The notes under the pieces: model-generated
Seen by the model: only the letters and a program-made list of their open reading frames with translations
Databases searched by the model: none
Told to the model about the DNA's origin: nothing
Virus record (IMG/VR): IMGVR_UViG_3300049215_000771
Coordinates: 434,001 to 498,000 of that record
Reading direction: 5' to 3' (one strand)
Length of the DNA stretch: 64,000 bases
Translations under genes and position numbers: made by a program
Shown here: piece by piece, positions 1 to 64,000 of the stretch
Layout of the letters: each line of letters starts with the position of its first letter
Position numbering within the stretch: the stretch's first letter is position 1

Positions 1-240
1 CCTGTGGTTCTTGTCCCTTTTGTTGCGAGGACGGCCATACTCATCTACGCCGTACTCGTCATCTTCACCACAATTGTTGTCATTGATTTGCGTGTTATCT
101 CCAGCCTGACTGCCGTTCAAAGTTGGGGTCGGCTGAGAAGTGGTGTTTGGAGCAACAGTTTCCTGGATACAACTAATGCAAGAAGTAATCAACAGGAAAA
201 ACAGAACACCGAAAATGATGGAAACGATTAGGTTCCTCAT
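1..240 (-). CDS. Partial small membrane/secreted protein, running off the window edge
   Basis: ATG at 240 preceded by AAGGAGG. Frame is open to position 1, with a hydrophobic N-terminus (MRNLIVSIIFGVLFFLLITSC). Not in the ORF track. Confidence 0.55.
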   Translation of the reverse strand, partial: MRNLIVSIIFGVLFFLLITSCISCIQETVAPNTTSQPTPTLNGSQAGDNTQINDNNCGEDDEYGVDEYGRPRNKRDKNHR

Positions 241-302
241 ATATCCCTCCTTGGGTAGTGTGCGTGCGTACTTGCACGTCTACTGTATATATGCGGCAAC
301 AC

Positions 303-1475
303 TCATTTCTCAATGATCGAGTAGGTGCCCTCCAAGTCCTTGTGTACATTATCCAGGCTGTCGATGATCTCCTGGAAGTCTTCCGGCTTGATAGAACTCT
401 CCTGCGCCAAATTCATAGCTGTAGCAATGATGTTGGCAACCAACTCCTTGATCTCCTGGCCCTTTGTTTCCAACTCCTGGACGTTGTAAGTTTCTTCTTT
501 TTCCTCGTGCTGCTTCGACCGGAAACCAGCCGAGCCAAGTTCATCGAGGTCGTTGAGTGATGTTACAATATCGCACTTTGGATTACGTTTGGTAATTTCA
601 CAACGCTTGCCATCGAACGTCCAGGGGGTAGAAATTTTGTCCTTGTTGACTTCAAATCTATGTGCAACAGTCGGCGAAGGTTCACCCTTGTCAATTTTCA
701 AGAACCAAACTTCATCGTTTGGTAGTTCAATTAGTTTCTGTGTTTGTACAAGGCGGGCGACTGAATTACACTCACGAACGCCATCTTCCCAAATCTTGGG
801 TTCCGACACAAAAAACACCTGGCCCAATGCCTCTCTCATGTCAACAATCCAAAGGGGCCGATGCCTATTGCGGAACAACCACAGCTTCCGGTCGTTGTTG
901 ACCGTGGTGCCCCGCTCGCCAATGGCAACTGCCATGTGGCCATCATTGATGAGAGAGAAGATGTCCCGGATGCCGGCCATCCTGTGGGACTCAACCATGC
1001 TGAATAATTCGCCTAAACTTTGAGGGGTTTGATTTTCAGCGGCTTCTAAGATGCGGAGTAAAATCTCAGAATCACATTCCGACTTGACTTCGTACTTCTG
1101 TTTGAGCGGCCCGTACTCATGGTCCTCGATGCGGCCATTGTGGACTAGGCCGATCATTTTGTCGGTGCTGGTGAAAGGGTGATTGTTCTTGTTGCAAGTA
1201 GGTTCGCCGACGCCTTTGGATGCGCCACGAGCATGTACGAGAAGGAGATTCGGATTGTAGCGAGCTACCTTTCGCCAGGCGTCTTTCTTCACGAATACGC
1301 TCGATTTGCCTGGCTCCTTGTGATAGAGAATCTTGCCACTATCCCCGGACTCGACTCCCCAATACCCGGCAGCGTCTACGCCCCGAATCTCACTCTTCTC
1401 GAACAACTTGGAGATTAGTTGAAATGTAAGTACCGGCTTTTTTGCTTCACCGATAAACCCCGCAATACCACACAT
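303..1475 (-). CDS. Class II (Ntn) glutamine amidotransferase domain protein
   Basis: N-terminal MCGIAG with catalytic Cys2; HARGAS, HNG and DSE motifs of the GATase-II fold. Confidence 0.85.
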   Translation of the reverse strand: MCGIAGFIGEAKKPVLTFQLISKLFEKSEIRGVDAAGYWGVESGDSGKILYHKEPGKSSVFVKKDAWRKVARYNPNLLLVHARGASKGVGEPTCNKNNHPFTSTDKMIGLVHNGRIEDHEYGPLKQKYEVKSECDSEILLRILEAAENQTPQSLGELFSMVESHRMAGIRDIFSLINDGHMAVAIGERGTTVNNDRKLWLFRNRHRPLWIVDMREALGQVFFVSEPKIWEDGVRECNSVARLVQTQKLIELPNDEVWFLKIDKGEPSPTVAHRFEVNKDKISTPWTFDGKRCEITKRNPKCDIVTSLNDLDELGSAGFRSKQHEEKEETYNVQELETKGQEIKELVANIIATAMNLAQESSIKPEDFQEIIDSLDNVHKDLEGTYSIIEK

Positions 1476-2005
1476 TACTCAATCCCATCTTGGTGACTCC
1501 ACAGCACTTCCATGCGTTCTCGGAAGGGTTTGCCGAAAACCTCTTCGATCAGGCTCCAGTCCCGCTTCTCCAACTCCTCGTATTCTTCAATAGTCGGCCC
1601 GATGCGATTTTTCACCGGAAAATGTTCTTCCATGAAAGCCGCCATCTTCTGCCTTTCTTCCTCCGAAGGCGGTCCCGTCCAGTAACGATGACCGGGAACC
1701 ATCGCTTCCTGCTTGGCTTCATCTTTTTCCATCTCCGGGAAAATCTTCAGTGCCAGGCTGTGGTCGATGTAGCGAAGATCATGGAGCAAACCACAAGTAC
1801 AAGGGGCGTACTTGTACATTTCCATCGCACGATGCGTCTCACAATCGCCAAAGTGAACCAGGTGCCCTTCCGGGTAAGCAATCACAGCCCGAAAATAGCG
1901 ATCCCGAATCTGCTCCAGCCTCGACCGCATCTTGTGGATGTTGTAGAGCCAGGGTTTGGCATCGGCTGGGGGTTCGCCGCCGACGCAGTGAAACTCCCGA
2001 TTCAT
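1475..2005 (-). CDS. Hypothetical protein
   Basis: 176-aa ORF tightly coupled to the downstream gene; no motif recognised. Confidence 0.6.
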   Translation of the reverse strand: MNREFHCVGGEPPADAKPWLYNIHKMRSRLEQIRDRYFRAVIAYPEGHLVHFGDCETHRAMEMYKYAPCTCGLLHDLRYIDHSLALKIFPEMEKDEAKQEAMVPGHRYWTGPPSEEERQKMAAFMEEHFPVKNRIGPTIEEYEELEKRDWSLIEEVFGKPFRERMEVLWSHQDGIE

Positions 2006-2014
2006 GGAGACTCC

Positions 2015-2542
2015 TTAGAAGGCTTGTAGCGGCCCGGCATTGCCTCCCAGCGGTGCCTGAGCGTCAGGCGGTGGGCCTCCTGGCGCTGGGGGCGGCGGGC
2101 CGGCTGGCTGCTTCATTGTACCAGGCATTGTATCAGATTTCTTTTTTTCTGGCCCTGCCGTGCCCTTCATTTCTTCCTCACCCTCGGCCTTGTCGTCACC
2201 AGCCAGCTTGTGCAGCGGAACGCCTAGCTTGCCGCTCAATTGCTCTAACTCACTGGCGGCAGAAGAAATAACATTGGGCAGATCATCACGCTCGTCAATA
2301 GCCTTCATGATGGCGACCCCGATCTTCTGGAGATGAATCAGATGTTTCTTCTCCTCACGGGGCCACTGGCTATGCAAAATGCGCCGGATTTGATTGACAA
2401 TTTTCTCCGAGAAGCGGGTCAGGTCACGAGTACCCATGTGTTTGGAGTCGTCTCGCAACTCCTGGGCTGCCGTGAGAATATCACCGATCTTCTGTCCAAG
2501 ATACGCACGTTGTTCAATCAGTAGGAATTCTTTGAACCTCAT
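2015..2542 (-). CDS. Putative internal virion protein with a capsid-targeting-like N-terminus
   Basis: Starts MRFKEFLLIE, resembling T4 internal-protein targeting sequences; Pro/Gly-rich tail; TAAATA 5 nt upstream of the ATG. Confidence 0.5.
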   Translation of the reverse strand: MRFKEFLLIEQRAYLGQKIGDILTAAQELRDDSKHMGTRDLTRFSEKIVNQIRRILHSQWPREEKKHLIHLQKIGVAIMKAIDERDDLPNVISSAASELEQLSGKLGVPLHKLAGDDKAEGEEEMKGTAGPEKKKSDTMPGTMKQPAGPPPPAPGGPPPDAQAPLGGNAGPLQAF

Positions 2543-2546
2543 GCCC

Positions 2547-4175
2547 TTATTTAGAGTTATCTGGCGATATTCTCGTCAAAGCAGCAGCAATCAGCCCACG
2601 AAACAACGGCGCAGCCGCCGTCAGCCGACTTTTGAACTCCGGGTGAGCCTGCGTACCGATGAAATAAGGGTGTAGATTCCTGTCCAATTCCATCATTTCG
2701 ATGAGATCACTGCCTGGGTTTTTCCCACTTACCTTGAAACCTTTCGCCTCGAACTGAGAGATGTATTCCGGGTTGACTTCGTAGCGATGACGATGCCTCT
2801 CCTTCACCAACTTGGTTCCGTACAACTCCATCGCCAAGGAATCTTTCACCAAATCACAATCATAAGCCCCCAGGCGCATGGTGGCAGATTTCTTCTCCAG
2901 ACCCTCCTGGCCCTCTACGAAGTGAATAACAGGGTTCTTGGTGTCCTTGTTGAATTCCAGGCTGTGGGCGTCAACATGCCCCAGCACATTCCTGGCAAAC
3001 TCGATCACGGCGCACTGGAGGCCCAAGCAGATGCCCAGGAAAGGTATTTTCTTCTCTCGGACATACTGAATGGCTTTGATCTTCCCCTCGATGCCCCGAC
3101 TGTCAAAACCTCCGGGAACGATGATGCCATGCAGCCCTTCAAAGTGCTTGGCGAGTCCACGATTGTCTTTGTATTTCTCCAGGTCTTCGGCCTTGATCCA
3201 GCGAACATTCACCTTCACGTCATTGGCAATACCAGCGTGGATCAAAGCCTCCTTCAGCGACATATACGCTTCGTCACAGTTGTCATACTTGCCGAATACG
3301 CCAATCTCAACGCCCTGAAGGTGATTGTTGACGTACTTCTCCACGACTTCCCGGTACTTGTGGATGCTGCACCGGGAACGATTCAGGCGAAACAAATCAA
3401 CAAACATATCATCAACTTGACGTTCGTAGAAGCAAATAGGGACTTGGTAGATCGAGGAAACGTCGGGAGCGTCAAAAACTTGGGTTCGGGGCACGTTGGT
3501 CGTTCGAGACACTTTGTCGATGATTTTTTCCGGTAGCTGGCGGTCCACTCGGCAGAAAATCACATCGGGTTGAAGGCCGTGCCGTTGAAGTTCCTTGACG
3601 GAATTTTGCAAGGGCTTTGTCTTGAACTCCTTGATGGTATTCACCCACAAAATGGGAGCCACCAAAGCAACAAGAACATCGTCCCGGTACTCACCCTTGA
3701 ACTGCCTCATGGCCTCGTAGAAGGCGAAAGACTCACTATCGCCTACCGTCCCGCCAATCTCGGCGATGACTATATCGTTGGATTTTCCCAACTCCAGAAG
3801 CCGGTCCTGAATTTTGTCTGTCAGATGCGGCATGAGTTGGACGGTCTGGCCCAGGAACTTGCCCTTCTCCTGCTCGTCGATCAGTTCCTTGTACAATGTG
3901 CCAGACGTGGCGATATTGTCTTTTGACACAGTGATGCCACAGATGCGCTCGTAGTGGCCCAGGTCCAGGTCTGTTTCTGTACCATCATCGCACAAGAAAC
4001 ACTCGCCATGCTCACGAGGGGCGAGAATGCCGGCATTGACATTGAGGTAGGGGTCGAACTTGATGATGGTGACAGTGTGCCCACGCAGCTTGAGCAGCAA
4101 CCCAAGGCTTGCAGCCGAGACTCCTTTCCCTGTTCCACTGATTACACCGCCAGCCACAATGACGAATTTTGCCAT
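2547..4175 (-). CDS. pyrG: CTP synthase
   Basis: GGVISGTGKG, KFDPYLNV, GICLGLQ (catalytic Cys), RHRHRYEVN and QAHPEF motifs. Start taken at MAKF (4175). Confidence 0.97.
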   Translation of the reverse strand: MAKFVIVAGGVISGTGKGVSAASLGLLLKLRGHTVTIIKFDPYLNVNAGILAPREHGECFLCDDGTETDLDLGHYERICGITVSKDNIATSGTLYKELIDEQEKGKFLGQTVQLMPHLTDKIQDRLLELGKSNDIVIAEIGGTVGDSESFAFYEAMRQFKGEYRDDVLVALVAPILWVNTIKEFKTKPLQNSVKELQRHGLQPDVIFCRVDRQLPEKIIDKVSRTTNVPRTQVFDAPDVSSIYQVPICFYERQVDDMFVDLFRLNRSRCSIHKYREVVEKYVNNHLQGVEIGVFGKYDNCDEAYMSLKEALIHAGIANDVKVNVRWIKAEDLEKYKDNRGLAKHFEGLHGIIVPGGFDSRGIEGKIKAIQYVREKKIPFLGICLGLQCAVIEFARNVLGHVDAHSLEFNKDTKNPVIHFVEGQEGLEKKSATMRLGAYDCDLVKDSLAMELYGTKLVKERHRHRYEVNPEYISQFEAKGFKVSGKNPGSDLIEMMELDRNLHPYFIGTQAHPEFKSRLTAAAPLFRGLIAAALTRISPDNSK

Positions 4176-4250
4176 GACATTCCCGCTTTCTTCACACAAT
4201 AGATAAGTAATATCCTACCGTATTTAGGGTGAACCCGCCAGGTGTGAAAA

Positions 4251-4285
4251 GGAAAACGGCGGGTCTAAAAACCCGCCGTTTTTCC
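4251..4285 (-). terminator. Intrinsic terminator hairpin after nrdA
   Basis: GGAAAACGGCGGGT-CTAAAA-ACCCGCCGTTTTTCC inverted repeat with T-runs. Confidence 0.8.
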
Positions 4286-4331
4286 TTATAGAAACGCCTC
4301 CGCAGGCCCGCTGGCAATACAACGAAGGACG

Positions 4332-5975
4332 TTAGCTTTCACAATTAGTACAAGCCAGGATGTTGCGACTAAATGCCTGTGCAGCATTGATGGAAATCTG
4401 GTAGTACAACGACTTGATTCCCATTTGCCACGCTTCGATGATGAGCGCATTCACATCCTTGATGGGAATCGAGGGATGAATCATCAAGTTGAGTGACTGC
4501 GATTGGTCAATGTACTTCTGCCGGCTTGCCGCCTGCATAATGACTTCCTTCGGGCTGATCTCGGCGAAGGTTTTGAACACATTCTTCTCCAACCCGGAAA
4601 GAAAATCCAGATGTTGAACGCTTCCTCCGTGTTTCAGAATGTCGGCCCACACTTCATCCGTGTTCTTTCCTTTCGCTTCAAGAACCTGCTCCAGATGCGG
4701 ATTTTTGACGGTCCACTTCCCCTTCTGCAAATCCTTGATGAAATAATTGGTTTTGTGTGGCTCGATACCTTCCGACACCTGCCCCAAAATAAAAGCCGAC
4801 GACTTGGTGGGCGCAATGGCAAGCAACGTGGTGTTACGCCGACCATATCCCTTCAGGACTTCTGGTTCGCCATATTCCTCGGCCATCTTCGCAGAAGCGG
4901 CGTAAGCCCTCTCCTTGATGTTCTTGGCGACTTCGACGTTGATCTGTTTCGCCTCCAGGCTCTCGAAGGCGATCATCTTGCTTTGAAGGTAGCTGTGCCA
5001 ACCAATCCAGCCAATACCGAGCGCACGGTGACGCTGGGCGAACTTGACAGCCCGCTTCATGAACCCGATCTTGCTGGCTTTCTGGATGAATTCCGTCATC
5101 ACAGCATCCAGGAAGTAAGTCAGCAACTCGACGGCGTTGGTATCTTTCCACTCGTCATACCGGAAGATATTCATGCTCGACAAATCACACACGAAGGACT
5201 CGTCACACGAGTCAGGAAGCATGATCTCGCTGCACAAATTCGAGTGCGAGATTCGCATCTTCTTGTTCTTGTAGCAGTCCACCGTGTTGTTGTTCGCATT
5301 GTCGCCGAACATGATGTACGGGAAGCCGATGTTGGCCCGGCATTCAAGTACCTTGGCCCATACTTTCCGCTTCTCGGCGTCCCCAGCAATCATCTCCTTC
5401 ATCCACCAGTCGGGCACGACCACCCCAAAAGACAAATCTTGAATGGGATTGCCCTCGCTCCGCATGGCGAGGAATTCCATGATGTCTTTGTGGTCGATGT
5501 CCAGGTAAGCGGCGAAATTGCCACGTCGGGTCCGACCCTGGGACACCACGTTGATGAGAAGGTCGAACAACTGCATGAAGTGAACACTGCCAGATGACTC
5601 GCCATTACGACGAATCTTAGAACCACGCCCACGCAGGTTGCCGAAGTAGCCAGACGTACCGCCGCCGTGCTTCGTCATCATCATGACTTCGGCGTGCGTG
5701 TAGGCAATGTCTTCGGTGTCATCAGCCATGTAGCTGCCGAAACACGAGATCGGCAGGCCACGGTCATTGCCAAAGTTCGTCCAGATGGGCGTACTGAGGC
5801 TGTACCAACCTTTCTGAATGTTTTCCTTGAACGCCTGGGCAAAACCAGGTTTGTTGAGAAGTTTTTCTGCTGCCCCGCAGATTTCATTTACCCGTTCATC
5901 GACGGTCTGCCCGTCCAAGTAGTCCCTTTCGAGAAACTGCTGAGACGCTTCTGTTAGCCATGTGTAACCTGTCAT
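4332..5975 (-). CDS. nrdA: Ribonucleotide reductase class Ia alpha subunit (short, no ATP cone)
   Basis: PISCF, SNLCSEI, APTKSSAFI, SQSLNL and KSLYY motifs. Confidence 0.95.
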   Translation of the reverse strand: MTGYTWLTEASQQFLERDYLDGQTVDERVNEICGAAEKLLNKPGFAQAFKENIQKGWYSLSTPIWTNFGNDRGLPISCFGSYMADDTEDIAYTHAEVMMMTKHGGGTSGYFGNLRGRGSKIRRNGESSGSVHFMQLFDLLINVVSQGRTRRGNFAAYLDIDHKDIMEFLAMRSEGNPIQDLSFGVVVPDWWMKEMIAGDAEKRKVWAKVLECRANIGFPYIMFGDNANNNTVDCYKNKKMRISHSNLCSEIMLPDSCDESFVCDLSSMNIFRYDEWKDTNAVELLTYFLDAVMTEFIQKASKIGFMKRAVKFAQRHRALGIGWIGWHSYLQSKMIAFESLEAKQINVEVAKNIKERAYAASAKMAEEYGEPEVLKGYGRRNTTLLAIAPTKSSAFILGQVSEGIEPHKTNYFIKDLQKGKWTVKNPHLEQVLEAKGKNTDEVWADILKHGGSVQHLDFLSGLEKNVFKTFAEISPKEVIMQAASRQKYIDQSQSLNLMIHPSIPIKDVNALIIEAWQMGIKSLYYQISINAAQAFSRNILACTNCES

Positions 5976-6949
5976 TAGAAAATATCCTCCGCTTTGATCG
6001 CTTGCACTTTCTTGGAATATGTAACTGGCTTCTTATGGAAGAAGTCAGTGTTGACTTCGGCGTAGATTTCGTCCTCAAACCACTTCACCGACTTCAACTT
6101 CTCGACATCCACATCGAAAACTTTGGTGCCGCCGATCATAGTGAGGCTATCATTGAACCTGTTCTTCACGAATTCCACCACGACATCCTTTGGCAAGAAC
6201 TCCAATTCGCCCGCCTCGAATATCCAGTCAATGATCCGGCATTCGGCGTCGAAGGCTTTCTTGCACGCACGGTACAACTTGGCGTAGAAATCGTCGTTGA
6301 ACCACTCAGGGAATTCTTTCTGAATCTGCTTGATGACATACATGCCGAACAGCGCATGGATGACTTCTTCCTTCTGCGTGGCCTGCACCACGTTGTCAAT
6401 GTCCTTCAACGCATTCATGTGCTTGTTGAAAGATTTGATGACAAGGAACTGAGAAAACAAACTGACGTTCTCAATGAAAATAGAAAACAACGTCAGTGTC
6501 AGGGTGTATGCTTCGTTGCTGTTGTCGGATGCCCCCTTCAGATATTTCTGAAGGTAATCCACTCGACCTTGAATCCACTCGTTCTCCAACAAATCGTTGA
6601 AATCGTCGTTCAGGCCCAAAACCTGAAGCAAGTGCGAGTAAGCGTCCGAGTGGCGCACTTCCGATTCGCCAAATGTCACGCCCACCTGCTCGAACTCGGC
6701 CTTTGGGAACCTGTCCCCCAGCTTCGTCCAGAACTTCTTGACGGAAACTTCGATCTGTGAAATTGCCAACATAGCGTTCTTGATGGCGCTTTGCTGGACT
6801 TTGTTCAACTTCACATGAAAATCATGGATGTCGGACGTGAAATTCCATTCACTCACCAGCCAATAGCTGTGATTGATTGCGTTCTTGTACTCCAAGATGT
6901 CAGGGTACTCGAAGGGTTTGAACGCAACCCTCTTGTCAAAAATGCTCAT
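5975..6949 (-). CDS. nrdB: Ribonucleotide reductase class I beta subunit
   Basis: ESEVRHSDAY (E-x-x-H plus radical Tyr), ENVSLFSQF and EEVIHA di-metal ligands; directly upstream of nrdA. Confidence 0.95.
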   Translation of the reverse strand: MSIFDKRVAFKPFEYPDILEYKNAINHSYWLVSEWNFTSDIHDFHVKLNKVQQSAIKNAMLAISQIEVSVKKFWTKLGDRFPKAEFEQVGVTFGESEVRHSDAYSHLLQVLGLNDDFNDLLENEWIQGRVDYLQKYLKGASDNSNEAYTLTLTLFSIFIENVSLFSQFLVIKSFNKHMNALKDIDNVVQATQKEEVIHALFGMYVIKQIQKEFPEWFNDDFYAKLYRACKKAFDAECRIIDWIFEAGELEFLPKDVVVEFVKNRFNDSLTMIGGTKVFDVDVEKLKSVKWFEDEIYAEVNTDFFHKKPVTYSKKVQAIKAEDIF

Positions 6950-7044
6950 TCGTCTCCCTTACCTTCTGTTTGCTGGGGGAGTATCTAACACTTATGAGCC
7001 GAGATTTTCGGCTATTACTTCTGCCGCCTGGTGAGAGAAAGCTA

Positions 7045-9069
7045 TTAGTTCACCAGCTTGGTAATTCCCTGCTCGTGACGCAAGCTAAGTGTGTCCGCCC
7101 CATTCAACATGCGGATCAAATCCGGGTCATGCGTGGTGACAAAAACCTGTTTTTCTTCGGCCAACTCGCCAATCATGTTGTAGATTCCCTGCACTCCCAG
7201 GGGGTCTATATTCGTAGTCACTTCGTCCAGGAAAACAAGTGAGGGTACGTTCCCCGTAGTAGTCATCATAATGTTGGCAAACGCCTGCGAAACCGCCAGG
7301 TTGATGCGCCGCCGTTGACCAGCAGACATGGCATGATAGACATAAGGATCACCATCAGGCGGATTCCGCTCGATGACTTCGTTCAACTGGTTGTCGAACT
7401 GAATGGTAATCTTGTTGTCAATGAGAAACTGCAACCAATATGCGATACGGCTGTTCAGTGATGGGATAATTCCATCAATGACCCACTTCCTGATGCCATT
7501 ATCGCCATTGGCAGTCATCCAGTAGACATAGTAGGGAATCAGCTTCTCGGCGTTTTTAACCTCAATTTCCTTGTTGGCACAGATGTTCGTAACCTTCTCC
7601 AATTCGGCCCGGTCATTGGTAAGAATGTCCACGAACGGACTTGGCCCTTCTGCCTCGGCTTTCTTCTGCTTGGCTCGTTCCTTCAACTCCTCGATTTGTT
7701 GTTGAAGGAGCAGTTCGGCGCTGTCGGCCTTTGGTTCCCGCACCTGGGAAGCGGCAACCAATTCACTACGAAGTTTTCGCAGTTGGTTCTCGCCATCAGC
7801 GACTTTCGCCTCGCCATCCGAGATAAGCTGCTTGATTTTTTCCTGTTTTGCTTTGATTGGGACAATGCGAGCCTCGAAATCCTTCATCTTGGTCATTTCG
7901 GCGTTGATAAACGTCGTGAACTCGTCGATTTCTCTGCCGGCATCTTTGCAAACGTGTTCGTAATTGGCCTCGTCGATGACGCCATAGCACTGCTCGCAGC
8001 GTGCCCCCTGTTGCTTGTTGTTCAGGTTTTTGACGAAGTGCTTCCTGTCCTTAATCCGCTCCTGGTATTCCTTGATGAGTCGCTGGGATTGATTGAATTC
8101 GTCCGTCAGGGTCCGAGCTTCTTCTCGAATCGCTGCTTCCCTGTTGGCGGCTTCGCTCAGGGCACGCTTACGATCCTCCTGGCGGGCCTCCAGAGCCTCG
8201 ATCTTGGGTGTAAGGGTCTGGATGTCGTCCTGAGCCTTCTGGTACGCCAGGAGAGCCATTCCTGTGTCCGTAGACTTGAGTTCCTTGGTCTTCAGCTTGA
8301 CCAATTCCACCATCTTGGCAGCTTCGGTCAGTTTGGTCTGGACCCAATCTTTCTCCTTCTGGATGGTCTGCTCCAGCCGGCGTTGCGCATCCTGCTTAGT
8401 GCCCATCAAAATCTCGAACTCACGGGCGAGTGTGGCGATGTTAATCTTCAGTTCTTTCAACTCGTTTTTGGCTGTCTCGTGACGGCCCCTGTAGACCCCA
8501 AGGGACAGAAGATTCTCGACAATCTCACGCTTGGCTTTGGCGTCACATTCCAGGAAACAAGAAGATTGGTCGTCAGTGAAAACGCAGATGTTGACAAAGG
8601 CTTCGTAGGAAAGCCCAATGATTTCCTCGATCTTCTTCTGCGTGATCCGCATGTCGCCCAGGGTCAACTCAGTGGAATCGTTCCACTCATGCTTCTCGCT
8701 TTCCCACAGGCGCAGGTAATTGGGCTTCCGGCCCCGCTCAATGCGGTATTTGTCAACAATAATCGCAGTACGGCAGTTCTTCCCCATCAAGTTATGGATT
8801 ACATCGTCCACCTTGATCTTGCTGGGTGCCTTGATGGTCTTGCCGTACAAAGTCCAACACAGAATCTCCTGCAAGGTACTTTTGCCAGTACCATTGCTGG
8901 AGATTTTCACTTCGTCGGATGGGAGATTGTTGTCTATGGGCTTTACATCCAGATTTTCGCCTTTGACGAATATGATGTTGCCCAGCTTATCGAAAAACAA
9001 CTCGATGCCTTGTGGCCCAAAAGGAATGAAGTTCCAGGCACCGGCGTAATAGAATTTGAGTGTTCGCAT
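7045..9069 (-). CDS. SbcC/Rad50-like (T4 gp46-like) recombination ATPase
   Basis: Walker A NGTGKST, long coiled coil with CEQC zinc hook, signature MSAGQ, Walker B LVFLDE, H-loop TTH. Confidence 0.92.
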   Translation of the reverse strand: MRTLKFYYAGAWNFIPFGPQGIELFFDKLGNIIFVKGENLDVKPIDNNLPSDEVKISSNGTGKSTLQEILCWTLYGKTIKAPSKIKVDDVIHNLMGKNCRTAIIVDKYRIERGRKPNYLRLWESEKHEWNDSTELTLGDMRITQKKIEEIIGLSYEAFVNICVFTDDQSSCFLECDAKAKREIVENLLSLGVYRGRHETAKNELKELKINIATLAREFEILMGTKQDAQRRLEQTIQKEKDWVQTKLTEAAKMVELVKLKTKELKSTDTGMALLAYQKAQDDIQTLTPKIEALEARQEDRKRALSEAANREAAIREEARTLTDEFNQSQRLIKEYQERIKDRKHFVKNLNNKQQGARCEQCYGVIDEANYEHVCKDAGREIDEFTTFINAEMTKMKDFEARIVPIKAKQEKIKQLISDGEAKVADGENQLRKLRSELVAASQVREPKADSAELLLQQQIEELKERAKQKKAEAEGPSPFVDILTNDRAELEKVTNICANKEIEVKNAEKLIPYYVYWMTANGDNGIRKWVIDGIIPSLNSRIAYWLQFLIDNKITIQFDNQLNEVIERNPPDGDPYVYHAMSAGQRRRINLAVSQAFANIMMTTTGNVPSLVFLDEVTTNIDPLGVQGIYNMIGELAEEKQVFVTTHDPDLIRMLNGADTLSLRHEQGITKLVN

Positions 9070-9126
9070 GACGAGAGTATATACCCCGCCAGCCTATTCA
9101 GCAATATCGACCGGCTGCGAAAATAT

Positions 9127-9867
9127 CTACTCTGGCTTTACAGCCTCAACATGATGAACTCGCTTCAAGAAACTGTGCGTGACCCCCTTGGTCATTGTTG
9201 AATGCCAACGACTGTACAATCCGGGTTGCTGCTCCGCAAAGAAGAAAGATTTGGCTTCAGGCATTGTCTTGTAGATTCCTGTTGGGTGTACAACCCGAAC
9301 AGGTTTACCTTTGTAGGCCAGTTTGCCTTCAATATGACGAAGGGAAGGGAGGGCTGTGAAATTCCAGGTATTGTCCTGAACCGACACCATCTTTGGGAAG
9401 TGAGTGATGAATGCACCGACAATATCTTGGGGCTGAGTGCCAGGACTGAGATTATTCACTGCTTCATAGAACTGAACGAAGAACTTCCACAAATGTTGTG
9501 GACCGCCAACCATGCCGGCGTCCAGGTTCTCCGTGAACACCATCTTCTTCTCAGCAGCCTGGAACAAAGTGTAGACATTATCTTGGAAGTAGGAATCGCC
9601 GTCCCAATAGACAAATGTGCCATCATGATGGTATTCGCTGATAGCTTTCCAGGTAAGATAACGAATATCACCTTCCCCGGAGGCAGGGATCAAAATAACG
9701 TGTTCATCGAGCAGTTTTTTCTCGGCAACAGGCGGCAGCGGCCCGTCATGAACCAATATCAGCCTGCTAGAATCACCGGCAAATTCCTTCCAAGAAGCGA
9801 AGAAAGATACACCCGAAGCATTCCAATATGCTGGGGTGTATCCCGTAACAGTGTATATAAAACCCAT
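9127..9867 (-). CDS. Putative glycosyltransferase-like protein (GT-A, DxD)
   Basis: FVYWDGDSYF DxD motif, WN motif and VVHPTG; family uncertain. Confidence 0.45.
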   Translation of the reverse strand: MGFIYTVTGYTPAYWNASGVSFFASWKEFAGDSSRLILVHDGPLPPVAEKKLLDEHVILIPASGEGDIRYLTWKAISEYHHDGTFVYWDGDSYFQDNVYTLFQAAEKKMVFTENLDAGMVGGPQHLWKFFVQFYEAVNNLSPGTQPQDIVGAFITHFPKMVSVQDNTWNFTALPSLRHIEGKLAYKGKPVRVVHPTGIYKTMPEAKSFFFAEQQPGLYSRWHSTMTKGVTHSFLKRVHHVEAVKPE

Positions 9868-9873
9868 ATTACC

Positions 9874-10941
9874 TCAAGAAATTGTTTTTTCGCAGATTTG
9901 CTTCCCAATTTGAAGCAACAGGTCACGGTCCAAACCGTCCGTTCCGACTTCATCAACGTACCGGGCCAGCATCTCATCTTCCTTGTATAAGATAGCTTTG
10001 GCGTCCTGGATTACATGCTCCTCCAGTTTCTTTTTCTGCTGCTTGATCTCCAGACTCCCGAAGTTGTGTTTTTCCGACAACTCCTTGCGCATCTGAATCA
10101 GGTCCGTCGCTCCAATGTCGTCCACCACCAGCCGAACGAAATCGCCATCCAGCTTCATCTTCTTCTTCACATCTTTCTGCCGCAAGATGACGTGTTTGGG
10201 GCTGAAGTCGTTCTCGATATAGGTTTTCTTGCCCGTGTGGACGTTGAAGGCCAAGATATGCTTCTTCTGGTTGGCCTCACCGAAAGAAAGTTCCAGCGGC
10301 GACCCAACATATTCCACAATATCGTTGAGTTGCTGGGCAGCGTGGTAATGTCCCAAAAATACGTTCTTGTAATAGTCGAACAGATCGGGACTAATACGCA
10401 TCATATCTCCGTCATGCTCAATCACCACGTCCGCCGTGTGTTCTCCGTGCAGCACGGCTCCGTCGATGGCAATATGCCCCAGGCAGTATTGGGGCTTGCC
10501 AGGACTCTTTTTCAGTTGCTCCAGCGCACTGATGGGGTCGTGAGTAAAGGGAATGAAGTCCCAGGTGCTACCGGAGAACAACTGGTGCAAACGAATCGGC
10601 TTGTCGATGATCGTGACACCGGGCAGTGACGAGAACGGGATCACACTACTGATGCTGGTATTGTCGTTGAACCACAAATCATGGTTTCCCAGCAACAACC
10701 ACAAGCGAATGTCACCCAGGAGGTTGCGGGCCAAAGTTTCGTAGAGCCGCTGGTAGGTGTAAACCTCGATCTTCTGCCGGTCGTGGAGAAGGTCGCCGCC
10801 GAAAAGGATGTCTGTGATATTTCGCTTGCGGGCTGTCTTGAATACCCAATCGACCACCTTCAGACAATCCTCCATGCGCTCGACCTTGCGCTTATGGGGG
10901 TGGACATGGGCATCAGTGAATATCAAAACCTCATCAGACAT
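9874..10941 (-). CDS. SbcD/Mre11-like (T4 gp47-like) metallophosphoesterase nuclease
   Basis: DAH, GDLLH, GNHD, GHYH and YVGSP motifs; start taken at MSDEV. Confidence 0.92.
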   Translation of the reverse strand: MSDEVLIFTDAHVHPHKRKVERMEDCLKVVDWVFKTARKRNITDILFGGDLLHDRQKIEVYTYQRLYETLARNLLGDIRLWLLLGNHDLWFNDNTSISSVIPFSSLPGVTIIDKPIRLHQLFSGSTWDFIPFTHDPISALEQLKKSPGKPQYCLGHIAIDGAVLHGEHTADVVIEHDGDMMRISPDLFDYYKNVFLGHYHAAQQLNDIVEYVGSPLELSFGEANQKKHILAFNVHTGKKTYIENDFSPKHVILRQKDVKKKMKLDGDFVRLVVDDIGATDLIQMRKELSEKHNFGSLEIKQQKKKLEEHVIQDAKAILYKEDEMLARYVDEVGTDGLDRDLLLQIGKQICEKTIS

Positions 10942-11218
10942 GATATTTCTCCAGAAGTTCCACCAAGATGTCTCCATGACAGGTTTTGGGTTTACACCAG
11001 CAGCCCAGCACCTTGTCTTTGAGTTCCGGCAAAGCCGCCATCAGGTCAGGTTGAGTGAGTATCCATTCTCGATATTTGGCGAGTGCTTCCTCCCTCGAAG
11101 TCACCCGATATTCAGCCAAAGTATTGGACAGGTGACTGAACGGGTTTCCCCATTTCGACGGGCGACCGATATAGACATCGTATTCGGCCCGTTTGCAATG
11201 AACAACTTTCGTCGCCAT
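10934..11218 (-). CDS. DUF4326-like protein
   Basis: YIGRPSKWGNPF ... LGCWCKP..CHGD pattern. Confidence 0.8.
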   Translation of the reverse strand: MATKVVHCKRAEYDVYIGRPSKWGNPFSHLSNTLAEYRVTSREEALAKYREWILTQPDLMAALPELKDKVLGCWCKPKTCHGDILVELLEKYHV

Positions 11219-11266
11219 TTTGATCTTCCTTTCGCAATATCAGGAAGATAACATATACCCCGTTGG

Positions 11267-12079
11267 GTGTCACCATCACATCTGAAGGAGATGATGGAAA
11301 TGTTCAAAACTTTCTGCTTTCTCGCCTTGACTATGGCTGCACAGCCACAACCTGAAGTGAAGGGTCCGCCTCCACCAACGGATGAGATCAAGGCGCTCGT
11401 CAAAGACCTGGGCGATGACAGTTTCCCGACCAGAGAAGCTGCATCTGCCAAACTCAAAAAGCTGGGGTACAAGGCTCTTTCTGCCTGTATTGCGGCACAG
11501 AAAGATAGTGACCTGGAGCGTGCAGCACGGGCTGGGCGAATTGTCGAGGCGTACTACAACGTCTACTACAACGGCAAAGAAAAAGATGTGCCACCTTGCC
11601 CAAGCATCTGGATGCTTGATGAGAAGCATCGCTTCCCGAAAGGCGTCAAGATCGTCAAAGACACGGACCCGCCTGACGCAAATCAGGGGCAAGTCACCGG
11701 GCCGAAAGGCTGGTGCAAGGAAATGACGGGCTACGACCTGTCAGCCTACTACTTCAAAAAAGCCCGCAAGAAGTTCAACGATGGTTTGAAAACAGCGCAA
11801 CTGGCAACTGGCTGGCGGGTTGACGAAGGCGTTTGGATCAACGATCAGATTGAAAAAGACGCCATGCGCATGTACATCCAGGACCAGTTGAATCAAGGCG
11901 TTGATCGTGAAGAAGTACAAAAACTCGTCAACATCAGCGCCAAGATGTGTGTTACCCACAAGCTAATGCACAGACACTACGGCGGCGGTAGTCCTGGCAC
12001 GGTAATTCCTGGCCCGGCAGTGCCGAAAGAAGAAGTCCCCGACAACTCGGAATACCGATTCCAGCAATGGGGCGGCTGA
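11267..12079 (+). CDS. Secreted protein with a planctomycete-type HEAT-like repeat
   Basis: Signal-like segment FCFLALTMAAQ followed by LVKDLGDDSFPTREAASAKL. Confidence 0.55.
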   Translation: MSPSHLKEMMEMFKTFCFLALTMAAQPQPEVKGPPPPTDEIKALVKDLGDDSFPTREAASAKLKKLGYKALSACIAAQKDSDLERAARAGRIVEAYYNVYYNGKEKDVPPCPSIWMLDEKHRFPKGVKIVKDTDPPDANQGQVTGPKGWCKEMTGYDLSAYYFKKARKKFNDGLKTAQLATGWRVDEGVWINDQIEKDAMRMYIQDQLNQGVDREEVQKLVNISAKMCVTHKLMHRHYGGGSPGTVIPGPAVPKEEVPDNSEYRFQQWGG

Positions 12080-12118
12080 CTTTGTTTCTTCGGATGCGGT
12101 CTGCGTCCTATGGCCGGT

Positions 12119-12475
12119 TTAGCCCTTCGTGCCAGCGGACTTCTTCTCGCTAGATGATGGCTTACCTTCTTGTTGGGCGGAATCGCCCCCGCCCAACAAA
12201 GTTTCCAACACATCCCACACGTTTGTAGCTTTCAATTTCTCAGCAGGCGTTCCGCCACCTGGGGCTGGCGCTCCGGGCATTCCACCCATTCCACCACCAG
12301 GCGGCATTCCACCCATCGCTCCACCAGGAGGCGGCGCACCAGCACCACCAGGCGGGGCACCAGGCAACGCTCCAGGCGCACCCAACCCACCAGGCGCAGG
12401 GGCACCACCTGGGGCCGGGGCAGGCCCGACCTCCATCAACATCTTCTGCTCAAGGAATGACTTGAAAGTATTCAT
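12119..12475 (-). CDS. Pro/Gly-rich putative internal virion protein
   Basis: Start MNTFKSFLE at 12475; TAAATA 8 nt upstream; APPGG/PGG low-complexity repeats. Confidence 0.55.
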   Translation of the reverse strand: MNTFKSFLEQKMLMEVGPAPAPGGAPAPGGLGAPGALPGAPPGGAGAPPPGGAMGGMPPGGGMGGMPGAPAPGGGTPAEKLKATNVWDVLETLLGGGDSAQQEGKPSSSEKKSAGTKG

Positions 12476-12483
12476 ACTACTCG

Positions 12484-12489
12484 TATTTA
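12484..12489 (-). promoter_or_regulatory. T4 late-promoter-like TAAATA box (also at 2548, 4221, 28065 and 55836 on minus, and 19814 on plus)
   Basis: Recurring (C)TAAATA just upstream of gene or RNA starts; core of the T4 gp55 consensus TATAAATA. Confidence 0.55.
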
Positions 12490-12549
12490 GGTTTGCCATC
12501 CAGAATTTGTTGTCTTCCAAGGGGGTATATAACTGTCCCAAGGAGGAAA

Positions 12550-13335
12550 ATGAGAAGGATTCTGATTGTAGGATGCCACAGAAGCGGGACCACGCTCATG
12601 CGCTTGGTTCTCGACTCGCACCCCCTGATTCACTGTTTCGACGAATGGAAGGCATACGACGCCCTGAAGAATGACGAATTCGCAAATGCTAAGAACGCCG
12701 AAATACTCGGCTTCAAAATCCCCAACTGGACCGAATATCTGGTTGATTGCGACGACTTCAAAAAATACTACCAGGATGATGATTACATTATTTTCATGCT
12801 GAGAGATGTGCGTGCCGTCATTGCCTCAATGCTCTCCCTGCGCACCAAACCAGACCGAGTTTGGTTCCAGGGAGCCGTCAACGCCGTCACCAAGAAATGG
12901 CCCATCGACCCCAAACGAAAATTTCTACAAACCTGTGGGGACGAACTCGCCAAAATAGAAACTATGCCCCTGGCCGATTACAGAAAAGCTGCTTTGTACT
13001 GGAGATACAAAACCTCCAAATACCTGGAGATGGTGGCTCTCGGCTGGCGTGTTGTACCTGTGTTCTACGAGAAGTTCGTAGACAGGCCCGAATCACACAT
13101 GCGTATTTTGATGAAAACTCTAAATATACCGTGGAGTGATATGCTCATGCAACACCACCAACTGGCCCATGACGAAGTAACCAATGGCATGGCTGTAGGT
13201 AACACCAATGCCCAGCGTGCAGTAGACACGGGGTCTGTAAACAAATGGGAAGATATTTTGACCGCCGATCAGCAACAAGCCATCATGGAAACAGCGGGCG
13301 AGTTGAATGACTACATTTCCCATCTAAGGAGATAA
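12550..13335 (+). CDS. Sulfotransferase family protein
   Basis: GCHRSGTT 5'-PSB loop, RDVRAVIAS 3'-PB motif, YEKFV..PE; AAGGAGG RBS before ATG 12550. Confidence 0.85.
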   Translation: MRRILIVGCHRSGTTLMRLVLDSHPLIHCFDEWKAYDALKNDEFANAKNAEILGFKIPNWTEYLVDCDDFKKYYQDDDYIIFMLRDVRAVIASMLSLRTKPDRVWFQGAVNAVTKKWPIDPKRKFLQTCGDELAKIETMPLADYRKAALYWRYKTSKYLEMVALGWRVVPVFYEKFVDRPESHMRILMKTLNIPWSDMLMQHHQLAHDEVTNGMAVGNTNAQRAVDTGSVNKWEDILTADQQQAIMETAGELNDYISHLRR

Positions 13336-15492
13336 ATGGCAGTTAGCTACGCACAACGAGTTCGGGAAAATACCACGACAACCGGCACAGGGACAATCGA
13401 CCTGGGCGGTGCATCAGCAGGCTACCAGGCTATTTTGGGGGCCGCTGATGACTTTGGCACGATCAATTCCGGCGATACCATCTACTATCTCATTCTCGAT
13501 CAAGTTCACGGCGATTGGGAAGTTGGGCGTGGCACTGTTACATCGGGCAGCCCAAACACCCTCAGTCGAGATGTTGTTTCAGCCAGCAGCAACAGCAACA
13601 GCTTGGTAGACTTCAAATCTGGCACTAAATTCGTTCAACTCCGACAACCAGAACAATACGCCTTCACTCAGCCAGGCAACTTGGTTTTCGCCAGCCCAGC
13701 AGATGGCAGTACAGGCTCGCCCGCCTTCCGTGCCCTGGTAACTGCCGACTTCCCTGCCAGCGGCGCTTCGGCTGCCAGCTATGGTGATGCTACCGACGTA
13801 CCTCAAATCACGGTAGATGCAACAGGAAGGATCACGTCAATAACCACCACGGCCATAACTGGCGTTCCACCAGGAGGGAATGCGGGCGGCGATCTAACAG
13901 GAACTTATCCTAATCCAACACTTATCACCACTGGTGTTGGTGCTGGAACCTACGGCGATGCTACTGATGTACCGCAAATTACTGTCGATGCCAACGGACG
14001 CATTACGTCCGCAACTACTGTAGCTATTTCTGGTGGTTCTCCCACGGGCAGCGCCGGCGGTGACTTGTCGGGAACTTACCCAAACCCAACTGTAGCTCAG
14101 TTGCAAGGCTACCCGGTGTCCAACACAGCCCCAACAGATCAGTATGTACTAACCTGGAGTGCTGGTGGTGGTGCATGGCAACCTGCTGCGGCAAGCGGCG
14201 GTGGCGGAAACACATCTGTAGGCAGCTTGTTGAACGTACAAATTTTCGCCACCAATGGCAGCTATACCTACACGCCAACTACCGGCATGTCTATTTGTAT
14301 TGTTGAATGTGTAGGTTCTGGTGCGGGTGGTGGCGGTGCAACTAGAGGCTCCAGCCAATGTGGGGCCGGTGCCGGTGGCGGTGGTGGCGGGTATTCGAGA
14401 TCGACACTTACTTCTTCTGCAATTGGCAGCAGTCAAACCATCACGGTAGGAGCAGGTGGCAGTGGTGGAGCCAATACAGGCGGCACAGGTAGCAACGGAA
14501 ACCCTTCATCGCTCGGAAGTCTCGTAATCGCCAACGGCGGCACAGGTGGTGCTGGGCAAACAACAGGCTCGGCAGTTGGCATCGTCGCAGGTGGCGCAGG
14601 AGGAACAACAGGTACGGGAGATTTGGCTATCGTCGGTGGCTATGGAGGCCAAGGCATCAGACTTTCTGGTACGGTATGCACCAGCGGACCCGGAGGCGGG
14701 GGTTTTTATTCTCGTTCTGGCCAAAGCCTGAACACCAACGCACAAGGAACAAATGGAATCGGACCTGGAGGCGGGGGCAGCGGCGGCTGCGCCACATCTG
14801 CGAACCAATTGGGTGGCACTGGTGCTGATGGTCTTGTAGTTATTTGGGAATATGGCAATCTGCTGAACGTGCAAATCTTTAACGTCAATGGAAGCTACAC
14901 CTACACACCAACAACCGGCATGAATACTTGTGTTGTTGAATGTCTAGGCTCTGGCGCTGGAGGCGGGGGTGCAACAAGGGGATCAAGTGCTTGTGGTGTT
15001 GGTGCCGGTGGGGGCGGTGGCAGTTACAGCCGGTCTAAACTAACAGCACTACAAGTTGCAGGAGGCCAAACCGTCACAGTAGGAGCAGGTGGCAGCGGTG
15101 GAGCTAACACGGGCGGCACGGGCGGTAGCGGCAATACTTCTTCATTCGGCAGTTTCGTCAGCGCCAACGGCGGTACAGGCGGTGTCGGTATGACAACAGG
15201 CTCCACGGCGGCAATCTCGGCGGGCGGTGCTGGCGGAACAGCAGGCACAGGAGATTTCGCTATTGCTGGCGGCTATGGCGGCAATGGCATTCGGCTCTCC
15301 GGTAGCGTTTGCACAAGTGGTGGTGGCGGCGGCACGGTGTACGGCCCGATTGGTCGTAGCCTAAACGCAAATGCTGTCGGAAGCAATGGCGCTACACCAG
15401 GAGCCGGGGGCAGCGGTGGTTGTGCCATATCTGCCGCCCAGCTAGGAGGAAGCGGCGCTGATGGAATGGTGGTTATTTGGGAATACAGCTAA
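13336..15492 (+). CDS. Glycine-rich tail fibre/structural protein with a duplicated C-terminal domain
   Basis: N-terminal [12 protein letters not shown] motif, GGDLxGTYPNPT repeats and two tandem Gly-rich domains. Confidence 0.7.
14227..15486 (+). repeat. Tandem duplication of a ~209-codon domain (14227-14853 and 14860-15486)
   Basis: Both copies run LLNVQIF...TYTPTTGM...VIWEY, with high amino-acid identity and many synonymous differences. Confidence 0.9.
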
Positions 15493-16097
15493 TGTACTTC
15501 AGTCCGAAACCAAGAATTCTTTGTCCAGGTGCGGCTCGTTACCAGAAGTACCTGCCAGACCTGGAAATTGATACCTTCAGAAAACATCAAAACTACGATC
15601 TGGAGTTGGAACATGAACCAGAAGGTTACGACGGTCTTATTTTCGGCCCTGACATCCGATTCAAAAACAGGGGCTTTGCCGTAGTTTACACAGACCCGGA
15701 TTTGAAGAAATACTACATCTGGTTGAAAGTGCGGGAAGCGTTAGAACCACATGGGGTTCACTTCACGGAGTTGACTGAAAATTGTTCGCCAGAAGATCGC
15801 AACGACATCTACAACCAATGTAAGATCGTAATCCCATTCAACATTGAAGCTGCGGCGTGTGGACTCATTCCACTTTCAGACAAGAAAGAAAAACTAAAAA
15901 ATGTGTTCACAGTTGAAGCAGACCCGCAGGCGTACATCAACCATATTCTCTACTTGAGAGATAACCCCGAAATAACCAAAAATATGCACCGGGGATTGCT
16001 CAAAGAAGTGTACTTCTGGCAAGATCGCTACATGGCGGAATGCTGGGCGGCGTCCGTCGAGAAAGAGTTATTGAAGCGACGGGCATACATATTGTGA
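15492..16097 (+). CDS. Hypothetical protein, possibly a glycosyltransferase-1-like fragment
   Basis: TAATG coupling to the fibre gene; EAAACGLIPL resembles the GT-B 'EA.A.G' motif. Confidence 0.4.
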   Translation: MYFSPKPRILCPGAARYQKYLPDLEIDTFRKHQNYDLELEHEPEGYDGLIFGPDIRFKNRGFAVVYTDPDLKKYYIWLKVREALEPHGVHFTELTENCSPEDRNDIYNQCKIVIPFNIEAAACGLIPLSDKKEKLKNVFTVEADPQAYINHILYLRDNPEITKNMHRGLLKEVYFWQDRYMAECWAASVEKELLKRRAYIL

Positions 16098-16168
16098 GGT
16101 TTTGAGGGATCAAAACCCCGGCCAGGCTCATGAAGCGAAAGCAACAAAAAGCCCAGCCGGGCATGATT

Positions 16169-17644
16169 TCACGGTAGGCCCAATTCCTTGCGGGCAACTT
16201 TGTCAATCGGCAAAGGAGCGCCCATCACAGCCGTTCGTCCGCTCGTCGTCGTGGGGAAGGCGATAACTTCCTTCATCGAGTCCTCCTTGCACGCCAACAT
16301 CACCAGTCGGTCAATACCGAGAGCAATCCCTGCGTGTGGTGGAGTGCCGTAGTCGAAGGCTTCCAGCATATGCCCCACGCTGCGTTCGATCTCCGGTTGA
16401 GAATATCCCATTACCTTGTACGTTGCTTCCAGCATCGCCCTGGTATGTGCCCGAACGCTACCTGACCCGATCTCCATGCCGTTGCACACCAGGTCGTACT
16501 GATGAGCAACGATGTCACCCACGTTCTGACCCTGGAGTAGCCAATCACTGTGTTCTTCCAGCGGGGCCGAAAACGGGTTGTGCATGAAGGTCCACGAGGA
16601 CTTGCTGTCCAGCTTATCAACATCTTCCTTCGCCGGCTTGAACATTGGGAAGCGGACGATCCAGCAAAACATCAATGCGCCGGCGTCCTTCTGTGCCTGC
16701 GTCCTGATGTCGGGCTTGTCCGTGCCCCACCGATTCATCGCTTCTTCGTAGGTGAAGATCGGGAAGCTGTTGCCGATGCCGCCGAGATAGGGATAGCGTT
16801 TTAACTGCCCGCCTTCATAGGTCCACGGCTCGTAGAGTTCTTTTTCTTTCTCGTAGTCCCAAATCTTCAGCTTGTAGAAAATAGAACGAACAACTTCCGT
16901 AGCTGTGTGCAACACGCTACTTTCGGTGCCGAAAGCCATTTCCAGGTCAACCTGGGTAAACTCGAAGCCCCGGTCGGAACGAGGAGTCTCGTCCCTGAAG
17001 CACCGAGCAATCTGGTAGTAGGCCGGCACGCCACCCGTCATCAACAATTGCTTGTACTGCTGCGGGCTTTGTGGCAGGGCATAGAACTCGTTGTGGTAGA
17101 GCCGAGAAGGAACAACGAAGTCCCGTGCCCCTTCCTTTGTGGGAGCCGCCAAGATTGGCGTCTCGATCTCCAGAAAACCTCGCCCGTCCAGACACTCACG
17201 GATCGCCTGAAGGGTCTTGGCACGAACCCGAAGGTTGCGTGCCATACGCTTGCGGCGAAGGTCGATGTATCTGTAGCGAAGGCGCTTGTCGATGTCGGTT
17301 TCGTATCCGTCCGACTGAACTGTGATCGGCAGCGGCTTCGTGGCGTTGAGAACTTCGACGTTCCCGACCACGAACTCCACCTTGCCCGTGTACATATCGG
17401 GATTTTCCATGTGTTCAGGGCGGGCTTTCACCTGGCCATGAAACCTCACAACATCTTCGAGATTCAACCCGGCAAGGGTTTTGTTGCGACCGACACACTG
17501 CACGATGTAACCTTCACCATCCCGAAGGTCAATGAAGGTCATTTTGCCGTGGTCACGCTTGGCGTCCACCCACCCCTGGATGGAAAAAAGAGTCGAAGAC
17601 CCCGCCAAACGGACTGTGGACTCAATGCTTGTGTGTTGAGACAT
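16169..17644 (-). CDS. aspS: Aspartyl-tRNA synthetase, compact (GAD domain absent), non-discriminating signature
   Basis: OB fold GWV..KRDHG..FIDLRD; motif 2 QIARCFRDE; GTDKPDIR joined directly to FCWIVRFPMF; motif 3 GIDRL. Start MSQH at 17644. Confidence 0.93.
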   Translation of the reverse strand: MSQHTSIESTVRLAGSSTLFSIQGWVDAKRDHGKMTFIDLRDGEGYIVQCVGRNKTLAGLNLEDVVRFHGQVKARPEHMENPDMYTGKVEFVVGNVEVLNATKPLPITVQSDGYETDIDKRLRYRYIDLRRKRMARNLRVRAKTLQAIRECLDGRGFLEIETPILAAPTKEGARDFVVPSRLYHNEFYALPQSPQQYKQLLMTGGVPAYYQIARCFRDETPRSDRGFEFTQVDLEMAFGTESSVLHTATEVVRSIFYKLKIWDYEKEKELYEPWTYEGGQLKRYPYLGGIGNSFPIFTYEEAMNRWGTDKPDIRTQAQKDAGALMFCWIVRFPMFKPAKEDVDKLDSKSSWTFMHNPFSAPLEEHSDWLLQGQNVGDIVAHQYDLVCNGMEIGSGSVRAHTRAMLEATYKVMGYSQPEIERSVGHMLEAFDYGTPPHAGIALGIDRLVMLACKEDSMKEVIAFPTTTSGRTAVMGAPLPIDKVARKELGLP

Positions 17645-17897
17645 CGTATTCCTCGGTTTCCAAAGGTTCTGTATGTGTTGCCAAAGGCGGCGCAGGGTAG
17701 TGTTCGCACGGAGAAGGCCACCACACAAGTAGCGGCCCCATGACGTTGACTTCCCACCTTCCCCATCGCCCGCCCAAGGCTCGTCTGTAACCACGATACT
17801 CCCAAAAACGACTAGGTTCGCTCGCCTTGCCACGGAGTTTCTTCCAAAGCAAGATCAGGGACCACATGATTGTACTCCGTTTGTTTGAGGTTGTAAA

Positions 17898-19343
17898 TCA
17901 AAAATCAATACCATCTTTGATGATAACCTCGTGACCCTGCTCCTGCAAGATGCGAATTCGTTTCTTGGAGTGATCCAGCAGGTAATCGTTGATGTCGAAC
18001 ACGAAATCGTAGTAATTCAAGCCAGCCTTATCTTCCGCCTTGCGTAGACCTCGGCCCATGCGCTGAACGATTAGGTGATCTGCTTGCCCGCCAGCGGCGT
18101 TGATGAGATTGTGAATGAAAACATTGATGCCTGTGTTGAAGATTTGCTGCGTTGCAATTGCAACAACATCCTGGCTCGATTTCTGAAGCTGCTTGATGAC
18201 ACTTTTCCTGGTTGTCGCATTGTCCTTGCCCTGAACCCACAAGCTGCCAGGAATCAAGCTGTGCAAGGCATCTCCGTGAGCGATGCGATCCACTAAAATC
18301 AACGTCCGGCCTGTTTGTTGGGTCGCCAATCGCTTCACGATGTCGTGGAAGTAGTAGCTTTCAGCAATGCCACGGGTCACGGCATCCATGTAGATGTCAT
18401 GAGGAATTTTTGGTTCGTCGATTGGGTAGAAGATACATTTCGAGGCCGACAAGATGCCACGATTCTGCAATTCCTGTGTTGTCAGGATTCCAGTCGTCGT
18501 AGATTTCTTCAGCTTCAGAACCGGCCCGAAGAAACCTTTGACGTAGAACTTCTGTACTGTGTCCGTCTCGCCAAACTTGAATGGCGTGGCGGACATGGCG
18601 ATCCGTACCGACGCCAACTTCATACGCCTGTACACAGCTTTGGGCATGGCCGACATCATGTCGTGAATTTCGTCAACAATCAAAGCCTTGAACTTTGGCA
18701 GGAGGCGTTCGATTTTCTGTGCCGACTGGACTGTGGCGACTGTGATAAGATTGGGTTTGAACGTACCACCCCAAACCGCCCCGACACCAGGAAACCCCCA
18801 CTGGCAGATTTCATCGTAGTTTTGCTGCGCCAGACCCGCTCGGTTTTGAAGGATCAAAGTAGGAGTGCCTGGAGGCAAAGCCTTCAAAATACCAACCATG
18901 ATGTTGGTTTTACCAGCCGAAGTAGGGGCAAAAACCACGCCTCGGTGGTGTTTGTTGACTAAGTTGATGAATTCAACCTGGTAATCATGGAGGGTGATCG
19001 GGTCTTTGCCTTTCTGGAGCCAGCGGTTGAGAAACTGGTCATCTACCGACTCGATTCCTGTGTTGATACGCTGGCGCTCGTCGATGACCTGGTATTTGAC
19101 TCCCAGCTTATCATCAAGAATAAACTGAACTTCAGGCAGAAGCCCCGTCAGAAACTTTCCTGTCTCGATTTTGAAGAATTCGGTGTAGCCATCCCATAGT
19201 CGTTGTTTGTAACGTCGATTGTGGAAGTAATTCCTTTCACGAAATCGTAGCTTGTCCCACAAGACATGCTTGATACCCATATCATCGGAGATGAAATACG
19301 AGTAGTCATTGCTGATCTTGAGGAGGTTGTTGCTGTTGCTCAT
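17898..19343 (-). CDS. Superfamily II helicase, UvsW-like
   Basis: APTSAGKT, VDEIH, SAT, NTGIN and QRMGRGLR motifs; N-terminal UvsW-like domain. Confidence 0.88.
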   Translation of the reverse strand: MSNSNNLLKISNDYSYFISDDMGIKHVLWDKLRFRERNYFHNRRYKQRLWDGYTEFFKIETGKFLTGLLPEVQFILDDKLGVKYQVIDERQRINTGIESVDDQFLNRWLQKGKDPITLHDYQVEFINLVNKHHRGVVFAPTSAGKTNIMVGILKALPPGTPTLILQNRAGLAQQNYDEICQWGFPGVGAVWGGTFKPNLITVATVQSAQKIERLLPKFKALIVDEIHDMMSAMPKAVYRRMKLASVRIAMSATPFKFGETDTVQKFYVKGFFGPVLKLKKSTTTGILTTQELQNRGILSASKCIFYPIDEPKIPHDIYMDAVTRGIAESYYFHDIVKRLATQQTGRTLILVDRIAHGDALHSLIPGSLWVQGKDNATTRKSVIKQLQKSSQDVVAIATQQIFNTGINVFIHNLINAAGGQADHLIVQRMGRGLRKAEDKAGLNYYDFVFDINDYLLDHSKKRIRILQEQGHEVIIKDGIDF

Positions 19344-19497
19344 TAGTACCTTTGCTCAGTGATGCCAACTGGTTGCGTATCGGGTTGGCGAGGGATATTT
19401 TACCCGATTTGTGCCCCCGGCGTCGAGTCTTCTTCTTGGGTTTTCTTCCACAACACATATTGCCTCCAGGGTATATATGGTCGGGTATAATTACTTC

Positions 19498-19812
19498 ATG
19501 ATCCAGCCGATTCTCGAACTTGATCCTTTGGTGGTGTGCAACCAGAACCGGAAGTTGAAAGCTGTCTGGTCGATGGAAGCACAGCAAGATGTTCGTGCCA
19601 TGCACAACATCCCGGCAGCCAGTGCGCTCGCTGCGCAGATAGCGGCAGAAATCAACGCCGAGATCGACCAGGAAATACTCAACGACTTGAGGAATGCTAT
19701 AAATCCATTCCCACAGTACATCCCACCACCCGCCCCGAAACCTGAAGTGTGGGGCGTCAAGAAGAAAGCCCGCAAGCAGTACCGTTCGATTGATGATCCG
19801 TGGGAGAAGTGA
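19498..19812 (+). CDS. Small protein containing an internal segment of a T4 gp23-like major capsid protein
   Basis: RKLKAVWSMEAQQDVRAMHNI...AEINAEIDQEILNDL matches the recalled gp23 segment R.LKA.(Y/W)S.E.AQDLRA.HG......EI..EI.REI; ends with the RSIDD motif. Confidence 0.65.
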   Translation: MIQPILELDPLVVCNQNRKLKAVWSMEAQQDVRAMHNIPAASALAAQIAAEINAEIDQEILNDLRNAINPFPQYIPPPAPKPEVWGVKKKARKQYRSIDDPWEK

Positions 19813-19917
19813 ATAAATACTTTACTGGAGGTATATGGACATACAGAAGAAAATCTACTTGTTGAACAAGTTCCCCAACATTGGGAACGTCATACCCGGC
19901 ATGAGGGTGGTGAAGGT

Positions 19918-20265
19918 ATGAATTACCAATGTGTCGGAAGTGGCGGGGTAAGTGTAGGCGGCTGTGCCCCAACTGAGAAATTCATATTCTTGTACTTCAA
20001 GTACGGCGAGGGGTCCATTGTTTTTAACGCCGCCAAAGCCGCTAAAGGTGTGTTGGAAGCCATAGCAATAAAACACGTCCGCCTGGTAAACAACAAGCGG
20101 ACGTATGGGAAAACTCTCCCTTTGTATCAAGACACCCTGAACGGTCTGTGGAACGAAAATGAACTCATTCCCGAAGACGAGGCCCGTACCATTGCAGGAA
20201 TGTACCTGGCACAGCAAATGGCCCTGCTCAAGCAGGGCCAACTTACCTGCCCAACTTCTTCCTGA
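19918..20265 (+). CDS. Hypothetical (probably late) protein
   Basis: Lies downstream of TAAATA at 19814-19819. Confidence 0.5.
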   Translation: MNYQCVGSGGVSVGGCAPTEKFIFLYFKYGEGSIVFNAAKAAKGVLEAIAIKHVRLVNNKRTYGKTLPLYQDTLNGLWNENELIPEDEARTIAGMYLAQQMALLKQGQLTCPTSS

Positions 20266-20839
20266 CAAGTTGAACGACCAGCAGGGCATCTTCGACGGCG
20301 GTGTGCGGAGACTCGCCGCCGAGTCCGGCCCGTTCAAGGCACGTTTTGGTATCAGGCAATCCATCATCCTTGCTGGGGTCGAAGTAGAGGATGGACGGGT
20401 CGATGACCCGATGCTTGAAATAAACCTCGTGGTAGTTCTTCTCATCCGGCCAGCGACCGGGGATGTGTTCCTTCAAGAACGGGATGTCGAATCCGGCAGC
20501 ATTTTTGCCGGCGACGTTGACTTCGTACCGCTTCTTTTTCTCGTTGAAAGGGTAGTGAATCTTGTCGAGCCAGTTGACGAGCGACCACATTAGGCCACTG
20601 AGAGGGATCACGTTGTCGCCATCGCCCGGTTTGGCGATTTTCTTGAAAATCGCCGGGTGCATGGACAAAGCATAGGGGTCGCCCCGGTAGACAGACTTCT
20701 TGATATACGCATGGAAGCGAGGAAGTTGGTCGAGCGGCAGCGGGTTGGCAAGGTCGTCGAAGACGGCACCGAACTCGATAATGTCATGAAGTTTGGGTTC
20801 GAGGCCAGTTGTTTCAATATCAAGAGCTATGTAATGCAC
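20243..20839 (-). CDS. DEDDh 3'-5' exonuclease
   Basis: LDIETTGL, AGFDIPFL and HTAVED motifs. Confidence 0.85.
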   Translation of the reverse strand: MHYIALDIETTGLEPKLHDIIEFGAVFDDLANPLPLDQLPRFHAYIKKSVYRGDPYALSMHPAIFKKIAKPGDGDNVIPLSGLMWSLVNWLDKIHYPFNEKKKRYEVNVAGKNAAGFDIPFLKEHIPGRWPDEKNYHEVYFKHRVIDPSILYFDPSKDDGLPDTKTCLERAGLGGESPHTAVEDALLVVQLVRKKLGR

Positions 20840-21504
20840 AAAACACCTTCTTTCGCAGATTTGAACAGTCTCTCGGCTTCCTTCTTATCCAACACCACGA
20901 CCCGCACCGGCTTGATGTGGTCGTTGGTGTAGCATATCTTCTTCCACTGCTTGTCGCAATAGATACCTTCACTTGTTTTGTATCGTCCTTGAGCAACACG
21001 GAGCGTAAATTCGCTTTTGATTTCTATGAAACTTTCTGATTCCTCGAAGTCTGGCTTGTAAGTTCCATGAGGGGTGCGCAGCCGGCGACGACATAAACTA
21101 GGCAAAGGCATCTGATTCTCGAAAAGATGTTGCAAATACGCCACTTCGTACTTGCCGAGAACCTTACCAACGACTGTTTGATAGGTTCTTGACTTGCCAA
21201 TGATCGCTTCTCGATTGCCTTTTCGCCATGATTTCCGGCCAGAAGCAGCGATTTGTTTCTTTGAGGCCGCTGTGTGATGGCGACCACTAAACCCTGGAGT
21301 CGAGCCGTATACCTGCCTTATTGTCTTGCTTATATCCGACCTGGATATAGAATCAACACCCCACTTAGCAAGCCAGTAGGCGATATTGTAATCCGAGCGT
21401 CCAAACAACGATCCGATATATTTCTTCCCCCGGTGTTCTACAGTGTAGAGTCTAATGATTTCAGCTTTTTCCTCTTCGGAGAAGCCGCCTTTGTGTGCTG
21501 CCAT
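20827..21504 (-). mobile_element. Free-standing putative homing endonuclease (HTH + NUMOD3-like + PD-(D/E)XK)
   Basis: FSGRHHTAASKKQI NUMOD3-like motif; YKPDF...FIEIK nuclease motif; more AT-rich than neighbours; own TATAAT and GGAGG. Confidence 0.65.
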
Positions 21505-21656
21505 GATGTCCTCCAGAACATTATAGGGCAGCCACAATAAGTTTCAATATCAATAGATGAAACCAATATCAATGGATACATACTTCATTGAAGTTACTCC
21601 TGTGTATAGGCGACCTCGCTATGTTATATTTTCCTCACAACGAAGGGAATACCAAA

Positions 21657-22463
21657 ATGAAGAAGAAGTTGGGTGGGTCGGTATTCATCCATAACGGTAT
21701 CGAATTCGACTACTGCCTCGAAGCATCTGTATCCAGTCTGGCGGCGCTGTGCGATGAAGTAGTCCTACTTGATGCTTCTAGCACCGATGGGACAACTGAC
21801 TTATGCCTTCAGTTGGCGCAACGCCTTCCCATCAAAGTAATTACGGGCGTGCCGTGGGAACAAGCCCCGAACCATGTACGACTCCCAATCCTTGCCAATA
21901 TCGCAAAATCCCATCTCAATACCGAGTGGCATTTCATGCTCCAGGCCGACGAAGTTATCCACGAAGATAGTTTCGATACAATCCGCCGTGTTATTCATGA
22001 CCCCACCAAGAAGTCTTACTTCAATCGTCGCCTGAACTTCTTTGGCGATTTTAACCACTACATCAAACTTAACCAGGATGGTGCCAACAAGCCTTGTAGC
22101 GACGTGATTATTCGACTGGCGACCATTGAGAACCCGGCTGTTGGTGATGCGGAGTCCCTGGGTGTGGACCCGGCCTTCTGCTCCGAGAGGTACATTGACG
22201 ACATCGTGATCTTCCACTACGGCATGGTGCGACAGGACGAGAAACACATCCAGAAGATTTTGTCAATGCAAAGTTGGTTTTGGGGACCGGGCAGTAACCC
22301 GGACCACAGGGTTCAGGAAATGCACAAGAAAGGCGACGGAATCTTCGATTGGCGCACGATGAAAACCCTGGAGATGTTGGAACCACTCACCAGAAGTCAT
22401 CCGAAGTTTGCTAAGGAATATGTCGAGTCAAGGCAGGCGTTGAAGAAAATCCCGGTGAATTAA
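21657..22463 (+). CDS. Glycosyltransferase family 2-like protein
   Basis: CDEVVLLDASSTDGT and WHFMLQADE (xDE) motifs; HYG. Confidence 0.8.
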   Translation: MKKKLGGSVFIHNGIEFDYCLEASVSSLAALCDEVVLLDASSTDGTTDLCLQLAQRLPIKVITGVPWEQAPNHVRLPILANIAKSHLNTEWHFMLQADEVIHEDSFDTIRRVIHDPTKKSYFNRRLNFFGDFNHYIKLNQDGANKPCSDVIIRLATIENPAVGDAESLGVDPAFCSERYIDDIVIFHYGMVRQDEKHIQKILSMQSWFWGPGSNPDHRVQEMHKKGDGIFDWRTMKTLEMLEPLTRSHPKFAKEYVESRQALKKIPVN

Positions 22464-23003
22464 ATGCTTGACGAATGGTTCAAATGCGCAGTGTGCGGAT
22501 CGAAAGAAGCACCCATCATGAGCATGGGGTACATTTCCCAATGCTATTGTCGAGATTGCGCCGACAACAAAAAAGAAGATTGCAACGCAGCCTTCAAGAA
22601 GGTCCACGACGAAGCTGTGCTTGAAGAAGCCTTTCGCCCCAAAATCAAACACGATGAAATTGACGTGAGAGATGATTACTTTCAGTACATCGTACAAAAC
22701 AAACAAGAACCAGAACTGGAGATGTGCTTCAGGAGAATTGCCGAGCAGGTGTACCTTCTAAAAACTACCACCAAGAAAGATTGGCATAACAACTGGCGCT
22801 GGATTCCTTTCATCGAAAACGTCGATAAAGGGACGTGGCAAGAAGTCCCCAAAGATTTTGTGGAGGCGGCGATCCCGTATTGTTACGACAGGTTGAAAAC
22901 ATACGATGCAGGCAGGGCCACAGCGAAAGATTACTTCACTGCGGCCTGCTGCGGTTTGTATGAGTATGCAAAACTGCACAACTGGCGAGATTGGGCGTAC
23001 TAA
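22464..23003 (+). CDS. Hypothetical protein with an N-terminal CxxC...CxxC
   Basis: CAVC...CRDC zinc-finger-like pattern. Confidence 0.5.
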   Translation: MLDEWFKCAVCGSKEAPIMSMGYISQCYCRDCADNKKEDCNAAFKKVHDEAVLEEAFRPKIKHDEIDVRDDYFQYIVQNKQEPELEMCFRRIAEQVYLLKTTTKKDWHNNWRWIPFIENVDKGTWQEVPKDFVEAAIPYCYDRLKTYDAGRATAKDYFTAACCGLYEYAKLHNWRDWAY

Positions 23004-24421
23004 TACAACTTCCGGTCTTCCGCCTCAAGAATCTTGCCCAAGTTGGGAAAGAAAATTTCCCACCACTCCGTCATCTCGTGCATGATGTCCTGGAGAGTGT
23101 CATAGATTGGGGTTTTCTTGCACTCCTCAATCCACTTGTCACAGTAGGTGTGCCAGAAGAAGTCCGTGAGGGTCTTCAAACCCAGCGGCCAGTTCAGGTC
23201 GTGTTCGATGTAGGTTTGTAATCTCCCAGCGGTCTTGATCCACTCCAGGTAGTATTCCTGGTTCTCTCCCCCAGGACAACCTGGCTCCCAATCCTCCAGC
23301 CCCCACTTCCCATTGCCGTGGATGAACCTGTAGGCATTGACCAGCTTGTTGAGCAGGGCTTTGCCTTTCTTCATGACGGCTTCATCACAGCGGGTGTCCG
23401 TGCCGACCTGGTTGCACGCCGCCCAATAACGAACACCCTCCATGCCGTACTTCTCAACGTAGACGTGCGGCTCGACGAAGTTGCCCGCCGTTTTGCTGAT
23501 CTTGTGGCCGTGCTTGTCCAGGGCGTGGCCGCTGATAATGATTTTCTTCCACGGAACCTGATCGCTGTGATAGAGACTTTTGACGATGGTGAAGAATGCC
23601 CACGTCCTGATGATGTCGTGCGCCTGGAACCTGGCGTCGAAGATCGGGGGATGAAGGGTAGGAATCTTCGTGTGTGCCGCCCACGTCATCTGCGGCGACA
23701 AGCTGGAAGTAAACCAGGTGTCAAAAACGATGTTGTCGGGTTCCCCCGGAATGTGGATGCCGTAGTTACGCTCACGGGAAATAGACCAATCCATCGTGAG
23801 GCCATCCAGCCAGCGATGCAGCCGCTCCTGAAAGACCTTGGGATGCCACTGGATCAGGTCGATAGCCTGCCTGAGACGGTCCAGGTGGTCACGGATGTTG
23901 ATGAACCAGCCCTCGCCTGTCCGTAGCTCGACTTTCTCACCAGAACGCTCGTAGCGGCCTTCCTCGTCGATCTCGGCCTGAGAAACGGAGACACGGGTTT
24001 TGGGGCACCAGAAATAGTCCCTGACGGCTTTGTAGGCGTAGCCCTTCTTGACCAGATCGTGGAACGACATCTCGGCCAAGGCGATGGCGTGGCGGTCATA
24101 GGTGTGGTAGTGATGCTTGCTCCAGCCCATGCCGATTTGTTGGAACAAGTCGGAGTACATCTTCGACGTATTCTCGGCAAACCTGACGATACCGGGCGTA
24201 TCGAAGATTTTGTCCTTCTGTGCCAACTTCTCGGTCGGCAGGCCGTTGCAATCAAAACAGAAAGGGTACAGAAGGGGGTCTTCCTTCTGGCCATCTTCGG
24301 TGAGATGGAAACGCTTGGCCCTGGCAACAAAGTCCATGTGGCAGTACGAGAAAACATGGCCCATATGCAACAGGCCAGAGATCGTCGGCGGCGGAACGTC
24401 GATAAGGTATTTTGGGTCCAT
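23000..24421 (-). CDS. valS: Valyl-tRNA synthetase-like, minimal (CP1 editing domain and C-terminal coiled coil absent)
   Basis: PPPTISGLLHMGH (HIGH), DCNGLPTE, DWSISR, QAHDIIRTW and KISKTAGN (KMSKS). Start MDPK at 24421. Confidence 0.85.
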   Translation of the reverse strand: MDPKYLIDVPPPTISGLLHMGHVFSYCHMDFVARAKRFHLTEDGQKEDPLLYPFCFDCNGLPTEKLAQKDKIFDTPGIVRFAENTSKMYSDLFQQIGMGWSKHHYHTYDRHAIALAEMSFHDLVKKGYAYKAVRDYFWCPKTRVSVSQAEIDEEGRYERSGEKVELRTGEGWFINIRDHLDRLRQAIDLIQWHPKVFQERLHRWLDGLTMDWSISRERNYGIHIPGEPDNIVFDTWFTSSLSPQMTWAAHTKIPTLHPPIFDARFQAHDIIRTWAFFTIVKSLYHSDQVPWKKIIISGHALDKHGHKISKTAGNFVEPHVYVEKYGMEGVRYWAACNQVGTDTRCDEAVMKKGKALLNKLVNAYRFIHGNGKWGLEDWEPGCPGGENQEYYLEWIKTAGRLQTYIEHDLNWPLGLKTLTDFFWHTYCDKWIEECKKTPIYDTLQDIMHEMTEWWEIFFPNLGKILEAEDRKLY

Positions 24422-24604
24422 GCCAGATGATACTACGATTTTGTGAGTTTGTAAGGTCGCAATTGTTTTTCGGTGAGCGGTATCCACGGCAAATCGGGAC
24501 GATTTTCCATGCACCCGCCACAAGGACGAGAAACGTCCTTGTGGCAGGGATGGACTCTATCTTCCGGGAGGAAACCCACGTCCTTGGCGTATCTCCAAGG
24601 ACAT

Positions 24605-25000
24605 TTACTGCATTGGCTCATTTTTCCCTCCCGTTTGATAGTGATGCCGATGTCCGTTTTTGCATCGGATGGAGGAAGTAATCGGCTTGTTGTAGACACG
24701 AAGTTCAATCTGTTGGTCGCAGCCTTCTTCCTTGCAAGGTACGGCGATCTTCTGTTGAACTACCAGGTCTTTGCCCAGGGCTTCACTGGACCAGTCGAGG
24801 CGATTCTTCTCTCCATCTTCAGATTCGTAAAGGGCCAGACCCCCTGCATGAATCGTTACTTCGATGTCTTCGGCACACACCTTGTAGTCCGTGAACTTGC
24901 TACGGTCCTTCTCGTCATAGACACGGAAGAAGTGTCGCTTCGTGAAAGGGTTGTAGAGAAAGAAACCACGGACACCTGTTGCGGACTTCTCATTCATCAT
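24605..25000 (-). CDS. Hypothetical protein
   Basis: ORF overlaps its neighbours in operon fashion. Confidence 0.5.
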   Translation of the reverse strand: MMNEKSATGVRGFFLYNPFTKRHFFRVYDEKDRSKFTDYKVCAEDIEVTIHAGGLALYESEDGEKNRLDWSSEALGKDLVVQQKIAVPCKEEGCDQQIELRVYNKPITSSIRCKNGHRHHYQTGGKNEPMQ

Positions 25001-25394
25001 TCACCCGCCTTTTATGAAGGCGTTCGATAAGGATGGGGTACTTGTCGGAAATGATGTCGAAAGCCAGAATGTAGTAGTACCCAGGTTTCAGGTTTCCAGC
25101 TTCTCGACGTTGCTCGAACACCTTGACGGAGCAGTAGTCCCGGCTCCTGTACTCGACGTAGTAGGCTTCCGGGTGTTTGCGCCGCCAAAGCATGGGTTGT
25201 GGGACACAGATATTGGCGAGATTCAGGTGTTTCTCCAGAAACTCCACCATCGGGCCTTTTTCGGTCATCACAACTCCGTTATAGCCATCAGCCAAAGGCA
25301 GGCCATTGGGAGTCATGAAGCGGACATTTTCTTCGGTCGGGTAGAGCGGCAGATGAAGTCGCTCCATATATCGAGTAGGCATTGTTGACTCCAA
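24990..25394 (-). CDS. Hypothetical protein
   Basis: ORF in the co-oriented run. Confidence 0.5.
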   Translation of the reverse strand: MESTMPTRYMERLHLPLYPTEENVRFMTPNGLPLADGYNGVVMTEKGPMVEFLEKHLNLANICVPQPMLWRRKHPEAYYVEYRSRDYCSVKVFEQRREAGNLKPGYYYILAFDIISDKYPILIERLHKRRVNDE

Positions 25395-25468
25395 CAGTTA
25401 CGTCTTGGGGGCTTGTTCAGTTTAGCATATCCGATGAGGATGTCCATATCAACAGGGTATATATTGGC

Positions 25469-25861
25469 ATGAATTTCCGTCAATTCCTTGAACATGAATT
25501 CCGCTTCCAGGGAGAAACTGTTGGTATCATTACGGCATATAACCCCAATGGTGAAACAATATCCTCCCGTGAGAACCGTAAACTGAATAAACGGCTCTGG
25601 AACGATCTGCGGGCCACTGGATATGACCCGTGGGCGATCAAAGGCAACTACAAAGGAGCCGCAGAACAGTCGTTCTTGGTTTCTGATATTTCTCGTGCGG
25701 ATTTGATCCGCCTGGCTAAGAAATACGACCAGGAGGCCGTCGTGTGGGGCAGGAAAACAGACAATGGCTATGACGTTGAATGGATTGAAGGCGAAGAAAC
25801 AACAAAACGTGACAAGGTGTCCAACATCAGGTCGTTAATTTCGCAGTCAACGAAATTCTGA
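25469..25861 (+). CDS. DUF3293-like protein with a capsid-targeting-like N-terminus
   Basis: IITAYNP..E...N...N..L pattern; starts MNFRQFLE. Confidence 0.6.
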   Translation: MNFRQFLEHEFRFQGETVGIITAYNPNGETISSRENRKLNKRLWNDLRATGYDPWAIKGNYKGAAEQSFLVSDISRADLIRLAKKYDQEAVVWGRKTDNGYDVEWIEGEETTKRDKVSNIRSLISQSTKF

Positions 25862-26435
25862 CCTCGTTGGCATCTGCCTTGCCCTTCAGTTCCTTCATCA
25901 CCTGGCCGACCAAGGAGTTGAGCGCCGCCTGTTTGCCCTTCTTGAAGTCGGCTACCGCTTTGGCGTTTCCTGCAATCACCTTGTCAACGGCATCGGCCAG
26001 TGCGTCCCCGCCCTCGCCAAAAAATCCGTCTCGGCAAATTACATCGAAAGCCGCCACGCCTTCCCAGCATTCCTCGAAAACATCTCGCACTTGCTTCGCA
26101 GAAAGTACGCCGTGGTGACGCAGAAACAACAGATATGCGATGTCTTCTTGGAGCCAGGGGCGATATTCTTTCACTTCTGCAATGGACTCGCCCGCTTCAT
26201 CCATCTTGACCTTGAACTCGTTCGTGAGAAACTTGGCGATAGAAACAGCAAACTGCGCTCGCTCCAGCTTCTCACGCACTGTGTCTATTATACCCAAATT
26301 GGTCAGTCCCCAAGGCCAGCAGGACATGAATTCACATAAAAAAGCAGCGGCATTCAGCCTTCCCTGGGGAGTCTTCAGGTCTTTCTGAAACTCGAACCAG
26401 TAGTGCCGAACGACGGCCAGTTCTTCGTTTGTCAT
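25827..26435 (-). CDS. GatB/YqeY C-terminal (tRNA-binding) domain protein
   Basis: VIAGNAKAVADFKKGKQAALNSLVGQVMKELKGKADAN matches the GatB C-terminus; the catalytic GatB N-terminal domain is absent. Confidence 0.85.
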   Translation of the reverse strand: MTNEELAVVRHYWFEFQKDLKTPQGRLNAAAFLCEFMSCWPWGLTNLGIIDTVREKLERAQFAVSIAKFLTNEFKVKMDEAGESIAEVKEYRPWLQEDIAYLLFLRHHGVLSAKQVRDVFEECWEGVAAFDVICRDGFFGEGGDALADAVDKVIAGNAKAVADFKKGKQAALNSLVGQVMKELKGKADANEVRISLTAKLTT

Positions 26436-27031
26436 TCTTGATCGAGGCGGTACACGATGTCTGATCGCAGGACGGTTTTGACGCCCTTTGTGACCATCAT
26501 ACCTTCGTGACGTAATTCGTGCGGGAAGATCAACGCCGTTCCCAGCTTCGGCTTTACGATACCCAGCCCCTCAAAACGTGTCTCGCCACCCTCGAAGTCA
26601 TCATTGAGATAGACGATGAACGTCAAGAACGTCCTAGTAATGTCGTCGATCCTGAACATGATGTCGAAGTGCGTGGCGAACCGATGCCCAGGCTCATATT
26701 TGTAATATCGCAACCGCTCATTGAGGCCAATAGGGTTGTGGAACTCGTGTTTCTCTTCCCACAACTTATCGAAGTCCACGAAGGGGTCCGGGCGCAAGTC
26801 TTTATAGAACTGCTCAAGGGATGGGAAGAAGCGAACCCGGTCCCATATCTGCGCAGCCCGTATTGGGTCATCTTTCACAGCCCTGTATCGGGCTTCGGGT
26901 TGACCTTGGCTTGTGTATCGTTGTTCTTGCCAGCCGGCAGCGTCGGCGTATTCCAACTCAGCCTGGCATTCTTCAGGTGTGTAGAAACCGTGGAGCAGAA
27001 GGACATTGGGGAAAACATCTTCGTAGATCAT
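26432..27031 (-). CDS. 2OG-Fe(II) oxygenase, prolyl-4-hydroxylase-like
   Basis: H-x-D (HFD), TFIVYLNDDFEGGET, distal H (HEG) and a K..LRSD strand. Confidence 0.85.
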   Translation of the reverse strand: MIYEDVFPNVLLLHGFYTPEECQAELEYADAAGWQEQRYTSQGQPEARYRAVKDDPIRAAQIWDRVRFFPSLEQFYKDLRPDPFVDFDKLWEEKHEFHNPIGLNERLRYYKYEPGHRFATHFDIMFRIDDITRTFLTFIVYLNDDFEGGETRFEGLGIVKPKLGTALIFPHELRHEGMMVTKGVKTVLRSDIVYRLDQE

Positions 27032-27759
27032 TCTTCATCTTCCTTGAAGATTTCATCGGCGGGGATCAGTTTGGCGGTGCCGTCTTTGATGGAATCAACA
27101 CGCTCCATCAACTCCCCCAACTTCTCACGTTTGTCCTGGGGATCGCCGTGGAAGCTAATCTCCCAATAAATAGCGTCCAGTACGTCCTGGAGGCTGAAGC
27201 AGCGTTCACCTGCCACGATGGGCTTGCGGCCAACCTTGTAGTCCTTCGGCTTGAAAAACTCTACAGTTTTGTCAAGTTTAACCGGCAAATCGGCCAACTT
27301 GTACATCGGGCTGAAGTCGATGGCCCAGCGCATGATGCCATCGCTGCTGTGTTCGGCGTTCTTGCCAAGGGCGGGGCCAACACCGTGGAAACTGGGGCTA
27401 AGTTCGATGTAGGCAGGGTCTTTGGTGAACTTGCTGTAGTCGGCGTGCCAGTAAATTTCCAGGTGAGTCATCTTCTCATCCGGGTCTTCTTCCTCGCCGC
27501 TCAGGTCGGGTTCCTCGGCCTGAGCATGGAAAGCGTCGATGGCCCCACACCAGGAGTATTGGGCAATGAACATCTTCAGCGCTTTGTACTGATCGACAAT
27601 GCGGAAGATGTCGAGAAGGGTAACGCCATCCTCGATCTCGCAGGCGTCACGCAGATGGCTCCAGACCGACAGCTTCTTCACCCGGCGACGGATGTATTTC
27701 TGCTTGTCGCCGTTCCATTTCTCATAGAACAAGCCAGCCTTGTTGAAGAATACAGTCAT
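27028..27759 (-). CDS. Hypothetical protein
   Basis: 243-aa ORF coupled to neighbours. Confidence 0.6.
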   Translation of the reverse strand: MTVFFNKAGLFYEKWNGDKQKYIRRRVKKLSVWSHLRDACEIEDGVTLLDIFRIVDQYKALKMFIAQYSWCGAIDAFHAQAEEPDLSGEEEDPDEKMTHLEIYWHADYSKFTKDPAYIELSPSFHGVGPALGKNAEHSSDGIMRWAIDFSPMYKLADLPVKLDKTVEFFKPKDYKVGRKPIVAGERCFSLQDVLDAIYWEISFHGDPQDKREKLGELMERVDSIKDGTAKLIPADEIFKEDEE

Positions 27760-27760
27760 G

Positions 27761-28057
27761 TCAGTCCCCTGTAGGAATCAATCTCGACTTCGTATGCAGA
27801 ATTCTAGCCTTGAATGTGTCACAAACAAGGCTCGAAACCGGGATGTACTTGCGGTCGTACATATGTTTGTTGAACATATGTTCGAGCGTTTGTGGGTCCA
27901 GGTTCTTGTAGGAGCCTACAAAATCGTGCATGTCCTTCTGGAAATCGGCCTCAGTCTTGCCTTTATTGGCCCAATACAGCGTGGTATTTTCTATCTGGAC
28001 CGCAAATATGCGGTAGGAGGATTTTCCGTCATTCCCATGACGTATAGGGTGCATCAT
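27761..28057 (-). CDS. Hypothetical (late) protein
   Basis: TAAATA box at 28065-28070 just upstream. Confidence 0.5.
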   Translation of the reverse strand: MMHPIRHGNDGKSSYRIFAVQIENTTLYWANKGKTEADFQKDMHDFVGSYKNLDPQTLEHMFNKHMYDRKYIPVSSLVCDTFKARILHTKSRLIPTGD

Positions 28058-28072
28058 ACACCCTTATTTAGC

Positions 28073-28558
28073 CTACGTCCCCTCAATCTCCCGAATGTAG
28101 TGGCGAGCCATTTCAATGCCGCTGGGGTTGGGAATCATTGCCGCCTTCTGTCCCAGGAGGCAGGCGGCGATGAGGGCCGCATCCAAAGGCGGAACCGCCG
28201 CAAAGGTCGGCCCAGGCCCGGTGATCCTCACCATGCTGATATGATACCGATGAGGCGTGCAGTAGGTATCTTTCGACATCTCCACCGAGATGATGCAGTG
28301 GTCATCACGGCGACGGTCGATCACCCGGCACAAACCAACCTCAACCTGCCACATGCCGTTTCGAGGGCATTTGTCGGGATTCTCCACCTGCCATCGACTG
28401 CGCTCCACTGCTTCGCATTCGGTGTTGGAGTACACCGGGCTTTCTTCAGCCGGGTACTTGTCCGCAGCTTCCCTCATCTCGACGCCCATCTGAATCATGG
28501 CGGCGATGGTGTAGGGAACGAAATCATCAGGACTTCGCTTCTTCGTTTCCATAGTCAT
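28073..28558 (-). CDS. Hypothetical protein
   Basis: Start trimmed to MTMETKK to limit overlap with thrS. Confidence 0.5.
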   Translation of the reverse strand: MTMETKKRSPDDFVPYTIAAMIQMGVEMREAADKYPAEESPVYSNTECEAVERSRWQVENPDKCPRNGMWQVEVGLCRVIDRRRDDHCIISVEMSKDTYCTPHRYHISMVRITGPGPTFAAVPPLDAALIAACLLGQKAAMIPNPSGIEMARHYIREIEGT

Positions 28559-29753
28559 ACCCGAAATCGAACTCGTTGAGGTAAGCTGCCTCGGCGAAGA
28601 AATCTCGCTTCGGCAAGGTCTTGTTAGTTCCGTCCCGCTCTCGAACAGTGACGGTTTCGGCTTCCACTTCCCGGTCCCCGATGATGAGCATTCGGGGGAT
28701 GTATTTCTCCTGAGCGATGGCAACCATCTGCGCCACCCGTTTGCCGGAAAGATCAACCATCGGACGAAGTTTCCAGTTCTCCAGCTTCACCTTCAGATCG
28801 AAACAGTAGCCCCTGGCCTTGTCAGTAACAGGCAGGATGGCGTACTGAATGGGGGCGAGCCACACAGGAAGGTGCCCCTGGTAGTGTTCGAGCAGGATGC
28901 CGATGAACCGCTCGAAGCTGCCATAAATGGCACGGTGTACAACCACAGGGGTTTTGCGGGCGTTGTCATGGTCAGTGTACTCCAAACCGAACCGAATGGG
29001 AAGCTGGAAATCCAACTGAATCGTTGCGGTCTGCCATTCCCGGCCTTGGCTGTCTTTCACGAAGAAGTCGATCTTGGGGCCGTAGAATGCCCCTCCACGG
29101 GGGTCTTCGGTGTAATTGGCGTAAGAACCCTGGAGCGAGGCCCGAAGATCGTCTTCAGCCTTGTCCCAGGTCGCCACTTCGCCCATGAAGTTCACCGGCC
29201 TGGTGGACAGCACGGCCCGGAGTTCCATGCCCAGCTTCCAATAGACACGCTGGACCATGACACAAAGCATGGTGATTTCTTTGTCGATTTGATCGGGAGC
29301 GAGGAAGATGTGAGCGTCGTCCTGGCAGAAGGAGCGACAGCGAGTGAGGCCGCTGAGAGCGCCGGAAACCTCGTCACGATGCAGAACACCTTGGTCGGCG
29401 ATGCGGAGGGGAAGTTCTTCGATGGAGCGAGCGCCTTTGGCCTTGTAGATTTCCATGTGGCCGGGGCAGTTCATTGGTTTCGGGATCAACAGGACATCTT
29501 CATCTTTGCCGTGGACCCCGAACATATTCTCTTTGTAGTGTTCCCAATGCCCGGAGATTTCGTACAACTCACGCTTCCACAGGATCGGAGTGCGTACTTC
29601 CTGGTAGTTCCATTGCTTCTGGATGGCCCGAATCTTGTCCTGGAGGATGGTGTAAACGATGTTGCCGTTGGGAAGCCAGATGGGGCAGCCGGGGGCCAGG
29701 TCGGAGAACATGAACAGGTCCATCTCACGACCGATTTCACGATGATCTTTCAT
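28527..29753 (-). CDS. thrS: Threonyl-tRNA synthetase lacking N1/N2 (editing) domains
   Basis: Begins at DHREIG; KPMNCPGH, HRDE.SGAL.GLTR.R.F.QDDAHIF, GGAFYGPKID, IHRA-type VVHRAIYGSFERF and an anticodon-binding domain. Confidence 0.95.
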   Translation of the reverse strand: MKDHREIGREMDLFMFSDLAPGCPIWLPNGNIVYTILQDKIRAIQKQWNYQEVRTPILWKRELYEISGHWEHYKENMFGVHGKDEDVLLIPKPMNCPGHMEIYKAKGARSIEELPLRIADQGVLHRDEVSGALSGLTRCRSFCQDDAHIFLAPDQIDKEITMLCVMVQRVYWKLGMELRAVLSTRPVNFMGEVATWDKAEDDLRASLQGSYANYTEDPRGGAFYGPKIDFFVKDSQGREWQTATIQLDFQLPIRFGLEYTDHDNARKTPVVVHRAIYGSFERFIGILLEHYQGHLPVWLAPIQYAILPVTDKARGYCFDLKVKLENWKLRPMVDLSGKRVAQMVAIAQEKYIPRMLIIGDREVEAETVTVRERDGTNKTLPKRDFFAEAAYLNEFDFGYDYGNEEAKS

Positions 29754-29769
29754 GGTTGTCTCGCAAACG

Positions 29770-29799
29770 AGAACGTCCGGCGAAGTTGCCGGACGTTCT
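29770..29799. terminator. Perfect 12-bp hairpin just upstream of thrS (terminator or operator)
   Basis: AGAACGTCCGGC-GAAGTT-GCCGGACGTTCT. Confidence 0.5.
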
Positions 29800-29818
29800 G
29801 TGTGACACGAATTCCTCG

Positions 29819-30319
29819 CTAAAGGTTCACGACCAATCCCAATTTTTGCGCCACATCCATCAGGGCTTCGTTGACCATCTCGACCTCAGCCAGCGATAGA
29901 ATGATCGGCGGGCGTTGGTACATCTTGGACGGGGCGGTGGCAGCCACAGCCACGGTTTTCTGTTTCTTTGGCTGTTTCTTGGGTTTGGGAAACTCCAAGA
30001 TTTCCTTCTGTTCAGGCACAGGCTTCTTCGCCCGCTTCTTCGGCGTCATCTTAGCGCCGTGTTCGTCGGTGATGACTGTCACCAAACGATACTCAGTGAT
30101 TGTTACGGACTCCAGCACAAACAGGATTTCGTCCTTGACTGTGTATACGGAGTAAGGAAGGCGGGGCATGGGATAGGGAAGAAGTTCCTTTTTCTTCACC
30201 ACCCTCGATTCCTTCACGGCCTTGACGATTTCATTGACTCCTTCATTTGCGTGAACCGCCGCCCGCTGTCGCCAGCGGAGCAGTGCATGGTCGGTCACAT
30301 GCACGATTTCGGCCCTCAT
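29819..30319 (-). CDS. Hypothetical protein with a T-x-HA-x-x-RW-x-x-R motif
   Basis: HVTDHALLRWRQR; AAGGAGG RBS; similar motif in 40428-40955. Confidence 0.6.
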   Translation of the reverse strand: MRAEIVHVTDHALLRWRQRAAVHANEGVNEIVKAVKESRVVKKKELLPYPMPRLPYSVYTVKDEILFVLESVTITEYRLVTVITDEHGAKMTPKKRAKKPVPEQKEILEFPKPKKQPKKQKTVAVAATAPSKMYQRPPIILSLAEVEMVNEALMDVAQKLGLVVNL

Positions 30320-30340
30320 CGTGGTCCTCCTTCAAGTTCA

Positions 30341-30578
30341 GAGAACCATCCCCGTAGCCTGGATTCTGTTCTATGTCGTCATTTATCTCAGGTTTCCCTG
30401 GCCTTGCGGCTGCACCAACCAGACCGTCACAGCCCTGCTCACCGGCTAGGTCAAATTTGGCTTGCACCCTCCGAAGTGCGAACGATACTTCCCTTGCGGG
30501 TGTCTCTCCTTCGTTAAGCAGTAGTGTCCAGAACTTCCTCTAAGGATTACTCCCCAGCGACGACTCGGAATGGTTCTC
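30341..30578 (-). ncRNA. rnpB: Minimal type-A RNase P RNA
   Basis: Helices paired by hand: P1 GAGAACCATTCC/GGGATGGTTCTC; P2 GTCGTCG/TGACGAC; P3 GTAA hairpin; P4 AGT(T)CTGGA/TCCAGGCT with bulged U; P6 CTGCTTA/TGAGCAG; P15-P17. Conserved GAGGAAG, GCAAGCCAAAT, AGATAAATG and AACAGAA..C.GGCTA. Confidence 0.88.
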
Positions 30579-30923
30579 CGTCCCTGATTGTACCACGATT
30601 TTGGCCGGTTTGCTATACTCCTCCCCACGATATTTGTCACAGCCCGCCTTGAATTCTTCTTCTGGCGGTAGGGCCGGCTCCACGGTCATCTTGACACCGT
30701 AGATAGCGGCCAGCTTCCTGAACAAGTCCGGGTAATACCAGCAGCGATTATGCCCCTGCTGATCCACCCATTCCTGCAAGATAGACCGTGCAATCCGCTC
30801 ACGGTTCACAGTTTCTTCCAGTTTCTCGAAGTTTTCCTGCGCCCAATGCCAGGTTTCGTCATCGCAGGTGTGCGGGGAATCCCCGAAAACTTGCTGGAGG
30901 AAATCAATGAAAGTCTGATCCAT
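30540..30923 (-). CDS. Hypothetical protein; its 3' end overlaps the RNase P RNA 5' end
   Basis: ORF from MDQTF. Confidence 0.5.
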   Translation of the reverse strand: MDQTFIDFLQQVFGDSPHTCDDETWHWAQENFEKLEETVNRERIARSILQEWVDQQGHNRCWYYPDLFRKLAAIYGVKMTVEPALPPEEEFKAGCDKYRGEEYSKPAKIVVQSGTENHSESSLGSNP

Positions 30924-31593
30924 TCGTAGCTCTCCGGTTCTGCCCATCTTGAACGGGCTGCGACCCCAGCGCCATTTTGCGCCAGCAAACGATGCAAATG
31001 CCGTCCATCAGGCTGCCGTTGTCGATAATGCCGTTACAACCCTTGCACAAACTTTCGTTCTTGCGTGGCGAAGCCGCCCGCATGTCTTCACGATTGGGAA
31101 CGTAGTGGCCGGCTTGCTTCAGAATGGCAACGGCCTCCTCGTCAGTTTTGTGCAGCGACAGGACGACACGGTTGAAGGGAATGCCACCTGTCTGTCGCTC
31201 ATCAACAAACTTGGTGTTGCCCTGGCGCATGATCTCGATGTCTTTCTCGGAAAGCATCAAAAACATCGAACCATCTTTGCCGGTGACGAAGATCATTTGA
31301 ACTCCTTCTTCACGGGGTCGTAGGAATCGTCTTCTTGAACGAATTGTCGCATGAGGGTGCGAAGAGGTTCCGGCATCTGCTCCGTGATCTCGTAGTACAT
31401 TCCCTGTCCAAGAATACCTAGCACGACACGCACAGTGTTCTTGGCATGGCCACTATTGTCAGCGAGGCCAACCGAAAGATGCCAGGCTTGTTTGTCAATT
31501 TCGGGCGTGAAGTATTCGTAGGTCAACATGATGTTGAGCAATTCATCATTGAACTCAACATTCTCCCACAGACAGATTTCCGGGGCAAAGGGG

Positions 31594-32502
31594 CTACGAC
31601 ACGGATTGTGCGGGTTGGCAAGTGCTGTTTCCCGCATCTTCTTGACGAGTTCGATGTCCAGCTTCATGATGTACAAACCTCGGTCTAAATCCCTTCTTCA
31701 GTTGGTTTGCCGAGAACACTTCGGCAATTCTGTCCACCATTTTGGCCTGCGTCAGATGCTCCAAAGCATATGCTTGCCCGGCGCTGCCGATTTCTCTAAC
31801 TTTCTTCGGGTTCATCAAAGCCCACTTGATGGTTGGAATCAAATCCGCCAGGCTCTCCTTCGCTGGAATGTAATGAACCCAAGGCTTCAACGACTCGAAA
31901 TAAAACCCCTGCTCGAAAGAACGGTCAATCACCACCACTGGCCTGCCAGTTGCCAACAGGAATGGTAATCTTCCACTAAACCCCCAACCTTGGATGTCTA
32001 CAAGTAGACAAAATTTGCAGAAATCAACAAGGGGCACAAACTCCGACTCATCCGAAGACCGAAAATCACAAACATCCTTTCCCCGCTTCCAGCCAAGGTA
32101 AATCATCTGGTTGCGACTTGGATGCGAGCCAGGCGTGCCGATCCAGAAAGCCTTCTCAACAGTAGGGTCTTGTTTGCCAGCCTCCACCAGCGACGTTATC
32201 ATGGTTGGATAATCGTCTATCTTACCCTCAGCCCACTTGTCAAAAAAAGGAGAAGGAAACCACCAGTTGGCATCTTCCTTCTTTGTGGAGAAAGCATACA
32301 TCCTTTCTTCTACATCGCCCCTATCAGCAACACTAACACCGAAATTGGCGCTAATGTCAAGTTTTTCAGCAGCTTTACTTGCCAGGGCGATAACAGACCC
32401 ATGCCGGCCCTCCTGGGTATAAGTTTCGACTATCAGGCGGTTGTTAGCCAAGGTGAAGAACAAGCGCCGGGCATTATCCAGTGGTTTGAATTCGATCTCC
32501 AT
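31594..32502 (-). CDS. Glycosyltransferase family 90 (CAP10)-like protein
   Basis: KAFWIG, LVDIQGWGFSGRLPFLL and LKPWVHYIP motifs. Confidence 0.75.
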   Translation of the reverse strand: MEIEFKPLDNARRLFFTLANNRLIVETYTQEGRHGSVIALASKAAEKLDISANFGVSVADRGDVEERMYAFSTKKEDANWWFPSPFFDKWAEGKIDDYPTMITSLVEAGKQDPTVEKAFWIGTPGSHPSRNQMIYLGWKRGKDVCDFRSSDESEFVPLVDFCKFCLLVDIQGWGFSGRLPFLLATGRPVVVIDRSFEQGFYFESLKPWVHYIPAKESLADLIPTIKWALMNPKKVREIGSAGQAYALEHLTQAKMVDRIAEVFSANQLKKGFRPRFVHHEAGHRTRQEDAGNSTCQPAQSVS

Positions 32503-32519
32503 GTACTAAGAAAGTAGCT

Positions 32520-33635
32520 TCACGCCAAATACGAAGGAATGTACCTTGCCGATTCGATCCAAATCAAACCACGCTTGGCTCGGCTGGCGGCTGTGTAGGC
32601 CCAGCGGCGGTGGTCCCACTTGTCACAAACCTGTTCATACACAATCACGTTGTCCCACTCGTCACCCTGGGCTTTGTGACAAGTGATGGCATAGGCGTAA
32701 TCGAATGGATTGGCGGATTGCGTGAAGTTGAAATCGTTGGTTTCCCTGCCGAACTGTTCAGGGTCGTATCGAATCTTCTCGAACTTCTCGCCATCACAAA
32801 CAAAATCGAAGTAAAACTTGTCTTCATCTCCACCCGATTCTTCAAGTGTCCATACACGGGTCACGACACCTTGCATCCCGTTGAACAACCGCTCACGCCG
32901 ATTGTTGCGGAGGCACATGATCTTGTCGCCCACGGAGATGTAGGCGAAGTTGATCTTCTTCTCGGCTCGAACTTGTTCGTTGATCTTCACCCTGGTCCGG
33001 TTGTAGGCACAAATCACCTGATCGGTGCTTGCCAGGTGTCGAGGTTGGACGGCTTTCTCACCGATGATCTGGACGCTTTTTGTGCCGGCGAACTTTCTTG
33101 GCACACCACCAGTGCGAAGATGCTGGGCGAAGTGGGCGATCTCGCCTGCATTGCGATGAACTTCCTCCAGCCTGTGCATCGGCTTCGCCATCAAGTTGAA
33201 CTTGGTGCCACCAACAGGTTCAAGTTGTCCGTGGTCCCCGACATAAATGATGGGCAATCCGAAACTACGAAGATCGGCGTCGATTTCCTGATTCACCATC
33301 GAGGCTTCGTCGATGATGAAACCTCCGATCCTTTCAAGCCACGGATCGTACTTGGACGCCAGGTTCCAGACCGTTTGTCCGTCCTTGTCCTGGAACGGGC
33401 GGTAAATGTAGCTGTGAATGGTCGAAGCGCCACCGAGTCCCTTCTTCCTCATCACGTTGGCCGCTTTGCCGGTGTACGCTGCACAAGCAAACATCGGTTT
33501 CATCTTCGCCAGGGTGCGAATCAACGTCGTTTTGCCGGTGCCTGCAAATCCGCCGAGTGTTTGAATTTGATTGTTGTCAAGGTCTTTGACAATCTTGCGA
33601 AGGACATCTTTCTGTTCCGTGGTAAGCTGCATCAA
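32520..33635 (-). CDS. Dda/RecD2-like superfamily 1B helicase
   Basis: GFAGTGKTT, ASTIHS, IIDEASMV, VGDHGQL, AITCHKAQG and YTAASRAK motifs. Confidence 0.9.
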   Translation of the reverse strand: MMQLTTEQKDVLRKIVKDLDNNQIQTLGGFAGTGKTTLIRTLAKMKPMFACAAYTGKAANVMRKKGLGGASTIHSYIYRPFQDKDGQTVWNLASKYDPWLERIGGFIIDEASMVNQEIDADLRSFGLPIIYVGDHGQLEPVGGTKFNLMAKPMHRLEEVHRNAGEIAHFAQHLRTGGVPRKFAGTKSVQIIGEKAVQPRHLASTDQVICAYNRTRVKINEQVRAEKKINFAYISVGDKIMCLRNNRRERLFNGMQGVVTRVWTLEESGGDEDKFYFDFVCDGEKFEKIRYDPEQFGRETNDFNFTQSANPFDYAYAITCHKAQGDEWDNVIVYEQVCDKWDHRRWAYTAASRAKRGLIWIESARYIPSYLA

Positions 33636-34141
33636 TATCTCCCCTTGCCATATAGCAAAATGTTGGGATCAGTCTCACCGGCTTCTTCGCAAGCCAACTC
33701 CCAGGTGACGCTGCTTGGTCCTTCGTTGAGTTCAAGAACCAGCCGCCGCTCAACCTTCTGGACTGCTGTGAGACGATTCCAACTATCTAGTGATCGGGCC
33801 TTCTCGTCATCTGGATCGAGGCCAAACGACATTTGCACAGCCCAATCATAACTCGAACTGACCTTTGCGTATAGATCAGACGGGCTATATCCTGGGTGAG
33901 CTACGCCGGTCACATGATACAACTCGGCCAACTCGTGGCATTGGGGGCAAAGACTGATGCCGTTCTGAGGTACATAACCCCCGAACGGCATCAAGCTACG
34001 GTCGGTAATATGGTGGGCGTCCAGTGGTAACTTCTCACACTTCCAGTCTTCCGCTGTAGGCGTGAACCCACACATTCGACAACGGTGCTTATCACGCTCG
34101 AAAGTTCGAGTACGAAACCGTTCTCGGATTTCCTTCTTCAT
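33632..34141 (-). CDS. HNH endonuclease family protein
   Basis: RDKHRCRMCG...DAHHI...NGISLCPQCH; start MKKEIR. Confidence 0.75.
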   Translation of the reverse strand: MKKEIRERFRTRTFERDKHRCRMCGFTPTAEDWKCEKLPLDAHHITDRSLMPFGGYVPQNGISLCPQCHELAELYHVTGVAHPGYSPSDLYAKVSSSYDWAVQMSFGLDPDDEKARSLDSWNRLTAVQKVERRLVLELNEGPSSVTWELACEEAGETDPNILLYGKGRY

Positions 34142-34404
34142 AGTTCGACGCCACTCAGCCTGAGTATCCAGATCATCAGCCCGACAAACAGGCCGATGAT
34201 GGTCCCGGTGGTGACGGCCCAAAATGTCCGGTAAACAAGCGTTCGTTCTTTCCGTTGCTTCAGATACCAGAACTTGAACCGCCGCCACTGCGAAGTCTGA
34301 TAGTATTCGATCTTGCGAACAACAGCGAGGTTCCTATCCAACAGTTCCTCGGCGTGTTCTTTGTCTACTTCCTGCTTCGATTTTGTTTTGGGACGCTGTT
34401 TCAT
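34138..34404 (-). CDS. Small membrane protein
   Basis: C-terminal hydrophobic helix. Confidence 0.5.
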   Translation of the reverse strand: MKQRPKTKSKQEVDKEHAEELLDRNLAVVRKIEYYQTSQWRRFKFWYLKQRKERTLVYRTFWAVTTGTIIGLFVGLMIWILRLSGVEL

Positions 34405-34790
34405 CGGGTTTTCCTCTCCGTTTTGATGTCGTCCCTGGTGTCGAACACGCCGTCAGGTCCGGCTGAAACCACAATCACCCGCTCGCCGGTACGGATGATG
34501 CCGGTCGATTGGTAGGTGATTCGGAGAGCATTTCCCCAGGGATCAATCGGCACTTCTCCGTGGAAGTGATGGTATTTGTAATTGTTCTTTCCGTCTCGAT
34601 CTCCGTGAAGCTGGTCGGCGAAAGATTCAACTTGTCTGTTGGCTTCTTGCTTCTGCCGTTCCAGTTCCGCCCATCTCTCGGCATTTTGTTGGACATAGGC
34701 ATTCCACCCGAACCAGCCCAGCCCGCCGAAAACAACAAGGCCCAGGAAGAAAAGCCCGATAATCCAAGGATGCTTCACTGTCATGACCAT
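34401..34790 (-). CDS. GspG (type II secretion pseudopilin)-like domain membrane protein
   Basis: N-terminal TM helix, then DPWGN...VSAGPDGVFDTRDDI, the GspG C-terminal motif. Confidence 0.65.
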   Translation of the reverse strand: MVMTVKHPWIIGLFFLGLVVFGGLGWFGWNAYVQQNAERWAELERQKQEANRQVESFADQLHGDRDGKNNYKYHHFHGEVPIDPWGNALRITYQSTGIIRTGERVIVVSAGPDGVFDTRDDIKTERKTR

Positions 34791-35398
34791 TTCCCTTCAA
34801 GGTAGGATTGGATGACCTGCGGGTACATGATCCTTTCGGCTTCTTGCACCCTAGAGGCCAGGGAAACCAACGTATCGTCCTCACGCACTGGCACCCTGGT
34901 TTGCGCCAAGATCATTCCGTGGTCATACTCGTTATCCACAACATGAACGGTACTACCAGTCCATTTTTCTTTTGCCGCCATTACAGCCTGGTAGACATGA
35001 AGGCCATACATGCCCTTGCCGCCGTATTTGGGGAGCAAAGAAGGGTGGATGTTGAGTATTTTTCCTTCCCATTCAGGAGTCACGACCAGTTTGCAAGTTT
35101 TCACGACCAGACTTGGTGATTTGTGCCGGTTACGTTTGGCATGGCCGAGTATCTTGCCGCTGTGTTCTTCGTCGCTGTACTTGCCGTACCAGTCGGTATC
35201 GTGGCCGAAGTCCTTCGGAATGATGACGTAGGGAACCAGTCCATTCCGCTTGGCAACTTCCGACGCCCCACATTCCCGCTTATTGGTGATTACAGCGTCG
35301 ATCCGGGCGTTTTTGATGATACCAGACTCAATCGCCTTGGCGATGGCGTTCAAAATCGTGCCAGCGCCGGAAACGAGAACCACCAATCGTTTCTTCAT
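34781..35398 (-). CDS. purN: Phosphoribosylglycinamide formyltransferase-like
   Basis: VLVSGAGT, LNIHPSLLPKYGG, GSTVHVV and YDHG motifs; the usual LAGxM segment is replaced. Confidence 0.8.
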   Translation of the reverse strand: MKKRLVVLVSGAGTILNAIAKAIESGIIKNARIDAVITNKRECGASEVAKRNGLVPYVIIPKDFGHDTDWYGKYSDEEHSGKILGHAKRNRHKSPSLVVKTCKLVVTPEWEGKILNIHPSLLPKYGGKGMYGLHVYQAVMAAKEKWTGSTVHVVDNEYDHGMILAQTRVPVREDDTLVSLASRVQEAERIMYPQVIQSYLEGKWS

Positions 35399-35954
35399 GT
35401 CACCTTTGCGAACATCGGCTTGTCTTCCAGCCATTCCCGTTGAAACTTGTTCAGGGCGTAGATCATTTCCTTCTTGTCGGCAATGTCCTCCCCTGTCTCC
35501 AGGTACTTCGTCAGCACCCGGCGAACCTGTGATCGCTTCCCGTACAGGCCGTTGTCCTTCGTTCTGTACCAATGTGCTGTCTCATTAAGAAATAAGTCAA
35601 CCAGGTCTTTGGCACTGAACACAAACCTGCCCTGATACTCAGGGGTCAGTCGGTACGTCGGCTTTTTCTTCTTTGCGCTCATCTTCAAACACCTTCTTGA
35701 AGGCGGCGAACAACTTCTCCGACACCTTGTCGGTATGATGCGTTGCACGAAGGAAGTTGTACAACATCGCCCGCATGTCGCCAATGTCCATGATGAGATT
35801 CACATCAACCCTGTCTTCCTCGTCGTTGCCGACGCTCAGACAAGTCACGACAGTCTCATCGCCTTCCGGCCCGCCGATGCGTCCCAGGTACGTTTCCTTG
35901 TACTTGGCGTAGGTCAGCTTCAGGTTGATTAGGGCGTTCACCGGGCGTCCGTCA

Positions 35955-37100
35955 TCACTTGCCATATTTATGTCTGCTCCCGTAAACATGGGGCACAAAC
36001 CGAGAAAGATTGCCGGTGATGATGGAGTCGTCTTCTCGGATGCCGACGCCACAAGCCCATCCGTTGATGATCCAGCTTCCAATGCAGGGGTGCTTGCCAT
36101 CGAAGTTGGGCAATTCCCAAATCTGCTGGTAGATGCCGGGTCCGTCGTATGGTCCCTCAGTTTTCAGGTACAACTTGCCATGCTCGAAAATCTGAATGTT
36201 CGCTCCCTCCCGGCTGAAAATCGGCTTCTTGACGTAGTTGCCGTCAGCGGGTGGGTCGAAAGTTGTACGAAGCAGGTTCGGATGGTCAGGGAACAACTCC
36301 CAAAGGACAGGAAGGATCGCCTTGTTGGAAAGGATGGCTTTCCACGGCGCTTCCAGCCAATTCGTAGTTCGCTCCAGGACCATCGGGCCAAACTGCTCCC
36401 GTTGCATCCATTCCCAGGGATATAACTTGAAGCAGTTGGTGATTTCGTTTTCGTCCAGGTCAGTGAAAACCCGGCGTTCGGGATGCCAGCCGATGTTCTC
36501 AACGTCGATGTAAGCCGTCTCCCAGCCCGCTTGCGTGGCGACATCACGGAGATAGTTGACGTTCATGTAGTCTTCGACGTGGCCGGCAAGGGCGGCGAAG
36601 TACATGATTCCAGGGCGTTGAGTCTTGACGGCTTTCCAGGCTTCGATCAGCCGCTCGTGAATGCTGTTGAACTGGTTCCTGGTGGGGAATTTGTCGTTCA
36701 ACCAAAACCACTGGCCCACGGCGGCTTCCAGCAACCCGGTTGGAGTATCTGCGTTGTACTCCAACATCTTCGGCTCGTAAGACCCATTGAACACAAGATC
36801 GAACCGACCGTAGATGGTGTGTTCGTCGTTCTCCCAGGAGTCCCGAATGTACTGGCGAAACTCACGAGGAATGAGGAACTGATCGAAACGGTCTTCGTCG
36901 ATGACGTGCTGAATCGCCTCCAGGCAGATACGATTCAACTCGTAAGTTGCGGCTTCAAGCTGGTCCACTTCCTGTGGCGTGAACTCGTAGTAAACACTCT
37001 CGTCCCAATAAGGCACGCCGTCTACCGTGTGGTAGTACATGCCCTGGGATTCGACTGTTTTCTGCCAGTCGGGACGAACATCCGTTGTGTGCCGTTGCAT
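35955..37100 (-). CDS. Glutathionylspermidine-synthase-like ATP-grasp protein (YgiC/YjfC type)
   Basis: YWDESVYY, YGRFD, KMLEYNADTPT, KLYPWEW, EAPWKAILSNK, VKKPIFSREG and IGSW...G.GIRED motifs. Confidence 0.92.
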   Translation of the reverse strand: MQRHTTDVRPDWQKTVESQGMYYHTVDGVPYWDESVYYEFTPQEVDQLEAATYELNRICLEAIQHVIDEDRFDQFLIPREFRQYIRDSWENDEHTIYGRFDLVFNGSYEPKMLEYNADTPTGLLEAAVGQWFWLNDKFPTRNQFNSIHERLIEAWKAVKTQRPGIMYFAALAGHVEDYMNVNYLRDVATQAGWETAYIDVENIGWHPERRVFTDLDENEITNCFKLYPWEWMQREQFGPMVLERTTNWLEAPWKAILSNKAILPVLWELFPDHPNLLRTTFDPPADGNYVKKPIFSREGANIQIFEHGKLYLKTEGPYDGPGIYQQIWELPNFDGKHPCIGSWIINGWACGVGIREDDSIITGNLSRFVPHVYGSRHKYGK

Positions 37101-37433
37101 TTAGTCCTCGCCAGCAATCGCCAACTCCGGGTAACGCTCGTTGTCACCATCGAAGTTTTCGATGAATTTCACGACGGCGGCGGGCGGCTTCACACTGAAA
37201 ATTTCATCACCGAATTCGATGTCGATAGTATCGCTATCGACAGCGATCTCGGTTGCGCTCCTGAAAAGTTTCTTCACGAACTTCGCCGTAGGACAGTCGG
37301 TAGCACTGCCACGCTCTCCCATGCACTTCTTGGCAAGAAGCGCCTCGGCGACCTTGTTGGGACCAGTGCCCAATTCCTTCAACGCAGGCAGAAGCCGTTC
37401 TTCCACCTTCTCCTGGGTCCATTTTGTTGCCAT
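37101..37433 (-). CDS. Hypothetical protein
   Basis: ORF inserted within the lipoprotein/GSP-synthase module. Confidence 0.55.
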   Translation of the reverse strand: MATKWTQEKVEERLLPALKELGTGPNKVAEALLAKKCMGERGSATDCPTAKFVKKLFRSATEIAVDSDTIDIEFGDEIFSVKPPAAVVKFIENFDGDNERYPELAIAGED

Positions 37434-37444
37434 TCCGAATCTCC

Positions 37445-37747
37445 TTATGCGCCCGCCGTGGCCGCATGGCCCATAGAGCCAAAACCGCCACGAACCGAGC
37501 TAACTGATGGTGACGAACTGAAACCCCTAGACGATCCTCCTGCTGTAACAGTCACGCCGGATGGCGTTGTTGGAACATAACCGCCGTGCCCGCCTTGAAA
37601 ATACCACCATGATGGTGCAGTCTGAACAGGCGGGGCCGATTCTTCTTTTTCTTCTGAGTGGCTAGAGCATCCACTCAAGATTAGCGACGAAGAAATCAAC
37701 ACGAGGCCGATCTTCTTCGTCAACCTTGACGGACGTAATAGTTTCAT
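37445..37747 (-). CDS. Lipoprotein of the GSP-synthase-associated type
   Basis: Lipobox LSGC; low-complexity linker; C-terminal SSVRGGFG motif. Confidence 0.7.
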   Translation of the reverse strand: MKLLRPSRLTKKIGLVLISSSLILSGCSSHSEEKEESAPPVQTAPSWWYFQGGHGGYVPTTPSGVTVTAGGSSRGFSSSPSVSSVRGGFGSMGHAATAGA

Positions 37748-37905
37748 GGCCCACCAGGACAAAATACACTGACCGGGTATAACCGCTCAACCCTTCCGAA
37801 CTCGGCAAGCCGGTGGCCGGAAGTCGTTTGTCCCTTGGTTTGAAATGCTTATAAGGCATTAACCGAACCTAGCGGGAAGGCAAAGCCTTGCATACCCGGC
37901 CAGTG

Positions 37906-38160
37906 TTAATGGATCACGTTGGCAGCGATGTAAGCGATGCCGCCGATGAGAGCGAGCATCGTCACCGACACCACGATGGCGACGGCGATGTTGCCCTTCT
38001 TCAGTTCATCGGTGAAATGCAGATCGGGAAGCAGTCGGTCGAACACCTTGTAACCGATCACCATTCCCACGATAAGCAGGAACAGCCCAATCAGCCCGAA
38101 GATGCCGGAACCGGCAGCCCCGACCCAAAAATTGTCAGGAATGGTCAAGTCTGCGAACAT
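37906..38160 (-). CDS. DUF350 family membrane protein
   Basis: Two TM helices with FDRLLP...DELKKGNIAVAI. Confidence 0.85.
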   Translation of the reverse strand: MFADLTIPDNFWVGAAGSGIFGLIGLFLLIVGMVIGYKVFDRLLPDLHFTDELKKGNIAVAIVVSVTMLALIGGIAYIAANVIH

Positions 38161-38232
38161 GGTTGAACTCCTTGAATCAGTTGAACCGCAGCACACAGGA
38201 AGATGATACTACCTTCCCCCTCGGTTGTAAAG

Positions 38233-38832
38233 TCACTTCAGAACATAACGCTTCTTGTCAGGGTCGTACTGAGCGAACAGACGTAACTCCTTGAGTCCCT
38301 TCCTGTTCCAGATACACCCGGAGGCACAATCCCACCCGTAATACCAGATAGATTCAAGCCGGCGCTTCCACTGATACGGAGTAATTTCCAGTGCCGAGTA
38401 TTGCTTGGACAATTTCGGCCAGTCGATATGCAAGCTGAGACGGCGCATCATATCAGGCATGGCCGGCAGCATAAAATCCAGGCCAGCATTTTTAGCCCGA
38501 AGCATGTATGCCGGCAGGCTCCCATATTCATCCTCGAACTCGTCGAACTCATCCAGATTGGAAATACGAAGCACCCTTTCTTCATCCACGACGACTTCGT
38601 AGATGTAGGGCTGGAACCAGTTACACCCAGCTTCCATCATCCAGTCGAACCAGGAGTCATTGAATCCATACCAAATACCCGTGGGCTTCATCTCAATACG
38701 CTGGCGCTTCGAGATGAACTTCTCGATGGGGTCTTTGGAAATATGCAAACGCCGGGGCTTGTCGTCGAACAGGTGATCGGCGATGAAGTCCTTGATGGCA
38801 GGGATCAGTGGAATCTTTGCGTCTTTCGGCAT
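38233..38832 (-). CDS. Hypothetical protein
   Basis: GGAGG before MPKD; KP.GIWY and WDCASGCIW motifs. Confidence 0.6.
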   Translation of the reverse strand: MPKDAKIPLIPAIKDFIADHLFDDKPRRLHISKDPIEKFISKRQRIEMKPTGIWYGFNDSWFDWMMEAGCNWFQPYIYEVVVDEERVLRISNLDEFDEFEDEYGSLPAYMLRAKNAGLDFMLPAMPDMMRRLSLHIDWPKLSKQYSALEITPYQWKRRLESIWYYGWDCASGCIWNRKGLKELRLFAQYDPDKKRYVLK

Positions 38833-38851
38833 CGGTCCCTCCATGAAAACG

Positions 38852-38877
38852 AAAAAACCCGCACGATGGCGGGTTTT
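38852..38877 (-). terminator. Intrinsic terminator at the end of the tRNA-Ser pair
   Basis: AAAACCCGC-CATCGT-GCGGGTTTTTT on the minus strand. Confidence 0.85.
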
Positions 38878-38882
38878 ACAAG

Positions 38883-38967
38883 CGGAAGGTGAGGGAATCG
38901 AACCCTCTTCCCTTTCGGGAAACGCTTTTCAAGAGCGCCGCAGCCAACCAATATCTGCCTACCTTCC
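38883..38967 (-). tRNA. tRNA-Ser(TGA)
   Basis: GGAAGGT/ACCTTCC acceptor, G73, loop CTTGAAA, long V arm; CCA not encoded. Confidence 0.92.
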
Positions 38968-39022
38968 AAAACCCCTGGTTGATTATGCCATAACATAAGA
39001 GCAATAGCCAGAGGACTGCAAG

Positions 39023-39111
39023 CGGAAGGTGAGAGAATCGAACTCTCGGCCCCCGTTAGGGGGCACCACCTTTCCAGGGTGGCGTGACGAACCAACAGTC
39101 ACCTACCTTCC
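39023..39111 (-). tRNA. tRNA-Ser(GGA)
   Basis: CCACC-CTGGAAA-GGTGG anticodon arm, long V arm, G73. Confidence 0.92.
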
Positions 39112-39406
39112 ATCGACCGTGAAGGGAACTGCTCTTATGGTAGTATAGATGCCGCCAATTTTTCCTTCAAGGCCAGAACCTCTGCCTCGGCGTCAGAATC
39201 CAGCAGTCCCTCCGCAAGATAGACATCGACAAAGACGAGAAGGTTCGCTTTTTCTTCGATAGAAAGTGGCTCATTTCTTTCCAGCTTATCACGCATATTC
39301 CAGGCCACCTTGCCCTGCCATCGGTCTTCAATGGCTGGGTAGGTGGCTTTGATGTAAGCGTAGCAAGCGTCAGCGAGGTATTCGACCTCTTGCGGCGTAA
39401 ACTCCA

Positions 39407-40051
39407 TCACTGCGTCCCGCTTTCCACACTCGGCTCGGCAGCATGGACCCCAGCGATCCCTGCGAAGTTGATGGGAACCTCGCTGTCCACGACCAGCGTG
39501 CCCACGGCGTCGTGCAGCACGATATTGCGAGCGCCCAGGGCGGCGATGGCGTCCTGAACGGCCTGCGGGTTGGCGTCATCGGTGAGGGTCACGATATACT
39601 GGTACTGACCAACTTCCTTCACTTCCTGGCTGTTCTCAACGCCACTGATGGCGGCGAAGTTGAGGGGAACCTCGCTGTCAACGGTCATGAGGCCCATGCC
39701 GTGAATCTCGATGTTGCGAGCGCCCTGCGCCGCCACAGCTTGTTTCACGGCCTCCAGGGTAGCCGTCGAGTCGAGGGCTTCCGCCGTCAGGGTCAGGACG
39801 TACTTCTTCATCTTCGTCTTGCCTTTCTTCTTGCGTGCTTCGTACTCGGCGATTTTGTTCGACATGAGGACCATGTGGGTCAAACCGCCAACAAACCCCA
39901 GCACTACGGATATGATCGTGATCCAGGGCATAGTTCCTAGACGGGAATCTAGGAATATGCCCAGGATCATCGGGGCGACCATTTCCATGCCGCACTGAGC
40001 AAGGGCCATATACATGCCCATTTCTTTGCGATCACCGTCGTTCGGGATCAT
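39407..40051 (-). CDS. AtpI/AtpZ-like membrane domain fused in frame to a duplicated small alpha/beta domain
   Basis: ALAQCGMEMVAPMILGIFLDSRLGTMPW...GFVGG, then two ~60-aa repeats (Y.(L/V)TLT...GARNI...VDSEVP.NFA.I.GV). Confidence 0.6.
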   Translation of the reverse strand: MIPNDGDRKEMGMYMALAQCGMEMVAPMILGIFLDSRLGTMPWITIISVVLGFVGGLTHMVLMSNKIAEYEARKKKGKTKMKKYVLTLTAEALDSTATLEAVKQAVAAQGARNIEIHGMGLMTVDSEVPLNFAAISGVENSQEVKEVGQYQYIVTLTDDANPQAVQDAIAALGARNIVLHDAVGTLVVDSEVPINFAGIAGVHAAEPSVESGTQ

Positions 40052-40431
40052 TGCTTGCCCGCCGCCACCCGTTGTGCAGACATCAGGATATTGTAGTTGC
40101 TCATGCGCTGCTGCGCTTCAGCATTCGCTGCCGCTCGATTCTGTGCCCGCTGGATATTGATGGCCTTGTGCGCCGCCCAGGTCTGCTGTTGAAGCATGAG
40201 TCGCTGATTGTAGTAATCGAGCGGCGTCATCAACGTCTTGGTCGGCAACGGAGTCGTGAGTGTCGAAGGCAGCGTCGGCAATGCCTTCATCAGATCGGCA
40301 CGGGTCGGCGCACATTGCGCCGTACATTTTCCGTTCTTGCAGGAGAAGGTCGGTGGTCCGCCGATCACCGGCGCTTGCCCGAAGGCAGTTGCGGAAAATA
40401 CCAACACGGCGAGCAAAGACAGAATTCTCAT
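40048..40431 (-). CDS. Secreted hypothetical protein
   Basis: Signal peptide MRILSLLAVLVFSATAFGQ. Confidence 0.6.
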   Translation of the reverse strand: MRILSLLAVLVFSATAFGQAPVIGGPPTFSCKNGKCTAQCAPTRADLMKALPTLPSTLTTPLPTKTLMTPLDYYNQRLMLQQQTWAAHKAINIQRAQNRAAANAEAQQRMSNYNILMSAQRVAAGKQ

Positions 40432-40955
40432 AGCTTCTTCCTCCGGTAATGGGAACGCTGGCGGTTTTCAAACGCCCAGCACTTGAACACTGTTTTCAGT
40501 TCTTCAGGTGAGGAAGCCCGGCGAAGCACGGTCCCGTCGATCATTTCTTCAGTCAAAACCGTAATCAGGATGGGAGGTTCGCCTTCTCTGTCATTCTCTC
40601 CAATGCAAAAAACAGCCCTACCAGATTGGTAGAACTCAAATTCCTCGCCCTCGGAGCGCTGCTCTTTCTTGAATGCTGCCAAGAACAACGGATCGACAAC
40701 CCTGGCCCCTGCTTCCTTGGCCTCCCGATACCGCTGAACAATTGAACGGTCGATGTACCTGGCCCCGATGTAAATGGCCTCTCGAATGTCCCGCTGAAGA
40801 TTGGCACAAGTCACACAACCTGGACACTTCCCCAGGTGTTCGTAACGCTTGGGATCAGCGATGCGCTCGATCCAGCGTTCACGAGCATGAGGCGTAATGA
40901 TGATAAGGTATGGCTTGCGAACAGGCACATCAGGGGTTGGAGGCTGCTCGTCCAT
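40428..40955 (-). CDS. Hypothetical protein with a T-x-HA-x-x-RW-x-x-R motif
   Basis: IITPHARERWIER; similar to 29819-30319. Confidence 0.55.
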   Translation of the reverse strand: MDEQPPTPDVPVRKPYLIIITPHARERWIERIADPKRYEHLGKCPGCVTCANLQRDIREAIYIGARYIDRSIVQRYREAKEAGARVVDPLFLAAFKKEQRSEGEEFEFYQSGRAVFCIGENDREGEPPILITVLTEEMIDGTVLRRASSPEELKTVFKCWAFENRQRSHYRRKKL

Positions 40956-40964
40956 ACCCCCATC

Positions 40965-41459
40965 TTACCCTGAAAAATCCTGGTTGTAAAGTCCCTTGCG
41001 AAGATACCACCGATTTGCTTCAAGGTACTGGAGGGTTCCGTTAAACTCCTCCTGCGGCACCCGGCTGAAATACTGGTTGATCCAGTTTTGCGCCTCGACG
41101 TTACTGGCCGGCATTGTCGGCACGGGAATGAAGTACAAGGTGATTGTGGTCGGGTTGCATAGCTCGAACAGTTCGCCTTCGGGAATCTCCTCGAACTGGT
41201 CGAGCAGCATCATGAAAGCACAACAAACTCGATGCTCCTCGTCGATGCCGATGAGAAACATCCCTTCCGGCCACTTATTGGGAGGAAGATACATCTGATG
41301 CGTTCGCATGTAGCGAACGCAATTCGCCATCCGACTCAGGGTCGGATCATCCTCGAAGAAACCTTCGTCACGTTTGAGTGGGTTGTCGGGATCGACGAGT
41401 TTGTGAATAGGAACAAGAATCGGCTTCAACGCTCCAAGTTCCCAATCAGGACTGTCCAT
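40965..41459 (-). CDS. Hypothetical protein
   Basis: Start trimmed to MDSPDW, immediately after the upstream stop codon. Confidence 0.5.
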   Translation of the reverse strand: MDSPDWELGALKPILVPIHKLVDPDNPLKRDEGFFEDDPTLSRMANCVRYMRTHQMYLPPNKWPEGMFLIGIDEEHRVCCAFMMLLDQFEEIPEGELFELCNPTTITLYFIPVPTMPASNVEAQNWINQYFSRVPQEEFNGTLQYLEANRWYLRKGLYNQDFSG

Positions 41460-41460
41460 G

Positions 41461-41757
41461 TTACCATCCAGCTTGATAGAAGTAGTGACATCCAGGACAC
41501 TGCATCCGTACAGGGTCGCCGGCCTCAACGAAATACGGTTCTTTCTTCTCAAGAACCGTGCCGCATCTCGGACAAAACGTACTTCTGGCAACTGGAAGGT
41601 CTTTGGTGCATTGCTCATTCATAAGCCGCTGACTTTCCAGCAAGACCGCCGTGGTTTGTCGGGACCACTTATCGGAGATGCCTTTCAGCAAGCCATGCTT
41701 ATTCCACCGTGCCTCCAGTTGTTTTGCTTCTTCGAGGAAACGATGATTCGGGTTCAT
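41461..41757 (-). CDS. Small protein: gp23-like capsid N-terminal segment fused to a zinc ribbon
   Basis: EARWNKHGLLKGISDKWSRQTTAVLLESQ resembles the T4-like MCP N-terminus (EKW..L....I....R..TA.LLENQ); then CPRC...CPGC. Confidence 0.6.
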   Translation of the reverse strand: MNPNHRFLEEAKQLEARWNKHGLLKGISDKWSRQTTAVLLESQRLMNEQCTKDLPVARSTFCPRCGTVLEKKEPYFVEAGDPVRMQCPGCHYFYQAGW

Positions 41758-42257
41758 TTCACTATCACCTTATTCCCATCAACAACGATCAACTTCTCAC
41801 CTTCGACGATCTCGATGGGTTTTTCTTTTTTCTTTTTTTCTGGTGGCGGGTCATCGGGGAACATCTTCTTGTAGACTTTGATGTACACAATGTACAAAGT
41901 CAACGAAATGATGAGGAAGTCCAAGAATGCTTTTATCAGGTGGCCTATCTCAACATTCATGCCGGCGACCGGATGGATCACCATATCCCGCCAGTTCCCA
42001 GCAGAAGCCCCTCCGTTGACAAAATAATTGACGACTGGCATCAGGGCGTAGTCGCAAATTGCAGTCACGACCTTGTTGAAAGCAGCCGCCATAATAAGAC
42101 CCACAGCGACTTGCATCATATCTTTGTTGAAAGCGAACTTCTTGTATTCCTCCAACTCCTTGCTTGGGTCAATGACTATCGGGCCGAGCATTTTCTGTGT
42201 TGCATTGCCCGGCTCAGGTGGTGTAGGTTGTGGAGGAAGCGGCGTCACGTTGTTCAT
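41754..42257 (-). CDS. mscL: Large-conductance mechanosensitive channel
   Basis: EYKKFAF...MQVAVGLIMAAAFNKVV...MP, G.LIKAFLDFLII; ATG lies just after the tRNA-Leu 3' end. Confidence 0.85.
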   Translation of the reverse strand: MNNVTPLPPQPTPPEPGNATQKMLGPIVIDPSKELEEYKKFAFNKDMMQVAVGLIMAAAFNKVVTAICDYALMPVVNYFVNGGASAGNWRDMVIHPVAGMNVEIGHLIKAFLDFLIISLTLYIVYIKVYKKMFPDDPPPEKKKKEKPIEIVEGEKLIVVDGNKVIVK

Positions 42258-42259
42258 AG

Positions 42260-42342
42260 TGGCCTGGGTGGGAGTCGAACCCACATGGTCTTGCGACCGG
42301 CAGATTTTGAGTCTGCTGCGTATACCGTTTCGCCACCAGGCC
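42260..42342 (-). tRNA. tRNA-Leu(CAA), long V arm
   Basis: GGCCTGG/CCAGGCC, A73, GCAGA-CTCAAAA-TCTGC. Confidence 0.93.
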
Positions 42343-43630
42343 AACCATCATGTGGTATTGTAGAATGACGACATGATGAGTCCAATCTGGATTGGTTTTG
42401 CGCCACCAGCCTTGGTAACTTCCAACCACGCCCGCTCGCACGCTGCGACTTCCACGGCATTGTCGGTCCAAGGTTCAAGCGGAACTTCCACTGTCATCTT
42501 CGTCCAGGTTCCGTCTTTCCACAGTAGGTACACTTCCACCTTCTTCATTTTTCTTCCTCAGTGTGACCTTCACCCCGCCGTAACTTAACGACATCTCGGA
42601 GATGAAGGGGAAGTCCGCCAAAATTCCCGACGCCTGTTTCATCACTTGCCTGACGATTTGCAGGTCGTCGGCTGGGTTCTCGCTCCCTTTCATGCAATTC
42701 TCCATCCAAATACGCCTTGAGGATCACCAGCACGTCAGCTTGTTTCATCCCCATTTCTTTGGCGACTTCTGCCAGAGCTACTTCGTGATCCCTCGGATAG
42801 AGCCTGGTTTTCAAGTAGATCAGAAACAACACTTGCCAGGGACGTTTTTCTTTACTGTACTCCCTTTTGAGAAAGAAATCCGTGCCCTGCTTGCCAGTAA
42901 TCTCCGGGAACCTGAAAACGAGCGGTTTTGGTTTTTCCTTCACCGGCTTTGCCTTCGGCATCCCTTTCTTGTAGTTTCTGATGTTCCTGTAAACTTCAGG
43001 CACAGGAACTTTCGCCATCTCAGCAACTTGTTCCGGCTTGTAGCCCAGGCGAAGATACAACAAACATTCGAGGAACTTGTTGCCTGGCTTTGCTTCGAGC
43101 AGCGTCCGAATCTCGGCAGCTTCGTGTTGCCATTCAACCTTGGGGGCGAGTTTTTTCTTTCTCCATCGCCAGCGCCATGTCATCGTGTAGTCCACCAGCG
43201 TTTGAGTCGTTGCCACCAGGTATGGTAAATGCGTTGATGATGCTGATGTTCCTTCATCCTTTCGAGGGCCAAAGTCTTGAACCCACAATCGACACACTGG
43301 TACTCAATGTCAAGTTCACTACCATCCAGAACTTGACCATCCTTCAGGCCAATGGTCGGGATCAGGATATTTGCCGCAGTCCTGGGCGGTATCTCGCCCA
43401 GGTTGTCGATATGAACGCTCATGTTCATGGTGGTTGATCCGGGTATACCCGGTCCAGTTCGTGTTCTTCTTCAATCAGCTTGTTCAACTTTCGGAAGTAG
43501 GCGATGGCGTCCTCAACATTGCCGGTCGTGGGGACTTTGAGCGCCACCCTGCGGTCGGCAAGGTCTTGCAATCGCCTCATCTTCTCGGCCTCGGTGATCT
43601 GGTTGGGCGGCGTGCCCAGCAGGATATTTC

Positions 43631-44236
43631 TCACTTCGGGGCCACCTTCCTGAACTCGGTAGCCAACTCATTGTAGATGGGTTGGTACTTGGTTTTGAAG
43701 TAAGCCCAATCATAATGCGGGTCGTTCAGGATGTCAAACCAGAATTGGTTCGCCGCCCCGAAATCCAAAATCTGCCCATGATCGGCGATTTGCTTGCCGA
43801 AGTTGAGTATTCTCAACGAGTGGAATAGGCTTTTCCAACCGATGTAGAAGTCTTTCTCAACCTCGATCTTCTTCTTCGCCTTCACGAAACTGTGAGACGC
43901 CTTCGCCGACAACTCGTTGCGAAGGCTGCCCAGGTTCAGCTTGAACTTGAATCGCTTCTTCACCTGACCGTCAGGATGGAAATATCCCTCCAGGGTGTGA
44001 ATCTTGTGCAGGTCCAGTTGTTGCTGCCAGTCCCGCTTGTTGTAAATGTGAATGTTCACATTGTCGTGGCGGAACTCAGTCCCGGTATCGGCACGACGAT
44101 TCTCAGGCACGATAGCCATGTAGTCGTAGTCCGACTTGTCGCTATGCGTACCATAAACCCGGCTGCCGTAGGGGACAAGAACCACATCCCTGTCCGACAG
44201 CCCGTAGGTCGCCTTGAAATAGTCAATGCCGTTCAT
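43631..44236 (-). CDS. Pol-beta-superfamily nucleotidyltransferase
   Basis: YGSRVYG...SDYDY (GS...DxD); start MNGID. Confidence 0.75.
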   Translation of the reverse strand: MNGIDYFKATYGLSDRDVVLVPYGSRVYGTHSDKSDYDYMAIVPENRRADTGTEFRHDNVNIHIYNKRDWQQQLDLHKIHTLEGYFHPDGQVKKRFKFKLNLGSLRNELSAKASHSFVKAKKKIEVEKDFYIGWKSLFHSLRILNFGKQIADHGQILDFGAANQFWFDILNDPHYDWAYFKTKYQPIYNELATEFRKVAPK

Positions 44237-45960
44237 GACATCACTGAGGGCAGGCCGGACTAATATGGTCGAACCACAACGGGGCCGGCTCACAATTCCC
44301 GATATTGACGAGACGCTGAACTGCACCGTCATCTTTGTGGATCGAAAAACTCACACCGCAAACCAGCGACATGGCTGTATACTCAATGCCAGTCGTATCC
44401 AGGTAAGCCTTCACACCTTTCTGTTGCTCGTCGGCGTGATCCTTGCGCCATTGTCTTTTGTCGTAAACGCCTGCGGGCACGTCATCCGGGTCGTCGAAAT
44501 GAAGGTACACGTCAAGCCGATCACCATCATCCTCGACATGCCTCCGCAGATGCGGCGTACACCGCTTTTCCTGGGCTGCCCATTCAGCAAGTGTCATGTT
44601 GGCCTCAGTTTCATCCTCGCCCGTAATGCCAGCCTGCTTTTCAGCAACGGGCTGTCCTGGCGAGTCTTCCTTTCGTCGTTATCGTCGATGCTCCTGTGTT
44701 GCTTCTCTCCGACAACCACCAAGTCATCGGGATTGTAACCATAACGAAGGTTACTCGGCTGCCACCGCACATCCACTTCCGGCCCCTGGAAGGTTCCGTA
44801 GTCCAGAAGCCCATCCACAACGCCGATGCAATCACCAAACTCTTCAATATGTTCAGCGCAACCATTGCCGATCATGGCCTGCTTGAGTTCTTCCGACATT
44901 CTTACTAGGGTGCCAGGTTTCATAGCTTCTCAATCTGCTTACAAAGGTCACGAAGGAACCTGTTCCTCCTGGCTTCGATTGCCTCCCGAAGCATCGACAC
45001 GAGTGCGCCGCCGTGATCCTGAACCGTCACCCGCCCCATCTCCCAGCCTCCCCTGGAGAGAATATGGAAGCTGTCGTCTACACTAAAAGACGCCTCAGCC
45101 CGCTCAAGGTTCAGATTAAAAACTTCCGGCTCGCCCCCGCTGGTGTGCCAGATGAAGCGGTCTTCGTTGGTTGCGTGGACCAACTCTTCGAGGATGACGG
45201 AAACTTTCTCGGTGTCAAGTAACGGCATCTTGCGTCTTCTCGTGCTTCAAGCAATGGTAGTGTTCCAGACCACGGGTCGGGAAAACGTAGTACCCACAGT
45301 GTTCCGTGAAGACAGCAATTTCTTCTCGCTGCTCGTCACGCACCAGGAAAGCGTAGTTGAAGAACATATTCGAGCCGTCCTCAAACTGGATCGACACGAA
45401 CGAATTGAACTGGCTCAGGTCGAACCAGTTGTTCTTCTTGATGTAGTCCTGCCAGTGTTTGGGCAAGTTGTTGAAAAACTTGTCAATGACGTTCATTTCT
45501 TCTTCCTGTATCGACCGTCGATCTCTTCTTCCCGGAACTCATCCACCACGTTTTTCTCGACGTGATGGAGTTTGTACCAGTGTTCCTTATGGATTCCAGT
45601 TGTGTAGCGACCGACGACCACGGCAATTGCGCCATTCCAGTAGTAGGGCGTCTGGCCGTCCTTGGATCGTCCCTTCAGGACACGAACTTTCTGACCTGGC
45701 TCGTACAAATAGGGTTTAGGGTCCGGGCGGTTGTATGCTTTCACCAACAGGTCCATGAAGGTGTCGCTCATACCTCAGTCAACTCCAATCCAAGGTCTTC
45801 ACACAACTCGCTGGCAGCCTCCATCGAGCGGTTGTAGACCGTTTTACCTTGCCGATCATTGATGAACAATTCACCGCCGTTGTAGTAGCCAGCAAGTCCA
45901 TGATCGGATTTCTTACAGGCTTCACGCAATTGTTTCAGCGCCAACATTATCTTCTCCTTG

Positions 45961-46041
45961 TGACCGGGGAGGGAGTCGAACCCTCACGCCTTTCGGCACA
46001 GCGTTCTAAGCGCTGCGTGGCTGCCATTACACCACCCGGCC
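45961..46041 (-). tRNA. tRNA-Leu(TAG)
   Basis: CAGCG-CTTAGAA-CGCTG, V arm, A73. Confidence 0.92.
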
Positions 46042-46473
46042 ATATTGACTATGACAATTAGGACATCTGAATTCCAAATTTCCCAACCTGTTGTCAAGCC
46101 AGTTCCCATTTTTGTGATTGACTTCCAACACAATCGGAAGTCCGTTCCAAGTGTCTCTGACAGGACAACAGGCACACTTGTACTCCACGCCACTTTCAAT
46201 CATCGCCCGCCGTAATCGGGCGGCTGCTTCCCTTGATCCACTCTCACGCAACACCAGGATGTCTTCTGCATCCTTCCGGTTCAATCCGGGCTGCAAGAAA
46301 TCGGTCGGCTTTTTGAAATGCGAAACATCAATCTTATACTCAGCCAATCGCCGTTTGATATGACTGAAGTTTCCACCAGCCTCCCTAAGCCCTAGTTTTC
46401 TGATTACATCGGCGACCGATTCACTATCAGAAACAATCGCCTGGAGCATGTCACGAGTATATTTGATTCTCAT
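46027..46473 (-). mobile_element. Free-standing HNH endonuclease whose ORF ends inside tRNA-Leu(TAG)
   Basis: CACC...LEVNHKNGNWLDNRLGNLEFRCPNCH; own TACAAT 5 nt before the ATG. Confidence 0.85.
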
Positions 46474-46938
46474 GACATATTGTAGTAGCCTGGCTGTAGA
46501 AAACTACGGCGTGTCTTCCTTTTTTTCTCGTTCCTTCTGGATCGACTCCATAATGGAGTTGGTGAAAGCATACCCGCATCTGGTACATTTCCACATGCGC
46601 TCGCTTTCTGGAGCCTTGTACGGATCGGCGTACCGATCTTCCATGTATTCCAGGTCCAGTTCACAATCACCGCCGCAGATGCAACAAGTCGTGTCATGTA
46701 GCATCGTCGATGCTCCTGTGTTTCTTGTTGACCACCACTTCGATGGGATCAACACAAACAACACTCCCATCTGCCAGTTCCACAATTATACAAAGACCGT
46801 GGGAGTCGTGGTACTCTCGAACGTACCCGACTCCCTCCACCGGCTCTCCGTGATGTTCTGTGTCGTATTCGTTGCCGTTGGTGCCTCGGAAGTATACCGT
46901 TTTACCAACGGCATCACGACACTTCTCCCACAAATTTC

Positions 46939-48141
46939 TCATTTCTTCAACACCACCGAAGAACCATCGCTCCGATCCCGAATCTCACAACCCAGGTCGA
47001 TGATCCTTCTTTTCAGGGCATCGGCCCCAGCCCAATTTCGCTGCCGCCTGCATTCCTCTCGGAGTTTGGCAAGCTGGATGGCGTCGTCGGGAGCATCCTC
47101 ATCCGAGAACATCTGGAAACCGAGTAATTCGGCTTGCTCCAGGCTGGGATTCACGAAAGTCGCTGCGATGGCTTCCGAAGTATTCAGGTTGGCGTCCATC
47201 GCCTTGGCGAAATCTTCCGAAACTCCATGTTCTGGTGCCGACTTCAGCCGATTCCTCAAAGCCTTCCACTGTTGCGCCGAAGTCCCATCCAACAACCCTT
47301 CAACGGATAAAGGTTTGGCATAACTGGCCGAGAGAATCCAGAAGCGAATCACGTTGGGGTCCGTGCCATTCGCCCGATAGTCCCGGATGTTGACGGCGTT
47401 CCCCTCGGATTTTCCCATCCTCCTGTCGCCGATCTGAACCATCCCATTGTGGAGCCAGATGTCCGCCAAGGGCGATCCGGCATGAAGGCATTCGGACTGA
47501 GCGATCTCATTCTCGTGATGCGGAAACTTCAAATCGTCGCCGCCCACATGAATATCCACCGTGAACCCAATGGTCCTTTCAATCATGATGGAGCATTCAA
47601 GATGCCAACCAGGTCGCCCCTTGGGGAATTCAGACTCATTGGCCTTCGGCCCCTTCCACAAAACGAAATCTTCCGCCGTTTTCCGACGTGAAAGTTTCCC
47701 ATATCCAGGGAACGTCTTCGTTTTGAAGCGAATGTCGCCATCTTTGTGGTAAGCATGGCCACTTTCGACAAGCGCCGTAGCTGCAACCTTCATCGGGATC
47801 ATGTAGTCCGTCACACGGGGGTACAAGTCCGCCTTCTGGACGTTCAGCCAGCCCATGTCATTGAAATAGTCGTCGATGAAGCGGTCAGCCAGTTCTTTGC
47901 TGGTCACGCCCTCCTTTGCCGCCCGATCCACGATTTTGTCGTCCACGTCCGTAAAATTCTGAACGTGGTAGACCTTCTGCCGGCGTTTGAGCCAGCGTTT
48001 CAGCACGTCCCACACAACATAGCTCCTGGCGTGTCCCAGGTGGCAGTAGTCGTAGACCGTTACACCACAAGCGTACATAGTGATCGGGCGGTCACTAGGG
48101 ACTTCTTTTTCACGCCGGGTTAGGGAGTCGTGCAGTTTCAT
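46939..48141 (-). CDS. cysS: Cysteinyl-tRNA synthetase (compact)
   Basis: YACGVTVYDYCHLGHARS, NFTDVDDKI, GRPGWHLECS, FPHHENE and MGKSEGN motifs; start MKLHD at 48141. Confidence 0.95.
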   Translation of the reverse strand: MKLHDSLTRREKEVPSDRPITMYACGVTVYDYCHLGHARSYVVWDVLKRWLKRRQKVYHVQNFTDVDDKIVDRAAKEGVTSKELADRFIDDYFNDMGWLNVQKADLYPRVTDYMIPMKVAATALVESGHAYHKDGDIRFKTKTFPGYGKLSRRKTAEDFVLWKGPKANESEFPKGRPGWHLECSIMIERTIGFTVDIHVGGDDLKFPHHENEIAQSECLHAGSPLADIWLHNGMVQIGDRRMGKSEGNAVNIRDYRANGTDPNVIRFWILSASYAKPLSVEGLLDGTSAQQWKALRNRLKSAPEHGVSEDFAKAMDANLNTSEAIAATFVNPSLEQAELLGFQMFSDEDAPDDAIQLAKLREECRRQRNWAGADALKRRIIDLGCEIRDRSDGSSVVLKK

Positions 48142-48177
48142 GCGCCCATAGTACCCCGATTTAGAAGAAGTGTAAAG

Positions 48178-48256
48178 TAGCCTCGGTGGGAGTCGAACCC
48201 ACATCCTTTCGGCACCGGGTTTAAGCCGGCTGCGTATACCGTTCCGCCACGAGGCC
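48178..48256 (-). tRNA. tRNA-Leu(TAA)
   Basis: GCCGG-CTTAAAC-CCGGT, V arm, A73. Confidence 0.9.
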
Positions 48257-48301
48257 ATTCAACCAAATCGGTTGAAAGTTGGTGTTTTCAACCGATTTGG
48301 T

Positions 48302-49369
48302 TTATCTAATCTCGACCTTCAATTCCTTCATCCGGTCACGAAGCTGTTGCTGACGGGCGTTGATTTCCTCGTTCGTCAGCACCCGATCCATCGACCTGTA
48401 GGTGATGCGGTAGCAATGAGATTCCCGCTCACCTTTTTTGAAAGAATCCAGCAGCTTGACACTTTCAACCAGATCGCCGTGTAGATCACGAACAATCTGG
48501 TAGAAATCGTTCTCGCTGTAGCCAGCCGGAATCCAGAACGCCATGTCTTTGACACACGGCGGCTGGACCGAGAATGGCTTGAATTTAGAGTCCAGGTCTT
48601 TGAACTGGTTGAGGAAGCGTTCGTCCTCACTCCAGAACAATCGGATGTCCGGGATGTCGAAAACAAGCATTGCCAGCCGCTCCAGGCCAACACCGAACGC
48701 CCAGCCCTGGGTGTAGTCACTGTAGTTGTCACCAAGAGGCCCAAGGGCTTCACAGCGCTTGATAACATCGGGATGGACGATGCCACAACCCGCTACTTCC
48801 AGCCACTCGCCATTCCATTCGATCTCCAACTCCCAAGAAGGGTTCGTGAACGGGAAGTAGGAGTCCACGAATCTGTAGTTCAACTGCCGGTTATGTGGGC
48901 TGTACGGGATGTTGAGAACTCGTTCTATCATGTCGAACATATGTTCCTTCAACATCCTCTCAAGGTCCAATGTCTGATATTTCGCCTTGTGAAAAAGGCC
49001 CACGCCTTCAACCTGGTGGAACACCGGGTAATGCGTGCGATCAATGGTGTCTCGCCGGTACACGTCGCCACAGACCAGGAACTTCATGTGTCCCTTGTTG
49101 ATGAGCATGTGCTGATGGGCGCTGGTATGCGTCCTCAGAACGTGCTTCTCGTCAACGTAGTAGGTGTCAGAAGGCCGGCGAGAGGGATGGTCGGGTGGAA
49201 TCAGCAGATGGTCGAAGTTATCTTCCACTGTCACCACCGGCCCGAACGTCTCGTAGATTTCGTGGCCGGGGAAGGCCATATAGATAGCCTTCTTGACAAT
49301 TTCGAGCGGGTGTCGTTCCTTCAGATGGAGGTTACGCCCCATTTTTTCTTTGATGCTCGGCGGGATCAT
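48302..49369 (-). CDS. pheS: Monomeric (mitochondrial-type) phenylalanyl-tRNA synthetase
   Basis: HPSR..SDTYY, LRTHTSAHQ, YRRD.ID.THYPVFHQ, YFPFTNPS and GWAFGVGLERL motifs, fused to a C-terminal FDX-ACB (KDMAFW...SHCYRITYRS..R.LTNEEIN). Confidence 0.93.
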   Translation of the reverse strand: MIPPSIKEKMGRNLHLKERHPLEIVKKAIYMAFPGHEIYETFGPVVTVEDNFDHLLIPPDHPSRRPSDTYYVDEKHVLRTHTSAHQHMLINKGHMKFLVCGDVYRRDTIDRTHYPVFHQVEGVGLFHKAKYQTLDLERMLKEHMFDMIERVLNIPYSPHNRQLNYRFVDSYFPFTNPSWELEIEWNGEWLEVAGCGIVHPDVIKRCEALGPLGDNYSDYTQGWAFGVGLERLAMLVFDIPDIRLFWSEDERFLNQFKDLDSKFKPFSVQPPCVKDMAFWIPAGYSENDFYQIVRDLHGDLVESVKLLDSFKKGERESHCYRITYRSMDRVLTNEEINARQQQLRDRMKELKVEIR

Positions 49370-49536
49370 GGCTTACCGTCCTGATCGACCCAAATCATGC
49401 GGAAGTTTTTGCCGCTCCACTCCATGTGGTAGCCTTGGCTTTTCATGTAGGCGTAGTGCATGGCGGCAATGCCAAAAACCACGGCGAACAACAAAACATA
49501 CCAACGAATTTCTTTCCACATATTTCACCCTTTCAG

Positions 49537-49627
49537 CGGAAGAGAAGGGAATTGAACCCTTGCCGGACAATTAAGCCGGGCCAGTTTTCGAGACTGGTGC
49601 AGCAATCACAACATCTGCCTCTCTTCC
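49537..49627 (-). tRNA. tRNA-Ser(CGA)
   Basis: CCAGT-CTCGAAA-ACTGG, V arm, G73. Confidence 0.9.
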
Positions 49628-49629
49628 TT

Positions 49630-50207
49630 GGAGCCGCACTACGACCATCGTGGCCCCCACGCCTATCGTAGTTTTCGCAACCGGGCCTGAGAACGGCTTT
49701 TGACGGCCAACACAGGACTTAACTGGTGCTGGATGCGGCATAAATAGGGACCGTGCTGCGACCATCATAGTCCTCGACGAATGTATCGCAACTTTTCCAG
49801 CCGGACTTACCGAACGTGTTTTCGTTCTTGCCCCCGGCGCTCCAGGCGAAGGTCTTTTTCAACCATAGGAGTCGGTAAGGCAGCTTGAACTATTCACTCG
49901 GATACTGTTTGGATACGGCCCTCGTCGAACAGTCCTCCCAGGCTTGTAGGATTTCTCGTTCGGGCAAGGTTGTGCGCACAACCTTGTCGGGTCCAAAGCG
50001 ACTCAGCCAGTGTGCTATTACGCCAAAAGGATTGCACACCAGGTAGCCTAACCTGGGTGCGTTTACTCCCACTCTTTGAATGGTGGCTGCCTCTAAGCCA
50101 ACATCCTGGCTATCTCCGTTTAGCTTTGGCGGCGAGTTTATACAGCCCGCCGTGATATATCCCGATTCCTTCATCCTGGTGGATGCCCAACCATTTCGAT
50201 GAAGGAA
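49630..50207 (-). ncRNA. Candidate large structured RNA between two tRNAs
   Basis: No convincing ORF. Many hairpins: TTCCTTCATC/GATGAAGGAA, a 22-nt palindrome at 49965-49986, and ACTACGA/TCGTAGT enclosing CGTGG/CCACG. Contains the 23S-like domain. Confidence 0.6.
49998..50115 (-). ncRNA. 23S rRNA GTPase-associated-centre (H42-H44)-like domain with a 47-nt hairpin insertion
   Basis: AGATAGCCAGGATGTTGGCTTAGAGGCAGCCACCATTCAAAGAGT-[47 nt]-GCGTAATAGCACACTGGCTGAGTCG aligns with recalled bacterial 23S nt ~1046-1115. Confidence 0.85.
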
Positions 50208-50208
50208 G

Positions 50209-50291
50209 TGTCCAAGGTGGGAGTCGAACCCACAAGTCCTTGCGGACGCCAGCCCCTCAAGCTGGTGCGTTTACCGTTTCGCCACTTGGAC
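50209..50291 (-). tRNA. tRNA-Leu(GAG), long V arm
   Basis: CCAGC-TTGAGGG-GCTGG, A73. Confidence 0.92.
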
Positions 50292-51477
50292 AAAAATCGT
50301 CGTCTATGCTTCTCCAATCTTTCGGTTTTGCTGGTGGAAGTTTGCGAGCAAACCTCCCGTAATGCCTTTCGTCTACCACAAGACCGCCCCAGCCTTTACC
50401 AAACCATCGCTTCCCGGTCCATTCTTTGTCTTCCGGTCGGACGGTTTCACCAACTTCAAGAAACCGATACCCTGGAGGCGGTTTTCTCATCTTGCACCTG
50501 AACAAAACACGTCCCTGGAGGCAAGTAGAAACTTTTCACCCTCCATGTCATTTCCGGCAGGACGTATTCGATCTCAATGATCCTACCTTCTTTCACCAAC
50601 TCATCCAGTAAGTCGGGCACGTCGATGTCGTTCATCGACAGCTTCGTGACCACTTCCTCGTCCGCAGCAAGCTGCGTTGCTTTGCACCCCTGAAGGGAGA
50701 TGATCTTGTCCACAAGAAACTGCTTGGCCTCGTCCCTATTCATCGTCGATACTCCGGTACTTGCGTTGCTTTGGTGTTGGTTCGGGCTTCTTCCGAATCA
50801 ATTCTATATCAACTTCCCAACAAGTACCAGGACTACCATCACGAATTGACTTGACGTTATATGCCGCCATCGGCTCCCCGCCACGACCATCCAGACCGCA
50901 TCCATATCCATTGCACGGAACATACCTGTCCGTGATCTCACATTCGCTGTAGTCACGGCCCGACGCCAGTTCGGGACTGGCCCATTTTCCTGATGATGGC
51001 AAAATCCGAATGATGTCGCCTACCTCGAACTTGTAGAGGTAAAACGGCGGGTTATTGTGCGGGGGATACGGGTTGGGTGGCACTGGCATTGTCTTGTCTC
51101 CTTGCACAGACAGGACAAAGCATAACATAATGCTTGGACTTTGGCAACCTCACCATTTTCCAGCCATCTTTTTCGCCCCAACCGCCACTTTTCTTACTGC
51201 CCCCAAGCGGTTGCTTCCGTGTGCAGGTGTGACACTTGAGCGTGCTATGTTTCTTGAAGCCCATCTAACCACTCCCTGAACGAGAGTTTCTGAAACGTGT
51301 TGATCGGGCGGCTGGGGTCTTGAAGTAACTTCTGAACCTCACGCTGCCCCGTGCTGCCCGTCAAATCCTTCCAGGCTTTCTCCCTGGTTTGTCGGGCGTA
51401 TTTCTTGAAGACACCAGACAGGCTCGACGCCATGTCCACGATAGCCTTCTTGATATTTGTGTCAGGCGTTTTCTTCG

Positions 51478-51969
51478 TCATCCTACCCCCGTTGGCGGAT
51501 TGACCGGGGGCTTAACTTTCTTCGGCTTCGGCAAGCTGGGAGCGTCAGGTTTGTCCTGCCCACTACCACGAGCCTTTGTCTGGACGTAAAACACGAAAGA
51601 AGTTTTGTTCTCGAATGCCTGGGACGGCGAGTCGGTTTCCCGGTAAACCAGTTGTAGTTTTGTCTGAGGCGTCTCAAAATTGAGAAATTCCTTCAGACGA
51701 GCGAGTACCGAGCCAATGAACTCAGGTGAGCCGGTGATCCGAACGCCGTCCTGGGCATACGTCGTACCTTGGTGATCGTACCGAATCGGCGACATCTGGA
51801 TCGGCGTATCTGGCCGAAGATTTCGCCAATACTGTACAATCTGGTCCTTAGTCGCCTTCCATTTCTTCTGGACAGGCTTCTTCGAGGGCGTTCCCTGGAC
51901 CGGCTGTGCTGTCGGTTTTGGTTGTGCCTCCCCAGGTTGTTCGTTCATCCACTCGCTGAAACTCTTCAT
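51478..51969 (-). CDS. Putative internal virion protein with a capsid-targeting-like N-terminus
   Basis: Start MKSFSEWMNE at 51969; Pro/Lys-rich ends. Confidence 0.5.
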   Translation of the reverse strand: MKSFSEWMNEQPGEAQPKPTAQPVQGTPSKKPVQKKWKATKDQIVQYWRNLRPDTPIQMSPIRYDHQGTTYAQDGVRITGSPEFIGSVLARLKEFLNFETPQTKLQLVYRETDSPSQAFENKTSFVFYVQTKARGSGQDKPDAPSLPKPKKVKPPVNPPTGVG

Positions 51970-52493
51970 ACCAAGTATGTAGAGCGTGCGAGTTGTTTTC
52001 ACGGCGGATTCGGCGGCTCATGCACTTCTTGACGTAATGCCAACGACCGGCATTTTTCGCCATGCAATCCCGCCAACGATGCGGAGGCGAACCAACACAG
52101 TCATGTTCGTCGCCATTCCGGGCCTTGTAGCGATGTCCCATCATGTAAGACTCCTTGGTTAGAGACTTACATTGGACACCTTGCCTTTCCTCTCATGGGT
52201 TCCTCCCGCACACTGACTGTGCGTATTTGTCACAAGTCTTCGAGCATCGGGATGGGTGGGCCGAGAAACTTCAGCGGCATCCTCTCACCCTTCATCTCAA
52301 ATTCGCACGGATCGTTGTAGTGTTTTCGCCTCTCATCAAGGCATTTTCCGTCTTTATACCATTGGCAGCCAGGGCAGGCAGCGAAAATTTGCCAGTCGGT
52401 TGCAATGATGGGCAGCTTCTTCAGTTGTTTGCAGTACATATAGCACCTTCTTTCAGGAAGGTATACTGCAAATAACACGCCAAAGGACTGTAG

Positions 52494-53084
52494 TTAGTGG
52501 CTTACCTCCGACTTGTTCTTGGCATCTCGCTCGGCCTGGACCTTGGCAAAATCCCATTCGGCATCCATCAGGTCTTCGACCAGGCGCTCCGTTCCGGCCA
52601 GCATATCATCGCCTCGCTCCAGCAATTCCCACCACTTGGGAACCTTCTTCAGCTTCTTGTCGAACTCCTGGGCCAGCCAATGAGAGTTTGCTTCCTCGCC
52701 AGGCGGGTTGAAACCCATCAATTCGACGCCATGAATCGTCCAAAGTGTCACGACCCGACCGGGAACCGGCCCACGTTCATATTCGTCCTGATGCGGCGGA
52801 TCGTAGGGTTCCTTCTTCGTGAGCCAGTTTATGTACTCAGCGGTGTTATGCCTGTCGTCGGCGAAATCGCCACGGTTCTTGACTTCGCCGGTCGGATAGC
52901 CGTCGTGGTCGATGCCATAGAACTCGACGAGGAACCACCGCTTGTCATCTCGATACTTCGCCGGTTGACGATGCTCCCAATAACAGATAACCCCATAGGG
53001 TCGCTCATGTTTGGCTGGTTCTGCTTGGGCTTGAACCTCAGTCTGAGGCTCACCCTGATAGTGATGTTTCTCTCGCTTCGGCAT
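52494..53084 (-). CDS. Hypothetical protein
   Basis: GAGAGG RBS just after the atypical tRNA-Tyr. Confidence 0.6.
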   Translation of the reverse strand: MPKREKHHYQGEPQTEVQAQAEPAKHERPYGVICYWEHRQPAKYRDDKRWFLVEFYGIDHDGYPTGEVKNRGDFADDRHNTAEYINWLTKKEPYDPPHQDEYERGPVPGRVVTLWTIHGVELMGFNPPGEEANSHWLAQEFDKKLKKVPKWWELLERGDDMLAGTERLVEDLMDAEWDFAKVQAERDAKNKSEVSH

Positions 53085-53098
53085 GACAACCTCTCAAG

Positions 53099-53184
53099 TG
53101 GGCACTGAGGGAGTTGAACCCCTCGACGACCGCCTGGATGTTTAACGTCACGAGTTTTACAGACTCGCACCAGGAACAGCGCCC
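53099..53184 (-). tRNA. Atypical tRNA-Tyr(GTA)-like gene without a normal D arm
   Basis: GGGCGCT/AGTGCCC acceptor, A73; only 10 nt before CGAGT-CTGTAAA-ACTCG; ~26-nt variable region; T arm with one extra G. Confidence 0.65.
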
Positions 53185-53241
53185 AAATCATACCCCAATT
53201 TTAGGGCATTGTAAACCAGGTCTTGCTAACTACAATTCACC

Positions 53242-53673
53242 ATGCACAAAAACTCCAAGAAACAAGGTGATGCCTGCCTCGGTGGTGCAATCGCTTATTT
53301 CACTCACAAGGGCTACGGCGTATCAATACCATTAACCGACAGTCAGGATTATGACCTGATCGTAGACATTGACGACACGCTCAATCGTGTGCAAGTCAAA
53401 ACTACTTATTTCGCTCGCCCAAACAGCAAGGGACAATTGGAATACTACGTTTCTCTTTCTACCAAGGGCGGCAACAAATCACGCCAAACCATCAAATACT
53501 TCGATCCGAACCGTGTCGAAATACTGTACATCGTCACGCACGGCGGGGATCACTACTGTATCCCGATGAAGGATGGTTTCAGCGCCAAAAGCACACTTAG
53601 GTTGTCCTCCAAATACGACCGTTACAAAGTGCATCCGGCAGGAATCGAACCTGCAAGTCCCGAAGGAAGCTGA
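53242..53673 (+). mobile_element. PD-(D/E)XK homing endonuclease, I-Ssp6803I-like, antisense between two tRNA-Tyr genes
   Basis: QGD...AIAYF..KGY.VSIP..DSQDYDLIVD.....RVQVKT; own TACAAT 5 nt before the ATG; 3' end overlaps tRNA-Tyr. Confidence 0.8.
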
Positions 53674-53713
53674 TTTACAGTCAGCTAGGCCCACCACACT
53701 GCCCAACGGATGC
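53630..53713 (-). tRNA. tRNA-Tyr(GTA)
   Basis: GCATCCG/CGGATGC, GCTGA-CTGTAAA-TCAGC, V arm. Confidence 0.9.
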
Positions 53714-54213
53714 GTTCGTAGCCAACACTCATTTACACGGTTCAACGACGACGGCGACATGCGCCGGCGTTTCCATCGGCCTCCAGTTCATGGCCTTGTA
53801 GTCGAAAAACATATCGACAAAACCCAGGACCAGTTCCTTCTCCAACGGCAGTTTGTAATTGTCCACGATGGTCAACTGCCCTACCCGCCCCATCTGCGGA
53901 ACGTCCATCTCATAATAGCACAACTGGAGAGCGTGCAGTCCGAGACGGATGTACTTGTTGTACTCCTTGCAAGCCGAAGTAGCGTCCGGCCCATGAATCC
54001 TCAACATCGGGCCGACCATTTCTTTGTCCACTGTCTCGTCTGCCTGAGCAGTTTTGCACGCCTTCAGGAAGTCGAATGGCGGATCAGCCTTCGCCTTTGC
54101 CTTCATCTGTTCGACCAGCGACTCCAATTCCTCCCAAGAAACTTCCTTGTAAAACAAGTCGCCGTTTTCGTCTTTCAGGTTGAAACCAAACATTTCAGGT
54201 TCTCCAAGGCGAG

Positions 54214-54289
54214 TAGCCGGGAGGGGACTCGAACCCCTAAGACTCTAGGTTTGAGCTAGAGATGTCTGCCAAGATTGCATCACCCGGCC
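54214..54289 (-). tRNA. tRNA-Leu(CAA) with a short variable loop
   Basis: TCTAG-CTCAAAC-CTAGA; variable region GTCTT (5 nt); A73. Confidence 0.85.
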
Positions 54290-54658
54290 AAATCTTCCAA
54301 CAACTGATCCACACAACTTTCCAGGTCCACCAGCGATTCACCCTCGAAAGTGAATTCCAACAAATGTTCCGCTTCAACATCCCTCATCTCAGGCATGAAT
54401 GGATACGCCTTCAAGAAGGCTCTCGTCTTGTCGGGATATTCCTCGTCCCAAAACAAGTGCAAGTTCGTCTTGCCGAAGCGACCAACATGGGTCACACACT
54501 GACACTTCTTCTGGCAGAACTCCTTGATCTCCTTCAGAATCTCGAAACTGAGCAGCTTGAACTGGAACGTCACAGCCCTGGTCTGGACCTGAACCTCCAG
54601 GTCGTCACCCAGCATTACATCCCAATTGTCAGTATGGGCCACCGCCGCCACGCCAGAC

Positions 54659-54904
54659 TCAGCCATCTTTCGTTACCACCGTTCCTTCTGGAATCTCAAC
54701 ATCTTGAATGTTGCGAAACATCAAGGCCACTCCCTCGCCGGCCTTGGCGGACTCCCTCAAGCGAGCGTAGTTTTCGATGGCGGACAGGACGGCGGTGTGC
54801 GAGCCGATGGTCAGTTTCTCACCAACCCGCACATCGCATTCCAGTCTGCCAACAAGCTGTGTGCCCTTGACTCGGTACACACGCTCAACGGTCATCACCT
54901 TCAT
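54659..54904 (-). CDS. Stand-alone EF-Tu domain II-like protein
   Basis: RVYRVKG..LVGRLE..VRVGEKL...AIE......SAKAGEGVALMFRNI...EIPEGTVV parallels EF-Tu domain II. Confidence 0.7.
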   Translation of the reverse strand: MKVMTVERVYRVKGTQLVGRLECDVRVGEKLTIGSHTAVLSAIENYARLRESAKAGEGVALMFRNIQDVEIPEGTVVTKDG

Positions 54905-55187
54905 TGAATTCCTTCAACTGTTCCTTGAAGGACAATTCCGACAAGATTTCGTGTTCGTGTTTGCTCCGCTTGGGAAACTTGTCACTGTGGCAGACTCCAC
55001 ACTGAGTATTGCCGCAGTCCCAGGCGTCCTTCTTGCGGAACCGACCGATCTGTTCGTCGCATTCACAATCAACGACGTAGGGATCAGCGCCGATCTTGCC
55101 TCGGTCCTTGTTGCTCTCGACGTGCATACGCCGATGTTTCTTCCACTCACGACGAGCAATCCGCTCATCTTCGTGCCATCGTTTCAT
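54885..55187 (-). CDS. Hypothetical basic Cys-rich protein
   Basis: GRFRKKDAWDCG..QCGVCH. Confidence 0.55.
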   Translation of the reverse strand: MKRWHEDERIARREWKKHRRMHVESNKDRGKIGADPYVVDCECDEQIGRFRKKDAWDCGNTQCGVCHSDKFPKRSKHEHEILSELSFKEQLKEFNEGDDR

Positions 55188-55678
55188 CAGTACCTCCGTA
55201 ATGGGAATAGAAGTTAGGCTTCTGTTCCCCGGAGATACGAACGAAATTACACATGGCTACTCCTGCATGTAGGGCAAAGAACTGTCCAATCTTCCCAGGA
55301 ATGGCCCCCTTCAGTCCTGGTGATGTCTTCAACCAGCCACCCCGCATCTTTGGCTACTTGTGCCATACTTGCCCAGGTAGCTCCCGGCTCGTGCTGTTTG
55401 CCGTCCTCGTAGGTGTTGCATTTCTCGCAAATGAACCCGGCATAAACCAGCGCCACAAGTTCATATGGGTCGTCAGCATTAGTCGCTTCCATCGCCCTCG
55501 CTCTCCTTAACATGCTTGTCGAATTCTTCCATCAACATCTCGGTCTGAGCGACCAATTCCGGTGATGGCTCCGTTGTCCAGGGGATAGAAGGAACCTTCA
55601 TTCGCCACTTGCGACAAGTACACCAGTGAGTTTCCGTTTTACGGGTGAACTTCATTTCGTGTCTGATCTTACCCATAG

Positions 55679-55755
55679 TGCCCAGGGTGGGACTCGAACC
55701 CACAAGACCCTCGTTCTGAGCGAGAGATGTCTGCCTATTTTTGCATCACCTGGGC
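55679..55755 (-). tRNA. tRNA-Leu(CAG) with a short variable loop
   Basis: TCTCG-CTCAGAA-CGAGG; variable region GTCTT; A73. Confidence 0.85.
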
Positions 55756-55759
55756 ATAT

Positions 55760-55834
55760 TGTAGGGACGTATTCGATGACCTTTGCTCCCCGTAGTTGAG
55801 AACAGCTTTCGCTTGGGGTCATCTAGCCCCTACA
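55760..55834 (-). ncRNA. Candidate small three-way-junction RNA between tuf and tRNA-Leu(CAG)
   Basis: TGTAGGG/CCCTACA and GATGACC/GGTCATC helices enclosing AGC-GAAA-GCT and a second hairpin; TAAATA immediately upstream. Confidence 0.45.
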
Positions 55835-55870
55835 GTATTTAGACGCACCTGCGTCCAAGAGGTTCGCAAT

Positions 55871-57052
<1,182 letters not shown>

Positions 57053-57151
57053 TTCAAACTCCTAGTTGGTTCCAACGAGGAACCGTTCAGGGCCATTAGT
57101 CCCGCCAACCCAACCCTTTCGAGTCTTTTCACCACAACGAGTGAATGCCAG

Positions 57152-57165
57152 AGTTGTCAAAGAAC
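57152..57165 (-). promoter_or_regulatory. boxA-like antitermination element in the tuf leader
   Basis: GTTCTTTGACAACT a few nt after the tRNA-Leu 3' end; resembles rrn boxA (GCTCTTTAACAA). Confidence 0.5.
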
Positions 57166-57173
57166 CGATGCAG

Positions 57174-57256
57174 TGCGGCGGGTGGGAGTCGAACCCACAA
57201 GGGCTTTCGCCCGCAGCGTTCTGAGCGCTGTGCGTTTACCGTTTCGCCACCGCCGC
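57174..57256 (-). tRNA. tRNA-Leu(CAG), long V arm
   Basis: CAGCG-CTCAGAA-CGCTG; GGGC-GAAA-GCCC V arm. Confidence 0.93.
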
Positions 57257-57735
57257 AACTTACTTCTTCATTTCGTCGTACACTTGCAAGGCAAAATCAA
57301 CCCACTTCGCCTTGACATCAGGAGGCATCCCCTTCTCGTCGGCCTTCGCCTCGCAGAGATGTTGATACGCCTCACGGGAGTCAGCTTGTTGGTAAAAAGC
57401 CAACAGCGTGTTCTGCATGTCGTTGAGAACTTCGTCTTCGCTGGGAACCGCATTCCAGGCCATTATTCTCTCCTTATCCACACGCTCCATCTTCGATCTT
57501 GACGATCACCTTGTCAGTTTTCACCGCATAGGTCAGCATCGTCCAGTCGGCGTCCTTTTCCTTCACCTTCGCCGCTTGCAAGGCCACCTTCTTAAACCTC
57601 TCCACGACGGCGAGGGCAGCCCGCAACTCGTCAGTTTCCTGCTTCGTTGCCGAGATCACCACCGAGCGTTCGCCACGCACGGCCCCGTCGTAACCCTTGA
57701 TGACTTCTTCAGCTTTCATAGTTGCCTCGCAGAAA

Positions 57736-57826
57736 TTGGCAAGGTGGGATTCGATACCCACACGGTAGATTCGTCAACCTACCAACCCCCTCTAGCGGGG
57801 GCTGCGTCTTCTTCCGCCACTTGCCA
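57736..57826 (-). tRNA. tRNA-like RNA with an aberrant anticodon loop (GCTAGA) and 8-nt T loop
   Basis: TGGCAAG/CTTGCCA, A73; CCCCC-GCTAGA-GGGGG; 8-bp V arm; GTGGG-TATCGAAT-CCCAC. Confidence 0.6.
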
Positions 57827-57827
57827 G

Positions 57828-57903
57828 TGTCCAAGGTGGGACTCGAACCCACAAAATCACCAGATTCTCAACCTGGCGGCTTTGCCAATTTGCCTACCTG
57901 GAC
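57828..57903 (-). tRNA. tRNA-Leu(GAG) with a short variable loop
   Basis: CCAGG-TTGAGAA-TCTGG; variable region TGATTTT; A73. Confidence 0.85.
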
Positions 57904-58347
57904 AATTCTCTGGCTATGACAATTAGGACATAGAAACTGCAAGTTTTCTTTCCTGTTGTCGAGCCAGTTATCGTTCTTGTGGTCAACTTCCAACACCAAC
58001 GGTTTGCCGTTCCATACATCCGTTTGACCACAACACGCACATTTATACTCAACTCCCGATTCGATCAATGCCCGCCGCAGCATATACCCGTGAGTTCTGC
58101 GGTCGCCCTCGGACAACACCAGTATTTCAGACCAGTGCTTCTTCAGTCCGTTCGTCAATCCCTTCCGTGACGCTTGCCCCAAAAAATGAGTCGTATCAAT
58201 CTCGTATCTTTTGAGAAGAGCCTTAATATGCGATTGACTCCCCCCGGTCAGCTTGAGGCCCAACATTCGCAAAACATCACGAATGCAAATGGACTCCTTG
58301 GCAATTTCCCCAAGCAACTCTTTGGTGTATTTCGTCTTGTTTCCCAT
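57868..58347 (-). mobile_element. Free-standing HNH endonuclease whose ORF ends inside tRNA-Leu(GAG)
   Basis: Paralogue of 46027-46473; LEVDHKNDNWLDNRKENLQFLCPNCH; TGcTATAAT 6 nt before the ATG. Confidence 0.85.
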
Positions 58348-59198
58348 GAAGACATTATAGCAAACATATCTGTCATTTGCAAGTAATGTCTTCCAGTCTC
58401 GTGTACTGCCAGAAGTAAATGCTACCCTTGTCGCTGTTCAACTTGTTCAGCCGCTTCACTTCCGCTTCTGCCCGTTCCGGCGTCGGAACTACCTTCTTCA
58501 CCGTGAGTCGCATCTTCAACTCGTCCGGCGTCAGTTTCACCGCTCCCGACGCTATCTCGGTTGGTTCTAAGTCCAGCCTCAGTACGGCGTAAGCAGGGGC
58601 TAGGGGAATCATCGAACAACAACCTCATGTAATTGTCCACTGTTCTCGTCTGAATCTGACCGCCTCTCTCGAAGCGGTCCCACTGTTTTTCAGAGATACC
58701 AGTAAACTCATCGCTCGTCATCGCCGACTTCCCGGAGGGTGCGGTCGGCTTTTTCGATCTTGTCGAAGTCTTCGTTGTAGAGGGCGAACCGGATTTCTTG
58801 CGTTTCGTCATTGGAAAGTACCGCCCGGATTGGGAAGTCAACCACAATGGTCGTCGGTTCCTCCAGTTCCACGCTGGCCTCGTCGCCTTCTTCCTCCGCA
58901 GGCATGTCGATCCGCATGAACTGAGAAAGATTGATGGTATAATCCAACAAGTGCGGCTCGGCTTCCGCCATCTCAACCAAATCACGCAGTTTCATGTTTT
59001 TCCTTATCGTGGATGCGCCACCCAGGACGTTCCTTGTAGAGAATGTCGTTGATGGCATCGCCGTAAACAAACCCCGCCTTCGCCTCGGTCGTCATCAGGC
59101 TGTGGGAAAGTTCTTCCAACTCGCTCACCATCTCCTGATAGTCCTGAACGACTGCGATCAGTTCTTCCTTGGTCAGTTCGTGCAGTTGTCGTTGCATG

Positions 59199-59540
59199 TT
59201 AGTTCGCCGGCTCGATCTCACACTTCATGCTCCCCTTGCAGCGTGCCACACGCTTGTCAGGGCCGAAGCTGTGAACTTGTTCTTGTTTCAGTTCCGCCAG
59301 TTCCTTGCTGCAAGTCTTCAAAATGGCCCGGCCTTTGTGATGGACCGTTTCGGCAACCTTCTTCCCGTGCTGTACCGAGTGTCCAAACACCTTCTGGCAC
59401 AACTCGATAACATAGTCAACCGTGTGATCGTCGTCATTGACCAAGATCACATTGTACGGAGGAAGAATCTTGTTCTTCGTCTCGTTGTCGGTTTGATCTT
59501 CCACGTCGATGCCCAAGTCGGGCAGAGTCGTTGTACTCAT
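59199..59540 (-). CDS. clpS: ATP-dependent Clp protease adaptor ClpS
   Basis: PPYNVILVNDDDHTVDYVI...VHHKGRAI...AELKQEQ. Confidence 0.9.
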   Translation of the reverse strand: MSTTTLPDLGIDVEDQTDNETKNKILPPYNVILVNDDDHTVDYVIELCQKVFGHSVQHGKKVAETVHHKGRAILKTCSKELAELKQEQVHSFGPDKRVARCKGSMKCEIEPAN

Positions 59541-60717
59541 TCGTCTGTTTCTTCCTTTCAAGAACTTCTTCAAAGTGAGCGATGACCTTGGCTCCACGCA
59601 CCGGGCAGAAGCGGCCCTCGTTCACTTCTCTACGGTAGTAAGCGATCCAACCTTCCAGTTCTTTGACACTCCCCTGCTTCCGCAGGTTCATGTGCCCGCC
59701 GTAGATTCCCCGTCGCTGGGCGAGTTGTTGTCCCGCCCGATGTCGGGACTGCATTTCCCCTCGGATGATTCCGATTCTTGTTGATTCTGACATCGGTACT
59801 TTCCTGGTAATGGCCCTATCCAACCCTTTGGCAAACCATCGCCAACCGGAATATACCATCCGGTCGCCGTTTCGGGATGCCCTGTCTGTTGAAGAATCCC
59901 GATCAGTTCGCCGTTGAACTCACAGCCTTCGGGATAATCATCCGTACTGTATTTCGCCAGTACACCCTGAATGGCCTCGTTCAGTTCCTTCTTGATTTTC
60001 TCGATCACACTCATTTCTGCGCCCCACGCCTTATGCCCGCCAACTTCTTGCAAGATCGGCTCGTAGTATTTCCAGGCCGTAGCGTAAGGAATGTTGGTGT
60101 CACACCCTTCACAATCTTCTTCCAGCAAATGATGCCCAACACCTTCTTCAGCACAAGCCGGGTCCGGGCAATGCCTCATTGGAGCATGACAGTTCGGACA
60201 AACGTAGTAAAACTTCCTGCCACTGGCGTCGGTACTCCATTCAATCGACCGGGCCTGAAACTCCCTCCAAGTGATCGCCCCATCTTCGTACAACTTGCGA
60301 AGTCGGCGGGGGTCCATCTTCTTGTATGGTCCAGCCGGGCCGTTGATGGTTATGAGCCGTCTCAGGTATCTTTGAGCGCCTTCATCACGGCGTTGAACGC
60401 TGCTGTCGCCCGTTCCTTGTCCCCGATCTTGTTGACCGCCCATAACATCAACCTCAAGTCGTTCGCTTGAGCCTCCAGCGCCGTTTGCGGGATTGGGAAA
60501 GCATCTCCATTGCGGTCATGCTTGCCGTACCTGTCGATTTTTCGAGCCTCGGCGATGGCTTCTTCGTCGCCTTCGAGGATGCGTTGCACCAGACCACGTT
60601 CGTTGAGAGCCGCCAGGAAATTGAAAACTTCACCTTTGCTGATGGTCAACTTCTCGGCCAGCATTTCACACAGCTTCCAGCGATCCTTCATCGACATCGC
60701 CATAACTGTTCTCCAAG

Positions 60718-60799
60718 TGCCTCCCCAGGGGATTGAACCCTAACCTTCTGCTTTTCAGGCAGATGTGCAGACCAAATGGAACCACTACACCAGAGAGGC
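60718..60799 (-). tRNA. tRNA-Phe(GAA) with an enlarged D loop
   Basis: TCTGC-CTGAAAA-GCAGA; D region GTGTAGTGGTTCCATTTGGTCTGCAC. Confidence 0.75.
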
Positions 60800-61542
60800 A
60801 ATCATTCATCCCACAACTGATACCGCCAATGCTTTGGGATAGAAGCAAGGGGGATTTTCGTCGGTTTGTCACACGCCGCACACACGCAATAGGCTCCCAC
60901 TTCCATCGCATCCTTGATGTCTTCTACCGTCACCGCCAGAACCGACTTGCAGTGTTCGCATACCACCCGAATGGTGTTGTTATTTTCAACAATTCTCATG
61001 GAAGCCTCAATCTTCCGGTCGTCCCCACCGATGATGGTCGTGATCGTCCCTGGCGTAATCATCCGGGTTGAAGTATTGCAAGTTGCCGGACCAGTGATCG
61101 ACTTGCTCCACGAATGCCCGCAGGCTGTTATAAACTTCCAATATCCCGGCTTTCTGCATCTTATTGTAGTTCCGAGACTCGCCCTTGGTTGCCGTGGTTT
61201 CCTCGATGAACTTCACTAACGTCCGTGCTTCGTCCACAGTAAGCACTGACCACTGAAAAGGCAATAGCATTACAACTCCAAACCACCGTTGACCAGAATT
61301 TCTCGAACCTCAGCAGAACTACCGATGGGTTCCAGGGCGGCATACAACTGCTCGGCGACATAAACCTCGCTTGCGCCCTCATGGTTGACCACCCGAACCT
61401 GAGTCGGGTCCGCCTCAACCGGAAACGCCTCGTACTCACCTGTGACGAAAACCAGGAAGCAGTGATTGATCTGCTTGATCCTTTCTTCGTCATCGAGAGC
61501 AGGCGGAAGAAACTCGTTCCAATAACCCATGTTTTTTTCTCC

Positions 61543-61632
61543 TGGCGGTAACGAAGGGAATTGAACCCATAAGGCGGTTTCCCGCTCGGCGGCTCTTGTG
61601 CCGTTGCCTTCTCCACTTAGGCTTGCGCTACC
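61543..61632 (-). tRNA. Ser-like tRNA-like RNA with a 6-nt anticodon loop and encoded CCA
   Basis: GGTAGCG/CGTTACC, G73-CCA; CGGC-ACAAGA-GCCG; GCGG-GAAA-CCGC V arm; weak T stem. Confidence 0.55.
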
Positions 61633-61698
61633 AGATTTCGCCATTTGCTCCGCTGTTGATGGCATTGATCGACTCATCATCCATCCTTGCTCTACCAG

Positions 61699-61772
61699 TG
61701 CCCAGGGTCGGACTTGAACCGACGACCTTCTGCTCTTCAGGCAGACGCTACTACCAACTGAGCTACCTGGGC
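61699..61772 (-). tRNA. tRNA-Phe(GAA)
   Basis: Canonical cloverleaf; TCTGC-CTGAAGA-GCAGA. Confidence 0.93.
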
Positions 61773-61790
61773 CAAACCATTCAGTAAAAA

Positions 61791-61900
61791 AGGGCGTGCA
61801 GGATGATGGGACTCGAACCCACCTGTACCTACCTTGCACGGCTTGCGCCGCTTGGGGACTCGCTGCCAACTGCTCATTACGGTCACACCCTGCACGCCCT
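61791..61900 (-). ncRNA. T-arm-containing RNA closed by a 15-bp helix
   Basis: AGGGCGTGCAGGGTG/CATCCTGCACGCCCT; GTGGG-TTCGAGT-CCCAT; GCGGC-GCAA-GCCGT; followed by a T-run. Confidence 0.55.
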
Positions 61901-62505
61901 TGGTCCTTAGCCCCTCACTCGCCCGTGAACCGTTCGCTTCCTGCGACGGTTGAACCGGAAGTTATTCCAGTAGGCTTTTCGCCTCCAGACGCCTTGGGAC
62001 TTTTTCTTCTTCCTTTGTTTCAACTTTGCCTCCGCAGTTGAGGAATTGGTAGTTTCCAACGCCGTTGCAGAGGACGCAGATGACCATTTTATTTACTCCC
62101 AGGTTGCGGCCTTTTCTTCAACCAAGGCGTATGCCGCTTCGCCTGACACTCGGCTGTGCAGAAATGCAGCAGCCGCCTTTTGCCACGAACCGTGTGATAT
62201 GGGCCTTCAATCACTGTGCGGCAACCGTCGCACACAACTCCACCCATTTTTAACACGACTCGTCTCCCGAACGCTCGAAAAGTGAACCCTTCACTTCATG
62301 TCCGATGCCGACACACTTGACGCCAGCCTGGACAACGTGACTTCCCAGCCGCCCCTTGTGGACCTTCACGACCTTGCTACACCAGGGACATTTGACTTCC
62401 TTCAGCTTCGACAAATCTTTCTTCTCATAGCCCCTGTGAACCTTCTTTCGTTCAAGGTGCTTGCCGGTATTTGTCGGAATGTTCTTGTTTGCCATGTTAC
62501 ACCAG

Positions 62506-62623
62506 CGGATCAGAACGGGACTCGAACCCGCAACATGAATTTGGGTAGCGATTTTGCTACAAGACCCCCATGTACCTTACCTTTTTAGGGCTTAGTGCTT
62601 CTGCCGTTTCTGCCACCTGATCC
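62506..62623 (-). tRNA. Oversized Ser-like tRNA-like RNA (8-bp acceptor, AAA-type loop, ~41-nt V arm)
   Basis: GGATCAGG/TCTGATCC, G73; GCGGG-TTCGAGT-CCCGT; ACT-AA-GCC-CTAAAAA-GGT-AA-GGT. Confidence 0.55.
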
Positions 62624-62625
62624 AG

Positions 62626-62713
62626 CGGAAGGTGCGGGAGTCGAACTCGCAACACCCCTTTCAGGGTGTGTCCCGTTTCGAGCGGGGTGGGCCTGCCAAT
62701 GCCCAAACCTTCC
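62626..62713 (-). tRNA. tRNA-Ser(CGA), second copy
   Basis: CCCG-CTCGAAA-CGGG, V arm, G73; one T-stem mismatch. Confidence 0.85.
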
Positions 62714-62991
62714 AGTTACATTCTTGCTCTGACATCACACCATCGAATCCGACGAACGGTGTAAGCACCACGAAGTTCACCATCTTCAATCGCCGCCAGC
62801 GCCTCTTCTTCCGTATCATACGACATCGTGTATATCGACGCCGTGTTGAGGTTGAGAATTCGCCATTCCTTCGACCGACCATCAAAAATAGCCGTCTCGA
62901 AGATGAGAGTACCAGTCCTTCGGACACCCTTCAACCACTCCATGTCTTCAGGACCGCCAGTGATGAAATCACCCATAACAAATCCTCCAAG

Positions 62992-63080
62992 CGGAAGGTG
63001 AGGGAGTTGAACCCTCAGCCCCCTTGCGGGGGCACCAACTTAGCAGGTTGGCGTGACGAACCGATAGTCACCTACCTTCC
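62992..63080 (-). tRNA. tRNA-Ser(GCT)
   Basis: CCAAC-CTGCTAA-GTTGG, V arm, G73. Confidence 0.92.
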
Positions 63081-63435
63081 AAACATCACTCAATCTCACT
63101 GACAAATTCTACACGTCGCCCACGTCGTTTAACATCCTTGTTCAAATCAATTCTCATCCAGCAGTATTGCCCGGTCGATATTCCCATTTCAGCCAGGTAC
63201 TTCTGGCACGCTTCGACGATTTCACTTTCCGTCAGGGTCACGACCGCCTTCTTATTGCCCTTCGCTTTGCGGAATCGCATCGTCGTCAATGCTCCGGTAC
63301 TTCGGCTTCTTCAGCAGCGGCTTGCCATCCCACAATCGCTTCAGATTTTCCCACTCCCACACAGTCCTGGCTCGTAGCTCGAAGGCTTCTTCCAGGTTCC
63401 AGCCCGCCGCCCGAAGGTTGGCGATTTCTTCCTCG

Positions 63436-63921
63436 TTAAATAGCATCGAGCATGTCCTTGATCTTGGCGTACTTCTCCCACACGATCTGAGCGTCGTGCT
63501 TGTTGATATAACCGAACGAGAAAAAGCAAGGATAGCCATTCACCCCACGAGGACCAGCTTTGTCGTAATACTCGTAGATCATGCCGATGTCTTGCTTGTA
63601 CTCGTCCGTGGCGTCGGCAAACGCTCCCAGGACGAGCGGCATGAAAATCATGCCCAGGTGCGTGATGTCAAATTCCCGAACATGCCGGTCAGTAAACACC
63701 AGGTTCATGGCGATGTCTTTCGCCAATTGCGTCAGGTACTCCGATGGCTTGTTGTCGATTGCCTTGGGCTTCAACGCCCCGACAGCCCAATCTCCCTTCA
63801 TGGGGGCTTCTGAAACTTCTTCTTTCACCATCATTGCCTCAGTACAGCGTTCACAGTCGCATTCACAACCACCCATGCGCCAGCTTGTCTGACACAACCC
63901 CTGGCGACAATGTTCTACCAT
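63436..63921 (-). CDS. Hypothetical protein
   Basis: 161-aa ORF in the co-oriented run. Confidence 0.55.
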   Translation of the reverse strand: MVEHCRQGLCQTSWRMGGCECDCERCTEAMMVKEEVSEAPMKGDWAVGALKPKAIDNKPSEYLTQLAKDIAMNLVFTDRHVREFDITHLGMIFMPLVLGAFADATDEYKQDIGMIYEYYDKAGPRGVNGYPCFFSFGYINKHDAQIVWEKYAKIKDMLDAI

Positions 63922-64000
63922 GAAGACACCGAAAACGCTGCAAGGTTCGTGTTCCGGGCGGATTTTGGCGAGGAATCCGCCCGGATCACGTTTCGACCTT

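What the first reader, a model, noticed from the sequence alone, without database searches (positions are those of the whole stretch)
62506..62623. 118-nt Ser-like tRNA with 8/5 fold, AAA loop and branched giant V arm
An 8-bp acceptor plus 5-bp T stem is the bacterial tRNA-Sec geometry. G73 and a long V arm favour SerRS, yet the loop CTAAAAA presents AAA (Phe codon UUU) on a stem interrupted by an AA/AA internal loop. If it decodes, it would insert Ser at UUU.
Basis: partly seen in the sequence, partly recalled or inferred. Interest (0 to 1): 0.6.

Follow-up and report, generated by a model that had tools for sequence, protein, structure and literature searches.

The report
Odd tRNA-like gene in a megaphage
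A 118-nt tRNA-shaped gene sits two bases behind a serine tRNA in the tRNA array of a 533-kb phage from moss metagenomes; it is real and looks derived from a serine tRNA, but its weak anticodon and D arms, and the normal use of UUU for phenylalanine, make it more likely a processed non-decoding relic than a Phe-to-Ser decoder.

Summary
They are an 8-layer acceptor stem, a canonical T arm, the loop CUAAAAA on a stem with a tandem A·A interruption, a possible G73, and a 41-nt variable arm. That arm is one interrupted hairpin, not a branched one. The acceptor/T scaffold is far beyond chance, and the gene lies 2 nt behind tRNA-Ser(CGA) in a megaphage tRNA array. Default ARAGORN misses it, and Rfam tRNA scores 22.8 bits against a threshold of 29. 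Shortening the V arm in silico makes ARAGORN call tRNA(AAA). The anticodon arm folds no better than shuffles, and the D stem keeps only 2 pairs. All four mismatched layers lie in the D and anticodon arms. No homologue was found anywhere. A distant relative has tRNA-Ser(UGA) at this position. TTT codons in three conserved phage genes align with Phe (10 of 14) or Val/Leu, never Ser. Best reading: a diverged Ser-type tRNA copy kept as an end-processed, non-decoding tRNA-like RNA. Ser-at-UUU decoding is not excluded but unlikely (about 6%). The genome holds about 17 other aberrant or insert-bearing tRNA-like genes and its own EF-Tu.

The parts
62506..62623 (-). the whole 118-nt tRNA-like gene (RNA 5' end at 62623, or 62622 in the 7/5 register)
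62616..62623 (-). acceptor stem, 5' strand (GGAUCAGG)
   Evidence: pairs with 62507-62514; probability about 1.0 for 7 pairs and 0.41 for the closing G·U
62597..62613 (-). degenerate D arm: 2 Watson-Crick pairs, then A·A and G·A; the loop keeps the GG
   Evidence: D region most like the phage's tRNA-Leu genes
62575..62595 (-). anticodon-like arm: 7 layers with a tandem A·A; loop CUAAAAA at 62582-62588; AAA at 62584-62586
   Evidence: (z +0.2, -2.5 kcal/mol)
62533..62573 (-). giant variable arm, 41 nt: 7 bp, an internal loop, 5 bp and a 6-nt loop; unbranched
   Evidence: (z -2.1; pair probabilities 0.74-0.99)
62515..62531 (-). T arm, 5 bp with loop UUCGAGU; a 20-nt stretch covering most of this arm is identical to the same part of the phage tRNA-Asp gene
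62506..62514 (-). acceptor stem 3' strand (62507-62514) plus the unpaired G (62506); no CCA is encoded; the trailer CUGG is the same as after tRNA-Ser(CGA)
62625..62713 (-). upstream partner tRNA-Ser(CGA), 2 nt from the element (likely a dimeric precursor)
62250..62495 (-). downstream orphan ORF (81 aa); its ATG lies 10 nt after the element's 3' end

Best explanation
The element is a diverged copy of a type II, serine-type phage tRNA gene. It survives as a tRNA-shaped, end-processed RNA that no longer decodes.

It lies in the tRNA array of a 533-kb megaphage from moss metagenomes. It sits 2 nt behind tRNA-Ser(CGA), at the place where a distant relative carries tRNA-Ser(UGA).

Shown: the acceptor stem, T arm and basal V stem pair perfectly, although the acceptor sequence differs from every other tRNA in the genome. 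The D and anticodon stems carry all four mismatched layers.

Inferred mechanism: the RNA is co-transcribed with tRNA-Ser(CGA) as a dimeric precursor. Its acceptor/T minihelix is what is kept by selection, because RNase P cleavage at its 5' end releases the 3' end of tRNA-Ser(CGA). 3' processing after its own acceptor stem would free the downstream message. The anticodon-like loop (AAA) and the expanded V arm would then be drift products, not decoding parts. Whether the RNA is still serylated is open.
For: - Context: the genome encodes several aminoacyl-tRNA synthetases, its own EF-Tu, a tail fibre and more than 56 tRNAs.
- The scaffold is far beyond chance.
- Ser-type ends, trailer and V-arm linkers match the neighbouring tRNA-Ser genes.
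- The relative LR756511.1 has Ser(CGA), a 5-nt spacer, then Ser(UGA) at the matching position.
- All 4 mismatched layers fall in the D and anticodon arms (4 of 11). None falls in the acceptor, T or basal V stems (0 of 20). This gives p = 0.0105, a post hoc test.
- The anticodon arm is no better than shuffles, and the D stem has probability 0.02.
- Rfam is sub-threshold with the anticodon arm unaligned.
- TTT means Phe in conserved phage genes, and a canonical tRNA-Phe(GAA) is nearby.
- A second aberrant tRNA-like gene of this phage (G000 498893-499001) has an orthologue in a related contig. That orthologue has a fully covarying acceptor stem and a different long hairpin in place of an anticodon arm. 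Non-decoding tRNA-like RNAs are therefore kept in this lineage.
- Canonical tRNA plus aberrant tRNA-like pairs with 0-2 nt spacers occur three times in the genome.
Against: - No orthologue of this element exists in any collection searched, so there is no covariation test.
- There is no evidence of expression. RNA-library contigs cover its neighbours but not the element, and contigs cannot show RNA ends.
- The 12-bp V arm is better than chance, which a pure processing role does not explain.
- The phage's own EF-Tu could in principle tolerate odd tRNAs.
- The mismatch-distribution test is post hoc and rests on small numbers.
- The dependence of an upstream tRNA on its dimer partner is recalled from phage T4 work, not tested here.
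Confidence: 0.45

Rival explanations
1. A tRNA mimic with a function of its own in trans. It would be processed, and perhaps serylated, through its intact acceptor, T and V arms. It would act as a decoy or sponge, for example for host tRNA-targeting defence nucleases or for SerRS. Its A-rich loops, which display the Lys codon AAA, might also pair with other RNAs.
For: - Constraint appears on exactly the parts that SerRS and the maturation enzymes read: the acceptor, T and V arms.
- The V arm is more stable than shuffles.
- The lineage keeps other non-decoding tRNA-like RNAs.
- The genome holds many aberrant tRNA-like genes.
Against: No target, no partner protein, no conservation and no expression data. 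The idea is not distinguishable from the best explanation with sequence alone.
Confidence: 0.2
2. A dead pseudogene. It would be a recent duplicate of a type II tRNA that is simply decaying, with no selected role.
For: - It is a singleton with no homologue.
- It has mismatches in the D and anticodon stems, an A34 anticodon that bacteria avoid, and a sub-threshold Rfam score.
- The neighbouring tRNA-Ser(CGA) itself carries two stem mismatches.
Against: - The 13 acceptor and T layers and 12 V-arm pairs are all intact.
- The acceptor differs from the phage's Ser tRNAs at four pairs, all of them compensated.
- The sequence is identical in four moss metagenome runs and two other assemblies.
Confidence: 0.15
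3. An insert-bearing tRNA of the megaphage 'enigmatic intron' kind. The extra sequence (the V-arm tip, or an 18-nt block in the 3' half of the anticodon stem) would be removed or tolerated, yielding a working type II tRNA.
For: - ARAGORN calls tRNA(AAA) once 18-40 nt are deleted.
- About 17 other tRNA-like genes of this genome carry inserts.
- Lak megaphage tRNAs with unexplained introns are on record (PMC6784885).
- V-arm tips can be replaced by hairpins without loss of activity in engineered allo-tRNAs (PMC7590224).
Against: - The phage has no archaeal-type splicing endonuclease and no RtcB ligase.
- There is no group I intron signature.
- Even after deletion, the anticodon stays AAA on a mismatched stem.
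Confidence: 0.1
4. One reading: a Ser-accepting tRNA with anticodon AAA that inserts Ser at UUU, perhaps delivered by the phage's own EF-Tu.
For: - It has Ser-type ends, a possible G73, C11-G24, and an uninterrupted 7-bp basal V stem with Ser-like linkers.
- SerRS ignores the anticodon (PMC7609411; PMC5389517).
- The anticodon loop has canonical form.
- A phage EF-Tu gene lies 5.5 kb away.
Against: - TTT aligns with Phe in 10 of 14 cases and never with Ser in conserved phage genes.
- The anticodon arm is worth -2.5 kcal/mol, with a tandem A·A and one or two extra layers.
- The D stem has 2 bp.
- A 13-bp acceptor/T branch weakens EF-Tu binding in tRNA-Sec (PMC7609411).
- A34 is unmodified.
- A competing tRNA-Phe(GAA) is present.
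Confidence: 0.06

Closest known systems
allo-tRNAs (Mukai et al. 2017, PMC5389517)
   Same: [quoted passage not shown] Their anticodons are for non-Ser codons. They are found in Acidobacteria, soil metagenomes and phages. Some are thought inactive or regulatory.
   Different: allo-tRNAs keep a 12-bp acceptor branch (8/4 or 9/3). This element reads 8/5 (13 bp) or 7/5 with G-1. Its V arm is about twice as long, and its anticodon and D stems are mismatched.
bacterial tRNA-Sec (Rfam RF01852; PMC7609411)
   Same: A possible 8/5 acceptor/T geometry, G73, a long V arm and an extended anticodon stem.
   Different: No UCA anticodon, no 6-bp D stem with a 4-nt loop, no Rfam match to the Sec model, and no SelA or SelB in the phage.
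canonical bacterial and phage tRNA-Ser (the neighbours at 62625-62713 and 62991-63080)
   Same: GGA...UCC-G ends, the 3' trailer, the V-arm linkers, the T arm and the loop pattern CUNNAAA.
   Different: Anticodon AAA, a 7-layer anticodon stem with a tandem A·A, a 2-bp D stem, a 41-nt V arm, and a different but compensated acceptor sequence.
Lak megaphage tRNAs with 'enigmatic introns' (Devoto et al. 2019, PMC6784885)
   Same: Over-long tRNA genes in tRNA-rich phage genomes of about 540 kb, with unexplained inserted sequence.
   Different: Lak inserts are predicted in the anticodon loop and are conserved between genomes. Here the extra sequence is in the V arm and there are no relatives to compare.
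dimeric tRNA precursors and the two small stable RNAs of the phage T4 tRNA cluster (recalled from memory, not checked here)
   Same: Tightly spaced tRNA pairs processed from one precursor, and 120-140-nt stable RNAs of unknown function encoded among phage tRNAs.
   Different: No sequence relation was tested. This is a lead only.

Membership tests
canonical tRNA (Rfam RF00005 / ARAGORN) | score at or above the curated threshold | tested here: not met
   22.8 bits against a gathering score of 29. ARAGORN at default makes no call. It calls the gene only after the V region is shortened in silico.
canonical tRNA (Rfam RF00005 / ARAGORN) | acceptor stem and T arm with a canonical T loop | tested here: met
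   7 Watson-Crick pairs plus G·U; a 5-bp T stem; loop UUCGAGU.
canonical tRNA (Rfam RF00005 / ARAGORN) | 3-4 bp D stem and 5-bp anticodon stem | tested here: not met
   The D stem has 2 Watson-Crick pairs (probability 0.02). The anticodon stem has 7 layers with a tandem A·A and z +0.2.
bacterial tRNA-Sec | 8/5 acceptor/T branch (13 bp) | tested here: inconclusive
   The 8th pair is G·U with probability 0.41. A 7/5 register with G-1:C73 is also possible.
bacterial tRNA-Sec | UCA anticodon, 6-bp D stem with a 4-nt loop, and a match to RF01852 | tested here: not met
   The loop is CUAAAAA, the D stem has 2 bp, and there is no RF01852 hit on the element.
bacterial tRNA-Sec | SelA/SelB machinery | tested here: not met
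   Neither is present in the phage genome. The host is unknown.
tRNA-Ser identity set (SerRS substrates) | G73, G1-C72/G2-C71/A3-U70, C11-G24, and a long V arm with an unbulged basal stem | tested here: met
   All are present in the 8-bp register. The basal V stem is 7 bp without a bulge. A bulge would block SerRS (PMC7590224).
tRNA-Ser identity set (SerRS substrates) | actual serylation | not testable with these tools
   This needs an in vitro charging assay.
allo-tRNA | 12-bp acceptor branch split 8/4 or 9/3 | tested here: not met
   The T stem has 5 layers behind an 8-layer acceptor, giving 13.
allo-tRNA | long V arm, long anticodon stem, and a non-Ser anticodon on a Ser-type body | tested here: met
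megaphage tRNAs with introns (Lak type) | insert within the anticodon loop, conserved among related genomes | tested here: not met
   The extra sequence is in the V arm. No relative carries the gene.

The most novel reading that the evidence does not exclude
The phage makes a serine-charged tRNA with anticodon AAA and an aptamer-sized V arm. Its own EF-Tu delivers it, causing deliberate, perhaps conditional, Phe-to-Ser mistranslation at the rare UUU codon. More generally, the megaphage would maintain a set of aminoacylated, non-canonical tRNA-like RNAs for uses other than standard decoding.
Probability: 0.06. Interest if true: 0.85.

Novelty: new variant of a known kind. Interest (0 to 1): 0.4.

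Why it matters
Huge phages carry large tRNA sets, and some of these genes are over-long for unknown reasons. This gene is one clear, well-delimited example. It has a Ser-type tRNA body in which the parts read by the maturation enzymes and by SerRS are intact, while the decoding parts are not. If it is stably made, it would show that megaphages keep tRNA-shaped RNAs for jobs other than decoding, such as precursor processing, decoys or amino-acid carriers. If it decodes, it would be a natural sense-codon missense tRNA in a virus. The same genome offers about 17 further aberrant tRNA-like genes and its own EF-Tu, which makes it a good system for testing these ideas.

Tried and rejected
**Homologue searches, all blank for the element**
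- Back-translated searches of both flanking orphan ORFs in IMG/VR.
- An exact 19-nt anticodon-arm pattern in IMG/VR.
- Word searches of both ORFs in 5.8 billion proteins, which found only themselves.
- A metagenome scan with the conserved upstream protein gave 4 distant loci carrying Tyr and Ser tRNAs only.
- The 146-kb relative contig G001 has a syntenic array but no Ser genes and no homologue.
- A covariance model of the element found only itself and ordinary type II tRNAs in G000, G001, LR756511.1, LR756500.1 and Tunturiibacter phage Tunturi_5.
- Two other assemblies are identical, so they show no variation.

**Expression**
- Metatranscriptome contigs cover 62622-62772 and 62086-62352 but not the element. 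Contigs cannot show RNA ends or levels, so this is not evidence either way.

**Intron readings**
- ARAGORN at an 80% threshold offers a CUA anticodon with a 22-nt intron. I rejected it because position 33 is C, the stem has an A·G pair, the V region is unstructured, and the phage has no splicing endonuclease or RtcB.
- A nested 75-nt tRNA (positions 43-117) appears only at the 80% threshold, with a 6-nt loop. Rejected.

**Other readings rejected**
- Plus-strand reading: the loop would show UUU (Lys), but the T loop would be non-canonical.
- tmRNA: none was called.
- Stop-codon recoding of the genome: code 11 ORFs already cover 88%.
- No promoter-like site lies nearby.

Full report
**Context.** The window is G000:434001-498000 of a 532,729-bp IMG/VR virus record, cut from a 673-kb contig. 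The DNA recurs in moss metagenome runs.

The window encodes CTP synthase, ribonucleotide reductase, an SbcC-like nuclease, a tail-fibre protein and several aminoacyl-tRNA synthetases. It also encodes a bona fide EF-Tu (TIGR00485, 590 bits) and a monomeric PheRS-like protein.

ARAGORN finds 56 tRNAs in the genome. The window's second half is an array of type II tRNAs (all Ser and Leu isoacceptors, plus Tyr) on the minus strand, interspersed with small ORFs. The genome is a huge phage with a large translation toolkit. Code 11 ORFs cover 88% of it, so there is no gross stop-codon recoding.

**The observation.**
- an 8-layer acceptor stem (7 Watson-Crick pairs plus G·U);
- a 5-bp T stem with loop UUCGAGU;
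- a 7-layer anticodon-like stem with a tandem A·A, around the loop CUAAAAA;
- a 41-nt V arm;
- one unpaired G after the stem.

The V arm is a single interrupted hairpin, not a branched one. The 8th acceptor pair has probability 0.41, and Rfam aligned a 7/5 register with C as discriminator. The 8/5 geometry is therefore possible, not established.

The D stem keeps 2 of 4 pairs (probability 0.02). The anticodon arm is worth -2.5 kcal/mol and is no better than shuffles (z +0.2). The V arm is moderately better than shuffles (z -2.1).

The acceptor/T scaffold is far beyond chance: 1.25 are expected per shuffled genome, against 78 observed. The gene begins 2 nt after tRNA-Ser(CGA).

Default ARAGORN misses it, and Rfam tRNA gives 22.8 bits against a threshold of 29. 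An in-silico deletion scan shows this is largely due to V-arm length. Once the V region is shortened, ARAGORN calls a tRNA with anticodon AAA in 354 of 403 calls.

**Origin.** Several features tie the element to the phage's Ser tRNAs:
- It starts GGA and ends UCC-G, followed by CUGG, like the flanking tRNA-Ser genes.
- Single-nucleotide linkers flank the V stem, as in tRNA-Ser(CGA).
- The basal V pairs (ACAU/AUGU) match those of tRNA-Ser(CGA) (ACAC/GUGU) with one compensated change.
- The loop follows the Ser pattern CUNNAAA.

Its D region resembles the phage's tRNA-Leu genes. A 20-nt stretch covering most of its T arm is identical to the same part of tRNA-Asp.

In the distant relative LR756511.1 (SbcC-like protein 41% identical), the Ser cluster reads GCU, GGA, CGA, a 5-nt spacer, then UGA, with no extra gene. 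The element therefore occupies the slot of tRNA-Ser(UGA). The window's working Ser(UGA) lies elsewhere, at 38882-38967. I infer that the element is a diverged Ser(UGA)-type copy. Its loop CUAAAAA is two substitutions from CUUGAAA.

**Constraint pattern.** The acceptor differs from the Ser consensus at four pairs, all of them compensated. The T stem and the 7 basal V pairs are intact. All four mismatched layers lie in the D and anticodon stems, giving p = 0.0105 in a post hoc test. This is not the pattern of uniform decay. It is also not the pattern of a decoder. It fits selection on the parts read by RNase P, the 3'-end processing enzymes, the CCA-adding enzyme and SerRS.

**Does UUU mean Ser here?** TTT is the minor Phe codon, 25 against 92 TTC in six conserved genes. 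I aligned three conserved phage genes with solved homologues:

| Phage gene | TTT codons aligned | Aligned with Phe | Aligned with Val/Leu |
|---|---|---|---|
| EF-Tu | 1 | 1 | 0 |
| CTP synthase | 7 | 5 | 2 |
| AspRS | 6 | 4 | 2 |
| Total | 14 | 10 | 4 |

No TTT codon aligns with Ser. A canonical tRNA-Phe(GAA) lies at 61698-61772. A reassignment is excluded. Only low-level or conditional mis-incorporation remains possible.

Structural arguments against decoding are inferences from the literature. An 8-bp acceptor lowers EF-Tu affinity about 100-fold in tRNA-Sec (PMC7609411). The anticodon stem is one or two layers too long and contains a tandem A·A. A34 has no known deaminase context here.

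Two points work in its favour. SerRS reads G73 and the V arm, not the anticodon (PMC7609411). Enlarged V-arm tips are tolerated in engineered allo-tRNAs, whereas a bulge in the basal stem blocks SerRS (PMC7590224). The element has no such bulge. The phage encodes no SerRS N-domain, SelA, SelB, splicing endonuclease or RtcB.

**Relatives and expression.** No homologue was found by any route. Other assemblies and a second moss population are identical across the element. Metatranscriptome contigs cover the neighbouring tRNA-Ser(CGA)/ORF and the downstream ORF, but not the element, and contigs cannot show RNA ends. There is therefore neither covariation nor expression evidence.

**Genome-wide picture.** With introns allowed, ARAGORN adds nine over-long tRNA genes. 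A scaffold scan finds more.
- Five genes share one conserved module of about 45 nt where the anticodon loop should be.
- A tRNA-Lys(CUU) gene carries a 21-nt insert that pairs with its own anticodon.
- Two further Ser-ended genes of 109 and 150 nt lie just beyond the window.
- The 109-nt gene has an orthologue in the related contig G001. That orthologue has a completely covarying acceptor stem and a different long hairpin in place of the anticodon arm. This shows the lineage keeps non-decoding tRNA-like RNAs.

Megaphage tRNAs with unexplained introns are on record for Lak phages (PMC6784885; also PMC13037316). Ser-type allo-tRNAs with non-Ser anticodons, some of them inactive, are known from Acidobacteria and phages (PMC5389517).

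**Verdict.** The gene is real and Ser-tRNA-derived. The most likely reading (0.45) is a non-decoding, end-processed tRNA-like RNA whose maintained minihelix serves maturation of the Ser(CGA)-element precursor and the downstream message.

| Rival reading | Confidence |
|---|---|
| tRNA mimic with a trans role | 0.20 |
| Dead pseudogene | 0.15 |
| Insert-bearing tRNA that is repaired or tolerated | 0.10 |

It is a new variant within the known, poorly understood class of aberrant phage and allo-type tRNAs. Interest is moderate.

Noticed in passing
G000 871-995, 4872-4971, 6212-6337, 14780-14905, 34759-34889 (all +; outside the window); also L044 about 4290-4420 (-) and L048 about 10540-10620 (-): Five tRNA-shaped genes have different, fully paired acceptor and T stems but share one conserved structured module of about 45 nt (core TTTGTCCTWCGGGAATG ... 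GGGATTACAT) where the anticodon loop should be. The same module, with compensatory changes in its outer stem, sits in a tRNA-like gene of an unrelated AT-rich IMG/VR phage contig. Rfam has no match..
   Followed up: partly
G000 13184-13278 (+): A tRNA-Lys(CUU) gene scores well in Rfam (62 bits) and carries a 21-nt insert in the anticodon loop. The insert's CAAG pairs with the anticodon CUU plus G, like a eukaryal or archaeal pre-tRNA intron helix. The phage has no splicing endonuclease or RtcB. No other tRNA-Lys was called..
   Followed up: partly
G000 498893-499001 and 498731-498880 (-), 0.9-1 kb beyond the window end; L017 16079-16182 (= G001 76079-76182, -): Two more Ser-ended (GGA...CCG) tRNA-like genes of 109 and 150 nt carry long hairpins in place of a normal anticodon arm. 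The 109-nt gene has an orthologue in the related contig with a wholly different but paired acceptor stem, U73, and a different 17-bp arm..
   Followed up: partly
window 55871-57052 (-): A phage-encoded full-length EF-Tu lies inside the tRNA array (TIGR00485 equivalog, 590 bits). It is 73.5% identical over a 200-residue tblastn match to the related contig..
   Followed up: yes
window 48302-49369 (-): A 355-aa PheRS-like protein with a class II core (tRNA-synt_2d) plus a FDX-ACB domain. This is the single-chain architecture known from mitochondrial PheRS..
   Followed up: no
window 54213-54289, 55679-55755, 57827-57903 (-); L017 18382-18914 (-): 76-77-nt tRNAs have a short (class I) variable loop, A73 and Leu anticodons (CAA, CAG, GAG). 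They sit beside a full set of normal long-arm tRNA-Leu genes and are conserved in the related contig. Bacterial tRNA-Leu is otherwise always class II..
   Followed up: no
window 57736-57826 (-); G000 121393-121540 (+); G000 80837-80930 (+): Suppressor-type tRNAs are present: two class I tRNAs with anticodon CUA, a type II Leu-like one showing CUA in a 6-nt loop, and an 8-bp-acceptor Ser-ended tRNA with UCA. Yet standard-code ORFs cover 88% of the genome..
   Followed up: partly
window 61798-61892 (-): Another aberrant 95-nt tRNA-like gene, with a Pro-type CAGGG acceptor, a perfect T arm and an unrecognisable body. It lies 25 nt upstream of tRNA-Phe(GAA)..
   Followed up: no
G000 27217-27315 (+): A tRNA with a clean anticodon arm (UAU) and a 31-nt variable region. 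That region holds a second 5-bp hairpin with a 7-nt loop reading CUGAUUA, which shows the other Ile anticodon, GAU..
   Followed up: no
window 49537-49627 (-): A second Ser(CGA)-type tRNA is missed by ARAGORN at default. The Ser(CGA) next to the finding has an A·C mismatch in its T stem and a C·A mismatch at 27:43..
   Followed up: no
whole record: IMG/VR labels the 532,729-bp record a provirus. It is cut from a 673,178-bp JGI contig, so about 140 kb more of the same contig lies outside the record. The best cultured-phage tRNA hit is to a Tunturiibacter (Acidobacteriota) jumbo phage, a weak hint at the host..
   Followed up: no
window 57868-58347 (-): An HNH endonuclease ORF lies inside the tRNA array, with a homologue in the related contig..
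   Followed up: no
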